The notes beneath the pieces were generated by a model. It was not told the origin of the DNA, did not search any database, and saw nothing but the letters and a program-made list of their open reading frames with translations. 47,589 bases of DNA from Candidatus Micrarchaeota archaeon (GTDB lineage Archaea > Micrarchaeota > Micrarchaeia > Norongarragalinales > UBA8480): positions 1-47,589 of the forward strand of contig CAYMAH010000003.1 in the NCBI GenBank assembly GCA_964388435.1, written 5' to 3'. The position numbers and the translations under genes were made by a program. Position 1 is the stretch's first letter; each line of letters begins with the position of its first letter. Positions 1 through 47,589 of this stretch are shown in pieces.

Positions 1-1152
1 AACGTTGGAAAGAGCACTTTTTTCCAAGCCTTGACTTCAATAGCCGTGGAAAGAGCTTCAAGGCCCTTTACCACCATAAAGCCGAACAGGGGAATGGGCT
101 ATGCTGAAATCGAGTGCGTGGACAAGGAGTTCAACGTTCAGTGCAACCCAAGGCACGGGTTTTGCATAAACAGCAGAAGGTTCGCTCCAGTGGAACTTCT
201 TGACGTTGCTGGTTTGGTGCCGGGAGCACATGAAGGAAAGGGATTGGGAAACAAGTTTCTTGATGATCTTAGACAGGCAGACGCGCTTATTCATGTCATT
301 GACCTGAGCGGTTCGACAAACGAAAATGGAGAGGTCGTGGAAAAGGGAAGCTACGACCCCGCAAACGACATCAGATTTTTAGAGGATGAAATAGCTTTTT
401 GGATTAAAGGCATCCTGGAAAACAACTGGCAAAAGCTTGCAAGAGAAAAGAAGAAGGCAGACGAGGTTTTGTACAATCAACTTACCGGGCTAGGCATAAG
501 CGGCGGTTCGATTCACAAAACGCTTTTGCAAACAGGATTGATTGAAAAAGAGATTGAGAACTGGAGCGAAGAGGATAAAATGACGTTTTCAAGAAAGATA
601 AGAGAAGAAAGCAAGCCGATAATAATAGCCGCGAACAAGTGCGACGTTTCAACAAGCGAGGAGAACTTCAAAAAATTAAAAGAAGAATTCCCGAATATGC
701 CTATAATCCCCACCTCAGCAGAAGCCGAAATCACGCTAAAAGAAGCCGGAAAGAAAAAACTTATAGACTACATTCAAGGAGACAGGGAATTCAAGGAAAA
801 CGAAGGGTTAAACGAACAACAAAAGAAAGCCCTGGAAATAATAAAGAAAATAATGGATAAATGGGATGGAAACGGAGTTCAAAAATGCCTGAACAAAACG
901 GTCTTCGATGTTCTCAAATACATAGCTGTATTCCCGGCAGGCGTTAACAAGCTTTCTGACAAGGATGGAAACGTTCTTCCCGACGTTTTCCTGATGAAGC
1001 CAGGAAGCACGGCGTTGGACTTCGCGGCTACCATTCACTCTACAATGGCTGAAAAATTCATAAAAGCCATTGACGTTAGAACAAAAAAGGCGTTGGGCGG
1101 GGATCATGTCTTGAAACACAGGGACTGCATCGAGATTTTCTTCAAACACTGA
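1..1152 (+). CDS. ychF: YchF/OLA1-type P-loop GTPase/ATPase with C-terminal beta-grasp (TGS-like) domain; 5' end cut by window edge
   Basis: Frame 1 is open from nt 1 ([11 protein letters not shown] is the end of Walker A GxxNVGKST), so the ORF-track start at 31 is artificial. [12 protein letters not shown] (G3) and AANKCD (NKxD) are present. C-terminal [16 protein letters not shown]...HRDCIEIFF. Confidence 0.8.
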
Positions 1153-1197
1153 AAGCAACAAAAGCCAGCGAAAAACTTAAAATTAACAATGTAAAAA

Positions 1198-1788
1198 ATG
1201 GAAATCATGAGAATAAATAAGGTAGACGAGGTTACAAGGAAAACCCTTCAGAACGCTATAGAAATAGGAAAGGCAGGAAGCTTGTTTATAATAGGAAAAC
1301 CAGAGAAAAAATACTGGAAGACAAGCTACAAAAAAATCAAAAAACTAAACATACTAAACGGCGATGATAATCAGGTTATAAAAAAACTTGCTGAAATAGA
1401 CGGCGCTGTGATAATAGACGAAAAAGGATATATGATAGCTTACGGAGTAACAATCAAAACAACCAAGCATGTTTTGGGGCACGGGAAAAGGCACGCAAGC
1501 GCTGCGGGGATAAGCACGCACAAAACAATCGCGATACTATCATCAGAAGAAGATGGTTACGTAAGAGCTTACAAAAATGGAAGCTGCATTGAAGAGATAA
1601 ACGCTAAAACCAAACTGCCGACAACAACCATTCAAAAACTAGCAAACTTCATAAACCATCCCGACGTTGCGGCTTTAACGGCGGGGGGAGTGGCGCTGTC
1701 AATAGTAGCCGCCCCTCTTACAGTTCCTTTTCTTGTTTTCACAGGCACTTACTTTCTAGTCAACAAATCAATCAACGCGATGAAATGA
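1198..1788 (+). CDS. DAC (DisA_N) domain protein, diadenylate cyclase-like, with C-terminal membrane anchor
   Basis: The motif order of the DAC fold is present: IDGAVIIDEKG (DGA), GHGKRHASAAGIS (RHR-like, here RHA), LSSEEDGYV (SEETG-like). C-terminal hydrophobic stretch VAALTAGGVALSIVAAPLTVPFLVFTGTYFLV. Confidence 0.55.
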   Translation: MEIMRINKVDEVTRKTLQNAIEIGKAGSLFIIGKPEKKYWKTSYKKIKKLNILNGDDNQVIKKLAEIDGAVIIDEKGYMIAYGVTIKTTKHVLGHGKRHASAAGISTHKTIAILSSEEDGYVRAYKNGSCIEEINAKTKLPTTTIQKLANFINHPDVAALTAGGVALSIVAAPLTVPFLVFTGTYFLVNKSINAMK

Positions 1789-1873
1789 AAAATCAATTTC
1801 TATTCACTTAATTATGAAATAATCCAAAAGGTTACTGTCAAAACCACTCTCAAGCGTTTAAAACCAAAAGGCT

Positions 1874-2935
1874 TCAAGAAAGAAAAGACTGGTTTTTGTC
1901 ATATTTCTTATAATTCCACCAAAACATGGCCGCAAGCCAAGAAAAAATAAAAACAGCTACTATCACATAGCCAACGCTCTCAAAATCAAGATTATTTATA
2001 AAAGCGAAAAAAGAGCTGGTTAAATTCAACTCGGTTGACAAAACCTGAATCAATTCAATTCCACCTATTACAAAAGCAACCAGTATGGATATTACCGTGA
2101 CAGTTAAATTATAGAATACTTTTCTTATAGGATTAAGGAAAGCCCACCCATAAGCAAAGCGCATTACAACCCCATCACTAGTGTCAACCAGCACCATCCC
2201 ACAAGTAAACATGAAAGGAAGCACCAGAATCATCCATAATGGAGCTGAACTTGAAACTCCAACGCCAACGCTTATAGCAATCAACGCAACTTCAGTAGCA
2301 GTGTCAAAGCCAAGACCGAAAAGAAGCCCAATCGGATAAATCTGCCACGACTCTTCAACCAACTTAAAAAGGCTATTGAAAAAACGGTTCATGAAACCCC
2401 GTTTGTTCAACATTTTTTCAAGCTCTTCCTCATTCACTTTTTCAGCCTTTGCTTTTTTAAAAACATGGTAAATGTCAAAAACTATCAAAGTGTTCACCAA
2501 GCCTATTATTATAAGAAAAACCCCTGAAACAACTGTGCCCGCCAATGCGCCTACGCTTTGAAGCGCGGGTATTACCCCTACCACAATTTTAGTTAGATAA
2601 ATAAGAGCAATGATGAGCGCAACAACTACCGTAGAATGACCAAGCGAAAACCAAGTTCCAACAGTAAGAGGCTTTTTGCCATCGTGAATCAATTTTCTAG
2701 TGGTGTTATCTATAGCAGCTATGTGGTCAGCGTCAAAACCATGTCGCAAACCCAAAACAAAACAAACAACGCCAAGACTCGCCAGAACTGGATTTAAATT
2801 TCCAACTACAACAGAACCCATAAACCCAAGCAAAGTCAAAGATATCAGAACAAGATAGATAGCAAGAATTTTAGCCTTCTCCAAATTACTTAGGCTTAAA
2901 CTCACTCCAACATTTTCAATTGACGAAGAGCCCAT
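1874..2935 (-). CDS. NiCoT family nickel/cobalt transporter (HoxN/NixA-like)
   Basis: GLRHGFDADHIAAIDNTTR (HX4DH signature), LGHSTVV and GLGFDTATEV motifs, about 8 hydrophobic helices. Confidence 0.8.
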   Translation of the reverse strand: MGSSSIENVGVSLSLSNLEKAKILAIYLVLISLTLLGFMGSVVVGNLNPVLASLGVVCFVLGLRHGFDADHIAAIDNTTRKLIHDGKKPLTVGTWFSLGHSTVVVALIIALIYLTKIVVGVIPALQSVGALAGTVVSGVFLIIIGLVNTLIVFDIYHVFKKAKAEKVNEEELEKMLNKRGFMNRFFNSLFKLVEESWQIYPIGLLFGLGFDTATEVALIAISVGVGVSSSAPLWMILVLPFMFTCGMVLVDTSDGVVMRFAYGWAFLNPIRKVFYNLTVTVISILVAFVIGGIELIQVLSTELNLTSSFFAFINNLDFESVGYVIVAVFIFSWLAAMFWWNYKKYDKNQSFLS

Positions 2936-2961
2936 AATAAAAACTTTTGGTTAAAAAAAAA

Positions 2962-3034
<73 letters not shown>

Positions 3035-3045
3035 ATTGAAAAAAA

Positions 3046-3157
3046 TCCCGCTGGCCTGACTTTCAAAATTTTTTTTTTGAACAGGCAACCCTCTGGTATC
3101 CGCATCTTTGCAAGTGTCAAACTACAGCCAGATGCTCTGCCGTTGAGCTACAGCGGG
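3046..3157 (-). tRNA. tRNA-Tyr (GTA) with two introns: canonical 37/38 (24 nt, plus coords 3098-3121) and T-loop 59/60 (16 nt, plus coords 3060-3075)
   Basis: Reverse complement: CCCGCTG TA GCTC AACGGCA GAGC A TCTGG CTGTAG[TTTGACACTTGCAAAGATGCGGAT]A CCAGA GGGTT GCCTG TTCAAA[AAAAAAATTTTGAAAG]T CAGGC CAGCGGG A. All four stems pair, and the mature length is 72 nt including the discriminator. Confidence 0.8.
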
Positions 3158-3203
3158 ACTTTCAACGAAAATATTTATAAACGCCAATGCTTTTAACTTT
3201 TAC

Positions 3204-4685
3204 GTGAAAAAAAACCTGTTTTTAATGTTATTGCTTATAGTTGGAGTAACAACTGCTTTTGACTTCAACGCGACAAATGTTTACCTTAAAAGCGGGGAAA
3301 CTTCAAGCTTTGTTAACTTCACTTACAACAACCAGAATTTTTACATGATGAAAATCAACGGGCAGGAATCAATAATATTCCAATCCAATAACACTCCGGT
3401 GACTGATCAAAACTCGATAAACCAGCTTTTAAGCGCTTACTTTTCAAGCCAATTCTCCCAGCTTCCTTTTAATAATATTGAAAGCAAAATCAACGCGAGC
3501 TTTAACAACGTCAGCTTTTACTACGGGGGTTGTCTGCAAAGTTTGGGATATTTTGTAGATAATTCAATGAATAATTATATTGAAACGGTTATAAGCCCGG
3601 CTCAAGGTTTAAATTGCAGGTCACAATGGCTTGCTTATCAGGATATGATAAATATAACTTCAAATCAAATTCAAACTCTTTTCAATTTAAACCAAAGCAT
3701 CCAGCAATTCTATAATTATACTCAACAAACTAACCTCAATAATATTTTAAATGCATTAAATTCCATAAATACCTTATCTCAACAACTAGATTCGGCTTAT
3801 TCACAAATTACTAACGATTTTACTACTTTTACATATTTTTGCCAAAGTAATACAACAAATAATGTAGTGGTTCAAATGCTTTTAACTCCCGCTCAAATCA
3901 ACAATAACGTTAGTTGTTTTTATCAGAGTTTTATCGATCAGGATTTGAAAAACATTGCAAGTCTAGCGCAACAGGGAAATAATTACAATATTCAAAGCAT
4001 GGAAAACCAGATTTACGCTCAAACAAGTCAAAGAATAAATTCCGCGCAAATAGAAATTCAAAAAAGCAATAGTTTAAACGAAATGCAGAGTGCTGAGGCA
4101 ACCTATCAAAAAGTTAAAAATTTCTACGCTGGAACTAGCGTTTCAACCTCTTTTCTTTCAGACTTGCAATTGCAAGCTCAAAACTCTCTCAACTCATCGA
4201 ATTTTTCAAGCGGAATTATTGACAATTTCAGCAAATCTGTCCAACAGCTTTACGGAGTGTCAAGCCAGTTCAATGTTACCACTTACTCTCTTTCAAACAC
4301 TTTAAACGCGATAAATACCGCCATTGAAAGGGTTGGAAGAAGCGACCCTAGAATACAGCAGGCGCAAGCCAATTATACAAGCCTAAACAGCCAGTTTAAG
4401 GCTTACGCGCAGCAACTGTCGAACGGAGGGGTTGTGACTGGAAGCCAGCTTCAAACCCTTCAAGCGCAGTCCGACTCCCTTTCAAACTACGTCTCTTCCC
4501 TTCAACCTCCTGAAAACCAGTTCGGGTGGCTTCAGATAATAGCAGTCATCATAATAATAATCGTAATAATAGTCGTTCTGTTCTACTTCAGAAGGTTCAA
4601 GAAAACCCCTCCTAAAATAACCGATTTGAAGACTGGCTACTCTCTAAACTCCAACAACTCCGGGCAAACCCAGTTGAAAAAATAA
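3204..4685 (+). CDS. Asn/Gln/Ser-rich anchored surface glycoprotein (paralog of 16768-18006)
   Basis: GTG start. N-terminal hydrophobic signal (LFLMLLLIVGVTTA), about 15 N-x-S/T sequons, C-terminal TM IIAVIIIIIVIIVVLFYF followed by RRFKK. Confidence 0.65.
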   Translation: MKKNLFLMLLLIVGVTTAFDFNATNVYLKSGETSSFVNFTYNNQNFYMMKINGQESIIFQSNNTPVTDQNSINQLLSAYFSSQFSQLPFNNIESKINASFNNVSFYYGGCLQSLGYFVDNSMNNYIETVISPAQGLNCRSQWLAYQDMINITSNQIQTLFNLNQSIQQFYNYTQQTNLNNILNALNSINTLSQQLDSAYSQITNDFTTFTYFCQSNTTNNVVVQMLLTPAQINNNVSCFYQSFIDQDLKNIASLAQQGNNYNIQSMENQIYAQTSQRINSAQIEIQKSNSLNEMQSAEATYQKVKNFYAGTSVSTSFLSDLQLQAQNSLNSSNFSSGIIDNFSKSVQQLYGVSSQFNVTTYSLSNTLNAINTAIERVGRSDPRIQQAQANYTSLNSQFKAYAQQLSNGGVVTGSQLQTLQAQSDSLSNYVSSLQPPENQFGWLQIIAVIIIIIVIIVVLFYFRRFKKTPPKITDLKTGYSLNSNNSGQTQLKK

Positions 4686-4708
4686 AAAAACCTTCTTAAA
4701 AAAAAGGC

Positions 4709-4960
4709 TTATTTTATGTACGCAACATAGATGTCGGCTTCTATAATACTCCCGTTCTGCGAGACGTAGTGGTGAACGAAATAAATATTCCCTTTAGAGT
4801 CCAGTGCAGGCTCGCCAGCAAAGTTCGATATTATTTCAGAGGGAACCCCCGCGCCATTCCATACAGAGCGGAAAGTAGCGGGGCCCGGATAACCCATGAC
4901 AATGTAGCCCGTGAACCACAACTCTTTGCCATCAGGAGTGATGAAAGAAAAGTCAAAGAA
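4709..4960 (-). pseudogene. Possible C-terminal remnant of a beta-propeller-like protein abutting the 3' end of tRNA-Pro
   Basis: The frame reads ..FITPDGKELWFTGY..DSKGNIYFVHH..SIIEADIYVAYIK. The only upstream start is a TTG at 4921. The open frame runs straight into the tRNA, so no credible N-terminus exists. Confidence 0.25.
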
Positions 4961-4967
4961 ATAAAAT

Positions 4968-5040
4968 GGGGGGACCGAGATTTGAACTCGGGTCTTCAGC
5001 TCCCAAAGCTGAAAGCATACCAGGCTAGCCCATCCCCCCC
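4968..5040 (-). tRNA. tRNA-Pro (TGG), intronless
   Basis: Reverse complement: GGGGGGA TG GGCT AGCCTGGTA TGCT T TCAGC TTTGGGA GCTGA AGAC CCGAG TTCAAAT CTCGG TCCCCCC A. Anticodon TGG with G37. Confidence 0.88.
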
Positions 5041-5104
5041 TAAAAATATATAACTATTTACATATACAAATACTTAAATAGCAGTATGATTAAATATTAT
5101 AAAC

Positions 5105-5344
5105 ATGAACAAAACACTAACCGTGAATGTAAACACCGAAGTTGAAAGGCAATTTAGACAAATAGCCAAGAGCAGGTATCGTGGAGCCAAGGGCTTTCTT
5201 GGAAAAGCTTTAACCGAGTCTATGAAATACTGGACGAGCATGCAAGAAAACAGCGACATAGATGCAAAAGCAATACTTGAACTTGAAAAGGGGTTTAGGT
5301 TAGGCAAATTCAACATAAACAGAGACGAATTACATGAGAGATAA
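5105..5344 (+). CDS. vapB: VapB-like antitoxin (ribbon-helix-helix)
   Basis: 79 aa with an RHH-like N-terminus (TLTVNVNTEVERQFRQIAK). Overlaps the downstream PIN gene by 11 nt. Confidence 0.6.
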   Translation: MNKTLTVNVNTEVERQFRQIAKSRYRGAKGFLGKALTESMKYWTSMQENSDIDAKAILELEKGFRLGKFNINRDELHER

Positions 5345-5780
5345 AATTTTATTCGACACGAACATTCTGGTATACGCGTATGATTTGGATGAGATGGAGA
5401 AAAGAAAAGTATGCAGTAAATTAGTCGAAGATGTTTTTAAAGGCAATTATGATGGAGTCGTTACAAATCAGATACTTTCAGAGTTTTTCAATGCAATGAC
5501 CAGAAAAATAGAAAACCCGCTTTCTAAGGAAGAAGCGATTCAGATAGTAAAAAAATATATAATATCCGCCAAATGGATTAAAATTAATTATAATACAGAC
5601 ACCGTACTTAAAGCAAGCGTTTCGTCATCCTATTTTAAAACCTCATTCTGGGACACGCTAATCGCCGAAACAATGAAAGAAAATAACATTTCCAGGATTT
5701 TTACAGAGAACAAAAAGCACTTTTCAAAAATTCCACGCATAAACGTCATAAATCCAATAAGTGAAAATATCAAGATTTAA
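5334..5780 (+). CDS. vapC: VapC-like PIN-domain toxin
   Basis: ILFDTNILVYAYD (first catalytic Asp), SEFFNAMT, FWDTLIAETM and TEN motifs in PIN order; 148 aa. Confidence 0.8.
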   Translation: MRDKILFDTNILVYAYDLDEMEKRKVCSKLVEDVFKGNYDGVVTNQILSEFFNAMTRKIENPLSKEEAIQIVKKYIISAKWIKINYNTDTVLKASVSSSYFKTSFWDTLIAETMKENNISRIFTENKKHFSKIPRINVINPISENIKI

Positions 5781-5797
5781 TAATAAAAACACAAATT

Positions 5798-6541
5798 CTA
5801 CTTTTTAGACATCCTGCCGCGGGGCTTTGCAACCTTCAACTGAGGGTAGACCATTGAAACTTCCTCCCTTGTTATGAAAGGGGAAAACCCTGCTTTGTTG
5901 AGAAGGTAATAAAAAGCATACTCCTTCAAGGTTGAAGGCTCTTCTGAAAATTTTTTGAAGTCGAGTTTTCCAAGCTGGGTTAATGCTTTCGATATGTTAG
6001 AAAAGCCAGTTCTTTTCGACTCAATTCCTTGAATTTCATTTTGAAATTCTAGCCACTTGCTTGTTGACAGCTGCGCTGTTTTTGCCTGAAGAGTTTCCAT
6101 GCTACCGCTCAGCGTAAACAAAACATCTTCTTTTGGAGAGTCAACCCTAACTTTTTTTACCACGGTCAAATTCTCCTGCCTTATGAAAAACGTGAAATCT
6201 TTTGTTTTTGACTCTGAAACTTTAAAATCTTGAGGAAAATCATTGGTGAAAAAACGATTCACCACGACTGAAAACGCCATTTTCTCCAAACCAAGCTTAA
6301 GCGTCTCGCCAAAACCTGAAAAATCAACTTCAGACAGTTTCTTGAAATCTCCGAAACTCAGTTCAGAAAGCTCCTTCAAACCGCCGGTTACATTCGGATT
6401 GAAAGAAAAAGGAAGAAAAGAAAACATTTCAACGCCTATCAAGTGCTTGAAATTATTAAGCTGTTTAAACAGCTCAGCCGAATCAGGATTTTCGCTTTTA
6501 AATTCAAACTGATGAGAGAAATGCGAGTTAAGCCAAATCAT
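5798..6541 (-). CDS. Hypothetical protein, last gene of the exosome superoperon string
   Basis: 247-aa ORF starting 11 nt downstream of rpl37ae. I recognise no motif. Basic tail KPRGRMSKK. Confidence 0.5.
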   Translation of the reverse strand: MIWLNSHFSHQFEFKSENPDSAELFKQLNNFKHLIGVEMFSFLPFSFNPNVTGGLKELSELSFGDFKKLSEVDFSGFGETLKLGLEKMAFSVVVNRFFTNDFPQDFKVSESKTKDFTFFIRQENLTVVKKVRVDSPKEDVLFTLSGSMETLQAKTAQLSTSKWLEFQNEIQGIESKRTGFSNISKALTQLGKLDFKKFSEEPSTLKEYAFYYLLNKAGFSPFITREEVSMVYPQLKVAKPRGRMSKK

Positions 6542-6551
6542 CTTTTACAAT

Positions 6552-6773
6552 TCAACCTTGTTCAAGAAATTTTCTAGAGGCCCGCCCAACATCAGTTGAC
6601 AATTCATATGCCCCTCCTGCGAAAACAGCGCCGCAGCTTTTACACTCCCAAACCGCAAACCCCTTCCTTCTGACTCTCTGCTTGCCACATACGGGGCATT
6701 CGTAAGAGCTTCGCTGCCTTTCAAGCACCTTGCTTTCAAGCTTTCTTATTCTCACTCCATAGCGCGATCCCAT
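6552..6773 (-). CDS. rpl37ae: Ribosomal protein L37Ae (eL43)
   Basis: GSRYGVRIRK...YECPVCGK...WECKSCGAVFAGGAY zinc ribbon, 73 aa. Confidence 0.92.
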   Translation of the reverse strand: MGSRYGVRIRKLESKVLERQRSSYECPVCGKQRVRRKGFAVWECKSCGAVFAGGAYELSTDVGRASRKFLEQG

Positions 6774-6838
6774 TTATTTAACACCTTTTTTATAAATTAA
6801 GCTTTAAAAAAATTTAAAACACTTTTGCGTTCAAAAAT

Positions 6839-7627
6839 TTAATCTTTTTTAATATATTTCACCAATTCTTCATGCTTCTGCATCGCAATGTCCACGCAAT
6901 CCAAAACTTCCTTTTTTGAAAAGCTTACCGACCCGCTCTTCTGAGTGGAGCAGACAAAACCCCCATCGGCGATGCCGATAGTCAAACTGCCGCTGCCCGC
7001 GTTCTCCTCCTCAACATCGCAGTCCAAAAGAATCTTCCCGTTTATTTTGCAGAAAGTTGAAGTGGTTACTCTGTTCTTGATTTCCATTTTTTTAGTTCTC
7101 TTCTCCCGGTCAAACTCCTTTGACTCTGATTTATATTCGGGAATTAAAAGATTGGATAAAGCGTTCATAACCGCAAGAGTTGCCGTGTCGGTAAGATTGC
7201 CGTCATTGTCCAAAACATAAAAGTCAACGAAAACACCTAAAACTTTCTCATCAAATTTCAAACCCTGCATTTCAAGAACGTTAGCCGCCCTGATGCCTCT
7301 GTCAACCACTCTGGCAAGCTCGATACTTTCAGGGGTGGGAGGTCCGGCTGAATATGAATAATAGGCTAAGGGCATTAATTCCGAGTTTACCATCAAAACA
7401 CCCTCATCAGGTCTGTCTGAAAAAGGCTCCATCAAATCAATTTTAATCCCCACAATAACCTTTGAATTTCCAATGCTTGCTATACAGCTTCCCTCAGCGT
7501 TTTTAAGGACATTGTTTTCGATTTTAACCTCTCTATAATTGTTGAAGTCCCTTCCTTCTTTTCTCTTGCCTTCTTTCAACAGCGTTTTAACATATTCTGC
7601 TTTTATTTCATCCATTATCATTTTCAT
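6839..7627 (-). CDS. rrp42: Exosome complex subunit Rrp42 (RNase PH-like)
   Basis: GKRKEGRDFNNYREVKIENNVLKNAEGSCIASIGNSKVIVGIK; sits downstream of rrp41. Confidence 0.88.
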   Translation of the reverse strand: MKMIMDEIKAEYVKTLLKEGKRKEGRDFNNYREVKIENNVLKNAEGSCIASIGNSKVIVGIKIDLMEPFSDRPDEGVLMVNSELMPLAYYSYSAGPPTPESIELARVVDRGIRAANVLEMQGLKFDEKVLGVFVDFYVLDNDGNLTDTATLAVMNALSNLLIPEYKSESKEFDREKRTKKMEIKNRVTTSTFCKINGKILLDCDVEEENAGSGSLTIGIADGGFVCSTQKSGSVSFSKKEVLDCVDIAMQKHEELVKYIKKD

Positions 7628-7634
7628 TTTCCAA

Positions 7635-8351
7635 TCACTCCATTTTCTTTTTTACCGCTTCAATCTCAAGAGCGTTAATCTTCTTTGACGCTTCAAAGCA
7701 CAAATCAATGCTTCTTTCAAACTCCTGCCTTGTAAGAAGCCCATCCATCTGAAGAAGTAGAATCTCAGAGTTGGAAGAGTTGAACATTACTGGAACGTCA
7801 CTCTCTCCGTAATTATCCTCAAGCTTGTTCAAATCAACTGCAAGCTGCCCGTCAACCTTGCCGACGCTTACCCCGCCTGCAAATCCTTTCACAGGAATTC
7901 CAGCGTCCACAAGAGCCACGCTTGCAGCAGTGAAAGCCGCCACTCTTGTTCCACCGTCGCTTTGCAAAACCTCAACATCTATGTCAATGGCAGTGTTAGG
8001 AAACTGCTCTGTTAAAATAAGATTTTCAAACACGTGCTTTCCCATTTTGCTTATTTCAATGCTTCGCCTGTTGGGCCCTCCCCTGCTGTGCTCTTCAAGT
8101 GAAGAGAAACTGCACATCACATATCTAAAATTAACAATGGCCTTGAAGGGGTCGCTGAAATGCTTTGGGAAAACCTCTCTGGGCCCGTAAACACCCGCTA
8201 TAACCTTGTTGCTTCCCCATTCCACCATGGCAGACCCACTGGCGTTCTTGAGAACGCCACTTTCTATTTTAACGCTTCTTAAATCGCCAAGAGCTCTACC
8301 ATCGGTTCTTTTCCCATTTACTATCAATTCTGGTTTATTTGCTTTGTTCAT
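7635..8351 (-). CDS. rrp41: Exosome complex exonuclease Rrp41 (RNase PH-like)
   Basis: GKRTDGRALGDLRSVKIESGVLKNASGSAMVEWGSNKVIAGVYGPRE; ...LQSDGGTRVAAFTAASVAL. Confidence 0.9.
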   Translation of the reverse strand: MNKANKPELIVNGKRTDGRALGDLRSVKIESGVLKNASGSAMVEWGSNKVIAGVYGPREVFPKHFSDPFKAIVNFRYVMCSFSSLEEHSRGGPNRRSIEISKMGKHVFENLILTEQFPNTAIDIDVEVLQSDGGTRVAAFTAASVALVDAGIPVKGFAGGVSVGKVDGQLAVDLNKLEDNYGESDVPVMFNSSNSEILLLQMDGLLTRQEFERSIDLCFEASKKINALEIEAVKKKME

Positions 8352-8946
8352 TTAACCTCGCCTCTAAAAAATTCTTTATTCTATCAGTTAAACCCGAAGT
8401 ATGAGCCTCGTCAGATATTTTCCTTATCGCTTCTACAGCAAGCACGACATTGCCATTCTTTAGGAACACCCTGCCGTTTTTACCGACAAAAATCTCACTC
8501 TTAGTCAGGCTTCTAACCATTTCAATCATGCTGTTGTTTCTTCCTATTATTCGTGGAACGGTCACAGCGCTCACTTCTAAAACTTCTCCATTGAAAAGCT
8601 TTTTAGGCTCGACAAGTATCAAATTGTTAATCTCATCAATGCTGTCAACTCTGGCAATCAAAATATCCCCGATTCTGAACTCCTGTCTTAAATCTCTTGA
8701 ATCGAGAACGCCCTGAAACGGAGCGTTTACATCTATCAAATACCCCGAAAACCTTTCTTCCATTACCACACCCACTATCAAATCTCCTGGAAACGGAGTG
8801 TATCTTCCTTTCAGCGGGATGAAAAATCCGTCTGAAAGTATTCCGACAACCGAAGAGTAAGTCTTCCCATTCTCAATGTACGCGCCTGAAAGCCTTTTTG
8901 GGAAGTCGAAAATCAACTCTCCAGGCGTCACTATTTTTTTTTCCAT
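8335..8946 (-). CDS. rrp4: Exosome RNA-binding subunit Rrp4 (S1 + KH)
   Basis: S1-like GDLIVGVVMEE..YLIDVNAPFQGVL and KH-like VPRIIGRNNSMIEMVRSLTKSEIFVGKNGRVFL. Overlaps rrp41 by 17 nt. Confidence 0.85.
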   Translation of the reverse strand: MEKKIVTPGELIFDFPKRLSGAYIENGKTYSSVVGILSDGFFIPLKGRYTPFPGDLIVGVVMEERFSGYLIDVNAPFQGVLDSRDLRQEFRIGDILIARVDSIDEINNLILVEPKKLFNGEVLEVSAVTVPRIIGRNNSMIEMVRSLTKSEIFVGKNGRVFLKNGNVVLAVEAIRKISDEAHTSGLTDRIKNFLEARLNEQSK

Positions 8947-8949
8947 TTT

Positions 8950-9633
8950 TCACAAAACCTTTGTTTGAACACTGCCACCCGTCAGCTTGTTCATTTTATT
9001 ATAAAAATCATCCTGCAAACCCGCGGGAAAAACACAAACTCCAACCAAACTTCCGTCACTTCCATACTCGCTTTTTTCAAGGCCAAACTCCTTCAAAACA
9101 CCGAATGCCCTGCCCGCGAATTGAGAGTTGACCTTCACTGCTATTTTAATGTTTTCTATTTTTATTGGAAGAATCTCCCTAATCTTTTCAACAGCCTCTT
9201 CCATCTGCTTGTCCACGCTTTTGAAAAGATCAACCTTGAACTTAACCTCATCCAAAGCACTTTCAATCCTTTGCGGCGGGTGGGGCGCCTTATTATGGGG
9301 GTCGATGCAGTTCCTTGATATCAGCGATATTATCCTCGCCTTCTTCTCCTCAAGAAGCTTTCTCCTTCTTTCAGTTGTAAGCTGAAGTTCCCCCTCATTT
9401 ACTATAATTTCTCCAACACTGACAGAATCGGAAGTGCCGAAAATCTTCTTCAATTCAGCGTCAGACGGTCTGTCTCCCTTTTTAGCGTCCTTGAAAATCT
9501 CATCAACGCTTAAAACGTTAGAAAAATCTTTTTTAACCCCACTCTTGAAATTATAAGCTTTGTCCTCATCCACGAAAACCTCGAACTTTTCTCCCCCTCT
9601 CTCCAGCCGGGCTATTATAGAACCCTCAAGCAA
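8950..9633 (-). CDS. sdo1: SBDS (Shwachman-Bodian-Diamond) family ribosome maturation protein
   Basis: ARLERGGEKFEVFVDEDKAYNFKSG N-terminal FYSH domain; conserved position between psmA and rrp4. Confidence 0.85.
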   Translation of the reverse strand: MLEGSIIARLERGGEKFEVFVDEDKAYNFKSGVKKDFSNVLSVDEIFKDAKKGDRPSDAELKKIFGTSDSVSVGEIIVNEGELQLTTERRRKLLEEKKARIISLISRNCIDPHNKAPHPPQRIESALDEVKFKVDLFKSVDKQMEEAVEKIREILPIKIENIKIAVKVNSQFAGRAFGVLKEFGLEKSEYGSDGSLVGVCVFPAGLQDDFYNKMNKLTGGSVQTKVL

Positions 9634-9657
9634 ACAAAAATCACCATTTCACGAATT

Positions 9658-10371
9658 TCAATCCTTACCGCCCAAAAAAGCGGCTATCTCATTCTTAGAG
9701 TAAACTTTCATTACCCCGTCGTTTGAAATAAAAGTAATGTCAACCATTGAAGCGGTGAGTTTCTCCTCCACGCACTTCTTTAAACCTTTCAATGCAAGTT
9801 TTATAGCGTCATTCAAACTCATTTTGTCTTTGTACTCCTTTTCAAAAAGCTCTTCAACAATTTTCTTTCCACTTCCTATAGCTGTTGCTCTATACTCAAA
9901 CAACGCTCCGCTTGGATCAGTTTCGAAAAGCCTACTCTCGCTGTTCACTCCCGCTATCAAAAGCGAAACACCATACGGTCTAACTCCAGCGTATTGAGTG
10001 AAAAATTGAATGTGATCCCCGATGCTTTTAGCCAAGCTGTCAACAGATATGGGCTCGTCATAAGTAAGGTGGTGATTTTGAGCTTCCAGCCTGGCAAAAT
10101 CAACAAGCTTTCTAGCGTCGGCAACCAAACCGCTTGAAGCGGCCGCTATATGACTGTCAATAGCGTAGATTTTCTCATGAGACTGTTCAATTAAAAGAGA
10201 GGAATAGATTCTCTTGTGAGCTATCAAAACAACCCCCTCAGCGCATATCAATCCAATGCTAGTAGTTCCGGTTTTAACCGCCTCCCTAGCATATTCTACC
10301 TGGAAAAGCCTTCCGTCAGGAGAGAAAACCGTTATCGCTCTGTCATATGCACTTTGTTGAGGAGGATACAT
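9658..10371 (-). CDS. psmA: Proteasome subunit alpha
   Basis: YDRAITVFSPDGRLFQVEYAREAVKTGTTSIGL signature. Confidence 0.93.
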   Translation of the reverse strand: MYPPQQSAYDRAITVFSPDGRLFQVEYAREAVKTGTTSIGLICAEGVVLIAHKRIYSSLLIEQSHEKIYAIDSHIAAASSGLVADARKLVDFARLEAQNHHLTYDEPISVDSLAKSIGDHIQFFTQYAGVRPYGVSLLIAGVNSESRLFETDPSGALFEYRATAIGSGKKIVEELFEKEYKDKMSLNDAIKLALKGLKKCVEEKLTASMVDITFISNDGVMKVYSKNEIAAFLGGKD

Positions 10372-10490
10372 TTTAAAATTACCACCAATAAGACTTATTG
10401 AATTTTTAATTTAAACGCTATTTATTATAAACATAATCAATAATAATCTTTTTGTTGAATTTTAATTTAAAAAATTAAATTCAAAAAATA

Positions 10491-10766
10491 CTAGTTAGAT
10501 GTCAACGCTTTTATAGTGCCGCTTATCTTTACAACTCTTACCACCGTTGGACTTGCACCCTCTTTTGCCTTAAGAGCGGTCGCTGCTATCACCTGCTCAA
10601 GCCCTTTGAGATAGCACTTTGCAACCCACTTATCGTTGAACTGAAAAAGAATCTTGAAATTGGATTCCGAAACTCCATTCTCGCCTATAAAACTAGAAAC
10701 AGCCCTTTCTATCAACTCCCTGCCTCCGCTTGACTCTATAAGCAAATACCTGCTTTTAATCTTCAA
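10491..10766 (-). CDS. rnp2: RNase P protein component 2 (Pop5), shortened
   Basis: 91 aa, KSRYLLIE N-terminus, sits between rnp3 and psmA as in other archaea. The call rests partly on context. Confidence 0.6.
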   Translation of the reverse strand: MKIKSRYLLIESSGGRELIERAVSSFIGENGVSESNFKILFQFNDKWVAKCYLKGLEQVIAATALKAKEGASPTVVRVVKISGTIKALTSN

Positions 10767-11239
10767 AAAACAACACCTAACGTTTCAACTCTGCCAGAAA
10801 AAGCGTACTCCGCCTGTCTATAATCTAACCCGAGGGTTATCCCAATGGCAATCCATTCCCTTGGAGTTTTAAGCTCGCTTTCCTCCATAGCCCTGCTTGT
10901 AAAAACAAAACAGGCTTTTTTTCTAAGGCAGAATTTAAGAAAAAGCCTTACTCTATTCATAAACCTCGCTCTCTCCGTCCCTTCAACCCTGAGAAAAAAC
11001 GAGATGGGTATTTCAAAACACTTGTTTCCCTCAATCACGCTTTTCACTAATAGTTTATTCTCGTAGAATTTTTTAACCCTGAAAGGATTTACAAGCGCGA
11101 AGTTTTTTTTCTTGCACTCCCCGACAACTTTCTTCTCATCTCCCTCTATCACGGGAAGGGAAATTGCTTTTTCAAACCCGAACTGCCTCTCCTTTTCAGC
11201 CAGAAGAGGTTTGGAAATATTCAAATCATAAAATTTCAT
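10763..11239 (-). CDS. rnp3: RNase P protein component 3 (Rpp30), shortened
   Basis: FYDLNI start, ..CFEIPISFFLR.., VFTSRAMEESELKTPREWIAIGITLGL matches the Rpp30 C-terminal pattern (SSgA..dlR.Pr). 158 aa, overlaps rnp2 by 4 nt. Confidence 0.7.
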   Translation of the reverse strand: MKFYDLNISKPLLAEKERQFGFEKAISLPVIEGDEKKVVGECKKKNFALVNPFRVKKFYENKLLVKSVIEGNKCFEIPISFFLRVEGTERARFMNRVRLFLKFCLRKKACFVFTSRAMEESELKTPREWIAIGITLGLDYRQAEYAFSGRVETLGVVF

Positions 11240-11246
11240 TCAAGCA

Positions 11247-12995
11247 TCACTTAACAAATAAAAGAATAACAAGACTGGACGCTATTCCAATGAAAAACAA
11301 GAAGGGAACTATAATCTTTACCATGGAAATCAAAGCGTTTATAGTGCCAATGAACTCCGAAGATTTCTGAACACCTAAAACGTTAATTTTAATGGTTCCA
11401 GTTTCAATCTTAGCACGGCAATTCTTAACATTTTTCACTGCCTTCTCAACAGTCTCCAATGCTATTGGAATCAAACTTTCGTCAGTTAGAGGATTATGTA
11501 TCCCTTTGACCAGGTTAACATAATGAGAGTCGGTGGTTAAAACATCAACAAAATCAAAACCCTTCACCGAGTTTATAAGCTTCTCTCTAAATAGTGGAAT
11601 GCAATTGTTAGCGTCAAAGACAATCAAACAATGCTTTTCAACTCCTTCTATAACCGCCACTTTAATGCCGGCCATACCAACCTGCTTTGAGTTAACGGCG
11701 GTTTCAGCAAATCCTATCCTTAGATTTTCAGAAGACTTAGACTTTTTTATGGTTTCAACGCTTTTCATCAGCCTTTCGAAAACATCGCTTCCGAAAAAAC
11801 TTATACTACCCCTTGAATTATGTCGGTCAACTATAACCGCGTCGCTGAAAAAAGACAATGCCCTGCTTCTTAAAGCAAAACCTATCGCTTGGTCTATATC
11901 CTCGGTCGCCGAAGGGGCGTTGGAAAAGGTAAGAAAAGCCTTGCCGCCAACATCAAAACCGTCAATCATGCTGTCGCCTACTTTAGAATGAAGAAAAGAA
12001 ATTTTAGAAGAATAAATGCCTTTTCTGACAAGAGACTCTACCTCGTCGTTTACTATCTTAACGCTTGAAGCGCTCACAGGATTGAAATCGTGATTAGCAG
12101 CCCCTTTAAAAACAATAACCGGACAATGGTATTTCTTTTCAAGATGCTCTGAAATCAAATACGGAAAAGCACTACCCCCAAGAGTTCCAAGAGGTCCGTA
12201 GTGAATCATTGGAACCACAAACATGCCCTCAAACCCCTTGTTTTTAAATGAAACCACGCTTACAAGAGTGTTGACTTTCTCAGAAGAGACGCTGAACAGT
12301 GTTTCCAGTTCCCTGCCTCCGCTGAGCCATTGGGACATGAAAAACCTTGAAACCTGAACCGCTGAAACTCCGAAGTTTCTTTTTGTCGGCGCGTTGATGA
12401 CAATCTCCACGCTCCACAAAACCAGAAGAAAAATTAATATTGTTGTAACAAGCTGGAAAAAAACGGTAAGGGAATTAAATGTCAATGGCTGCAAAAAGCC
12501 AATCAACTTCCAGAAAAGCAGGAAAAAAAGAAAAAGAACAGGTTGAATGAAGCTTAAAACAAAGCTTTTGAGCTTGAGGTTAAAAGCGAAGAAAAGCACC
12601 ACAAACCAAAGCAGGTAGACAAGAGCGCTTGAAACTACTGCAAGAACAACCACTCCTTGGCTAAAGCCGACCTCTGAAAATAAAAGTCCAAGAAAAGAAA
12701 AAAGCAGAAAAACAACAAGCCCAACCATTCCTGTAAAGAGAGAATGCTTAACGTTCTTGAATTTTTTAATGCCAGAAACAATGAAAGCGGGAATCAAAAC
12801 AGAAAACAACAACACAACAGAAGAAAAGCCTAGAACAAGCGATTTAACAGAAAGCCCGAAAGCGAAAGCGCTCCAGAAAAAACCGAAAAGCAGCGACAGC
12901 ACCAATGAATAAACAAGGATTTTGCCTGTTGACGGAATGTTGAAGAAGATTTTAGTGAAAAACAAAGCCTTATCTCTTAAATCATTCAAATTCAA
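11247..12995 (-). CDS. Large polytopic membrane protein with a soluble C-terminal region (DUF2070/COG3356-like by context)
   Basis: Multiple TM helices in the first ~210 aa, then ~330 aa that look soluble, then a final TM. TTG start overlaps the stop of the upstream 60-aa ORF (TTGA). The family assignment is from memory of neighbourhood conservation and is unverified. Confidence 0.6.
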   Translation of the reverse strand: MNLNDLRDKALFFTKIFFNIPSTGKILVYSLVLSLLFGFFWSAFAFGLSVKSLVLGFSSVVLLFSVLIPAFIVSGIKKFKNVKHSLFTGMVGLVVFLLFSFLGLLFSEVGFSQGVVVLAVVSSALVYLLWFVVLFFAFNLKLKSFVLSFIQPVLFLFFLLFWKLIGFLQPLTFNSLTVFFQLVTTILIFLLVLWSVEIVINAPTKRNFGVSAVQVSRFFMSQWLSGGRELETLFSVSSEKVNTLVSVVSFKNKGFEGMFVVPMIHYGPLGTLGGSAFPYLISEHLEKKYHCPVIVFKGAANHDFNPVSASSVKIVNDEVESLVRKGIYSSKISFLHSKVGDSMIDGFDVGGKAFLTFSNAPSATEDIDQAIGFALRSRALSFFSDAVIVDRHNSRGSISFFGSDVFERLMKSVETIKKSKSSENLRIGFAETAVNSKQVGMAGIKVAVIEGVEKHCLIVFDANNCIPLFREKLINSVKGFDFVDVLTTDSHYVNLVKGIHNPLTDESLIPIALETVEKAVKNVKNCRAKIETGTIKINVLGVQKSSEFIGTINALISMVKIIVPFLFFIGIASSLVILLFVK

Positions 12996-13174
12996 TCAAC
13001 CTTGTCTTCAACCAGACGCTTTTTAAGAAACTCCGCATTTTCTATAAACTCGCTTACAGTCAGTTTAAAGCTCTTTTTTTTCTTGCAAGAGATTTTCATC
13101 AATTCAAGCGTAAGATAGCGCAGCTCACTGTTAACCGCCGCTAGGTCATCAAAATCGCTCCACTCTTCGTCCAT
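12992..13174 (-). CDS. Small acidic hypothetical protein (60 aa)
   Basis: ORF translationally coupled (4-nt overlap) to the membrane protein gene. No motif recognised. Confidence 0.35.
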   Translation of the reverse strand: MDEEWSDFDDLAAVNSELRYLTLELMKISCKKKKSFKLTVSEFIENAEFLKKRLVEDKVD

Positions 13175-13226
13175 GGTTAATAATTAAAGGAAAAAAAATA
13201 AAAATACGACTGAGAAAATAAAATAC

Positions 13227-13844
13227 ATGAAAATCGCAGGTTTGGATGCAGAAGAAAATAAAATATCGGAAAAAGTAGCTGTGATAAGCCCAGGCTTCAG
13301 AGCAACAAAAAACGAGAAATACCTGATAAAAATAAAAAGGGAAATAGAAAAAAGGGGAATATCAACCATAATTTTCACATTCAGAATGAAAAAAATAACA
13401 GTTAAAAGCGAGCTTAACGACCTGAATAAAATAGTAAAAAAAGCTGAAAAATATGATAAGATAGCACTGGTAGGGCACAGTTTTGGAGGACTTATATCAA
13501 TAATATACGCCGGAAGCACAAACAAAAAAAAGATTAAAACTTTAGTTTTACTATCCGCTCCTGCAAGTGAAAAATCCAGCGGAAGAGAGTGGATTAAAAA
13601 ACTGAAAAAAGAACTAAAAGAAGAAAAAGCAACATCTAAAATCAGAAAAGTTAAAATTCCAACTCTTATAATTCAAGGAGTTTTAGACGAAAGAATTTCA
13701 AAAAACAGCGGGAGGAAACTTAAAAAAAAGATAAGCGGAAGCGTGCTAAAGGAATTCAAGACGGATCATTTCTACACAAATAGGAGGGAACTTAAAAAAA
13801 TAAGCATGGAAACTGCAAAATGGATTGAAAAACAACTAAAGTAA
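13227..13844 (+). CDS. Alpha/beta hydrolase fold protein
   Basis: Nucleophile elbow VGHSFGG, LIIQGVLDE (acid), KTDHFY (His). Preferred over the antisense ORF 13184-13525. Confidence 0.7.
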   Translation: MKIAGLDAEENKISEKVAVISPGFRATKNEKYLIKIKREIEKRGISTIIFTFRMKKITVKSELNDLNKIVKKAEKYDKIALVGHSFGGLISIIYAGSTNKKKIKTLVLLSAPASEKSSGREWIKKLKKELKEEKATSKIRKVKIPTLIIQGVLDERISKNSGRKLKKKISGSVLKEFKTDHFYTNRRELKKISMETAKWIEKQLK

Positions 13845-13873
13845 TAAAAACAGCAAAAACCAAAATATAATAC

Positions 13874-14455
13874 GTGAATCTGGAAAAAATATGCCCGTCG
13901 TGCGGGAGAAGTGGAGTCGAATTTATAGGCAGCTTCTGCAAGGACTGCTATCTCAACAAAAACAAGCTTATCGAAGTGCCAAGAATGGTTGAAGTGGTGC
14001 AATGCAGGCAGTGCGGAAAAATAATAGGAGGAAGCGCAGAGGATATTGTAAAATCAAAAGCGAAAACCAAGTTCGATGGCAGGATAGAATTCGATAACGG
14101 CAAGATAAAATTCGAAACCGAAATACAAGGGGTAAAAATCAACCAAGAGTTTCCGGTAGAAGTGAGATTAAAAAGCAGGCTGTGCGAAGAATGTGGAAGA
14201 ATAAAAAGCGGGTATTATGAAGGAATAATTCAAGTAAGAAATGACAGAGGAGAGGAGATAATAAAAAAAATCCAGGAGAACACCTTCATCTCAAAAATTG
14301 AAGAGCAAAAAAATGGGATAGATATTTACACAGGAAGCGCAAAAGAGACTAGAAAAACGCTTAAGCGAATGGGTTTGAAGGCAAGTGAAAGTAAGAAACT
14401 TTATGGCATGAGAAGGGGAAGAAATTTATATAGAACAAGTTTTCTCGTTCGTTGA
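13874..14455 (+). CDS. NMD3-like zinc-ribbon protein (ribosome biogenesis/export adaptor homolog)
   Basis: CPSCGR..FCKDCY, CRQCGK and CEECGR Cys pairs in NMD3 N-terminal arrangement. GTG start. Confidence 0.6.
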   Translation: MNLEKICPSCGRSGVEFIGSFCKDCYLNKNKLIEVPRMVEVVQCRQCGKIIGGSAEDIVKSKAKTKFDGRIEFDNGKIKFETEIQGVKINQEFPVEVRLKSRLCEECGRIKSGYYEGIIQVRNDRGEEIIKKIQENTFISKIEEQKNGIDIYTGSAKETRKTLKRMGLKASESKKLYGMRRGRNLYRTSFLVR

Positions 14456-14528
14456 AAACATTTCTGTCAACGGTAAGCAAAATAGAGATCTGGATAATCA
14501 ACAATAAATTTAAATATTTTAAAATAAA

Positions 14529-15212
14529 CTATTGTGAAATTTTTTTCAAAGACTCATTCAAAACGTTCAAATCCTCGTTGGTTAAAAGAAGAGGCAGCCC
14601 CTCGCTCTCGGCTATTTTCACAGCGAGTTTGTCAACCTTTGTAACTCCATGCAAAACAACTACAACTGGTTTTATAGGCGAAACTCTAACCGCCACCATC
14701 GGACTTCTACCTGTTTCAACATGGGTGAATATCAACGCCCTCTGAGAAGTGGTGCTGTAAATCTTCATGAAACTCTCGTAAGGCAATTCCAAAATTATTT
14801 TAATGCTGTCAAGAATAGTACATCCGAAAAGCATTTTGTTCTTAGCCTGCTCTCCAGCCAAGAATTTTGCGTTGATTATCTTTGCAAACTCATCGATGGT
14901 TATCTCCTTGTTAAAGTCAAAACTCTGAAAGAAAACATTATTAGCGTCATACTCCTTGAATTTTTTAACTACCTGCCCTCCCCTCTGGATGTCAAGCTGA
15001 ATAAGCGCTTCCACAAACCGCTTTATAACAACTATTCCTGGACTCTTTCTCCTTGAAGCCTCATAATCGCTCACGGTTGAAGGGCTTATCTTCAGAAAAT
15101 CGGCTATTGCAATCTGAGGAATTCCAAATATCTCCCTCCATTTTCTCATGGTATCTCCGGGAAATTCCGACAAGGCTATTTCTCCGGCAATCCTGAGTCT
15201 TAAATCTTCCAT
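14529..15212 (-). CDS. HTH (XRE/Cro-C1-type) transcriptional regulator with C-terminal domain of unknown function
   Basis: MRKWREIFGIPQIAIADFLKISPSTVSDYEASRR helix-turn-helix; 227 aa. Confidence 0.65.
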   Translation of the reverse strand: MEDLRLRIAGEIALSEFPGDTMRKWREIFGIPQIAIADFLKISPSTVSDYEASRRKSPGIVVIKRFVEALIQLDIQRGGQVVKKFKEYDANNVFFQSFDFNKEITIDEFAKIINAKFLAGEQAKNKMLFGCTILDSIKIILELPYESFMKIYSTTSQRALIFTHVETGRSPMVAVRVSPIKPVVVVLHGVTKVDKLAVKIAESEGLPLLLTNEDLNVLNESLKKISQ

Positions 15213-15266
15213 TCAATTTCATTTAATACATACATATATTAAAATCTTGTTGAAATAAAAAAAACC

Positions 15267-15899
15267 ATGCATTTAAACATCGAAAGAAAAAATCCAAAAA
15301 AATTCAAAACATCAGTCTACGGAATAAAAATAAAGGGAAGTGAAAATATTTACGAACCGCACGAAGACTCGGAAATGCTTTCAAAAGCGGTAAAAGAAAA
15401 CGCTTTTGGGAATTTTTTAGATATGGGAACTGGAAGCGGGCTGCAGGCTATATCGGCATTCAAAAACAAAAAAGTGAAAAGCGTAACCGCTGTTGACATC
15501 AGCACAGTTGCCTTAAAAGAAGCCAAAAAAAACGCAAAAACAAACAAAGCAAAGGTAAGATTCAAAAAATCTAATCTTTTTTCAAATATAAAGGATAGTT
15601 TTGACTGCATAGCCTTCAACCCTCCATACCTTCCTACAAGCAAGTGGGAAAAACTCTCAGGGGAAATTAACTTGGCATTCGACGGAGGTGTGAGTGGGAG
15701 AAGGGTAAGCAATGAATTCATCAAACAGGTTAAAAAACACCTTAAAAAAAAAGGAATCATTCTAATGGTCGGAAGTTCGCTTTCAGAGTATGAAAAAACA
15801 ATCAACAATTTGAAAAAAGTCGGTTTTGAAACTGAATTAGTAGATAGGAAAAACTTTTTTATTGAAGAAGTGGTGATAATAAAGGCATGGCTTCACTGA
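15267..15899 (+). CDS. HemK/Mtq2-type N5-glutamine (release factor) methyltransferase
   Basis: SAM motif LDMGTGSGLQAISA and catalytic NPPY (CIAFNPPYLPT). Confidence 0.75.
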   Translation: MHLNIERKNPKKFKTSVYGIKIKGSENIYEPHEDSEMLSKAVKENAFGNFLDMGTGSGLQAISAFKNKKVKSVTAVDISTVALKEAKKNAKTNKAKVRFKKSNLFSNIKDSFDCIAFNPPYLPTSKWEKLSGEINLAFDGGVSGRRVSNEFIKQVKKHLKKKGIILMVGSSLSEYEKTINNLKKVGFETELVDRKNFFIEEVVIIKAWLH

Positions 15900-16771
15900 A
15901 TGCCGGACCGGAATTCTACGCTGCGCAGCAGAGGTACAGCGACGCTAAAACGCCTGAGGAAAGGCTGGAAGCATTGAGAGAAATGTACCGTTTAGCTCCA
16001 AAGCACAAAGCAAGTGAAAACCTGCTTAAAGACATAACAACTAAAATAGGAAAAATAAACAAGGAAATAGGAAAAATAAAAAGGGAAAAATCAAGAAAAA
16101 AAGAAAAAGCGGAATTCAAAAAAGAAGGAGTTCAAACAACGATAGTAGGAGTTGAAAACGCTGGAAAAACAGCTCTGTTCAACATTCTTGCAGGACAGCA
16201 CAACCTATCAAGTCAAACCCCGTTTGAAACAAAAAAATTCACTCCGGGAACAATGAAATTCGAAAATATAAAAATACAATTGATTGACACTCCAAGCCTT
16301 ACCGAAGCGAATTTCGGCCAAATTTCAAGCCACTGCAAAAACTCTGAATTGATTATTTTTTTAATTGAAGAAAACGCAGAGAAAAAAATTCAAGATGAAT
16401 TTCTAAGTTGGCTTGACAGAAACAAAATAAAAAAAATAGTTTTAAAGCCAAAAAAAGATCTGACTGGATTACAAGAAGAAAACAACTACAACATTATCGA
16501 TGATAAAGATGTTGAAAAGATTAGGAAAAAAATCTTTGAAGGCCTGCAGATAATAAGAATTTACACCAAACCCCCACATGGGAAGCCGGACTACAGCGAG
16601 CCAATAATACTCAACAAGGGAGATACTGTAAAAGAGGCAGCCGCTAAAATCCACAAGGAGTTTGTCAATTTCAGAAGTGTTAAGGCTTGGGGTTCGACAA
16701 AGTTTCCAGGCCAGCAGATAAATTCAGACTATGAATTGAAAGATGGAGATTTAATAGAAGTAAAAGTCTAA
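15887..16771 (+). CDS. DRG-like GTP-binding protein with C-terminal TGS domain, divergent G motifs
   Basis: GVENAGKTALFN (G1). TGS: IIRIYTKPPHGKPDYSEPIILNKGDTVKEAAAKIHKEF...DGDLIEV. G3 reads DTPS and there is no clear NKxD. Confidence 0.65.
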   Translation: MASLNAGPEFYAAQQRYSDAKTPEERLEALREMYRLAPKHKASENLLKDITTKIGKINKEIGKIKREKSRKKEKAEFKKEGVQTTIVGVENAGKTALFNILAGQHNLSSQTPFETKKFTPGTMKFENIKIQLIDTPSLTEANFGQISSHCKNSELIIFLIEENAEKKIQDEFLSWLDRNKIKKIVLKPKKDLTGLQEENNYNIIDDKDVEKIRKKIFEGLQIIRIYTKPPHGKPDYSEPIILNKGDTVKEAAAKIHKEFVNFRSVKAWGSTKFPGQQINSDYELKDGDLIEVKV

Positions 16772-18006
16772 GTCTTCTCGTCATCTTCAGATTTTTGGGA
16801 TTTTTTATACTTTAAGTAAGCGTAATAAGCAATTATTAAAATTACAGCAAGACCAATGAATTCATATAGAGATGAGGTTGAAAGCACGGGAGAAGGCTGA
16901 TTAACAGGAACAACGGGAACAGAAAGCAGAGATTGAGCCTGTTGTATTTCATTTGAGATTTGAGACATCAGCGAAATAGCCAGAGGATAAGCCGACTTTG
17001 AATTCATCAAAACGACAAGTTGATTATAATCAGCAGCAAGCTTTGTGAAATTGAATCCCTTAGACTGCAAAACTGAGATTGTCGAAGAGGATGAAATTAA
17101 TGAAAGTTGGCTCTTGATATTTGAAAATTCATTCAATGCCTGAATCTCCACCACTCTTGACTCAAAATTGCTAACCGCTTGGGAAGCGCTTGCATTGCTC
17201 AAAGTTGGAATGTTGTTGTAATAATTCAAAATAAGCTGAAAACTCTGAGGATTCGGAACTGACGGATATATATAATAAATCTTGGACATCAAACCAGAGG
17301 AGGTATTTGAATAACTGAGATTGTTAGCTATTGGAGTCAAAGCATTATCAAAAGCGTTTATAGCAACTATCACATTATAATAATCATTTAGCATATTTCC
17401 ATAAGAAGAATAAGTCATGTTGAAAGTCACGTCAGATATTGTCTGAGTCTGATTTAACTCTGACTGAGTTTGCAGAAAATTAATGCTGTCAGAATTCAAA
17501 ATAGAAGCGTAGTTGTAAATATTTTGAAGATAATTGGAAACATTGAAAAAGTTAATCTGAGGATTCAAACCTTCAACTTGCTGAAGAGCCTGCTGAGAAG
17601 CACTAACATTGTTCAACAACGAAGTTGAAAGAGAATTCAGATTAGAAGAAGAAAATGATGAGTAAGTTGGGTTAGAATTAAAAGAATTAAAGGAATTCTC
17701 TTCAAAAAAAAGATTGTACAAATCCTGAAGGATTGAATTATCATTAACAATGCTTCCAGATTCATAGTTAACTGCAACCAGAATATTGGGAGTGGAGTTT
17801 GAATTGCCGGAATACAAGCCCACAAGCCAGTAATTATTGCCGTTGAAGCTGAAAATATTAGGCTGTACAATGTAATTCTCATTAGCCCCCGATGGTATGA
17901 GAGAAGAAGCCGTTGTCCCAGCGGCTTCCTGTGAAACCTGAGCGCTTACTGAAAGAATTAAAAAACCCAGCAAAAGCAGGGGCTTCCAATCAACATTTAT
18001 TCTCAT
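16768..18006 (-). CDS. Asn/Gln/Ser-rich anchored surface glycoprotein (paralog of 3204-4685)
   Basis: Probable start at ATG 18006 (MRINVDWKPLLLLGFLILSVSAQV signal). The ORF-track extension to 18210 overlaps the divergent gene. C-terminal TM FIGLAVILIIAYYAYLKYKK and many N-x-S/T sequons. Confidence 0.65.
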   Translation of the reverse strand: MRINVDWKPLLLLGFLILSVSAQVSQEAAGTTASSLIPSGANENYIVQPNIFSFNGNNYWLVGLYSGNSNSTPNILVAVNYESGSIVNDNSILQDLYNLFFEENSFNSFNSNPTYSSFSSSNLNSLSTSLLNNVSASQQALQQVEGLNPQINFFNVSNYLQNIYNYASILNSDSINFLQTQSELNQTQTISDVTFNMTYSSYGNMLNDYYNVIVAINAFDNALTPIANNLSYSNTSSGLMSKIYYIYPSVPNPQSFQLILNYYNNIPTLSNASASQAVSNFESRVVEIQALNEFSNIKSQLSLISSSSTISVLQSKGFNFTKLAADYNQLVVLMNSKSAYPLAISLMSQISNEIQQAQSLLSVPVVPVNQPSPVLSTSSLYEFIGLAVILIIAYYAYLKYKKSQKSEDDEKT

Positions 18007-18180
18007 AGTGATATAAAAAAACAAAAACAAGTTTAAAACCCTTGCGCTGAAATAGATTTTAATGGTTGTAAAGCGGTTAAAGGTTTTCCTAAAAACAAAA
18101 GACTTTTCACTTAAAAAAACCATTTGAAAAGATTCATTCAAAGCGCAAGTGTTAAAATCATTGAGTTTTAGAAAAAAAAC

Positions 18181-18642
18181 ATGATTATTCAAAACTTTCA
18201 AAAAGAACATGAAAACACCCTAAAAGAAATCTCAACACTAGAAACAATTTCAAGCCAAATTGAAGGCCCTGACGATTTTGAAAAAAACAGAAAAGAATTG
18301 AAAAGAATATCCGAACAATTCAATCAAATGTTTAAACATTTTGAAAGGGAGGAGATTGTTTTTGACAAGCTTGAAGAAAAGGGGATTAAAGGACCAGTGG
18401 AAGTAATGAGGGAAGAACACGAGGAAATGAAAGAAAAGGAAAAAGAATTTGATTTAATGATAAACAAGAAAAGATTAAACGGGGAGGAAGTTAAAAAGAT
18501 TATTTATGTAATAAAATATATTGCAGAGCTGCTTAAATCTCACATTCAAAAAGAAGAAATAATTATATACCCTTTAACTGTTGAGAAGCTTTCAAATGAA
18601 GAATTAAAGGAATGCGAGGAAAAAGCTGAAAAATTAAAATAA
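18181..18642 (+). CDS. Hemerythrin-like (HHE cation-binding) domain protein
   Basis: Repeated H..E pairs in four-helix spacing: QKEHENT, KHFEREE, REEHEEM, KSHIQKEE. Confidence 0.6.
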   Translation: MIIQNFQKEHENTLKEISTLETISSQIEGPDDFEKNRKELKRISEQFNQMFKHFEREEIVFDKLEEKGIKGPVEVMREEHEEMKEKEKEFDLMINKKRLNGEEVKKIIYVIKYIAELLKSHIQKEEIIIYPLTVEKLSNEELKECEEKAEKLK

Positions 18643-18690
18643 ACAAGTTAACAAAAAGCTTTTTAAGAATGAAATGAGAATGAATCTTCA

Positions 18691-18861
18691 ATGAAAAACA
18701 AGGCTCAGGTGTCAGCAGAGTATTTGCTTCTTGTCGCGTTAGGGTTGGTTATTATAATAGCTGGAATTACACTTGCAATGAAAGCAAACGACTTCGCTAA
18801 CGTCGTTTCTTCTCTCATAAGCAACGAGGCGAACCAAACCATTTCAATGATTTCAAGCTGA
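18691..18861 (+). CDS. Mini-pilin / class III (type IV pilin-like) signal peptide protein, 56 aa (below ORF-track cutoff)
   Basis: MKNKA|QVSAEYLLLVALGLVIIIAGITL matches the archaeal prepilin motif K-[GA]-Q-x-S-x-E-[YF] followed by a hydrophobic helix. Confidence 0.6.
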   Translation: MKNKAQVSAEYLLLVALGLVIIIAGITLAMKANDFANVVSSLISNEANQTISMISS

Positions 18862-18975
18862 ATTCAAGTTAATAAAATCAACCAAAAACTTTTAAATTTT
18901 AACATTGTAAATTATATAGTATAAGCCATTAACTTAGCAGTATTTTTTTAAGGTCGTGGCTGACCGAGAGGTGTT

Positions 18976-19392
18976 TTGCACGTGTCAGTAATTAACGTAG
19001 ATAGTCATAAATTGATAGGAGCTTTAAGCGAAGAGTTAAAAAAAGAGAGTGAAATAAAACCCCCTGAATGGATTTCGTATGTAAAGAGTAGTTCGCACAA
19101 TGAAAGGCCGATTGAAGAAAAAGATTTCTGGTACAAAAGGTGCGCCTCTCTTATGTTCAACTCATACAAAAGAGGAAATGTAGGGGTAAGAAGACTGAGA
19201 AAAAAATATGGGGGCAGAGTCCAGCACGTGGTTCACAGAAGCCACCACCGGCCAGCCGGAGGAAAGATAATAAGACTCGCACTTCAACAGCTTGAAAAAG
19301 CCGGTTTGTTTGAAAAGCAGAAGACGGGCAGGGTGATAACTTCAAAGGGAAGAAAACTTATGGATGAAATTTCAAAAAAAGTTGAGGGTTGA
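18976..19392 (+). CDS. rps19e: Ribosomal protein S19e (eS19)
   Basis: KPPEWISYVKSSSHNERPIEEKDFWYKRCASL...GVRRLRKKYGGR. The start may be GTG 18982. Confidence 0.9.
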   Translation: MHVSVINVDSHKLIGALSEELKKESEIKPPEWISYVKSSSHNERPIEEKDFWYKRCASLMFNSYKRGNVGVRRLRKKYGGRVQHVVHRSHHRPAGGKIIRLALQQLEKAGLFEKQKTGRVITSKGRKLMDEISKKVEG

Positions 19393-19661
19393 TGGAGGAG
19401 AAAAAAACAGATGAAGGCGAAAGGGAGGAGCTTAGAAACAGGGTGCTGCTTAAATCGCTTTTGGAGCAGGAAGCATATGACAGAATGTCAAACATAAAAA
19501 TATCAAGCCCTGAGCTTTACTCTAGGCTCGTTTCAATAGTAGTAAACCTTGCCCAAAGAGGGCAGATAAAGAAAAAAATAACGGAGGAACAACTTAAATT
19601 ACTGGTAAGCCAGATTTTAAGCCAGAGAAAAGAAGGAAGTATATTAAGAATATCAAAATAG
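19389..19661 (+). CDS. PDCD5/TFAR19-like DNA-binding protein (COG2118)
   Basis: LLEQEAYDRMSNIKISSPELYSRLVSIVVNLAQRGQI; conserved position between rps19e and rpl39e. Confidence 0.75.
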   Translation: MMEEKKTDEGEREELRNRVLLKSLLEQEAYDRMSNIKISSPELYSRLVSIVVNLAQRGQIKKKITEEQLKLLVSQILSQRKEGSILRISK

Positions 19662-19666
19662 GTGTT

Positions 19667-19837
19667 ATGAAAATGTCAAGAAACAAAACACTTCAATTGA
19701 AGTTAAGATTAATCAAAAAAATGAAGCAGAATAAGAGAATTCCAGTGCTGGTTATAGGAAAGACAAACAGGAAAATAACCACAAATTCAAAAAGCAGGAA
19801 GTGGAGAAGCAATAAGCTTAAGTTAAAGGTGAAGTAA
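19667..19837 (+). CDS. rpl39e: Ribosomal protein L39e (eL39), 56 aa (below ORF-track cutoff)
   Basis: MKMSRNKTLQLKLRLIKKMKQNKRIPVLVIGKTNRKITTNSKSRKWRSNKLKLKVK; GGTG RBS upstream. Confidence 0.85.
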   Translation: MKMSRNKTLQLKLRLIKKMKQNKRIPVLVIGKTNRKITTNSKSRKWRSNKLKLKVK

Positions 19838-19839
19838 AA

Positions 19840-20274
19840 GTGGCTGAAGAAAAAAAAGAACAAGATGATAAATCAACAATTACAGATGTAAAAGCAGAGG
19901 TAGTGGAAAAAACCGAAGTTAAAGAGGAAGCCAAAAAAGAACCTGCGAAAGAAGAGTCTAAAACAGCAAAACAGGAAGTTAAAGAAGCAGGCACAGAAAA
20001 GGAAAAACCAAAGGAGGAAATAATTCTTAAGAGAAATTATGTCATTCCACTGACAAAGGCGTACGAAAAGCCGAAAACAGTTAGGAATAAAAGAGCGATG
20101 AATATAATCCGCACTTTCGCAGCAAGGCATATGAAAGCAAATGAGGAAAACGTTAAAATTGGAGTTAAGATTTCAGAAATAGTCAATGCAAGAGGAGTAA
20201 GAAAACCTCCAAAAAAAATCAAAGTAACGCTTTCCAAAAACAAGGAAGGCGTGGTCAAATGTGAGTTGCAGTAA
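19840..20274 (+). CDS. rpl31e: Ribosomal protein L31e (eL31) with ~60-aa Lys/Glu-rich N-terminal extension
   Basis: Core NYVIPLTKAYEKPKTVRNKRAMNIIRTFAARHM...KISEIVNARGVRKPPKKIKV. GTG start 3 nt after the rpl39e stop, with no internal ATG before the core. Confidence 0.85.
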   Translation: MAEEKKEQDDKSTITDVKAEVVEKTEVKEEAKKEPAKEESKTAKQEVKEAGTEKEKPKEEIILKRNYVIPLTKAYEKPKTVRNKRAMNIIRTFAARHMKANEENVKIGVKISEIVNARGVRKPPKKIKVTLSKNKEGVVKCELQ

Positions 20275-20933
20275 TGTTTGAAATAGAAAAGGCTTCAATC
20301 AACAAGAATCCTTTCATAGGGCTTTACTTTAGATGCAATGAAAAAACTGTTTTTCACCCGAAGGGAATTGGAAAAGCAACCATCAGCAAGTTTGAAAAAG
20401 TTTTGAAAGCCGAGCCTTTAGAGTTATCAATAAGCGGGTCATCTTTAATCGGATTATACTCTGCCATAAACTCAACAGGTTGCGCAATTCCAAATTTCGC
20501 TTCAGAATCAGAAGTTAAAAACATTCATGGTTTAAACATTGTAAAAATCGGTGGAAATTTTTCAGCAGTTTCAAACAACATTCTAGTCAATGATAAAGGT
20601 TGTATAGCAAACCCAAAAATGCCTGCGGAAGAAATCAGAAAAATATCCGACTGCTTTGGCGTTGAAGTGGCAAAAATGAAAATAGGTGGTTTTAACCTAG
20701 TAGGAGCTTTCAACACCGCTACAAACAACGGAGTTTTGGCATGCAACAATTCAACAGAAGAAGAGCTTAAGGAAATTGAAAGCATTTTAAAGGTGAAAGC
20801 GGTTAGAGGAACAACCAACATGGGGTTAACCGCAAACAGTTTCGGGATTGTAGCAAATTCTAAAGGAGGTTTGGCGGGAGAGTCGACATCGGGTTTTGAA
20901 ATAAACAGAATTTTTGAAGCAATAGGTGATTAA
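20274..20933 (+). CDS. eif6: Translation initiation factor 6 (aIF6)
   Basis: Pentein-repeat pattern (NPFIGLY.., SSLIGLY.., GGFNLVGAF.., NMGLTANSFGIV); conserved position. Confidence 0.85.
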   Translation: MFEIEKASINKNPFIGLYFRCNEKTVFHPKGIGKATISKFEKVLKAEPLELSISGSSLIGLYSAINSTGCAIPNFASESEVKNIHGLNIVKIGGNFSAVSNNILVNDKGCIANPKMPAEEIRKISDCFGVEVAKMKIGGFNLVGAFNTATNNGVLACNNSTEEELKEIESILKVKAVRGTTNMGLTANSFGIVANSKGGLAGESTSGFEINRIFEAIGD

Positions 20934-21327
20934 AATGAGTGAACAACTTGAAGCGCAGGCTTCTTATTATCAGTATCTTCTAGAGAAGACCAACGAGCAA
21001 ATAATGGAACTGCAAAGAATTTTAAACGAAAACAATGAGACCATTGAGTTTTTGAAGAACATCAAGGAGTTTGATTCAGGACTTCTTGAAATCGGAGTGG
21101 GAGTTATGATAAAAGCGCTTAAAATTGAAAAGCAAAGCGTTCTCTTACCGGTAGGCTCGGGAGTTATGGTGGAGAAAGATATAGAAGAAGCGGTAAAAAC
21201 GCTTAACGAAAGGGGAGTTCAATATGCCAACAATATCCACCAGCTGCAGCAGAGCTTCGCTGTGATAAATGAACAGCTTGAAAAGACAAGCGAGAAAATG
21301 AAAAAGGGAGAATCAAATGAAATGTGA
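20926..21327 (+). CDS. pfdA: Prefoldin alpha subunit
   Basis: Coiled coil - beta hairpins (LLEIGVGVMIKA, LLPVGSGVMVEKD) - coiled coil. The ATG at 20935 is the likelier start. Confidence 0.8.
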   Translation: MIKMSEQLEAQASYYQYLLEKTNEQIMELQRILNENNETIEFLKNIKEFDSGLLEIGVGVMIKALKIEKQSVLLPVGSGVMVEKDIEEAVKTLNERGVQYANNIHQLQQSFAVINEQLEKTSEKMKKGESNEM

Positions 21328-21484
21328 AAAATGCGGTTCAAACGACGTTGAAGTTTTGTTCACAGATGATTTTAAGCAGTTTTACTTAAAATGCAAAAAC
21401 TGTGGAGGCAACAGCGGTATAGAATCTATAAAAGACGATTACACTGATTTTCAAAAAAAATTAAAGAGTGGAAAAAATGTTTGA
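21317..21484 (+). CDS. Small zinc-ribbon protein, 55 aa (below ORF-track cutoff)
   Basis: MKCEKCGSNDVEVLF...LKCKNCGGNSG: two CxxC pairs. Overlaps the pfdA stop and the ftsY start. Confidence 0.4.
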   Translation: MKCEKCGSNDVEVLFTDDFKQFYLKCKNCGGNSGIESIKDDYTDFQKKLKSGKNV

Positions 21485-22700
21485 ACTCTTAAAAAAGAAG
21501 ATTTCCGGGTTTATTGACGGAATAACCAAAAAAGAAGAAAAGATTATAAAAGAGGAAAAAGCTGAAAAGAAATTAGAAGAAAAACCAGTAGAAATAGAAA
21601 AATCAAAACAAGAAGAAATTCAAAAAATTGAAACATTGCAGGAAGAATCGAAAAAAGAGAAAATTCAACAATATATCACAAAGGAAACCAAAAAAGAAGA
21701 AAAGCAAGAAATCGAATCAACAAGAGAAGTTGAAAAAAATGAATCTGAAAAAAATTTAATTGAAAAAAGGGAAGAAAAGCAAGAAGGAAAAAAAACTGTT
21801 GAAAAAGAGTTCAAGCCTTTCATAGGGATAAAACAAAAAATATCTAGCATATTCACTAATACGGTGGTGCTTGAGGCTAAAAATCTTGAGCCGGTATTCA
21901 ACAATTTCAAAACGTCTCTTCTTGAAAGCGACGTTTCATTCTCAACAGCGGATTTTATGGTCGACAATTTAAAAAACGAGCTTATCGGAAAAAAAGTTGA
22001 AAAAAATAAAGTCAATGAAGAAGTAAAACAACAGGTAATTTCAACTCTTGAAAAAATATTCAATGAAGGAGGAAGCAGAAGTTTTTTCGGAGACATTAAA
22101 TCAAAGCCATTCATAGTGCTTTTTGTAGGAACAAATGGAAGCGGCAAGACTACTACTGTAGCAAAAATAGCCTGGGAAGCTAAAAAGAAAAATATTTCAT
22201 CAGTGATGGTTGCTGCAGACACTTTCAGAAAAGCCGCAATAGAACAGCTTTCCGAACACGGGGAGAATATAAAAGTGCCTGTGATAAAAAGAGATTATGG
22301 TGCAGACCCCGCGTCAGTGGCTTTCGACGGCGTTTCTTACGCAAAGGCAAGAGGCATTGACCTTGTCCTTATAGACACTGCTGGAAGGCAGGAGACAAAC
22401 CAAAATCTGGTAAGAGAAATGGAAAAAATCAACAGGGTGGTTAAGCCAAACCTTAAGATTTTTGTTGGAGAGTCAATAGCTGGAAACGCGCTTGTAGAGC
22501 AGATTAAAAGCTTCAATAATGCTATCAAACTTGACGGGGTAATTCTTACAAAAACAGACTTTGACGTAAAGGGGGGAGTTCTTCTAAGTGTTTTTCACGA
22601 GGTTAAAATTCCCATTTTTTTCACTGCCAACGGCCAGCGATACGAAGATTTAAAAGATTTTAATTCCAATGAAATGATTAAAACTCTAATAAGTGGTTGA
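21468..22700 (+). CDS. ftsY: Signal recognition particle receptor FtsY with Lys/Glu-rich A domain
   Basis: GTNGSGKTTT, DTAGR and TKTD GTPase motifs. The ATG at 21477 is the likelier start. Confidence 0.92.
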   Translation: MEKMFELLKKKISGFIDGITKKEEKIIKEEKAEKKLEEKPVEIEKSKQEEIQKIETLQEESKKEKIQQYITKETKKEEKQEIESTREVEKNESEKNLIEKREEKQEGKKTVEKEFKPFIGIKQKISSIFTNTVVLEAKNLEPVFNNFKTSLLESDVSFSTADFMVDNLKNELIGKKVEKNKVNEEVKQQVISTLEKIFNEGGSRSFFGDIKSKPFIVLFVGTNGSGKTTTVAKIAWEAKKKNISSVMVAADTFRKAAIEQLSEHGENIKVPVIKRDYGADPASVAFDGVSYAKARGIDLVLIDTAGRQETNQNLVREMEKINRVVKPNLKIFVGESIAGNALVEQIKSFNNAIKLDGVILTKTDFDVKGGVLLSVFHEVKIPIFFTANGQRYEDLKDFNSNEMIKTLISG

Positions 22701-24564
22701 AATGAAAATAACACTAAAAGGAAAAACAAAAGAATTAAAAAGTATGAGCGCGGCGCAGGCTTTAAAAGAATTCAATGAAAATGGTTTTGTCGCTAAAATA
22801 AATGGCGCTTTAAAAGATCTTTCAACTGTTATAACAACAGATTCAACAATAGAACCAATAGACTTCAGCACCGAAGAGGGAAAGAGAATTTTCTGGCACA
22901 GTTCATCACATGTGCTCGCCCAAGCGATAAAGGAAATTTATCCTGAAGCAAAGCTTGGAATAGGTCCGGCAATAGAGAATGGCTTTTACTATGATTTTGA
23001 AATCCTTCCTTTAAAAGAAGATGAAATCAAAAAAATAGAAGACAAGGTAAAGGAAATTATAAAAAGAAACCTAACTTTTGAAAGGATTGAAGTCAGCAAA
23101 AGCCAAGCTGATGAGGAAATGAAAAAAAGAGGCGAAAAATTTAAATTAGAACTGCTTTCTGACCTTAAAGAAGGAATTTCATTGTACAAGCAAGGCAATT
23201 TCATAGATCTTTGTACTGGCCCTCACATTCCAAGCACAGGTTTGATAAAAGGATTTAAAATAACAAAAATAAGCGGGGCTTACTGGAAGGGAGATTCAAA
23301 AAATGAGCAGTTACAAAGAATTTACGGAATTTCATTTCCAACTGAAAAAGAACTTGAAGAGTATTTAAAGAAAATAGAGGAAGCTGAAAAAAGGGATCAC
23401 AGAAAAATAGGAGTTCAACTCGACCTGTTCAGCATGCATGAGGAAGGACCTGGCTTTCCATTCTTCCACCCTAATGGAATGATAATTTACAACAAATTAA
23501 CAGAATACATGAGAAAAAAGAATGATGAATATGAATACAAGGAAATAAGAACCCCGATAATATTATCTTCAAAACTCTGGCGCCAGTCCGGGCACTGGGA
23601 CTATTACAAAGAAAATATGTATTTTACTGAAATAGACGGGCAGGAGTATGCTATAAAGCCAATGAGTTGCCCAGGAGCTATTCTTGTTTATAAGACAAGG
23701 GCAAGAAGCTACAGGGAACTTCCTTTGAGATTTTCAGAATTCGGGTTGGTGCATAGGCATGAATTATCGGGAGTAATTTCAGGCCTTACTCGAGTAAGAA
23801 CTTTCGTGCAGGATGACGCTCACGTTTTTGCAACTCCGGAGCAGATAGAAGGAGAAATTAAAAGCATAATAAAAATGATTAAACAAGTCAACGATAATCT
23901 GGGCTTTAATGAAATGAAGGTGTTCCTGTCCACAATGCCCGAAAATCACGTTGGAGAGAGAGAAACTTGGGAGGTTGCAGAGACCAGCCTTAAAAAAGCA
24001 TTGAGTGAATCAAAAATTAAATACTCAATAAACGAAAAGGACGGAGCGTTCTACGGACCAAAAATAGATTTCAGAATAAAAGATGCTCTTGGAAGGGAGT
24101 GGCAAACCGCTACAATCCAGCTTGACTTTCAAATGCCAGCCAAATTTGAAATTACTTACGAGGGAAGCGACGGCAGGCAGCATACTCCTGTGATGATTCA
24201 CAAAGCGATATTTGGAAGCATGGAAAGGCTTATGGCAATATTAATAGAAGCCACTGGGGGCGACTTTCCAACTTGGTTAGCTCCAGTTCAAGTGGTAATA
24301 CTTCCAATAACTGAAAATCAAAATGAGCCTGCTTTTAAAATAAAGGAAAAGCTCAAAAAGTTCAGAATTGACGTTAATGACAAGAATGAAAAGCTTGAAG
24401 CTAAGATAAGAGACGCTCAAATGAAAAAAATAAAATATATTATTGTATTAGGAAAAAGAGAGGTTGAAAATAACACGGTTTCTGTCAGGGAGAAAAATCA
24501 AACAAGTGTTTTTTCTCTGGAGGATTTTGAAAAGAAGCTTGAAAAAGAAAACGAACTTCCATAA
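22693..24564 (+). CDS. thrS: Threonyl-tRNA synthetase, bacterial/eukaryal-type architecture (TGS + SAD editing + class II core + anticodon-binding)
   Basis: N-terminal TGS, WHSSSHVLAQA (HxxxH of the editing domain), class II motifs (FRDE-like HRHELSG, GSMERLMAIL). The ATG at 22702 is the likelier start. Confidence 0.92.
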   Translation: MVEMKITLKGKTKELKSMSAAQALKEFNENGFVAKINGALKDLSTVITTDSTIEPIDFSTEEGKRIFWHSSSHVLAQAIKEIYPEAKLGIGPAIENGFYYDFEILPLKEDEIKKIEDKVKEIIKRNLTFERIEVSKSQADEEMKKRGEKFKLELLSDLKEGISLYKQGNFIDLCTGPHIPSTGLIKGFKITKISGAYWKGDSKNEQLQRIYGISFPTEKELEEYLKKIEEAEKRDHRKIGVQLDLFSMHEEGPGFPFFHPNGMIIYNKLTEYMRKKNDEYEYKEIRTPIILSSKLWRQSGHWDYYKENMYFTEIDGQEYAIKPMSCPGAILVYKTRARSYRELPLRFSEFGLVHRHELSGVISGLTRVRTFVQDDAHVFATPEQIEGEIKSIIKMIKQVNDNLGFNEMKVFLSTMPENHVGERETWEVAETSLKKALSESKIKYSINEKDGAFYGPKIDFRIKDALGREWQTATIQLDFQMPAKFEITYEGSDGRQHTPVMIHKAIFGSMERLMAILIEATGGDFPTWLAPVQVVILPITENQNEPAFKIKEKLKKFRIDVNDKNEKLEAKIRDAQMKKIKYIIVLGKREVENNTVSVREKNQTSVFSLEDFEKKLEKENELP

Positions 24565-24582
24565 AATAAAAGGCGGTTTGAA

Positions 24583-24900
24583 ATGATTGATATTGATGAA
24601 TTCAAAAAAATAGAATTAAAAACCGCTGAGGTTTTAAAAGCCGAGAAAGTTGAGGGTTCTGACAAGCTGTTAAAGCTGACTGTTAAAATAGGCGATGAAC
24701 AGAGAACAATAGTCGCGGGGATTGCAAAGTATTACGGAAGCGAGATTGAAGGAAAAACAATTATAGTGGTAGCCAATTTGAAGCCAAGGAGCTTGAAGGG
24801 AATCGAATCACAGGGAATGCTACTAGCTGCTTCTGACGATTCAGGCCTTACTATTTTAACAACAGACAAACCTGCGAAGTCAGGCATCACAATAAAATAG
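24583..24900 (+). CDS. Stand-alone tRNA-binding domain protein (Trbp111/CsaA/EMAPII-like OB fold)
   Basis: FKKIELKTAEVLKAEKVEGSDKLLKLTVKIGDEQRTIVAGIAKYY...VVANLKPRSLKGIESQGMLLAA. Confidence 0.85.
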   Translation: MIDIDEFKKIELKTAEVLKAEKVEGSDKLLKLTVKIGDEQRTIVAGIAKYYGSEIEGKTIIVVANLKPRSLKGIESQGMLLAASDDSGLTILTTDKPAKSGITIK

Positions 24901-24905
24901 ACTAC

Positions 24906-26153
24906 TTAATTCAACACAATTCCAGTCAAGTGACTCTGCCCTGCACTTTTAATCTTTACAATCAGATCTTTTCCTAAATCAGCTTTGACAAGAACAGGCT
25001 TGTATGAACTTGTTCTTGCAAGCGAGGCGTCCCTCGCGTTTTCAATTACAGTCACTTTTTCAATTCTGTCTATCATTTCAAGGTTTTTTTCAAGACTTAT
25101 TTTTTTATATATTTCACTTGCCTCCGCACTACGTTTTTTGATTTCATTTTTACTTAATTGCTCCATTAAAGCGGCTTTTGTGTTTTTTCTTGCGCTGAAT
25201 TTCGATAAATTAACCACGTCGAACCTCATTTCTTTTATCAACCTTACGGTGTCATTAAAATCATCTTGAGTTTCAGCAGGAAATCCCACTATCAAATCAG
25301 TTTCGATTGTCAGGTCCTTGGAATTTATTTTAAAAAATTTAATAAGATCTGTAAATTCATTGACAGTATAATTTCGGTTCATTTTTTCCAGCACCGAATC
25401 GCTTCCGCTTTGAACTGGAATGTGAATGAAATTGTAGATTTTGTCGTTTTTTAGAAATTTTACCAGCTCTTTTTTAATTTGAATTGCATGCTCTGGGTTC
25501 ATCATACCAAGCCTTATCCTGAAGTTTCCGTTTATTTCAACTATTTTTTCAAGAAGCGACGACAGCGAAGTATTAACGTCATAACCATAACAACCTAAAT
25601 CTTGCGAGGTTAATCTAAATTCCCTGCAGCCCTTTCCAGCCAGATATTGCATTTTTTGAATTATTTCATCTTCGCTTAAACTTTTAAGAGCTCCTCTCGC
25701 TAGCTTTGTTTGACAGAAAGTGCAACTACCCAAACAACCAGTTGATATTTGAATGGTTGAAACCAATCCATTAAGCCTTGGTGAAGGCGAAGCATTCAAA
25801 CCCCTTCCAATCCACACGCCAGTTTTTGTAAAAGCGTCAAGTATTTTTGTATTGTCAAAAGTTCCTGCTATGCTAATGTCTTGTTTTAAGCCTGCAATTT
25901 TTTTTGGCTGAACCTGAGCTAGGCAACCGGTAGCTATTATTTTTTTACCGCATTTTTTAATGTCGTTTACAATCCGGTTTTCAGTAGAGTCTTTGACCCC
26001 GCAGGTATTAAATATCACAACATCGGCTTTTTCTTCGCTTTCTACTTTTAAGTGCCCATTTTTTTTAAGCATAGCCTCAATATTCTCTGATTCTGCCTGA
26101 TTGAAAGAACAACCATATGTTTTAACGTAAAACTTCAAGTTTTTTTTCACCAT
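24906..26153 (-). CDS. Radical SAM methylthiotransferase, MiaB/MtaB (CDKAL1-like) family with TRAM domain
   Basis: UPF0004 N-domain YVKTYGCSFNQAESE..FNTCGV..GCLAQ and radical SAM GCLGSCTFCQT. Confidence 0.88.
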   Translation of the reverse strand: MVKKNLKFYVKTYGCSFNQAESENIEAMLKKNGHLKVESEEKADVVIFNTCGVKDSTENRIVNDIKKCGKKIIATGCLAQVQPKKIAGLKQDISIAGTFDNTKILDAFTKTGVWIGRGLNASPSPRLNGLVSTIQISTGCLGSCTFCQTKLARGALKSLSEDEIIQKMQYLAGKGCREFRLTSQDLGCYGYDVNTSLSSLLEKIVEINGNFRIRLGMMNPEHAIQIKKELVKFLKNDKIYNFIHIPVQSGSDSVLEKMNRNYTVNEFTDLIKFFKINSKDLTIETDLIVGFPAETQDDFNDTVRLIKEMRFDVVNLSKFSARKNTKAALMEQLSKNEIKKRSAEASEIYKKISLEKNLEMIDRIEKVTVIENARDASLARTSSYKPVLVKADLGKDLIVKIKSAGQSHLTGIVLN

Positions 26154-26219
26154 AAGGATTAAAAAACATTTTAATTCTAATATTATATAATTTTGAGAGC
26201 TTAATTTTTAAAAAGGTGT

Positions 26220-26408
26220 TTGTTTAAATTGAAGTGTGAAAGGTGCGGAAAAGAGACTCATTACATTGAGGTTTGCAACTACTGCGGAAGAAAGATTTGC
26301 AGGGATTGTATTAAAAGCAGCAGGAATTATACCAAAACTGAAAGAAGAGTTATATGCAAGGATTGTTGGAGCAAAATTTCAAGCAGGAAGGCTTTCCTTA
26401 AAGACTAG
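26220..26408 (+). CDS. Small Cys-rich zinc-finger protein (four CxxC pairs)
   Basis: CERCGK, CNYCGR, CRDC, CKDC. Non-ATG start (TTG), so the start is uncertain. Confidence 0.45.
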   Translation: MFKLKCERCGKETHYIEVCNYCGRKICRDCIKSSRNYTKTERRVICKDCWSKISSRKAFLKD

Positions 26409-26777
26409 CTTATTTTTACAAAAGTTGGTAGGCCGGATCTTGGCGTAAATAGCTTGGAAAAATTATCTATTCTTTTAAGGCTTTCCACAAGGTTTTTTTC
26501 TTCTATTCCTTTTTTAAATGCTTCTTGTTTTAGTTTATCCAGATTCACGTTTGAAACCCCCCTTGGCTGAATCTTGTTTATAATTGCCAGTAATTGAAGA
26601 TCTTGTTTTGCCATTGCCCTGATTTTTTTCGTTTGATGTTACGGTTACAACTACGTGCAGCTCGTTTCTGACTTCACCCTTTAATCTTGAATTCAACGCG
26701 TGCGACAAGAAATCCTGCTTTTTAAACGCTAGACCTTCAAATAAAATGCTTTCAGTGTTAGGCGCTTTGAACTCCAT
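26405..26777 (-). pseudogene. Two overlapping ORFs (80 aa + 69 aa) joined by a +1 shift at an A7 run. Frameshifted gene, sequencing error or recoding; C-terminal part looks like a winged helix
   Basis: ORF 26535-26777 and ORF 26405-26614 overlap in adjacent frames. The run gaaaaaaat (plus coords 26623-26629) lies exactly at the junction. The fused product would be ~125 aa. Confidence 0.4.
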
Positions 26778-27117
26778 GTTTTTAAATAAGAAGAATTCAT
26801 TGTTTTAAGTTTTTGATTTAAAATGCAAAAAAAGTTAATTAAAATAAAAATAAAGGTTTAGCGATATTTTATAATTTGGAGCGCAACAGGCAAAAGCCAA
26901 TTCAAGCAACGAAGGCATTTAGAATATCGTAGAGAATAGCTTGAAGATCAGTGTTTAATTCCTGCTTTAAATGACGGGACGAACACTCGCTTGTTGAGTT
27001 GGCAGCAGCAGTTTAAGAGTTCAAAAATAAAAAAATTAGAAATTGTGAAAGGTTTAAAAACAAGAAATCGTTGAAATTGACTGAAGTTAACTTCCAAAAA
27101 ACTGTTATATAAAGGGT

Positions 27118-27855
27118 TTAAAGAATAGAATACTTACTAAGGTATATTTGAACTTTGAAAACCTCCAAGAAAGGAACTATGAGCATCGCATTTACTATAA
27201 CTGATAAATAATTGCCTAGCATTGCATCGGAAAGAGCTGAAAACAAGTTCAAAAACAAGGCTGAATTCAACATCATTAAAAGCGCGGCTATTATTAAAAA
27301 ACCGATGAAATACCAGAATTTTCTTGCAACTGTTGAAACGCTCATAATAAAAATGTGCCTGACATCCAAACCGTCAATTACAATAGCCTGGGGGGCGAAT
27401 ATTATTATTATTGAAACTAAAAGCGAAATTATAAGTCCAAGCGACTGGTTCAATCCGTAGTCATAAAGGAAGATGTTAAAACCTAGAATTATTAAAAATG
27501 CTATTAGAAAAACTATGAAAAGATTTAGAGTGTTCTGCCAAACCTTTTCAATGTCATAATGAGATGGCTTTACCATGCTTCTTTGAGATTTTATAAGCAT
27601 GTTTATCGCTACCAAAGCGAAAGAAATAACCACCAAGGAAATAATAAAAGCTATTCCAGTGGTGAGCAGGTCAAAGGAAGTAAAATCATGCCCTATACTT
27701 CCAAACCTTAAAAAAACGCCTCCAAGAGAAATGAAATTAGGAAGAGCAAGCGAAAGAGGCAGAGTTATTATAAGCGGTATGGCGAATATTGAAATCAACT
27801 TAACGTTGTTAAGATAAGCATTCACGCTGTGTTCCAAAACATCCTTGAAAGCCAT
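27118..27855 (-). CDS. Polytopic membrane protein, unknown function
   Basis: 245 aa with about 6 hydrophobic helices and no recognised motif. Confidence 0.55.
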   Translation of the reverse strand: MAFKDVLEHSVNAYLNNVKLISIFAIPLIITLPLSLALPNFISLGGVFLRFGSIGHDFTSFDLLTTGIAFIISLVVISFALVAINMLIKSQRSMVKPSHYDIEKVWQNTLNLFIVFLIAFLIILGFNIFLYDYGLNQSLGLIISLLVSIIIIFAPQAIVIDGLDVRHIFIMSVSTVARKFWYFIGFLIIAALLMMLNSALFLNLFSALSDAMLGNYLSVIVNAMLIVPFLEVFKVQIYLSKYSIL

Positions 27856-27920
27856 AAATTATATCACTTAAAGAAATGAAAAACAAGTTTAAAATGCTTT
27901 TCTTTCAATATTTACAAAAA

Positions 27921-27941
27921 TTAACCCCCGCAAAGGGTTAA
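27921..27941 (-). terminator. Stem-loop (7 bp stem, 7 nt loop) followed by a T-run on the minus strand, downstream of the DsbA-like gene
   Basis: TTAACCC-CCGCAAA-GGGTTAA. On the transcribed strand it is followed by TTTTTGTAAA. Confidence 0.4.
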
Positions 27942-27968
27942 ACTTTAAAAATTATCATACAATGATTT

Positions 27969-29003
27969 TCAACATTGATTCAACTGACAAAATATGTTTT
28001 TAATTTGATCTGCTGACAAAACTCCTACATGAACATACTTATTGTTAAAAACAAATGTTGGCGTGGCTATCACTCTATACTGTTGATTTAATAGGTATTC
28101 ATTTTGAACCAGTGTTTCATTTATAATACAAGCTTGCGGGGTGCTGTTGGTTTGATTAAAACAGGTTTCGCTGCACAAAGCGATTTGAGTTTCATTGTAT
28201 GCTCCGACTCCCTCAATGCAGTTTTTTGAAGACAAAGCAGCCCTGAAAAACATCGCGCCTATTGTAAGGTTGGAGGTGTTGAAATCCTGGAGCAGGTTTT
28301 GATTCAGACAATTCAAATAATATTTAAAATCAGATGAGTTTTGCTGTTGAATGCATAACTGTCTGGCATCTTCTTCCATTTCATTTGGTCCGTTAAGCGA
28401 GAAGTATTGACTGCTATTTAAACTTTTATTCAACCCTATTATATAGTGAATGCTAAAATTTACTGAATTTGAAGCGTTTCCCAAGAAGTTATATGTTTGA
28501 TTCTCAGCCATCCACGCGTGGTAGTCATAAGAGGTTACAAAAAGTTGAAGATTTAAAGGCTGAGCTTGAGAGTTTATTAAAGCACCTTGATTGGTTTCAA
28601 AACTGTCCAAAAGATAATCTCCATTTGATTTTTGAGCTAAAACTTTAAGTAGCGATGGAAACGCCGGAGAATTCAAAATTGAAGAATTGAAAACATAGAA
28701 AGGCAGGAATGAAGCGTTAACCTGGCTTTGAAGTTGCTGACCCAAAATCGAGTTAAAATCAACATATGAAATAATAAGGTTAGGTATTAAGGTGCTGAGA
28801 TTCTTGTCAAGAAAAGACTGGTTAAGATAGGAATTTGAAAAATTAGAAACAACTGTCAAAAACACTTGAGGATAAGGAGCTGTCAGAGTGTTGTTTGGCT
28901 GAACTGACTTGCTTGGAGATGGGTTGAAAAATGAAAAGTAGGCTATAACTCCTAAAACTATGATTATTATCAGAGCCGCAATTCCAATATGTTTTGTTTT
29001 CAA
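27969..29003 (-). CDS. Membrane-anchored DsbA-like thioredoxin-fold protein apparently lacking the CxxC active site
   Basis: Start revised to TTG 29003 (MKTKHIGIAALIIIIVLGVIAYF), because the ORF-track N-terminus (to 29111) overlies tRNA-Gly. C-terminal RVIATPTFVFNNKYVHVG matches the DsbA cis-Pro/beta region. SYDYHAWMA sits where F-D-Y-x-C-P-x-C would be. Confidence 0.55.
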   Translation of the reverse strand: MKTKHIGIAALIIIIVLGVIAYFSFFNPSPSKSVQPNNTLTAPYPQVFLTVVSNFSNSYLNQSFLDKNLSTLIPNLIISYVDFNSILGQQLQSQVNASFLPFYVFNSSILNSPAFPSLLKVLAQKSNGDYLLDSFETNQGALINSQAQPLNLQLFVTSYDYHAWMAENQTYNFLGNASNSVNFSIHYIIGLNKSLNSSQYFSLNGPNEMEEDARQLCIQQQNSSDFKYYLNCLNQNLLQDFNTSNLTIGAMFFRAALSSKNCIEGVGAYNETQIALCSETCFNQTNSTPQACIINETLVQNEYLLNQQYRVIATPTFVFNNKYVHVGVLSADQIKNIFCQLNQC

Positions 29004-29032
29004 ATTTTCAACACCTTTTTTGTAATAAAAAA

Positions 29033-29158
29033 TGCGGCCGTCGGGATTTTCAAAAAATTTTTTTGAACCCGAGTTGCGAGATTGGCAACCTCGCGTCCTA
29101 ATTACCTTCAATTAAGAACCAGGCTGTCCGGAATTTTATTCCTCTAGACTACGACCGC
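29033..29158 (-). tRNA. tRNA-Gly (GCC) with three putative introns. D-loop 15/16: 20 nt, plus coords 29124-29143. D-loop ~20/21: 17 nt, plus coords ~29101-29117. T-loop 59/60: 15 nt, plus coords 29047-29061
   Basis: Reverse complement: GCGGTCG TA GTCT AG[AGGAATAAAATTCCGGACAG]CCTGGT[TCTTAATTGAAGGTAAT]TA GGAC G CGAGG TTGCCAA TCTCG CAAC TCGGG TTCAAA[AAAATTTTTTGAAAA]T CCCGA CGGCCGC A. Acceptor, anticodon and T stems pair perfectly or with G-U. The partition of the D-arm insertion is a model. Confidence 0.7.
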
Positions 29159-30759
29159 GTCATTTTTTTGACTATTAATAAAACTATTAAAAATAAAAAG
29201 GTTACAGTCAAACCCAAGAGCAGAGGATTTAAACTAAATGAGCCAGTTTCAAGAGGAGTTGAAGTTAGGTTTTGACTCTGCCCTGGTGGTTGAATGTTTA
29301 TGAGAAAAGTTTGAGTATAATTCTTGTCATTCCACGTAGTGGTCAGCGAGCCGCTCTCGTTTGATTTTGGAAGGACAAAAAGATAGCTCTGTTGCAGCTG
29401 CTCGCCTGGATTTAGACTTAAATCCTGCCTGAAATTTTCACCGCCAAGCACGGCGTTTTGTGTTAAATTCAACAATTCACTTCCTGTGTTTGAAATTGTT
29501 GAAATAATATTTAATCCCGTATTGTTTTGATATATTATCAACGGAGATAGTTGAAACCCTTGAGTAGTGTTTATTTTTGCTTGATTATTACCTGTGAAAA
29601 AGTTCTGTTGATAACCTCCTAGATAATCGACTTTAACGGTATAATTGTAAAGGTAATTGTTTTTCATTTGAGGGGTTAGAATGTTCCACACTGCTGTTTG
29701 ATTTTCAAATGGTTGCAGATAAATAAGCTGGTCAGCCGGGGAAAGAAGGCTGACTCCTTCAGGTACGCTTAGAAAAACAGGAGTTGCTATAACTCTGTTT
29801 ACATCGCTTTTAACAAAGGCTTTTATTGTCTCAAAAGAATTACTTCCCACAGCCTGACTTGGAGTTTCAAGATCAACGGACACCACGCTGAAATTAGAAA
29901 ATTGAACAAGAGTGGCGTTAAGGGAAGAGTTAAGGGTTACTGAGTTCAAGTCAAAGTTTCCGGTTCCAGTCAAAATATTGTTCACAACGCTTTGATCAAC
30001 TCCTTCAGCCATCTCAATATGAGTTGCGTCGAGAATGAAAGCCTCGTCAAAGGTGGGATCTACTGGATACCACTGACCGTTGATGTAAACTTCGGCCCAT
30101 GCATGCAAAGCCCATGAATTTCCATTGTAAACCATCCCCGCCACAAATTTTGCCGGGATTCCCACGCTTCTTGCCAGGGCTATGAAAAGATGCGAAAACT
30201 CCGAGCACTTACCTATTCTGTTCTGCAACACCCAGCTTGAAGTCATTATAACTGTGCTTAAACCAGCTCCCTGATATTGTACATTGTTGTGGACCCAAGA
30301 AGTCAATAAAGCAACTTGTTGGAAAGGGTCGGTTACATTTCCTATTATTTGTAAGGCGGTTTGAGTTGTTTCAGGGTTTAGTATGACATAGGTGCTGGAT
30401 TTAAGATATTTTGGATCGTTACTTCCAAATCCAATCCAATTCAAATAGTTGACCGTAGCTTGTTGGATGTTCAAGTTTATTTGCTGGTTTTGCTTGGTTG
30501 GGTCAAGCTGAAAGGAAAGCTGGATGTTTCCGTTTGAATCAACCGCTGAAGTGTAAGGTTGGGTTGCGGCTAGAACTACGTTCTGAGCAGAGGTGTTGTA
30601 AAACCCAAGTATTTTCAAGAAAAGCGAGGCTGGCTGCTGGCCATTTAAACTTACTGCATAAGTTAAATTGGCGCTTATAGTAGAAGAGCCTATCGAAAAA
30701 GGGTTAACTGCATTAAGAAGAGCAGTTGAAAATATTAACAAAATGACTGTTTTTAGCAT
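29149..30759 (-). CDS. Secreted, C-terminally anchored transglutaminase-like (papain-fold Cys-His-Asp) protein
   Basis: Signal MLKTVILLIFSTALLNA. Core GKCSEFSHLFIALARSVGIPAKFV...HAWAEVYINGQWYPVDPT (Cys, His, Asp). C-terminal TM LLLGLTVTFLFLIVLLIV. The stop codon overlaps the first 10 nt of tRNA-Gly. Confidence 0.8.
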   Translation of the reverse strand: MLKTVILLIFSTALLNAVNPFSIGSSTISANLTYAVSLNGQQPASLFLKILGFYNTSAQNVVLAATQPYTSAVDSNGNIQLSFQLDPTKQNQQINLNIQQATVNYLNWIGFGSNDPKYLKSSTYVILNPETTQTALQIIGNVTDPFQQVALLTSWVHNNVQYQGAGLSTVIMTSSWVLQNRIGKCSEFSHLFIALARSVGIPAKFVAGMVYNGNSWALHAWAEVYINGQWYPVDPTFDEAFILDATHIEMAEGVDQSVVNNILTGTGNFDLNSVTLNSSLNATLVQFSNFSVVSVDLETPSQAVGSNSFETIKAFVKSDVNRVIATPVFLSVPEGVSLLSPADQLIYLQPFENQTAVWNILTPQMKNNYLYNYTVKVDYLGGYQQNFFTGNNQAKINTTQGFQLSPLIIYQNNTGLNIISTISNTGSELLNLTQNAVLGGENFRQDLSLNPGEQLQQSYLFVLPKSNESGSLTTTWNDKNYTQTFLINIQPPGQSQNLTSTPLETGSFSLNPLLLGLTVTFLFLIVLLIVKKMTRS

Positions 30760-30802
30760 TCTTGTTAATATTACGGTTTAGGATTTTAAATTTATCTAAT
30801 TT

Positions 30803-31618
30803 TTATTTGATTACTTTTTTAAGAGTGTTTACAAAGTGGGGGGATTTAAGCCACAGACCCACTTCCTCGTCAGGGTGAGTGTCCTCTCCAGTAAGGAAAA
30901 ACAACGCCTGATTGTCAACCAAAACGAATCTTGAAGGAATGTCTTTGGTGATATGAGAATCTACTTCAAACTTTGAAGGTTTTGAAAGCCCTACTGTTTT
31001 AACAATCACTCCTCTTTCTCTTGCCTTTTTGAGTATTCCATAGTGCTCTGAGAATTTTCTTTCAAGCCCCGAGGGAGTGGAGGTTATTGTAATAGAATCT
31101 TTTGCGTTGCCGAACATTGAGGCAAGCTTGCTGTAAATTGCATTTCTGCCTCTTATTGTCCAAACCCCGTCTTCTATGCTGAATTTTTCATTTGAAGGGT
31201 TGTTTTTGAGCATTCCGCTAATCGATTCAGCGTTTTTCTCGATTCTTTCAAGCTCTGATTGAAGCTGACTTGTTTTCTGCTTTTTAAGAGTGATTAATGC
31301 CTCGTTTAAGGGTATAGCGGAGTATTTAACCGGTCTTCCGCTTTCCATCATCACGAATCCCTTGTATTGAAGGGAGGATAAAACGTCGTAGACTCTTGGT
31401 CTTGGAAGCTCTGCTTTTTCGCTTAATTCACCGGCACTGCAATCTCCAGTTGTGTTAAGCGCGTGGTATGCTTTTGCTTCATATTCGTTTAACCCTAGAG
31501 TTTTCAATTGACTTATTACTTCCTGATTCTGAGGCATGAGATTATTAATATTGGTCATGGTTTTAAAACCTTTCATTTTATCTGAACCTTTTTTTTCTTT
31601 GATATAGTTTAAACACAA
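30803..31618 (-). CDS. trmB: TrmB family transcriptional regulator
   Basis: LKTLGLNEYEAKAYHALNTTGDCSAGELSEKAELPRPRVYDVLSSLQYKGFV winged helix plus TrmB C-terminal domain. The true start is probably an internal Met (MKGFK or MTNIN). Confidence 0.8.
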   Translation of the reverse strand: MCLNYIKEKKGSDKMKGFKTMTNINNLMPQNQEVISQLKTLGLNEYEAKAYHALNTTGDCSAGELSEKAELPRPRVYDVLSSLQYKGFVMMESGRPVKYSAIPLNEALITLKKQKTSQLQSELERIEKNAESISGMLKNNPSNEKFSIEDGVWTIRGRNAIYSKLASMFGNAKDSITITSTPSGLERKFSEHYGILKKARERGVIVKTVGLSKPSKFEVDSHITKDIPSRFVLVDNQALFFLTGEDTHPDEEVGLWLKSPHFVNTLKKVIK

Positions 31619-31647
31619 ACTAGTATTTAAATGTATTTACAGGTGAA

Positions 31648-31697
31648 TAGTAACAAAACACAACATTTAAATACTTGTTACTACATATTAGTAACAA
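31648..31697. promoter_or_regulatory. Candidate operator in the divergent trmB / surface-protein promoter region: 9-bp inverted repeat plus a third direct copy
   Basis: TAGTAACAA (31648-31656), TTGTTACTA (31675-31683, perfect inverted copy, 18-bp spacer containing the TATA-like ATTTAAAT), TAGTAACAA (31689-31697). Confidence 0.45.
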
Positions 31698-31734
31698 CAA
31701 AATAAGAAATTGTGGGTTTGAAAAGGTGATTTTT

Positions 31735-33219
31735 ATGAAAAATTATATTTTGGCTTTAATCACGCTGATTTCAATTTCAGTTTTTGCAAGCGCTTTAAGC
31801 GTTCAAAGCAGTCCAAATTCAGCGCAGATTTTCGCAGGGCAGACTACGAGCTACATCAAAATTTGGTTTACAAACACTGAAAATCAAAACGTCAACTATT
31901 ATGTCAACGCTCAAAGCCAGTTGGAGGCAAGAGTAAGTCCTTCTTCAGGATCTCTCCAGCCCGGTGAAACGGGATTGGCTGAAATTTCAATGCAAGCCCC
32001 TTCGTGTTTTGAAGGAGTTTTTCATGTTTTGACCACGGTCCAGTTTTCTGACGGCGAGTCTCAAACAATAGACACTCCAATAAACGTTATAAATCAAATT
32101 CAATGCGCCAACTACATTCAAAATCAAGATTATTCTCAAACCGGTTTTCCGTCAAATTCAAATTCCACTCTTCAGCCGATTCAAAGCACCATTAAATTTG
32201 AAAGTTACTTCAACCCAACTTATTATAATATAAAAATGGTAAGTTCAACCACAATCATTTCAAACGGAGTGCAAAGCATCATTCCATTAAAACTGATAAA
32301 TGAAGGAGCTTCATCCAGTTTTCAGCTTGTCATCATAAACGCAGAACCAAATCTCAACGTTAATTTCAATGAAAATAATTTCAACATTCTAACAAATGAA
32401 GTGGAAACAATTTACATGAGCGTTAAGCCTGAAAATCTACAGCCAGGAACATATCCGATAGAAGTCGAAGTGATCCAAGGCCAGCAAGTGGTTTCAGACA
32501 GCATTGTTTATGTTGAAATAAAATCAATCTACAATGCTCAGCTAGCGCTTCCTCAAAGCGTTTCCTGCCAAAGCCAAATACAAGGAAGTATTACAAACAC
32601 TGGCAACGCGGCCGACACTTACATTTTAAGCTCCAACGGAGTTTTGAATGAAACCAGTTTAACGCTTAATCCTGGCGAAACAGGGTTTTTCAGCATTGAA
32701 TCTGAAAATCAAACACAAGTGATGGTTGAAGCCAAAAGCGAAAACATTCAAGGCAACGCGACCACCACAATTAACTGCAACAATCTGGTTGAGCTTCCGG
32801 CAATTCTAGTCACCAACAACAATAATTACACCCTACCTAACGTGACAGTCACAGCCACAGACATTCCAGCCAATTGGGACGTGCTTTCAGAACCTCCCGT
32901 CGACATGCAACCAGGAGAAAGTAGAAATTTTACGGTATACCTAAGGGAGAACACTGCTGCAAGCAATGTTCAGCCAACCGCAGTTGTGAAAAGCAATGGA
33001 AATATTATCAGTCAAAAGCAAATGCCTGTTTTGAACGGCAATTTAACGGGGTATGTCACCGGAGTATTCGACAATAACCTTGTAACTATAGGAGTTATAG
33101 TCTTCATCGCCATTCTTGTAGCAGTATACTCAACAAAAGCCAAGCTTGAGGAGGTTGAAGAGCAAAGCTATCAGCAGAAAATCCAGTCAATAAAAAACCA
33201 GATTTCAAGTCCAAAATAA
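31735..33219 (+). CDS. Repeat-containing (CARDB/COG1470-like Ig-fold) anchored surface protein
   Basis: ATG 31735 preceded by AAGGTGA. Signal MKNYILALITLISISVFASA. Recurrent strand motif QPGETGLAEISM / QPGTYPIEVEV / NPGETGFFSIE / QPGESRNFTVYL. C-terminal TM IGVIVFIAILVAVYS. Confidence 0.7.
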   Translation: MKNYILALITLISISVFASALSVQSSPNSAQIFAGQTTSYIKIWFTNTENQNVNYYVNAQSQLEARVSPSSGSLQPGETGLAEISMQAPSCFEGVFHVLTTVQFSDGESQTIDTPINVINQIQCANYIQNQDYSQTGFPSNSNSTLQPIQSTIKFESYFNPTYYNIKMVSSTTIISNGVQSIIPLKLINEGASSSFQLVIINAEPNLNVNFNENNFNILTNEVETIYMSVKPENLQPGTYPIEVEVIQGQQVVSDSIVYVEIKSIYNAQLALPQSVSCQSQIQGSITNTGNAADTYILSSNGVLNETSLTLNPGETGFFSIESENQTQVMVEAKSENIQGNATTTINCNNLVELPAILVTNNNNYTLPNVTVTATDIPANWDVLSEPPVDMQPGESRNFTVYLRENTAASNVQPTAVVKSNGNIISQKQMPVLNGNLTGYVTGVFDNNLVTIGVIVFIAILVAVYSTKAKLEEVEEQSYQQKIQSIKNQISSPK

Positions 33220-33227
33220 AAAAGGAA

Positions 33228-33245
33228 AGGGTTTAAAAAAACCCT
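33228..33245 (+). terminator. Stem-loop 9 nt after the surface-protein stop codon
   Basis: AGGGTTT-AAAA-AAACCCT, a perfect 7-bp stem. No clear T-run follows. Confidence 0.3.
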
Positions 33246-33293
33246 CCCTTCTCAAAAATAATTAAAATTATTTTGGTTTAAAATCTGATTAAA

Positions 33294-33908
33294 ATGAATT
33301 CTAATACAATAGCAGTTGACTTTGACGGAGTTATCTGCAACAGTTTGGAGACAATAGCTAATAGCCTTGAAAAGAAATACAGAGTTAACCTTCACCCCAT
33401 TAAAACGCCATACATTTCTGAAATGATAAAATCTTCAAAAAGTGAAAGACTTAAACTAGATTTTGCTGATGACTTATTGAATGAAAAAATATGCGGGCTT
33501 TTCAACGATGCGTATGAAAGTGGTGAAACAAAAATAACTGAAAATGAAATACCCGAAATCCTGAAAAAATTTAGAAAAAGATTCAAGGTGGATATTGTAA
33601 CTTCAACCCCTTATTTTAAAGGAGCGTGTAAATGGCTTGAAAAAGAAAAAATAATCAAAGGGGTAAATTACGACGGAATAATTCATGTTGACCATAATTC
33701 AAGAAAAAAAGAAAAAACTGATGCTTTTTTGATAATAGAGGATTACCTTAAAAACGCTTTGGATTTTACTGAAAACGGAAATTTTGCGATTATTCTTAAA
33801 AAACCATGGAACGAGAATGAATTAAAAAAGATTACGGAGGAAAATGAAAGAATAATCGCAGTTGAATCCTGGTTTGAAATAGATAAAATAATTGCGGAAA
33901 TAGAATAG
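33294..33908 (+). CDS. HAD-superfamily hydrolase, 5'(3')-deoxyribonucleotidase-like
   Basis: Motif I IAVDFDGVICNS (DxDGV); size and layout resemble the NT5C family. Confidence 0.5.
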   Translation: MNSNTIAVDFDGVICNSLETIANSLEKKYRVNLHPIKTPYISEMIKSSKSERLKLDFADDLLNEKICGLFNDAYESGETKITENEIPEILKKFRKRFKVDIVTSTPYFKGACKWLEKEKIIKGVNYDGIIHVDHNSRKKEKTDAFLIIEDYLKNALDFTENGNFAIILKKPWNENELKKITEENERIIAVESWFEIDKIIAEIE

Positions 33909-33948
33909 CGAAAAAGTTAAAAACACGTAAATCAAATTTTAAAACACA

Positions 33949-34131
33949 ATGAATCAGAAAGCACAGGGAAGTTTGGAGTACATTCTTTTAGTTTCATCAG
34001 TGCTTTTTTTCATTGTTATTGTTATAGTAATAATTAAATCAACAGTTTTGGCTCCGGCAGCAAACAGCACCAATGCAAGCTCTGGAAATTATATTAATAT
34101 TTTAAACAACTTCACAAACACAAGCAGTTGA
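33949..34131 (+). CDS. Mini-pilin / class III signal peptide protein (60 aa)
   Basis: MNQKA|QGSLEYILLVSSVLFFIVIVIVII followed by a short sequon-rich tail (NSTNAS, NFTNTS). Confidence 0.6.
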   Translation: MNQKAQGSLEYILLVSSVLFFIVIVIVIIKSTVLAPAANSTNASSGNYINILNNFTNTSS

Positions 34132-34140
34132 ATTTAAAAA

Positions 34141-34428
34141 ATGGTTTGGAACAGAAGAAGCATAATCAAGGAAAAGAAAGGCAACGGTTTTGCAAACGTT
34201 CTAGCCGACGGAAGAAGCGAAATCCATTACAACAGCAAAATTTCTGAACCTAAGATTGAAAGCTCGGCTGAAAAAAACAATCTTAAAGCAGTCAAGAGAA
34301 AAAACGCCATTATTTTCACTAAAAATGGAGAAGAAGTTGCAAAGCTCATAGACTATAATCTTTTAATTATAAGAAAAGAAGCCGATAAAAGGATAGGGTT
34401 AAGCCTAGCTGAAGATTTAGAGAGTTAA
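34141..34428 (+). CDS. Hypothetical soluble protein (95 aa), 9 nt downstream of the mini-pilin
   Basis: ORF only; no motif recognised. Confidence 0.4.
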   Translation: MVWNRRSIIKEKKGNGFANVLADGRSEIHYNSKISEPKIESSAEKNNLKAVKRKNAIIFTKNGEEVAKLIDYNLLIIRKEADKRIGLSLAEDLES

Positions 34429-34459
34429 AAACACACTTATCAAGTTAAATTTTAAAATT

Positions 34460-37153
34460 TTAGTTTTCATTGCAGTACGGCCTGTATTCGCAAGTAGAGC
34501 ATTGATAGCCCGGATTGCATTGGAAAGAATTGTTGTAGTCTGAGTTTATCTTTTTTGCTATTTCCACAAGTTTTTGCTTTATGGCTTCAAGTGGCTCTTC
34601 AACATTTTTTCCAATTATTTTGCCGTTTTTAAGACGATAGGCTATTGTTTTTTCTTTAAGGCTTTCTATTTTTAGAACGGTTGGCTCCAACCCCCGCTTT
34701 TGCAGTGCCAAAGCGTAGAGGCCAAGCTGCATCAGCTGGACTTTTACAAAAGGAGGCGATCCGGTTTTGTAGTCTATTATTTCAAACCCATTTTCGGTTT
34801 TATCATACCTATCTATCCTTCCAGTAAATTTAAAGCCTTCAAGTTCAATTGTGAAAAAATCTTCTGTTTTGATTATGTTTTTAAGCGTGTCTTTGTTTCT
34901 TTCCCAAAAGATTTTGAGCATTCTCATTATTTCCCTTTGATCGAAATTGAATTGCTGATTTTTTGACTCAAAAAGCTTTTTAAGCTCGTCAAAGCTTTTA
35001 ATGTCCTTGGCTTCTTTTAGCAGGTCGTGAACGAAAGTTCCAACGAGTAGCGGTTTGGAAGGCTCTGTTTCGAATCCCAAAAGGTGCTTAAATTCAAAAT
35101 ATTTAGGGCATTTAAGATAGCTTTCTATTGAAGAGAAGGACAATGAATTTATTTTCAATCCAAATTCCTTAACTTCTTTCTCAACCACAGTTGTTTTGAT
35201 TTTAGGCTTGATTATTTCATAGTTTTCAAGTTCGTTTATGAATTTTACGGGTTCTAAGTCTCTTTTTGATTTCAGCGGTCGGGTGATATAGAGTTTTTTT
35301 CTTGCTCTTGTCATCGCCACGTAGAAGAGCCTTCTCTCCTCGTTTTCCCTTTCTTTTTTCAGCGCGTATTTAAGGTCATTGTCTCTTGTCATTTTGTAAA
35401 CATATTTTTTTGAGAGAATGTTTTTCAGAAACTCGTGAAATTCAAGCGGTATCAAGTCAGACTGCTTGTGGTTTGGAAAAAAACCCTCCTTGGAAGCGTT
35501 CATTATGAAAACCGCGTCGAATTCAAGCCCTTTGGAAGCGTGGATTGTCATCAACTTGACATTTTCTCCTGTTGAAGGCTTGTCTTCCACTTCAACGCTT
35601 CCATTCCTTGCTATTTCAACAAAATCAAGAAAGTCCTTTAGGCTAGAATTTTCAGCTTCAAAGTTTTTTATGAAAAGTTCAAAGTCGTTGAAATCAGTCA
35701 AAGCCCTCCGGTCATCCCTTGAAGCGTAAGTTTTGGTTATGTCAAACACCTCGCAGACTTTTTCAAGAGTTTTATGTAGCCCCTCGGCGCTTATTTCATT
35801 AAGCTTTTTTACCACGCTTTTCAACTTTTCATTTTCAACCATGTTTTTGGCTATTATTTCTTTGATAGGAGTTTGGTATTTTTTTTTAAAATCAGTCAAT
35901 TGTTTTATTGTTTTTTTATCCGCCCCGTTAAGCTCGAATATTTTCAAAAGAGACAATTCTGAAGATTGAGAGGGTTTTTCAAAACCATTCAAAACCTGAA
36001 GGTAAGCCAAAGCTTCCTTGACTATTTGAGTGTTAAGTATGTCGCTTCCTACAAGTTCAAACGGAATTCCCAGTTTTTCAAGCTCTTTTTTTAAAATTGT
36101 TGAATGGTGCCTGTACCGATACAAAACACCTATGGTTGAATAATTTTTAAGTTTTATTATCTCGTTTGCTATGAAAGCCGCTTCTGAATCTGGGTTTTCA
36201 CACTCCACCACTTTAACCGTGACCCCTTCAAATGCTGAGTGAAGCAGAATTCCTCTGCCATTATTTTTTATAACGTTGAAAGCCGCTTTAAGGATTTGAT
36301 TAGTTGAACGGTGGTTTTCATTTAAGGTTATTTTTTCAGGCTTAAAAAAAGATTCAAACTTATCTATGTTGTCGTTTTTAGCTCCTCTGAAGCCATAGAT
36401 GCTTTGGTTTTGATCCGCCACTACTGCTATGCTTGAATTTTCAGCTAAAAGTTTGAGAAGTTCAAGCTGGTTGGAATCCACGTCTTGAAACTCATCAACA
36501 GCCATGTGGGTGAAAGCAGGTTTTTTCTCCTTTAAAAGTTCTATTGCTTTAAGCTGCAAATCTTCATAGTCAAGCAGCTTTTCTTCGGCGTTTTTCTCTT
36601 CGTAAAACACCCAAAAATTCAGAAATTTAGCATAGGATTCAAATCTTTTAAAGTCTTCTGCGAAAAAATCCAAGTTAGGAGTTTCAACTCCGGTTAAATT
36701 TTTCACAACATAATCGTCATATGTGCTTTCAAGGTTTTCAAAGCCTGTTTCGCGCAATTTTTTTTCAATTTCTTCAAGCATTCTTCCATATGCTTTTGGA
36801 TTCAAACCCAGGTTTTTGCATTTATTTATTGTTTTAGCGTAAAGCGAAGAGGTTGATTTATCCACTCCGAGACGGTGAATTCTGAGTATTTGAAGGTATT
36901 CTGTTAGGATTTTAAAGTTTAAACCGTTTTCTTTCAAAAACCAGGAGCAAAACCCGTGAAAAGTTTCCACGAAAACCTCTTTCCCCGTTTGGGAGGCCAC
37001 TCTCTGCTTGAGGTTTGAAGCGGCTTCATTTGAAAAGGTAAGACAGAGAATTTTATTTTCTTCAATCCCCTCCTCAACCCATTTCTTAACTTTTTCAGAT
37101 ATGAAAGCGGTTTTTCCAGTTCCAGCTCCAGCGATTACCAATAATTTTTCCAT
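34460..37153 (-). CDS. UvrD/PcrA-type SF1 helicase fused to a C-terminal Cas4/AddB-type PD-(D/E)xK nuclease with Fe-S Cys cluster
   Basis: Helicase: AGAGTGKT, DEFQD, TIHASKGLEFDAVFI, LFYVAMTRARKKLYI. Nuclease: SIESYLKCPKYF, GTFVHDLL, GRIDRYD, EIIDYKTG, QLGLYALA, CSTCEYRPYC. Confidence 0.85.
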   Translation of the reverse strand: MEKLLVIAGAGTGKTAFISEKVKKWVEEGIEENKILCLTFSNEAASNLKQRVASQTGKEVFVETFHGFCSWFLKENGLNFKILTEYLQILRIHRLGVDKSTSSLYAKTINKCKNLGLNPKAYGRMLEEIEKKLRETGFENLESTYDDYVVKNLTGVETPNLDFFAEDFKRFESYAKFLNFWVFYEEKNAEEKLLDYEDLQLKAIELLKEKKPAFTHMAVDEFQDVDSNQLELLKLLAENSSIAVVADQNQSIYGFRGAKNDNIDKFESFFKPEKITLNENHRSTNQILKAAFNVIKNNGRGILLHSAFEGVTVKVVECENPDSEAAFIANEIIKLKNYSTIGVLYRYRHHSTILKKELEKLGIPFELVGSDILNTQIVKEALAYLQVLNGFEKPSQSSELSLLKIFELNGADKKTIKQLTDFKKKYQTPIKEIIAKNMVENEKLKSVVKKLNEISAEGLHKTLEKVCEVFDITKTYASRDDRRALTDFNDFELFIKNFEAENSSLKDFLDFVEIARNGSVEVEDKPSTGENVKLMTIHASKGLEFDAVFIMNASKEGFFPNHKQSDLIPLEFHEFLKNILSKKYVYKMTRDNDLKYALKKERENEERRLFYVAMTRARKKLYITRPLKSKRDLEPVKFINELENYEIIKPKIKTTVVEKEVKEFGLKINSLSFSSIESYLKCPKYFEFKHLLGFETEPSKPLLVGTFVHDLLKEAKDIKSFDELKKLFESKNQQFNFDQREIMRMLKIFWERNKDTLKNIIKTEDFFTIELEGFKFTGRIDRYDKTENGFEIIDYKTGSPPFVKVQLMQLGLYALALQKRGLEPTVLKIESLKEKTIAYRLKNGKIIGKNVEEPLEAIKQKLVEIAKKINSDYNNSFQCNPGYQCSTCEYRPYCNEN

Positions 37154-37159
37154 TTGCAG

Positions 37160-38206
37160 TCACTTGAATTCAAGGCAAAGTTCAACCGCCCTTCTAAGCA
37201 AAATGTTTGCAAAGCCCACTGGAAACATCAACCCAGCTGCAGCGGCGTGACCACCGCCGGTTATATCGGGGTTTTTGAACTCGTCTTTTATTTTTTTAAT
37301 AACGTCAAACGCTTTAAATCCACTTTCCAAAGCTTTTTGATTTGCCCTGAAAGTTATTGAATTATCGGTCCATGATATGAAAACAGCTGGCTTTTGCGTT
37401 GGATACACGTCTTTCACATAATTGGCAAGAACCGCCCTTGTAGGATAGCCAAACAAGTTAAATCTTGCGGTTATAACTTGAAATTCTTTTTGCTTTACTT
37501 CAAACGACAGCTTTCGGTATGCCTTTTCTATTTTTTCCCTTGCCTCAGCGCTTAACTCTTCAACCTCTTCCTTGTTTTTCAGAGTTTTTTCGAATTTTCC
37601 AAGCGTTGGCTTGACGGTTGAGCGAAGGTAGTATACAACATCCGCCTGCTTTGAAAATTCTTCCTTTCTAAAGGAGCTGTAATCCCCTTCAAGGGCTATT
37701 TCTGCGAATAGCTTCAAATCCTCGTTTTCTGCCATTCTTCTAACCACTTCAAAACATAAATATCCCGCGCAATAATTTGAATTGGAGTTGGAATTATTAA
37801 ACAAAAACGGGTTGACATAAAATGCTTTTTTCTCCTTTTTCATGGGATGATGGTCGATTATGAGCACCTCAATGCCTTTGTCAGCAAGGCTTTTAACCGC
37901 TTCATAGTTATCTTCCCCACTTCCCATATCTGCAAGCACTACCAATTCATAGCTAGAGTCTTCAAGCGCGTCCTGCATTCTGTAAACCACATTCCTCGCC
38001 TGTATGAATTGAACGTTGAATTGAAGTTTATTTTCAATGCAGAATTTTTTCAACCCCCTCCATAAAATCAAACCACTCATTATCCCATCCACGTCGTCAT
38101 GGTGATTTACCACTATCCTCTTTTTTTTAGCTATGCTCTCCGATAGAATGGCGGCTGCTTTTTCAAAGAAAGGTTTTAGCTTCTTGGTCGTTTCATCTTC
38201 TATCAT
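37160..38206 (-). CDS. DHH/DHHA1 phosphoesterase (NrnA/RecJ-like)
   Basis: VNHHDDVDGIMSG, VLADMGSG, IIDHHP and GGGHAAAAG motifs. Probable start at ATG 38206 (MIEDETT); the ORF-track start is 38287. The stop lies 7 nt before the helicase-nuclease start. Confidence 0.8.
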   Translation of the reverse strand: MIEDETTKKLKPFFEKAAAILSESIAKKKRIVVNHHDDVDGIMSGLILWRGLKKFCIENKLQFNVQFIQARNVVYRMQDALEDSSYELVVLADMGSGEDNYEAVKSLADKGIEVLIIDHHPMKKEKKAFYVNPFLFNNSNSNSNYCAGYLCFEVVRRMAENEDLKLFAEIALEGDYSSFRKEEFSKQADVVYYLRSTVKPTLGKFEKTLKNKEEVEELSAEAREKIEKAYRKLSFEVKQKEFQVITARFNLFGYPTRAVLANYVKDVYPTQKPAVFISWTDNSITFRANQKALESGFKAFDVIKKIKDEFKNPDITGGGHAAAAGLMFPVGFANILLRRAVELCLEFK

Positions 38207-38329
38207 TTTAAGCACTTGATGGGTTTTGATTAAGAAAATATTTAAACCATCCCACCCCCCGTTTCCAACGTTTCCAGCGTTCAGCAAAAAAAATTCAAAC
38301 CAAAAGATTTAATTAAATTCAAGATTTAA

Positions 38330-38626
38330 ATGACATTGAAAATGGAAATAGACAAGCAAATGATGAAGAGGATAAGCGAAACCTCGAGAATAAAGTTATC
38401 CGAAAGGGAGGAGGAGACGCTGACAAAGGACCTAAACAATATTCTAGAGTTTTTCTCGGAAATCAAAAAGCTGGATTTGAATGAAAATGAAGAATATTAT
38501 ATTGGAAGAAGCAAGTCAAAACAGAGAAAAGACAAAGCCGAAAACAGAAAGAAGGAAAGCAGCGAGATAATAAAAGCGTTTAATTCAAAGGAAGATGATT
38601 ATCTTTTAGCTCCAAAAAGCCTGTGA
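38330..38626 (+). CDS. gatC: Asp/Glu-tRNA amidotransferase subunit C
   Basis: 98 aa, ISETSRIKLSEREEETLTKDLNNILEFFSEI; directly upstream of gatA. Confidence 0.75.
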   Translation: MTLKMEIDKQMMKRISETSRIKLSEREEETLTKDLNNILEFFSEIKKLDLNENEEYYIGRSKSKQRKDKAENRKKESSEIIKAFNSKEDDYLLAPKSL

Positions 38627-38627
38627 T

Positions 38628-39962
38628 GTGAAAATGAAAGAAGTCTACGAAAAGCTGCAAAAAGGAATTTTAACCCCGTCACAAAATTTAGAAAGCAAAA
38701 TCAAGAAAATCAAGGAAATGGAGGATAAAATAAACGCTTTTATAACAATTGATTTTGAAAACGCTAGAAAAAGAGCAAGGGAAATCGAAAAAAAGAAAAG
38801 CAAGGGAAAGCTTTACGGTTTGGTAATAGCGGTAAAGGATAATATAGCTGTTGAAGGAATGAAAATGACGTGCGCTTCAAAAATGCTTGAAAATTATCTT
38901 CCGCCCTACAACGCGACTGTGATAAATAAAATAATAGAGCAGGACGGCATTATAATAGGCAAAACAAACATGGATGAGTTCGCCTGCGGAAGCGACACCA
39001 CTCACAGCGCTTTTAAAGTTACAAGAAATCCTGTTGACTTGGAGAAAGTTCCCGGAGGCAGTAGCGGTGGAAGCGCGGCCGCGGTTAAAGCGGGTTTTTG
39101 CGATTTGGCTTTAGGCAGCGACACCGGAGGGAGCATAAGATGCCCTGCGAGTTTCTGCAAAACATTTGGATTCAAGCCAAGCTATGGCAGCATTTCAAGG
39201 TACGGATTAGCAGACATGGCTATGAGCTTGGATCAAATTGGAGTGTTCTCCGAAGATGTTTTCGGGGTTGAATTGCTATTTAATATCATCAGAGGGGTTG
39301 ATGAGAAAGATGCCGTAACCAGGGAGTTTGAAAAGAAAGCAAGCAAAAATAAGGTTGCGATAGTGAAAGAATTTTTTGAAGGGTGTGATAAGAAAATTGA
39401 AGAAAGTATCAGAAATAAAATAAAAGGTTTAAACGCCGAAGAGATTTCAATTCCCTCCCTTAAACATGCCTTGCCAGCGTATTATCTTTTGGTATACAGC
39501 GAGTTCGCTTCAACAATGCAGAAGTATGACGGTTTGAAGTACGGAAGCAAGGGAAAAGGAAGTGATCTTGTTGAAATAGTGAGCAGCGCTAGAAGCGAGA
39601 ATTTCGGGATGGAGGTCAAGAGAAGAATACTTCTTGGAACGTATATTACAAGCAAGGATTACAGGGAAGCGTGGTACGTTACAACGCTTAAAGCAAGAAG
39701 CGCCATAAAAAAAGAGATTGAAAAAAAACTAGAACAATACGATTTTCTAATCGGACCTACAATGCCGATGGAAGCGTGGAAAATAGGGGAAAAGGGAGAG
39801 CCCACTCAAATGTACGCAGCCGACATTCTCACGGTTCCAGTTAACATTGCAGGTTTGAGCGCCATAAGCATTCCGCTGGAAAACGGAGGGCTGCAATTGA
39901 TAGGAAGTCAAGGGGATGATGAGAATCTTTTAAAATTTGCAGAAAGGCTGAACGAAAAATGA
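38628..39962 (+). CDS. gatA: Asp/Glu-tRNA amidotransferase subunit A
   Basis: Amidase signature GGSSGGSAAAVKAGFCDLALGSDTGGSIR. Confidence 0.92.
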   Translation: MKMKEVYEKLQKGILTPSQNLESKIKKIKEMEDKINAFITIDFENARKRAREIEKKKSKGKLYGLVIAVKDNIAVEGMKMTCASKMLENYLPPYNATVINKIIEQDGIIIGKTNMDEFACGSDTTHSAFKVTRNPVDLEKVPGGSSGGSAAAVKAGFCDLALGSDTGGSIRCPASFCKTFGFKPSYGSISRYGLADMAMSLDQIGVFSEDVFGVELLFNIIRGVDEKDAVTREFEKKASKNKVAIVKEFFEGCDKKIEESIRNKIKGLNAEEISIPSLKHALPAYYLLVYSEFASTMQKYDGLKYGSKGKGSDLVEIVSSARSENFGMEVKRRILLGTYITSKDYREAWYVTTLKARSAIKKEIEKKLEQYDFLIGPTMPMEAWKIGEKGEPTQMYAADILTVPVNIAGLSAISIPLENGGLQLIGSQGDDENLLKFAERLNEK

Positions 39963-41284
39963 AGACAATAATCGGATTGGAAATTCACGTTCAACTTAAA
40001 ACCGAAAGCAAGCTTTTCTGCAACTGTGAAACAAATTATTTGACTGCCAAAACAAATGAAAACACTTGTGTGGTTTGTTTAGCGCACCCTGGTTCAAAGC
40101 CTTATTTTATAAACGAAAAGGCAATGAAAAACGCAGTTATGATAGCAACCGCGCTTAACTGTGAAATTCAGGATGAGATAATAATGCAGAGAAAGCATTA
40201 TTTCTATCCAGACCTTCCAAACGGCTATCAAAGAACAAGCAAGCCATTGGGGGTAAAAGGAAAACTTGAAGGCGTTACAATAAGGGAAGTTCATATTGAG
40301 GAAGATCCCGGAAGGTATGATCTTAAAACCGGAAAAACAGATTACAACCGGTGTGGAATTCCTCTTGTTGAAATAGTAACCGAACCCGAAATCAAGGATT
40401 TTGAGCACGCCAAAAAATTTCTGGAAGAGCTTCAATTAATTTTATCTTATCTTGAAGCTTCAAGGGAAGAACCTGGCAGTTCAAGAGTGGACGCCAACAT
40501 TTCAATAGAAGGGCACCCAAGAATTGAAGTCAAAAACATAAACTCATTCAAAGGAGTTTACATCGCGTTGGAATATGAAGAGAAAAGGCAGAAAAAAATG
40601 ATACAGGAAAACGTTACATATGGTCAGGAAACAAGACATTTCGATGAAGAAAAAGGAATCACAACAGGCATGAGAAAAAAGGAAACACTTGAAGACTATA
40701 GATATTCACCGGACCCCGACGTACCTCCGATTGAAGTGGATAAAAAAACAACAATACCCGAGCTTCCAAAACAAAAAAGGAAGAGGCTTGAAGAAAAGTT
40801 CAACATAACAAGCGAAGAAGCCTTGATAATGACAAGCGAGAGAAAACTCGCAGACGCTTTTGAAGAGATTTCAAAGCAATGCAATCCAAAGCTTGTGGCA
40901 AGGTTTTTCAAGGGAGTGCTGAAAAAGCAGTTGAACTACAGAAACTTAAAATACTCTGAAAAGCTCACTCCCGAAATTTTATGGATAGAAAAAGCAATTG
41001 AAGAAAACAAAATAACCGACAAGGCGGGTGAAACAATTTTAATGGAAGCGATAGACAAAGGGGAAAAAGCTGAAAGGATAGCTTCAGAGCAAAACCTTCT
41101 TGGAGTTGAAACAAATATTGATGAAATTATAGTAAAAATTTTAAGCGAAAACAAAAAGGCGGTTGAAGACTACAAAAAAGGGGGGGAAAAAGCACTTAAC
41201 TTTCTAATAGGAAGAATAATGAAAGAAACAAAGGGAAAAGCCGACAAAAATAAAGTAATGGAATTTTTAAAAAGCAAAATTTAA
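39959..41284 (+). CDS. gatB: Asp/Glu-tRNA amidotransferase subunit B
   Basis: IGLEIHVQL..KLFC.C, YFYPDLPNGYQ and HIEEDPG motifs, C-terminal YqeY-like tail. 4-nt overlap with gatA. Confidence 0.92.
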   Translation: MKTIIGLEIHVQLKTESKLFCNCETNYLTAKTNENTCVVCLAHPGSKPYFINEKAMKNAVMIATALNCEIQDEIIMQRKHYFYPDLPNGYQRTSKPLGVKGKLEGVTIREVHIEEDPGRYDLKTGKTDYNRCGIPLVEIVTEPEIKDFEHAKKFLEELQLILSYLEASREEPGSSRVDANISIEGHPRIEVKNINSFKGVYIALEYEEKRQKKMIQENVTYGQETRHFDEEKGITTGMRKKETLEDYRYSPDPDVPPIEVDKKTTIPELPKQKRKRLEEKFNITSEEALIMTSERKLADAFEEISKQCNPKLVARFFKGVLKKQLNYRNLKYSEKLTPEILWIEKAIEENKITDKAGETILMEAIDKGEKAERIASEQNLLGVETNIDEIIVKILSENKKAVEDYKKGGEKALNFLIGRIMKETKGKADKNKVMEFLKSKI

Positions 41285-41319
41285 ACCATTTGGTCTTTTC
41301 AGGAGTTTAAAATAAAAGT

Positions 41320-41628
41320 TTATTCCTTTTCTATTTCCTTCAGCCACTTGAACGTGTGAAACGCCTTGTCCATCTGCAGCAACCCATAGCCTAGAATTAA
41401 AAATGAGACAATCTGGAATATTCCGGCGAATAACATCAAATCTATTCCAACATCTGTCAACACTCTTGTGGCAAGGCTTAGAGCGAATAATAAGATTCCA
41501 AGATCTATTAATTCCAAGGTAAAGGCGAAGCTCGAATTTCTGAATCTTATGAAAAGCCTTGAAAGGATGACTATTCCAAAAAATAGAAGTACAAATGACA
41601 GCAAGTCTAAAATCAAAGTCAAGTTCAA
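41320..41628 (-). CDS. Small membrane protein (3 TM), unknown function
   Basis: 102 aa and strongly hydrophobic. Preferred over the overlapping alternative frame 41267-41647. Confidence 0.45.
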   Translation of the reverse strand: MNLTLILDLLSFVLLFFGIVILSRLFIRFRNSSFAFTLELIDLGILLFALSLATRVLTDVGIDLMLFAGIFQIVSFLILGYGLLQMDKAFHTFKWLKEIEKE

Positions 41629-41732
41629 TCAATTCACCTTTTACCAAGAATTAAAAAAGTTAAACTTGTTTATAAAGGTTACTGTTCAGCAAGGATTTGC
41701 ACTGTTAAAATTTAAAGATCTAACCGCTTTTT

Positions 41733-42512
41733 TTAGAAGAGATAGAATGCTGCGCTTTGATCTTGCTGTTCTAAAAACCTTGTTATTGAAATATAGGCTA
41801 GCATTGCGAAAATGAAAGCAAGGAGTTTGGTTAAATTCCAAGTGTAGGTGGTTTCTAAAAGCCTGCTTGGAATCATTATGAAATCTCTTGCAAGCGCTAG
41901 GCTTATGGCAAGCAAAGCCCACTTATAAGTTTTTATGAACAGCTTTGAATTTATGAAAATCATCAAAACAATTAAACCAGTTGTTACTATGATATCCACA
42001 AGCGCGCTTGTGAGTGCATACGCTTTGTTTAAAGCACTAGCATTTGAAAGCATTAAAGGTTGAGCGTAGAAAATAAACGCAATCAGTAAAAGGGTTATTA
42101 TAAAAGCACTTACTATTTTTGTTTTCACATTGCTTTTCTGAATGAAAACACCCTTAAACAAGAAGTAGAGTGCCGCCACGAAGAAAAGATATCCAATTAT
42201 GTAAAACGTGTTGAACAACAATAAAAATTGAGGGTAGATATCCAAGGTTGAAAGCATCATGGTTATTGATTGAATTAAAAGTAAAATAAAAGAGTAGTAG
42301 AGCATTTCATTTATTTTTGACTTTGCTTTAACTTTACTTGCCGCGGTCAGGGCAATTACTATGAAAATCGACAGCAGTGCGTAGCCACAGGCTCTGAAAA
42401 AATATGCTGGAAGGGAAATGTTAAAACTAAGTATCGCGTAAATAGAAGTAAACACTATAAATACAATTACTGCTTTCACAGTTAGACTCGCTTTTTTTCC
42501 CATCGCAATCAA
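41733..42512 (-). CDS. Polytopic membrane protein (about 7 TM), unknown function
   Basis: 259 aa with regularly spaced hydrophobic helices and no recognised motif. Confidence 0.55.
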   Translation of the reverse strand: MIAMGKKASLTVKAVIVFIVFTSIYAILSFNISLPAYFFRACGYALLSIFIVIALTAASKVKAKSKINEMLYYSFILLLIQSITMMLSTLDIYPQFLLLFNTFYIIGYLFFVAALYFLFKGVFIQKSNVKTKIVSAFIITLLLIAFIFYAQPLMLSNASALNKAYALTSALVDIIVTTGLIVLMIFINSKLFIKTYKWALLAISLALARDFIMIPSRLLETTYTWNLTKLLAFIFAMLAYISITRFLEQQDQSAAFYLF

Positions 42513-42575
42513 TTACGATTTAAAAAGATAAATATTTAAACAATTTGATTATTTAACATGAAGGAAGAGTTTTAA

Positions 42576-43073
42576 ATGATTGCAACAAAAAGATTTTCCA
42601 TGAAACTTCCTTTTGTTTGGATGTTGTTTTTAACCGCTTCTTTTGCAAGCGCCTGCATTATTGTCGTTGATATTCACTCTCCTCAAAATTTAGGAAATTA
42701 TATAGTTAACACCACAATTCCAATTAATTTAAGCATTTATGATGCTCAGAGTGACGCTGGTTTAACAACAGCGGTTTTAAATGTTAGTTTTTTTAGCAAC
42801 AACACGCTTATTCAAAATGTTTTAATTCCTTATCAAAATGGCTTTTACAATAGCAGTTTCACTCCCTTAACCACAGGGGGTTATGAAGCGGTTTTAAATG
42901 TTTCAAACTCCAGCTGCTCCAATTTTTCAGGTTACATGAATTTTTTTGTTTTTGGCAGCCAGTCTATAAGCGTGCCTGACACTAATATTTTAATTGTTTT
43001 ATTGATGTTTGTCTTTATAGTAGGTTATTTTAAATGGAATCGTGGATTGAAAAATACTCGCCTAAAAAAATAA
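42576..43073 (+). CDS. Small anchored surface glycoprotein (Ig-like?)
   Basis: Signal MKLPFVWMLFLTASFASA, several sequons (NLS, NVS, NNT, NSS, NFS), C-terminal TM ILIVLLMFVFIVGYF. Confidence 0.55.
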   Translation: MIATKRFSMKLPFVWMLFLTASFASACIIVVDIHSPQNLGNYIVNTTIPINLSIYDAQSDAGLTTAVLNVSFFSNNTLIQNVLIPYQNGFYNSSFTPLTTGGYEAVLNVSNSSCSNFSGYMNFFVFGSQSISVPDTNILIVLLMFVFIVGYFKWNRGLKNTRLKK

Positions 43074-44116
43074 GCGAGGTTGCAGGTAACGAAATCGCCA
43101 AGGATGAAATCATCAGTTGGGTTAGAGAGTGTGACAAGGGAAAAACAAAGCCGTTGATGCTGTTTGGAACCACTGGATCCGGCAAAACGGCAATGGCAAA
43201 GGCAATTGCGATTGAAAAAAACTGGAATTTAGTAGAGTTCAGCGCTTTCGATTTCTACGAAGAGGATAAGATAAAAACCGCGCTTTCAAGCGTGTCGCAG
43301 AAGGGCTTGTTCGGAAAAAGCATTACGCTGATAGATAATATAAATGATGACTCCGAGGCTAAAATAATAACAAAAATAGCTGAGATTATAAGAAAAGCGG
43401 CGGAACCACTTGTTCTTATTTTAGACAATCCTTGGACTCAGAAGTTCATAGGATTGAGGCTCGGATGTAAAATGGTTGAATTTAAAAAAATCAACTCCGT
43501 CGACATTAAAAGCGTTTTGAAAAAAATAAGCGAAAGCGAGAAGGTTGAATTAAAGGCGGAGAACTTCACTGGCGATGTGAGAAGCCAAATCAATGACCTG
43601 CAAGCCGGAATTGCCGACAGCAGGGATAGAACATTGATTGTTTTCGACGCAGTTAGAAAGGTATTCAATTCAAGGCTTTTCGACGCGTTGAAGGCGGTCG
43701 ACGAAAGCGGTTTGGATATTGACTTCTTCGTTAAATGGGTTGAAGAGAACATTTCAAATGAGTATGAAGACAAAAACGAAATAGCGAATGCATTCAACTG
43801 GCTTTCAAAGGGAGATGTTTTTAACGGAAAGAGAAGCAGGGGATTGACATTATATTATAAGGTAATATCAATAGGCGGGGTAAACACAAGCAAAAAAAGA
43901 GAGTATCACAAGTTTGTAAGGTATTCCTTTCCGGAAGTTATAAGAAAGCTTTCAGAATCCAAGAAAAGAAGAGAGGTTTTGAAAAAAATTTCAAGCGAGG
44001 TTGCAGCGAAATTCCACTGCTCTTCAAAATACGCCAGGACGAGCGTCATCCCATATCTTTACAATGTTTCAGAGTTCAAAAGCCAATTCAAGATTCAATC
44101 GCTTGAAAGCTTGTAA
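43034..44116 (+). CDS. rfcL: Replication factor C large subunit, shortened, Walker B reads DN
   Basis: WIEKYSPKKISEVAGNE (RFC box II), FGTTGSGKTAMAKAIA (Walker A), ITLIDNIND (Walker B position), GDVRSQINDLQ. Confidence 0.75.
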   Translation: MESWIEKYSPKKISEVAGNEIAKDEIISWVRECDKGKTKPLMLFGTTGSGKTAMAKAIAIEKNWNLVEFSAFDFYEEDKIKTALSSVSQKGLFGKSITLIDNINDDSEAKIITKIAEIIRKAAEPLVLILDNPWTQKFIGLRLGCKMVEFKKINSVDIKSVLKKISESEKVELKAENFTGDVRSQINDLQAGIADSRDRTLIVFDAVRKVFNSRLFDALKAVDESGLDIDFFVKWVEENISNEYEDKNEIANAFNWLSKGDVFNGKRSRGLTLYYKVISIGGVNTSKKREYHKFVRYSFPEVIRKLSESKKRREVLKKISSEVAAKFHCSSKYARTSVIPYLYNVSEFKSQFKIQSLESL

Positions 44117-44802
44117 ACTAGAAAACCCGCTATTATCAGCAACACCGCTGCTATTATGTAATAGTTTAGTTCGCTTCCCTGCTGGGTGAAAAAGTTAGAC
44201 ACTTCAACGCTCAAACTCTCATCTTGGTCAAAGGATATCTTAAAATAACCCACCAGCGGGCCAGTCCAAACAACCGAATTAGAAGTTTGAGAGGTTGGAG
44301 GAGGGGAGATTGAAGAAAAATAATCGCCAGGCGGAATCACAAAAGAAAAAGTGGTTGACTGTGGAATGTAAAACTGGCCTGGAGAGGGACTGACAAAAGA
44401 GATTGAACTAGAATTAAGAAGATAAGTTATTGTTCTGCTTGATAGTTTACTAGCTTGCAAAACATAAATGGGAATGTCATAAGATATTATGATTTCTCCG
44501 GCAGGCATTCCCAAAGAAAAATACCTTTCCATGGTTATTTTTGTAGAGTTTTGAATTATCGGCGAAAAGAAATATTTTACATTGGAGTTAAAGTTAGTTA
44601 ACTGCAGTATCGTGTTCAAACCACTCATCTGCGCCGCGCTGAAATCGTTCTGATCAGCGGTGGAGTCAAGAAGCAGAATCAAATCCTGCTCCACGTGAAT
44701 GCTATTGTTCTGGACAGTGGCATTCACATTCAAAGAATAGAAAGTGAAAGCCCTGGAAAGCCCGAGCAGAATAAAAAATAATACAAAAAATATTTTTTTC
44801 AT
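44095..44802 (-). CDS. Anchored surface glycoprotein
   Basis: Signal MKKIFFVLFFILLGLSRA, sequons, C-terminal TM YIIAAVLLIIAGFLVY. Convergent 22-nt overlap with rfcL. Confidence 0.55.
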   Translation of the reverse strand: MKKIFFVLFFILLGLSRAFTFYSLNVNATVQNNSIHVEQDLILLLDSTADQNDFSAAQMSGLNTILQLTNFNSNVKYFFSPIIQNSTKITMERYFSLGMPAGEIIISYDIPIYVLQASKLSSRTITYLLNSSSISFVSPSPGQFYIPQSTTFSFVIPPGDYFSSISPPPTSQTSNSVVWTGPLVGYFKISFDQDESLSVEVSNFFTQQGSELNYYIIAAVLLIIAGFLVYKLSSD

Positions 44803-44852
44803 GTTTTAAATTTAAAGCGGATGTGCTTTAAAAAGTTTGTTTTCGGATTTTT

Positions 44853-45821
44853 TTAATCGCTTTTAAACTTGAGTCTGCCCTTCATGTCCCTTCTTGAAAG
44901 AATCACTACTTTTGAAGGCTCGTGGATGAAAACCCGTTCAAAAGAGGTGTTTTTCTCAATCTGATCTGCGAAGCTTTTGATTTCTTCAAGCGATGGCTCC
45001 TGGCTTGTTTTCATCCTAGCTCGTGAAGAACCTAATGGAAACCAGGCTTTAACTTCAACAAAACCAGGCTGAAACTTCTCGATGATTTCAGCGAATTTTT
45101 CAGGGTTTTTAAGGTTTAAATCCTTGGCTAAAGTCATTCTGAACACACTTCTTTTGAAATTTTCAAGCAGCAAAGCGCTCTTGAGAAAAGAATTCCAAGC
45201 GTCAGGAGTTTTGTTATTGGACACAAAGGCAAAGCTCTCTGCGTTCCAGGCGTTAAAGGACAGGTAAAGCTGAGTCGGCTGACTTGAAGATAAACGTTCA
45301 AACATTTTAGGCTGCAAGCCATTTGAAACCACAAAACTAGAATACTTTTCGTTTATCTTGTCAACAAGCTCTGGCAGTAAAGGATAAAGAGTTGGCTCTC
45401 CCATTAAAGAAATTGTAAAATGTTTTGGGTTTTGAGATTCAATCCATTTTTCTTTGATGGCATACTTCGAACCTTTCAAACCTTGAAGAAGGTATTTTTG
45501 AGCTTTAACGCTTTCTTCAACTATCAATTCTGGGTCTTCACATTCAGTCATTGACTTTTTGAATCGTTTAACCTCTCTCCAACAGTAAACGCAGTTGTTA
45601 TTGCAATACTCCGCGTTTGGAGTCATTTGCACACACTGGCTTGAATTGATTCCATAAGCCTGTTTGTAGCAATTGCCCCCGCCTTTTATCGCTTTTCTGG
45701 TCCAGTAGCAAATTTTGACAGCTGCTTGTTTTTTCTCTCCCACAAAAGCGTACCCCGCTTTTCTCAGCGGAACCAACTGCTCTGGCAGTCCTTTTTTGTA
45801 AAACTCAACCTGCATTTTCAA
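44853..45821 (-). CDS. taw1: tRNA 4-demethylwyosine synthase TYW1/Taw1 (radical SAM)
   Basis: VKICYWTRKAIKGGGNCYKQAYGINSSQCVQMTPNAEYCNNNCVYCWR and ISLMGEPTLYP. Close match to my memory of the archaeal TYW1 layout. Confidence 0.88.
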   Translation of the reverse strand: MKMQVEFYKKGLPEQLVPLRKAGYAFVGEKKQAAVKICYWTRKAIKGGGNCYKQAYGINSSQCVQMTPNAEYCNNNCVYCWREVKRFKKSMTECEDPELIVEESVKAQKYLLQGLKGSKYAIKEKWIESQNPKHFTISLMGEPTLYPLLPELVDKINEKYSSFVVSNGLQPKMFERLSSSQPTQLYLSFNAWNAESFAFVSNNKTPDAWNSFLKSALLLENFKRSVFRMTLAKDLNLKNPEKFAEIIEKFQPGFVEVKAWFPLGSSRARMKTSQEPSLEEIKSFADQIEKNTSFERVFIHEPSKVVILSRRDMKGRLKFKSD

Positions 45822-46249
45822 ACTTTTCCCAAGAGAAGTTTCAACTCCTGAACATGCTCCATCTCATCTATTATCACATGTTCAAGCTCGTGAAGAATGT
45901 AAAAATCCTCGTATTTTATTTCCTTGCAGTTTTTAAGGCTTTCAATTATTTTCTTGTAAAAATCTATTGCCTCTTTCTCAGCCTTTAGGTTAACCTCAAG
46001 AACTTCTTTAACGCTTTTAACGTGGTAAGTTTTGGCTACTCCCGTGGATGGAACTCCTCCAAGCATTGATATCATTGACCTAAACTTGGCCGCATGCTTC
46101 TCCTCATCCCCGCTTATCTCCTTCAACCTGTTAATAACAGGCTCGGCATTCAAGCCTCTTATAATCTCAGCGTGGCTTAAATACTGAAGTTTAGCCGCGT
46201 GCTCCACCTCCAAAGCAAGGTTAAGTGATTCAATCAAATCCTTTTTCAT
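45818..46249 (-). CDS. Ferritin-like diiron domain protein (bacterioferritin/rubrerythrin-like)
   Basis: Two E...ExxH pairs: EVEHAAKLQY...GDEEKHA and EKEAIDFY...DEMEHVQ. 4-nt overlap with taw1. Confidence 0.65.
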   Translation of the reverse strand: MKKDLIESLNLALEVEHAAKLQYLSHAEIIRGLNAEPVINRLKEISGDEEKHAAKFRSMISMLGGVPSTGVAKTYHVKSVKEVLEVNLKAEKEAIDFYKKIIESLKNCKEIKYEDFYILHELEHVIIDEMEHVQELKLLLGKV

Positions 46250-46261
46250 TTTTAGCTCACC

Positions 46262-47098
46262 TTATATTTTTTCAAGGTAGTCTACAACCTCATTTATCAC
46301 AAAACTTGGAGTACTTGTGCCAGCGGTCACCCCGACTGTTTTAGCTCCATTAAACCATTCTTTTTTAATCTCGGCAGTGCTTTCAATATGATAAGTGGGC
46401 TTTATAGTAGCGCAGAGCTCTGCGAGCCGCTTGGTATTACTGCTGTTTTTTCCCCCTATGACAATCATCACGTCGCTTTCATTTGCTATTTTAATCGCTG
46501 AAGGATGGTGCTGTTTTGTGGGATTACAAATAGTGTTGAATATTCTCAACTCCACTGCTTTCTCGAAAATCTTTTTAACAATCCCTTCAACTTTAGCGGG
46601 AAGCATTGTGGTTTGAACGACAACGCCGATTTTCTGGCTGCTGAAAGGCATTTGCTCTGCCTGCTCCTCGCTTTCAATTATCACAGCTTCATCATTAGCA
46701 TAACCCTTAACTCCAATAGCTTCGGGATGATTCTTCTCCCCTATTATTATAACTTTATACTTTTCATCATAAAGCTGCTTGGCATAATTCTGTTCCAATT
46801 TAACAAGTGGGCAAGTAGCATCTATAACGGTCAAATCTTTTCTTGAATTTGCCTCGCCTAAAACTTTAGGTGTAACCCCATGAGCTCTTATTATCAAAAC
46901 ACCGGACTTTGCTTCAGCAACAGTTTCAACCGTTTTAACCCCTGCTTTCTCAAAAACAGCCACCTGCTGAGGATTATGAACAATCGGACCTAAAATCTGA
47001 ATATTTTTAGACTTTCCATCAATCTCCTTATTAACGATGGAAACCGCGTTTTGAACACCGAAACAAAAACCCATGAATTCAGCTTGTAAAACCTTCAA
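46262..47098 (-). CDS. ispH: 4-hydroxy-3-methylbut-2-enyl diphosphate reductase IspH/LytB (MEP pathway)
   Basis: Three cluster cysteines in the canonical context: GFCFGV, DATCPLV, NTICNPT. Also HNPQ, IIRAHG, GGKNSSNT, GTSTP. Confidence 0.9.
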   Translation of the reverse strand: MKVLQAEFMGFCFGVQNAVSIVNKEIDGKSKNIQILGPIVHNPQQVAVFEKAGVKTVETVAEAKSGVLIIRAHGVTPKVLGEANSRKDLTVIDATCPLVKLEQNYAKQLYDEKYKVIIIGEKNHPEAIGVKGYANDEAVIIESEEQAEQMPFSSQKIGVVVQTTMLPAKVEGIVKKIFEKAVELRIFNTICNPTKQHHPSAIKIANESDVMIVIGGKNSSNTKRLAELCATIKPTYHIESTAEIKKEWFNGAKTVGVTAGTSTPSFVINEVVDYLEKI

Positions 47099-47146
47099 AA
47101 TACAACCACCTTCTTTTTAATGTTTAAGGTTCTATTTAAACCTTTT

Positions 47147-47589
47147 TTATATATTTTTAATCGAAACAACCGCGGTCACCCTGATGCCCTCGCCCTTTCC
47201 AAAAGAGGTCAAACCCTCTCCGCTTGTGGCCGTGATTCCAACACTTGAAGGGTCGATTCCAAAGCTTGCCGCTATCTTGCTCTTCATTTCCCCTGCTCTT
47301 GGTTCTATTTTCGGCTTTTTAGCTTCAATGCTTATTGAAATGTTCTCCACCACACAATTCTTTTCCTTCAGCATCGCCGCAGCTGATTTTATGTAGTTTT
47401 CAGAATTCATGTTCTTTTGATCGACGCTCGTGTCAGGAAAATAAAAACCAATGCTTCTGCCTCCAAGAGCGCTTGAAACAGCATTGAACAAAGCGTGAAG
47501 AACAACGTCACCGTCGCTGTGCGCAATCAAACCCTTCTCTCCCTCGAAAACCACGCCTCCCAAAATCAGTTTCTTGTCCGACCCGAAAG
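47147..47589 (-). CDS. ispF: 2-C-methyl-D-erythritol 2,4-cyclodiphosphate synthase IspF (MEP pathway); N-terminus (~10 aa) beyond window edge
   Basis: The frame is open to the window end: FGSDKKLILGGVVFEGEKGLIAHSDGDVVLHAL...FPDTS...ISIEAKKPKI...TSGEGLTSFGKGEGI. Collinear with E. coli IspF as I remember it. Confidence 0.88.
   Translation of the reverse strand, partial: FGSDKKLILGGVVFEGEKGLIAHSDGDVVLHALFNAVSSALGGRSIGFYFPDTSVDQKNMNSENYIKSAAAMLKEKNCVVENISISIEAKKPKIEPRAGEMKSKIAASFGIDPSSVGITATSGEGLTSFGKGEGIRVTAVVSIKNI

Follow-up and report, generated by a model that had tools for sequence, protein, structure and literature searches.

A probable tRNA-Gly(GCC) gene with three short BHB-type introns, missed by automatic annotation, in a Micrarchaeota-like archaeon

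The minus strand at positions 29033-29158 very likely carries a real and functional tRNA-Gly(GCC) gene of a Micrarchaeota-like (DPANN) archaeon, probably present as a single copy and interrupted by three short introns of the BHB type (20 nt at 15/16, 17 nt at 19/20 and 15 nt at 59/60). Throughout the text, the window is the whole stretch of 47,589 nt that was analysed. The gene was read from the DNA and by comparison with orthologous loci, and we regard this comparative sequence evidence as decisive for its identity as tRNA-Gly(GCC). It belongs to the known class of disrupted multi-intron tRNAs. What sets it apart is that a Micrarchaeota-like lineage has three introns in one tRNA gene, that the two introns of the D-loop are separated by a 5-nt exon and that the gene overlaps, in a conserved manner, the stop codon of a coding sequence (CDS).

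Results

The spliced sequence folds as a regular tRNA-Gly

Read from 29158 to 29033, the minus strand runs GCGGTCG TA GTCT AG AGGAATAAAATTCCGGACAG CCTGG TTCTTAATTGAAGGTAA TTA GGAC G CGAGG TTGCCAA TCTCG CAAC TCGGG TTCAAA AAAATTTTTTGAAAA T CCCGA CGGCCGC A, followed by TTTTTT. A first-pass annotation of this DNA had proposed that this strand folds as tRNA-Gly(GCC) once 52 nt are removed, and every element that it named is present: the acceptor GCGGTCG/CGGCCGC, the anticodon arm CGAGG-TTGCCAA-TCTCG and the T-stem TCGGG/CCCGA, all on the minus strand together with the D-stem GTCT/GGAC and a discriminator A. With the 52 nt (20 + 17 + 15) taken out, ARAGORN calls tRNA-Gly(gcc) of 74 nt with a regular cloverleaf. 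This spliced product, GCGGTCGTAGTCTAGCCTGGTTAGGACGCGAGGTTGCCAATCTCGCAACTCGGGTTCAAATCCCGACGGCCGCA, forms a 7/4/5/5-bp cloverleaf with a 4-nt variable loop, the T-loop UUCAAAU and the anticodon GCC, and it contains the tertiary nucleotides U8, A14, G18G19, G53, T54, T55, C56, A58 and C61. A 7-nt anticodon loop with U33 and the anticodon GCC, within the cloverleaf of an RF00005-type tRNA, is found in the spliced sequence only. The GlyRS identity elements of archaeal tRNA-Gly are the discriminator A73, C2:G71 and G3:C70, and all of these occur in the spliced tRNA-Gly(GCC), whose D-loop and T-loop match those of tRNA-Pro and tRNA-Asp in the same window. The predicted parts of the gene are as follows (L numbers denote relatives described below).

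29033-29158, minus strand: complete interrupted tRNA-Gly(GCC) gene as predicted; 126-nt precursor body from G1 to discriminator A73, CCA not encoded
29144-29158, minus strand: exon 1, GCGGTCGTAGTCTAG, tRNA positions 1-15, invariant in 5/5 clade members and in the distant L010
29124-29143, minus strand: intron A, 20 nt, AGGAATAAAATTCCGGACAG, at 15/16; exactly absent in L006/L008, 22 nt in L007
29119-29123, minus strand: exon 2, the 5-nt micro-exon CCUGG, positions 16-19 including G18 and G19; delimited by introns A and B on either side
29102-29118, minus strand: intron B, 17 nt, TTCTTAATTGAAGGTAA, at 19/20; a border shift of 1-2 nt gives an identical product
29062-29101, minus strand: exon 3, 40 nt, with the end of the D-loop, the D-stem 3' strand, the anticodon arm (GCC), the 4-nt variable loop, the T-stem 5' strand and the T-loop part UUCAAA
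29047-29061, minus strand: intron C, 15 nt, AAAATTTTTTGAAAA, at 59/60, hBH type
29033-29046, minus strand: exon 4, TCCCGACGGCCGCA, with U60, the T-stem 3' strand, the acceptor 3' strand and A73

In the unspliced genomic sequence ARAGORN called no tRNA, either without its intron option or with it, as the first-pass annotation had recommended, and lowering the thresholds did not change this. Likewise, Rfam RF00005 gave no match in a 601-nt region of genomic sequence, neither at the gathering score nor at E <= 10, and under the same two settings the only other Rfam matches to the region were snoRNA and miRNA models at chance level. That the genomic sequence stays below the threshold of standard finders is expected, because the introns are non-canonical. 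The 126-nt precursor nevertheless folds with z = -5.5 against dinucleotide shuffles, and 0/200 shuffles folded as well.

Each intron offers a BHB-type motif in the required register

A BHB consists of a 4-bp helix with a bulge 3' of each strand, and the RNA is cut ahead of the third nucleotide of a bulge (PMC12397907). tRNA-Tyr, which is also encoded in the window, has a canonical 37/38 intron that follows the same cleavage rule. For introns A, B and C, 4/4 pairs of the central helix stand in the required register in every relative: the exonic strand (GUCU, GCCU and UUCA, respectively) pairs with an intron segment that lies 6 to 3 nt before the 3' end (GGAC, AGGY and UGAA). This would put each of the two cuts 2 nt beyond a helix strand, the position at which the archaeal splicing endonuclease cuts its BHB substrate. 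When the inserts were shuffled and the exons kept, the required register arose in 5.0% (A), 1.8% (B) and 4.6% (C) of the shuffles, a joint value of ~4e-5.

The central helix of intron A is formed by GUCU, the 5' strand of the D-stem, and the intronic GGAC, with bulges AG|A and AG|C and an inner hairpin GGAAU-AAA-AUUCC. This intron had been proposed as 20 nt at 15/16 with a GTCT:GGAC helix, and its borders indeed match the BHB register. In intron C, UUCA (T-loop 54-57) pairs with the intronic UGAA, the bulges are AA|A and AA|U, the T-stem serves as the outer helix and the 3' end UGAAAA is invariant in all relatives. Here, too, the earlier call of 15 nt at 59/60, with the design seen in tRNA-Tyr, agrees with our reading: the borders lie in the BHB register, and the 59/60 intron of tRNA-Tyr in the same window is identical in design. 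For intron B we find a helix GCCU:AGGU with bulges GG|U and AA|U, an inner helix UC..GA and the D-stem as outer helix, which places the cut after G19. The 17-nt length given for this intron before was sound, and those borders lead to the same product, but the helix proposed then, UCUU:AAGG with a UAA bulge, lies in a register that would not work, and GCCU:AGGY fits better.

The motifs of introns A and C are displayed in the centroid fold of the precursor, and the hBH motif of intron C also in the MFE fold. The strict hBHBh' form, with two clean 3-nt bulges that each have an outer helix, was found in none of the three introns. Intron A is without an outer helix beyond the second bulge (HBh'-like), the second 'bulge' of intron B is a 1x5 internal loop (relaxed hBHBh') and the first bulge of intron C can pair into an A/U run (hBH). 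Relaxed forms of the motif are known for (alpha-beta)2 and epsilon2 endonucleases (PMC3239211). Besides tRNA-Gly, a T-arm-anchored scan of the window for hidden tRNAs gave credible matches for tRNA-Tyr, tRNA-Asp and tRNA-Pro only.

The gene is conserved in related genomes and varies in its introns

Retrieval of transglutaminase-like (TGase) homologues provided four distinct relatives of the locus, L002, L003 (the same as L004/L005/L009), L006 (the same as L008) and L007, and thus five clade sequences with the window. Exact-pattern scans of genome and metagenome contigs revealed no orthologue beyond the contigs retrieved in this way (they returned L008, equal to L006, and L009, equal to L003). 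All four relatives (4/4) share the order of a TrmB-like regulator, the TGase gene, a gap of ~130 nt that holds the interrupted tRNA and a 353-aa gene.

Intron lengths were determined by anchored parsing; MAFFT misaligned the L006 precursor and put its CCTGG under intron A. Every relative yields a 74-nt product. In the order window, L002, L003, L006 and L007, the lengths are 20/20/20/0/22 nt for intron A, 17/17/18/21/17 nt for intron B and 15/12/15/17/15 nt for intron C. All indels lie inside introns, and none affects the last six nucleotides of an intron, which cleavage requires. L006/L008 are without exactly the 20 nt of intron A and read GTCTAGCCTGGTT at this place, with the CCUGG micro-exon contiguous with exon 1, which fixes the borders of intron A. 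The three intervening sequences are thus separate and each is independently delimited, A through L006, from which exactly this segment is missing, and B and C through length variation between invariant exon borders.

Exon sequences are almost unchanged among the relatives, even though their flanking TGase proteins are only 57-85% identical. L003 carries a compensatory exon change from U49-A65 to C49-G65, and U5.G68 has become U5-A68 in L003 and L007. When the spliced sequences, that of L010 among them, are aligned, 98.8% of the cloverleaf is paired and both partners have changed in 3 pairs; in a control with the 3' partners slid by 1-3 columns, pairing amounted to 31-50%. As judged from these alignments, the exons are under purifying selection, with compensatory changes in the stems. 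The first-pass annotation had suggested comparing orthologous loci for compensatory changes in the BHB helices. Such changes appeared in the cloverleaf stems. In the BHB helices the five distinct clade sequences differ on one side only (G.U to G-C in B); two-sided covariation is absent, as tRNA function leaves the exonic strands of these helices no freedom to change.

In L010, a distant Micrarchaeota genome with a TGase protein 32% identical, the TGase gene is immediately followed by a tRNA-Gly(GCC) that ARAGORN detects. This tRNA has an identical acceptor stem and a single 77-nt intron beside the anticodon, and neither D-loop nor T-loop introns. An NJ tree of the TGase proteins, rooted on that of L010, has the topology ((((window, L002), L003), L006), L007), with L007 basal in 299/300 bootstraps. 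As L007 possesses intron A and L006 does not, the tree speaks for a precise loss in the lineage of L006 rather than for a gain, on the basis of one gene and a long outgroup branch. When up to 3 mismatches were allowed, no second copy of intron A was found in the window, and intron transposition is thus not indicated here.

The tRNA overlaps the end of the TGase gene and is masked by an ORF extension

The window has 37.6% G+C. A Pfam scan identified genes for exosome subunits, SBDS, proteasome alpha, RNase P p30, S19e, L31e, eIF6, prefoldin, an SRP54-type GTPase, ThrRS and GatB; a tRNA_int_endo (EndA) or RtcB domain was not found by the Pfam scan of the ORFs in the 47.6-kb window. GC-rich patches in other intergenic gaps of the window are small protein-coding genes. 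The close homologues of the TGase protein, all from uncultivated organisms, are 85, 73, 65 and 57% identical. The named organisms closest to it are Micrarchaeota and further DPANN archaea, and the sequence of one close relative has been deposited under the name 'Candidatus Micrarchaeota archaeon YF1.bin18'. The features flanking the tRNA are listed below.

29149-30759, minus strand: transglutaminase-like (TGase) CDS, present in the ORF list and matched by Pfam PF01841; tRNA positions 1-10 coincide with its last 10 nt (29149-29158)
29173-29208, minus strand: block ACTGTAACCTTTTTATTTTTAATAGTTTTATTAATA, invariant at the nucleotide level, near the 3' end within the TGase CDS, -50 to -15 from tRNA +1; candidate BRE/TATA promoter
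29027-29032, minus strand: oligo-T run directly after A73; likely transcription terminator
27969-29003, minus strand: downstream gene from its true start, TTG at 29003, with GGTG 8 nt upstream

The TGase CDS ends with ..CGG TCG TAG, and its stop codon TAG is U8-A9-G10 of the tRNA. The overlap of the first 10 nt of the tRNA with the end of this CDS, already pointed out in the first-pass annotation, is conserved: the protein ends with ..RS* inside the tRNA in 5/5 clade members, though not in L010. In the last 17 TGase codons before the overlap, third positions are invariant in 12/17 cases versus 62/514 in the rest of the gene (Fisher p = 8e-8), and the same comparison restricted to columns with an invariant amino acid gives 8/11 versus 43/222 (p = 3e-4). 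The invariant block holds TTTTTATTTTTAATA at -41 to -27 (29185-29199), which would fit an archaeal tRNA promoter embedded within the TGase CDS; Phe/Leu/Ile codon bias could contribute to this pattern. Downstream, a T-run of 4-8 nt follows A73 in 5/5 clade members, and archaeal RNA polymerase terminates at oligo-T.

The tRNA is masked by an ORF call, as had been recognized before: a 380-aa ORF that begins with TTG at 29111 runs across it uninterrupted. The relatives start at a codon homologous to TTG 29003, and upstream of it their frames differ or stops occur. The extension over the tRNA (29004-29111) is, on this comparison, an artefact of calling the first start codon after a stop.

Alternative readings of the locus

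Four other explanations were weighed against the three-intron tRNA-Gly(GCC). One could hold that the region codes for the N-terminal part of the downstream protein (ORF 27969-29111) and that its likeness to a tRNA is a coincidence, since the ORF is uninterrupted and has a TTG start at 29111. We give this practically no credence: the homologous stretch of the relatives lies in another frame or contains stops, its indels are not multiples of 3, the gene calls in all relatives begin after the tRNA and the extension has no Pfam match. A decaying pseudogene or relic (e.g. from an integration event) that is not used, with another gene supplying tRNA-Gly(GCC), would account for the failure of standard tRNA finders at the locus. 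It is very unlikely, as near-invariant exons beside a TGase gene that has diverged as described speak against decay, as do the few exon changes, which are compensatory or G.U to A-U, and indels that spare both the exons and the intron segments needed for cleavage. Archaeal genomes moreover have tRNA sets that are generally non-redundant (PMC3293823). Across GTDB representative genomes, a 26-nt anticodon-arm pattern occurred a single time, in the MAG YF1.bin18, and this MAG therefore has no second identical copy.

The remaining two explanations accept the tRNA and differ in its introns. A model with two introns, one of 31 nt at 25/26 and the other at 59/60, would leave an abnormal 16-nt D-loop starting AGAGGAAUAAAAUUCC. 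Although the intronic GGAC can pair with GUCU of the D-stem and a cloverleaf can be drawn, this model is highly improbable. It had been ranked behind the three-intron model in the first-pass annotation, and L006/L008 now refute it: they are without such a segment and have a normal D-loop in the reading given above. It would also drop G18G19, which are conserved in tRNA-Pro of the window and in all relatives, and the AGGAAU..CC segment that it retains behaves like an intron in that its length varies (22 nt in L007). It is less far-fetched, yet still unlikely, that intron B of the same gene is recognized via another or more relaxed structure (CCUGGUU:AAUUAGG or UCUU:AAGG), with shifted cuts and a D-loop of perhaps slightly different length. 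In its favour, the MFE fold of the D region prefers the competing helix CCUGGUU:AAUUAGG over the BHB of intron B, three border positions lead to an identical product and the second bulge of B is not a clean 3-nt one. However, GCCU:AGGY alone puts both cuts 2 nt past a 4-bp helix and gives the canonical D-loop AGCCUGGUUA. The helix becomes a perfect Watson-Crick GCCU:AGGC in L003 and L006, the inner helix is extended to 4 bp in L006 (UCAA..UUGA), and the BHB conformer lies 1.0-2.8 kcal/mol above the MFE, a cost of at most 2.8 kcal/mol. The gene with three introns and GCCU:AGGY in intron B is therefore the reading that we follow.

Discussion

A possible route to the mature tRNA

From established archaeal tRNA biology we infer the following order of maturation. 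Transcription of the precursor would start from the candidate promoter within the final ~50 nt of the TGase CDS and would stop at the oligo-T run. Its 5' end would be trimmed by RNase P, whose p30 subunit gene is found in the window. A splicing endonuclease of broad specificity, epsilon2-like as in ARMAN-2, could cut the relaxed motifs of A (HBh'), B (relaxed hBHBh') and C (hBH), an RtcB-type ligase would join the exons and CCA would then be added. The motifs of introns A and B compete for G35 and C36 and are therefore mutually exclusive. The D-stem 5' strand that is held in the helix of intron A is also needed as the outer helix of intron B, and A is therefore probably removed before B. This order is the simplest and would also avoid release of the 5-nt exon CCUGG.

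A more far-reaching interpretation, which we find doubtful, combines two ideas. The D-loop introns would act as an obligatory ordered-splicing device in which the decoy GGAC of intron A sequesters GUCU, intron B is recognized only once A is gone and the true D-stem has paired, and the micro-exon is thereby protected. In addition, processing by RNase P would couple tRNA maturation to the fate of the TGase mRNA: as the 5' end of the tRNA lies 7 nt upstream of the TGase stop codon, an RNase P cut in a read-through TGase transcript would give a non-stop mRNA.

Relation to known disrupted tRNA genes

The closest parallels come from ARMAN-2 (Candidatus Micrarchaeum acidiphilum), in which 56% of the tRNA genes are disrupted, tRNA-Cys has an hBH intron at 59/60, tRNA-Pro has two introns in the T-loop and an epsilon2 endonuclease cuts relaxed motifs (PMC3239211). 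The gene described here resembles these in its broad lineage (its named relatives are Micrarchaeota), in a 59/60 intron with the T-stem as outer helix, in relaxed BHB motifs, in the close spacing, by a few nt, of several introns within one tRNA and in being missed by default finders. It differs in that it has three introns rather than two, that the D-loop contains two of these, with a 5-nt exon in between, and that the isoacceptor is Gly GCC.

Multi-intron tRNAs are listed for ARMAN-1/2, and a maximum of three introns is described for Thermoproteales (PMC4033280), whose three-intron tRNA genes are attributed to Sugahara et al. 2008 in both PMC4033280 and PMC3239211. The claim of the first-pass annotation that three-intron tRNAs are rare outside Thermoproteales is right as far as the number is concerned, but the gene is less exotic than implied, given the multi-intron tRNAs and 59/60 introns of ARMAN-1/2 (PMC3239211, PMC4033280). 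Unlike the three-intron tRNAs of Thermoproteales, it belongs to a DPANN-like archaeon with an AT-rich genome rather than to Crenarchaeota. Transposition of intron families has been reported in Thermoproteales, whereas we see no sign of it here, intron A being without a second copy in the window.

A difference of one tRNA intron between close relatives at a conserved locus has a precedent in tRNA-Thr(GGU) of Caldiarchaeum subterraneum populations (Sugahara et al. 2012, PMC3293823), where an intron is present in one and absent from another of near-identical Caldiarchaeum genomes (PMC3293823). Here, in contrast, the difference is a clean 20-nt indel with neither a mobile-element sequence nor a tRNA fragment nearby, for which the rooted TGase tree favours precise loss. 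With the canonical hBHBh' intron at 37/38 the three introns share a 4-bp central helix and a cut 2 nt 3' of each strand. An intron of this type beside the anticodon occurs in tRNA-Tyr of the window and in tRNA-Gly of L010, whereas none of the three introns lies at 37/38 and each is without one element of the strict 3-4-3 form.

Implications

This tRNA-Gly(GCC) was missed by automatic annotation and hidden under a spurious ORF extension. Later work takes the incomplete tRNA sets of DPANN bins as a sign of disrupted genes that have escaped detection, and hidden genes of such a kind are suspected behind the 'incomplete' sets of DPANN and Asgard bins (PMC5829648). Apparent tRNA gaps affect completeness estimates as well as claims about decoding capacity. 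The three-intron maximum, which the literature surveyed describes mainly for Thermoproteales, would be extended to a Micrarchaeota-like lineage, and the precise presence or absence of 20 nt between close relatives represents a clean natural case of intron turnover. Finally, with its three compact relaxed substrates, two of which have mutually exclusive motifs around a 5-nt exon, the gene would be well suited to the structurally characterised epsilon2 endonuclease of ARMAN-2.

A second interrupted tRNA gene

Besides tRNA-Gly(GCC), the window holds a second hidden tRNA, tRNA-Tyr(GTA), whose gene and introns lie as follows.

3046-3157 (-), tRNA-Tyr(GTA), hidden gene of 112 nt, called by ARAGORN after splicing
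3098-3121 (-), canonical intron at 37/38, 24 nt
3060-3075 (-), intron at 59/60, 16 nt

The unspliced gene gave no match with ARAGORN or Rfam, and the spliced sequence was identified by ARAGORN as tRNA-Tyr(gta). Its 59/60 intron shares both the UUCA:UGAA design and the A-run/T-run content with intron C, the T-loop intron of tRNA-Gly(GCC). A tRNA-Asp gene (2962-3034) lies 11 nt beyond its end.

Other genes in the window

A small ORF at 6571-6773 (-), below the 120-aa listing threshold, carries two CxxC pairs and resembles a zinc-ribbon ribosomal protein of the L37Ae/L43e type; it adjoins an exosome/SBDS/proteasome/RNase P p30 gene cluster (6839-11239). Two genes taken together give a hint of cyclic-di-AMP signalling in this small archaeon: one (1198-1788, +) encodes 196 aa and has a diadenylate cyclase (DAC) domain of the DisA type, and the other (37160-38287) encodes a DHH/DHHA1 phosphoesterase. 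In an 897-aa fusion protein of AddA-like architecture (34460-37153, -), a UvrD/Rep helicase is followed at the C-terminus by a PD-(D/E)XK/Cas4-like nuclease domain. Clear Pfam matches were obtained for LytB/IspH (46262-47098, -; E = 4e-89) and YgbB/IspF (47147-47563, -; E = 4e-39), two enzymes that make isoprenoids by the bacterial-type MEP route and are unusual for an archaeal contig.

Conservation and turnover at the tRNA-Gly(GCC) locus

Among the five orthologues of the locus, third codon positions of the upstream transglutaminase-like CDS are strongly conserved over the final ~17 codons preceding the tRNA (29173-29208, -), being invariant in 12 of 17 codons there versus 62 of 514 elsewhere in the CDS (p = 8e-8). 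This conservation suggests that the coding sequence may embed a non-coding signal, for example a tRNA promoter.

The orthologous gene was also located in L010, a distant Micrarchaeota genome.

GCA_026396285.1, JAPLXB010000021.1, 4673-4820 (+), tRNA-Gly(GCC) orthologue

Its only intron is a long one of 77 nt adjoining the anticodon, and the D-loop and T-loop introns of the window gene are absent, so that the intron complement of the tRNA-Gly(GCC) locus has been wholly replaced within the phylum.
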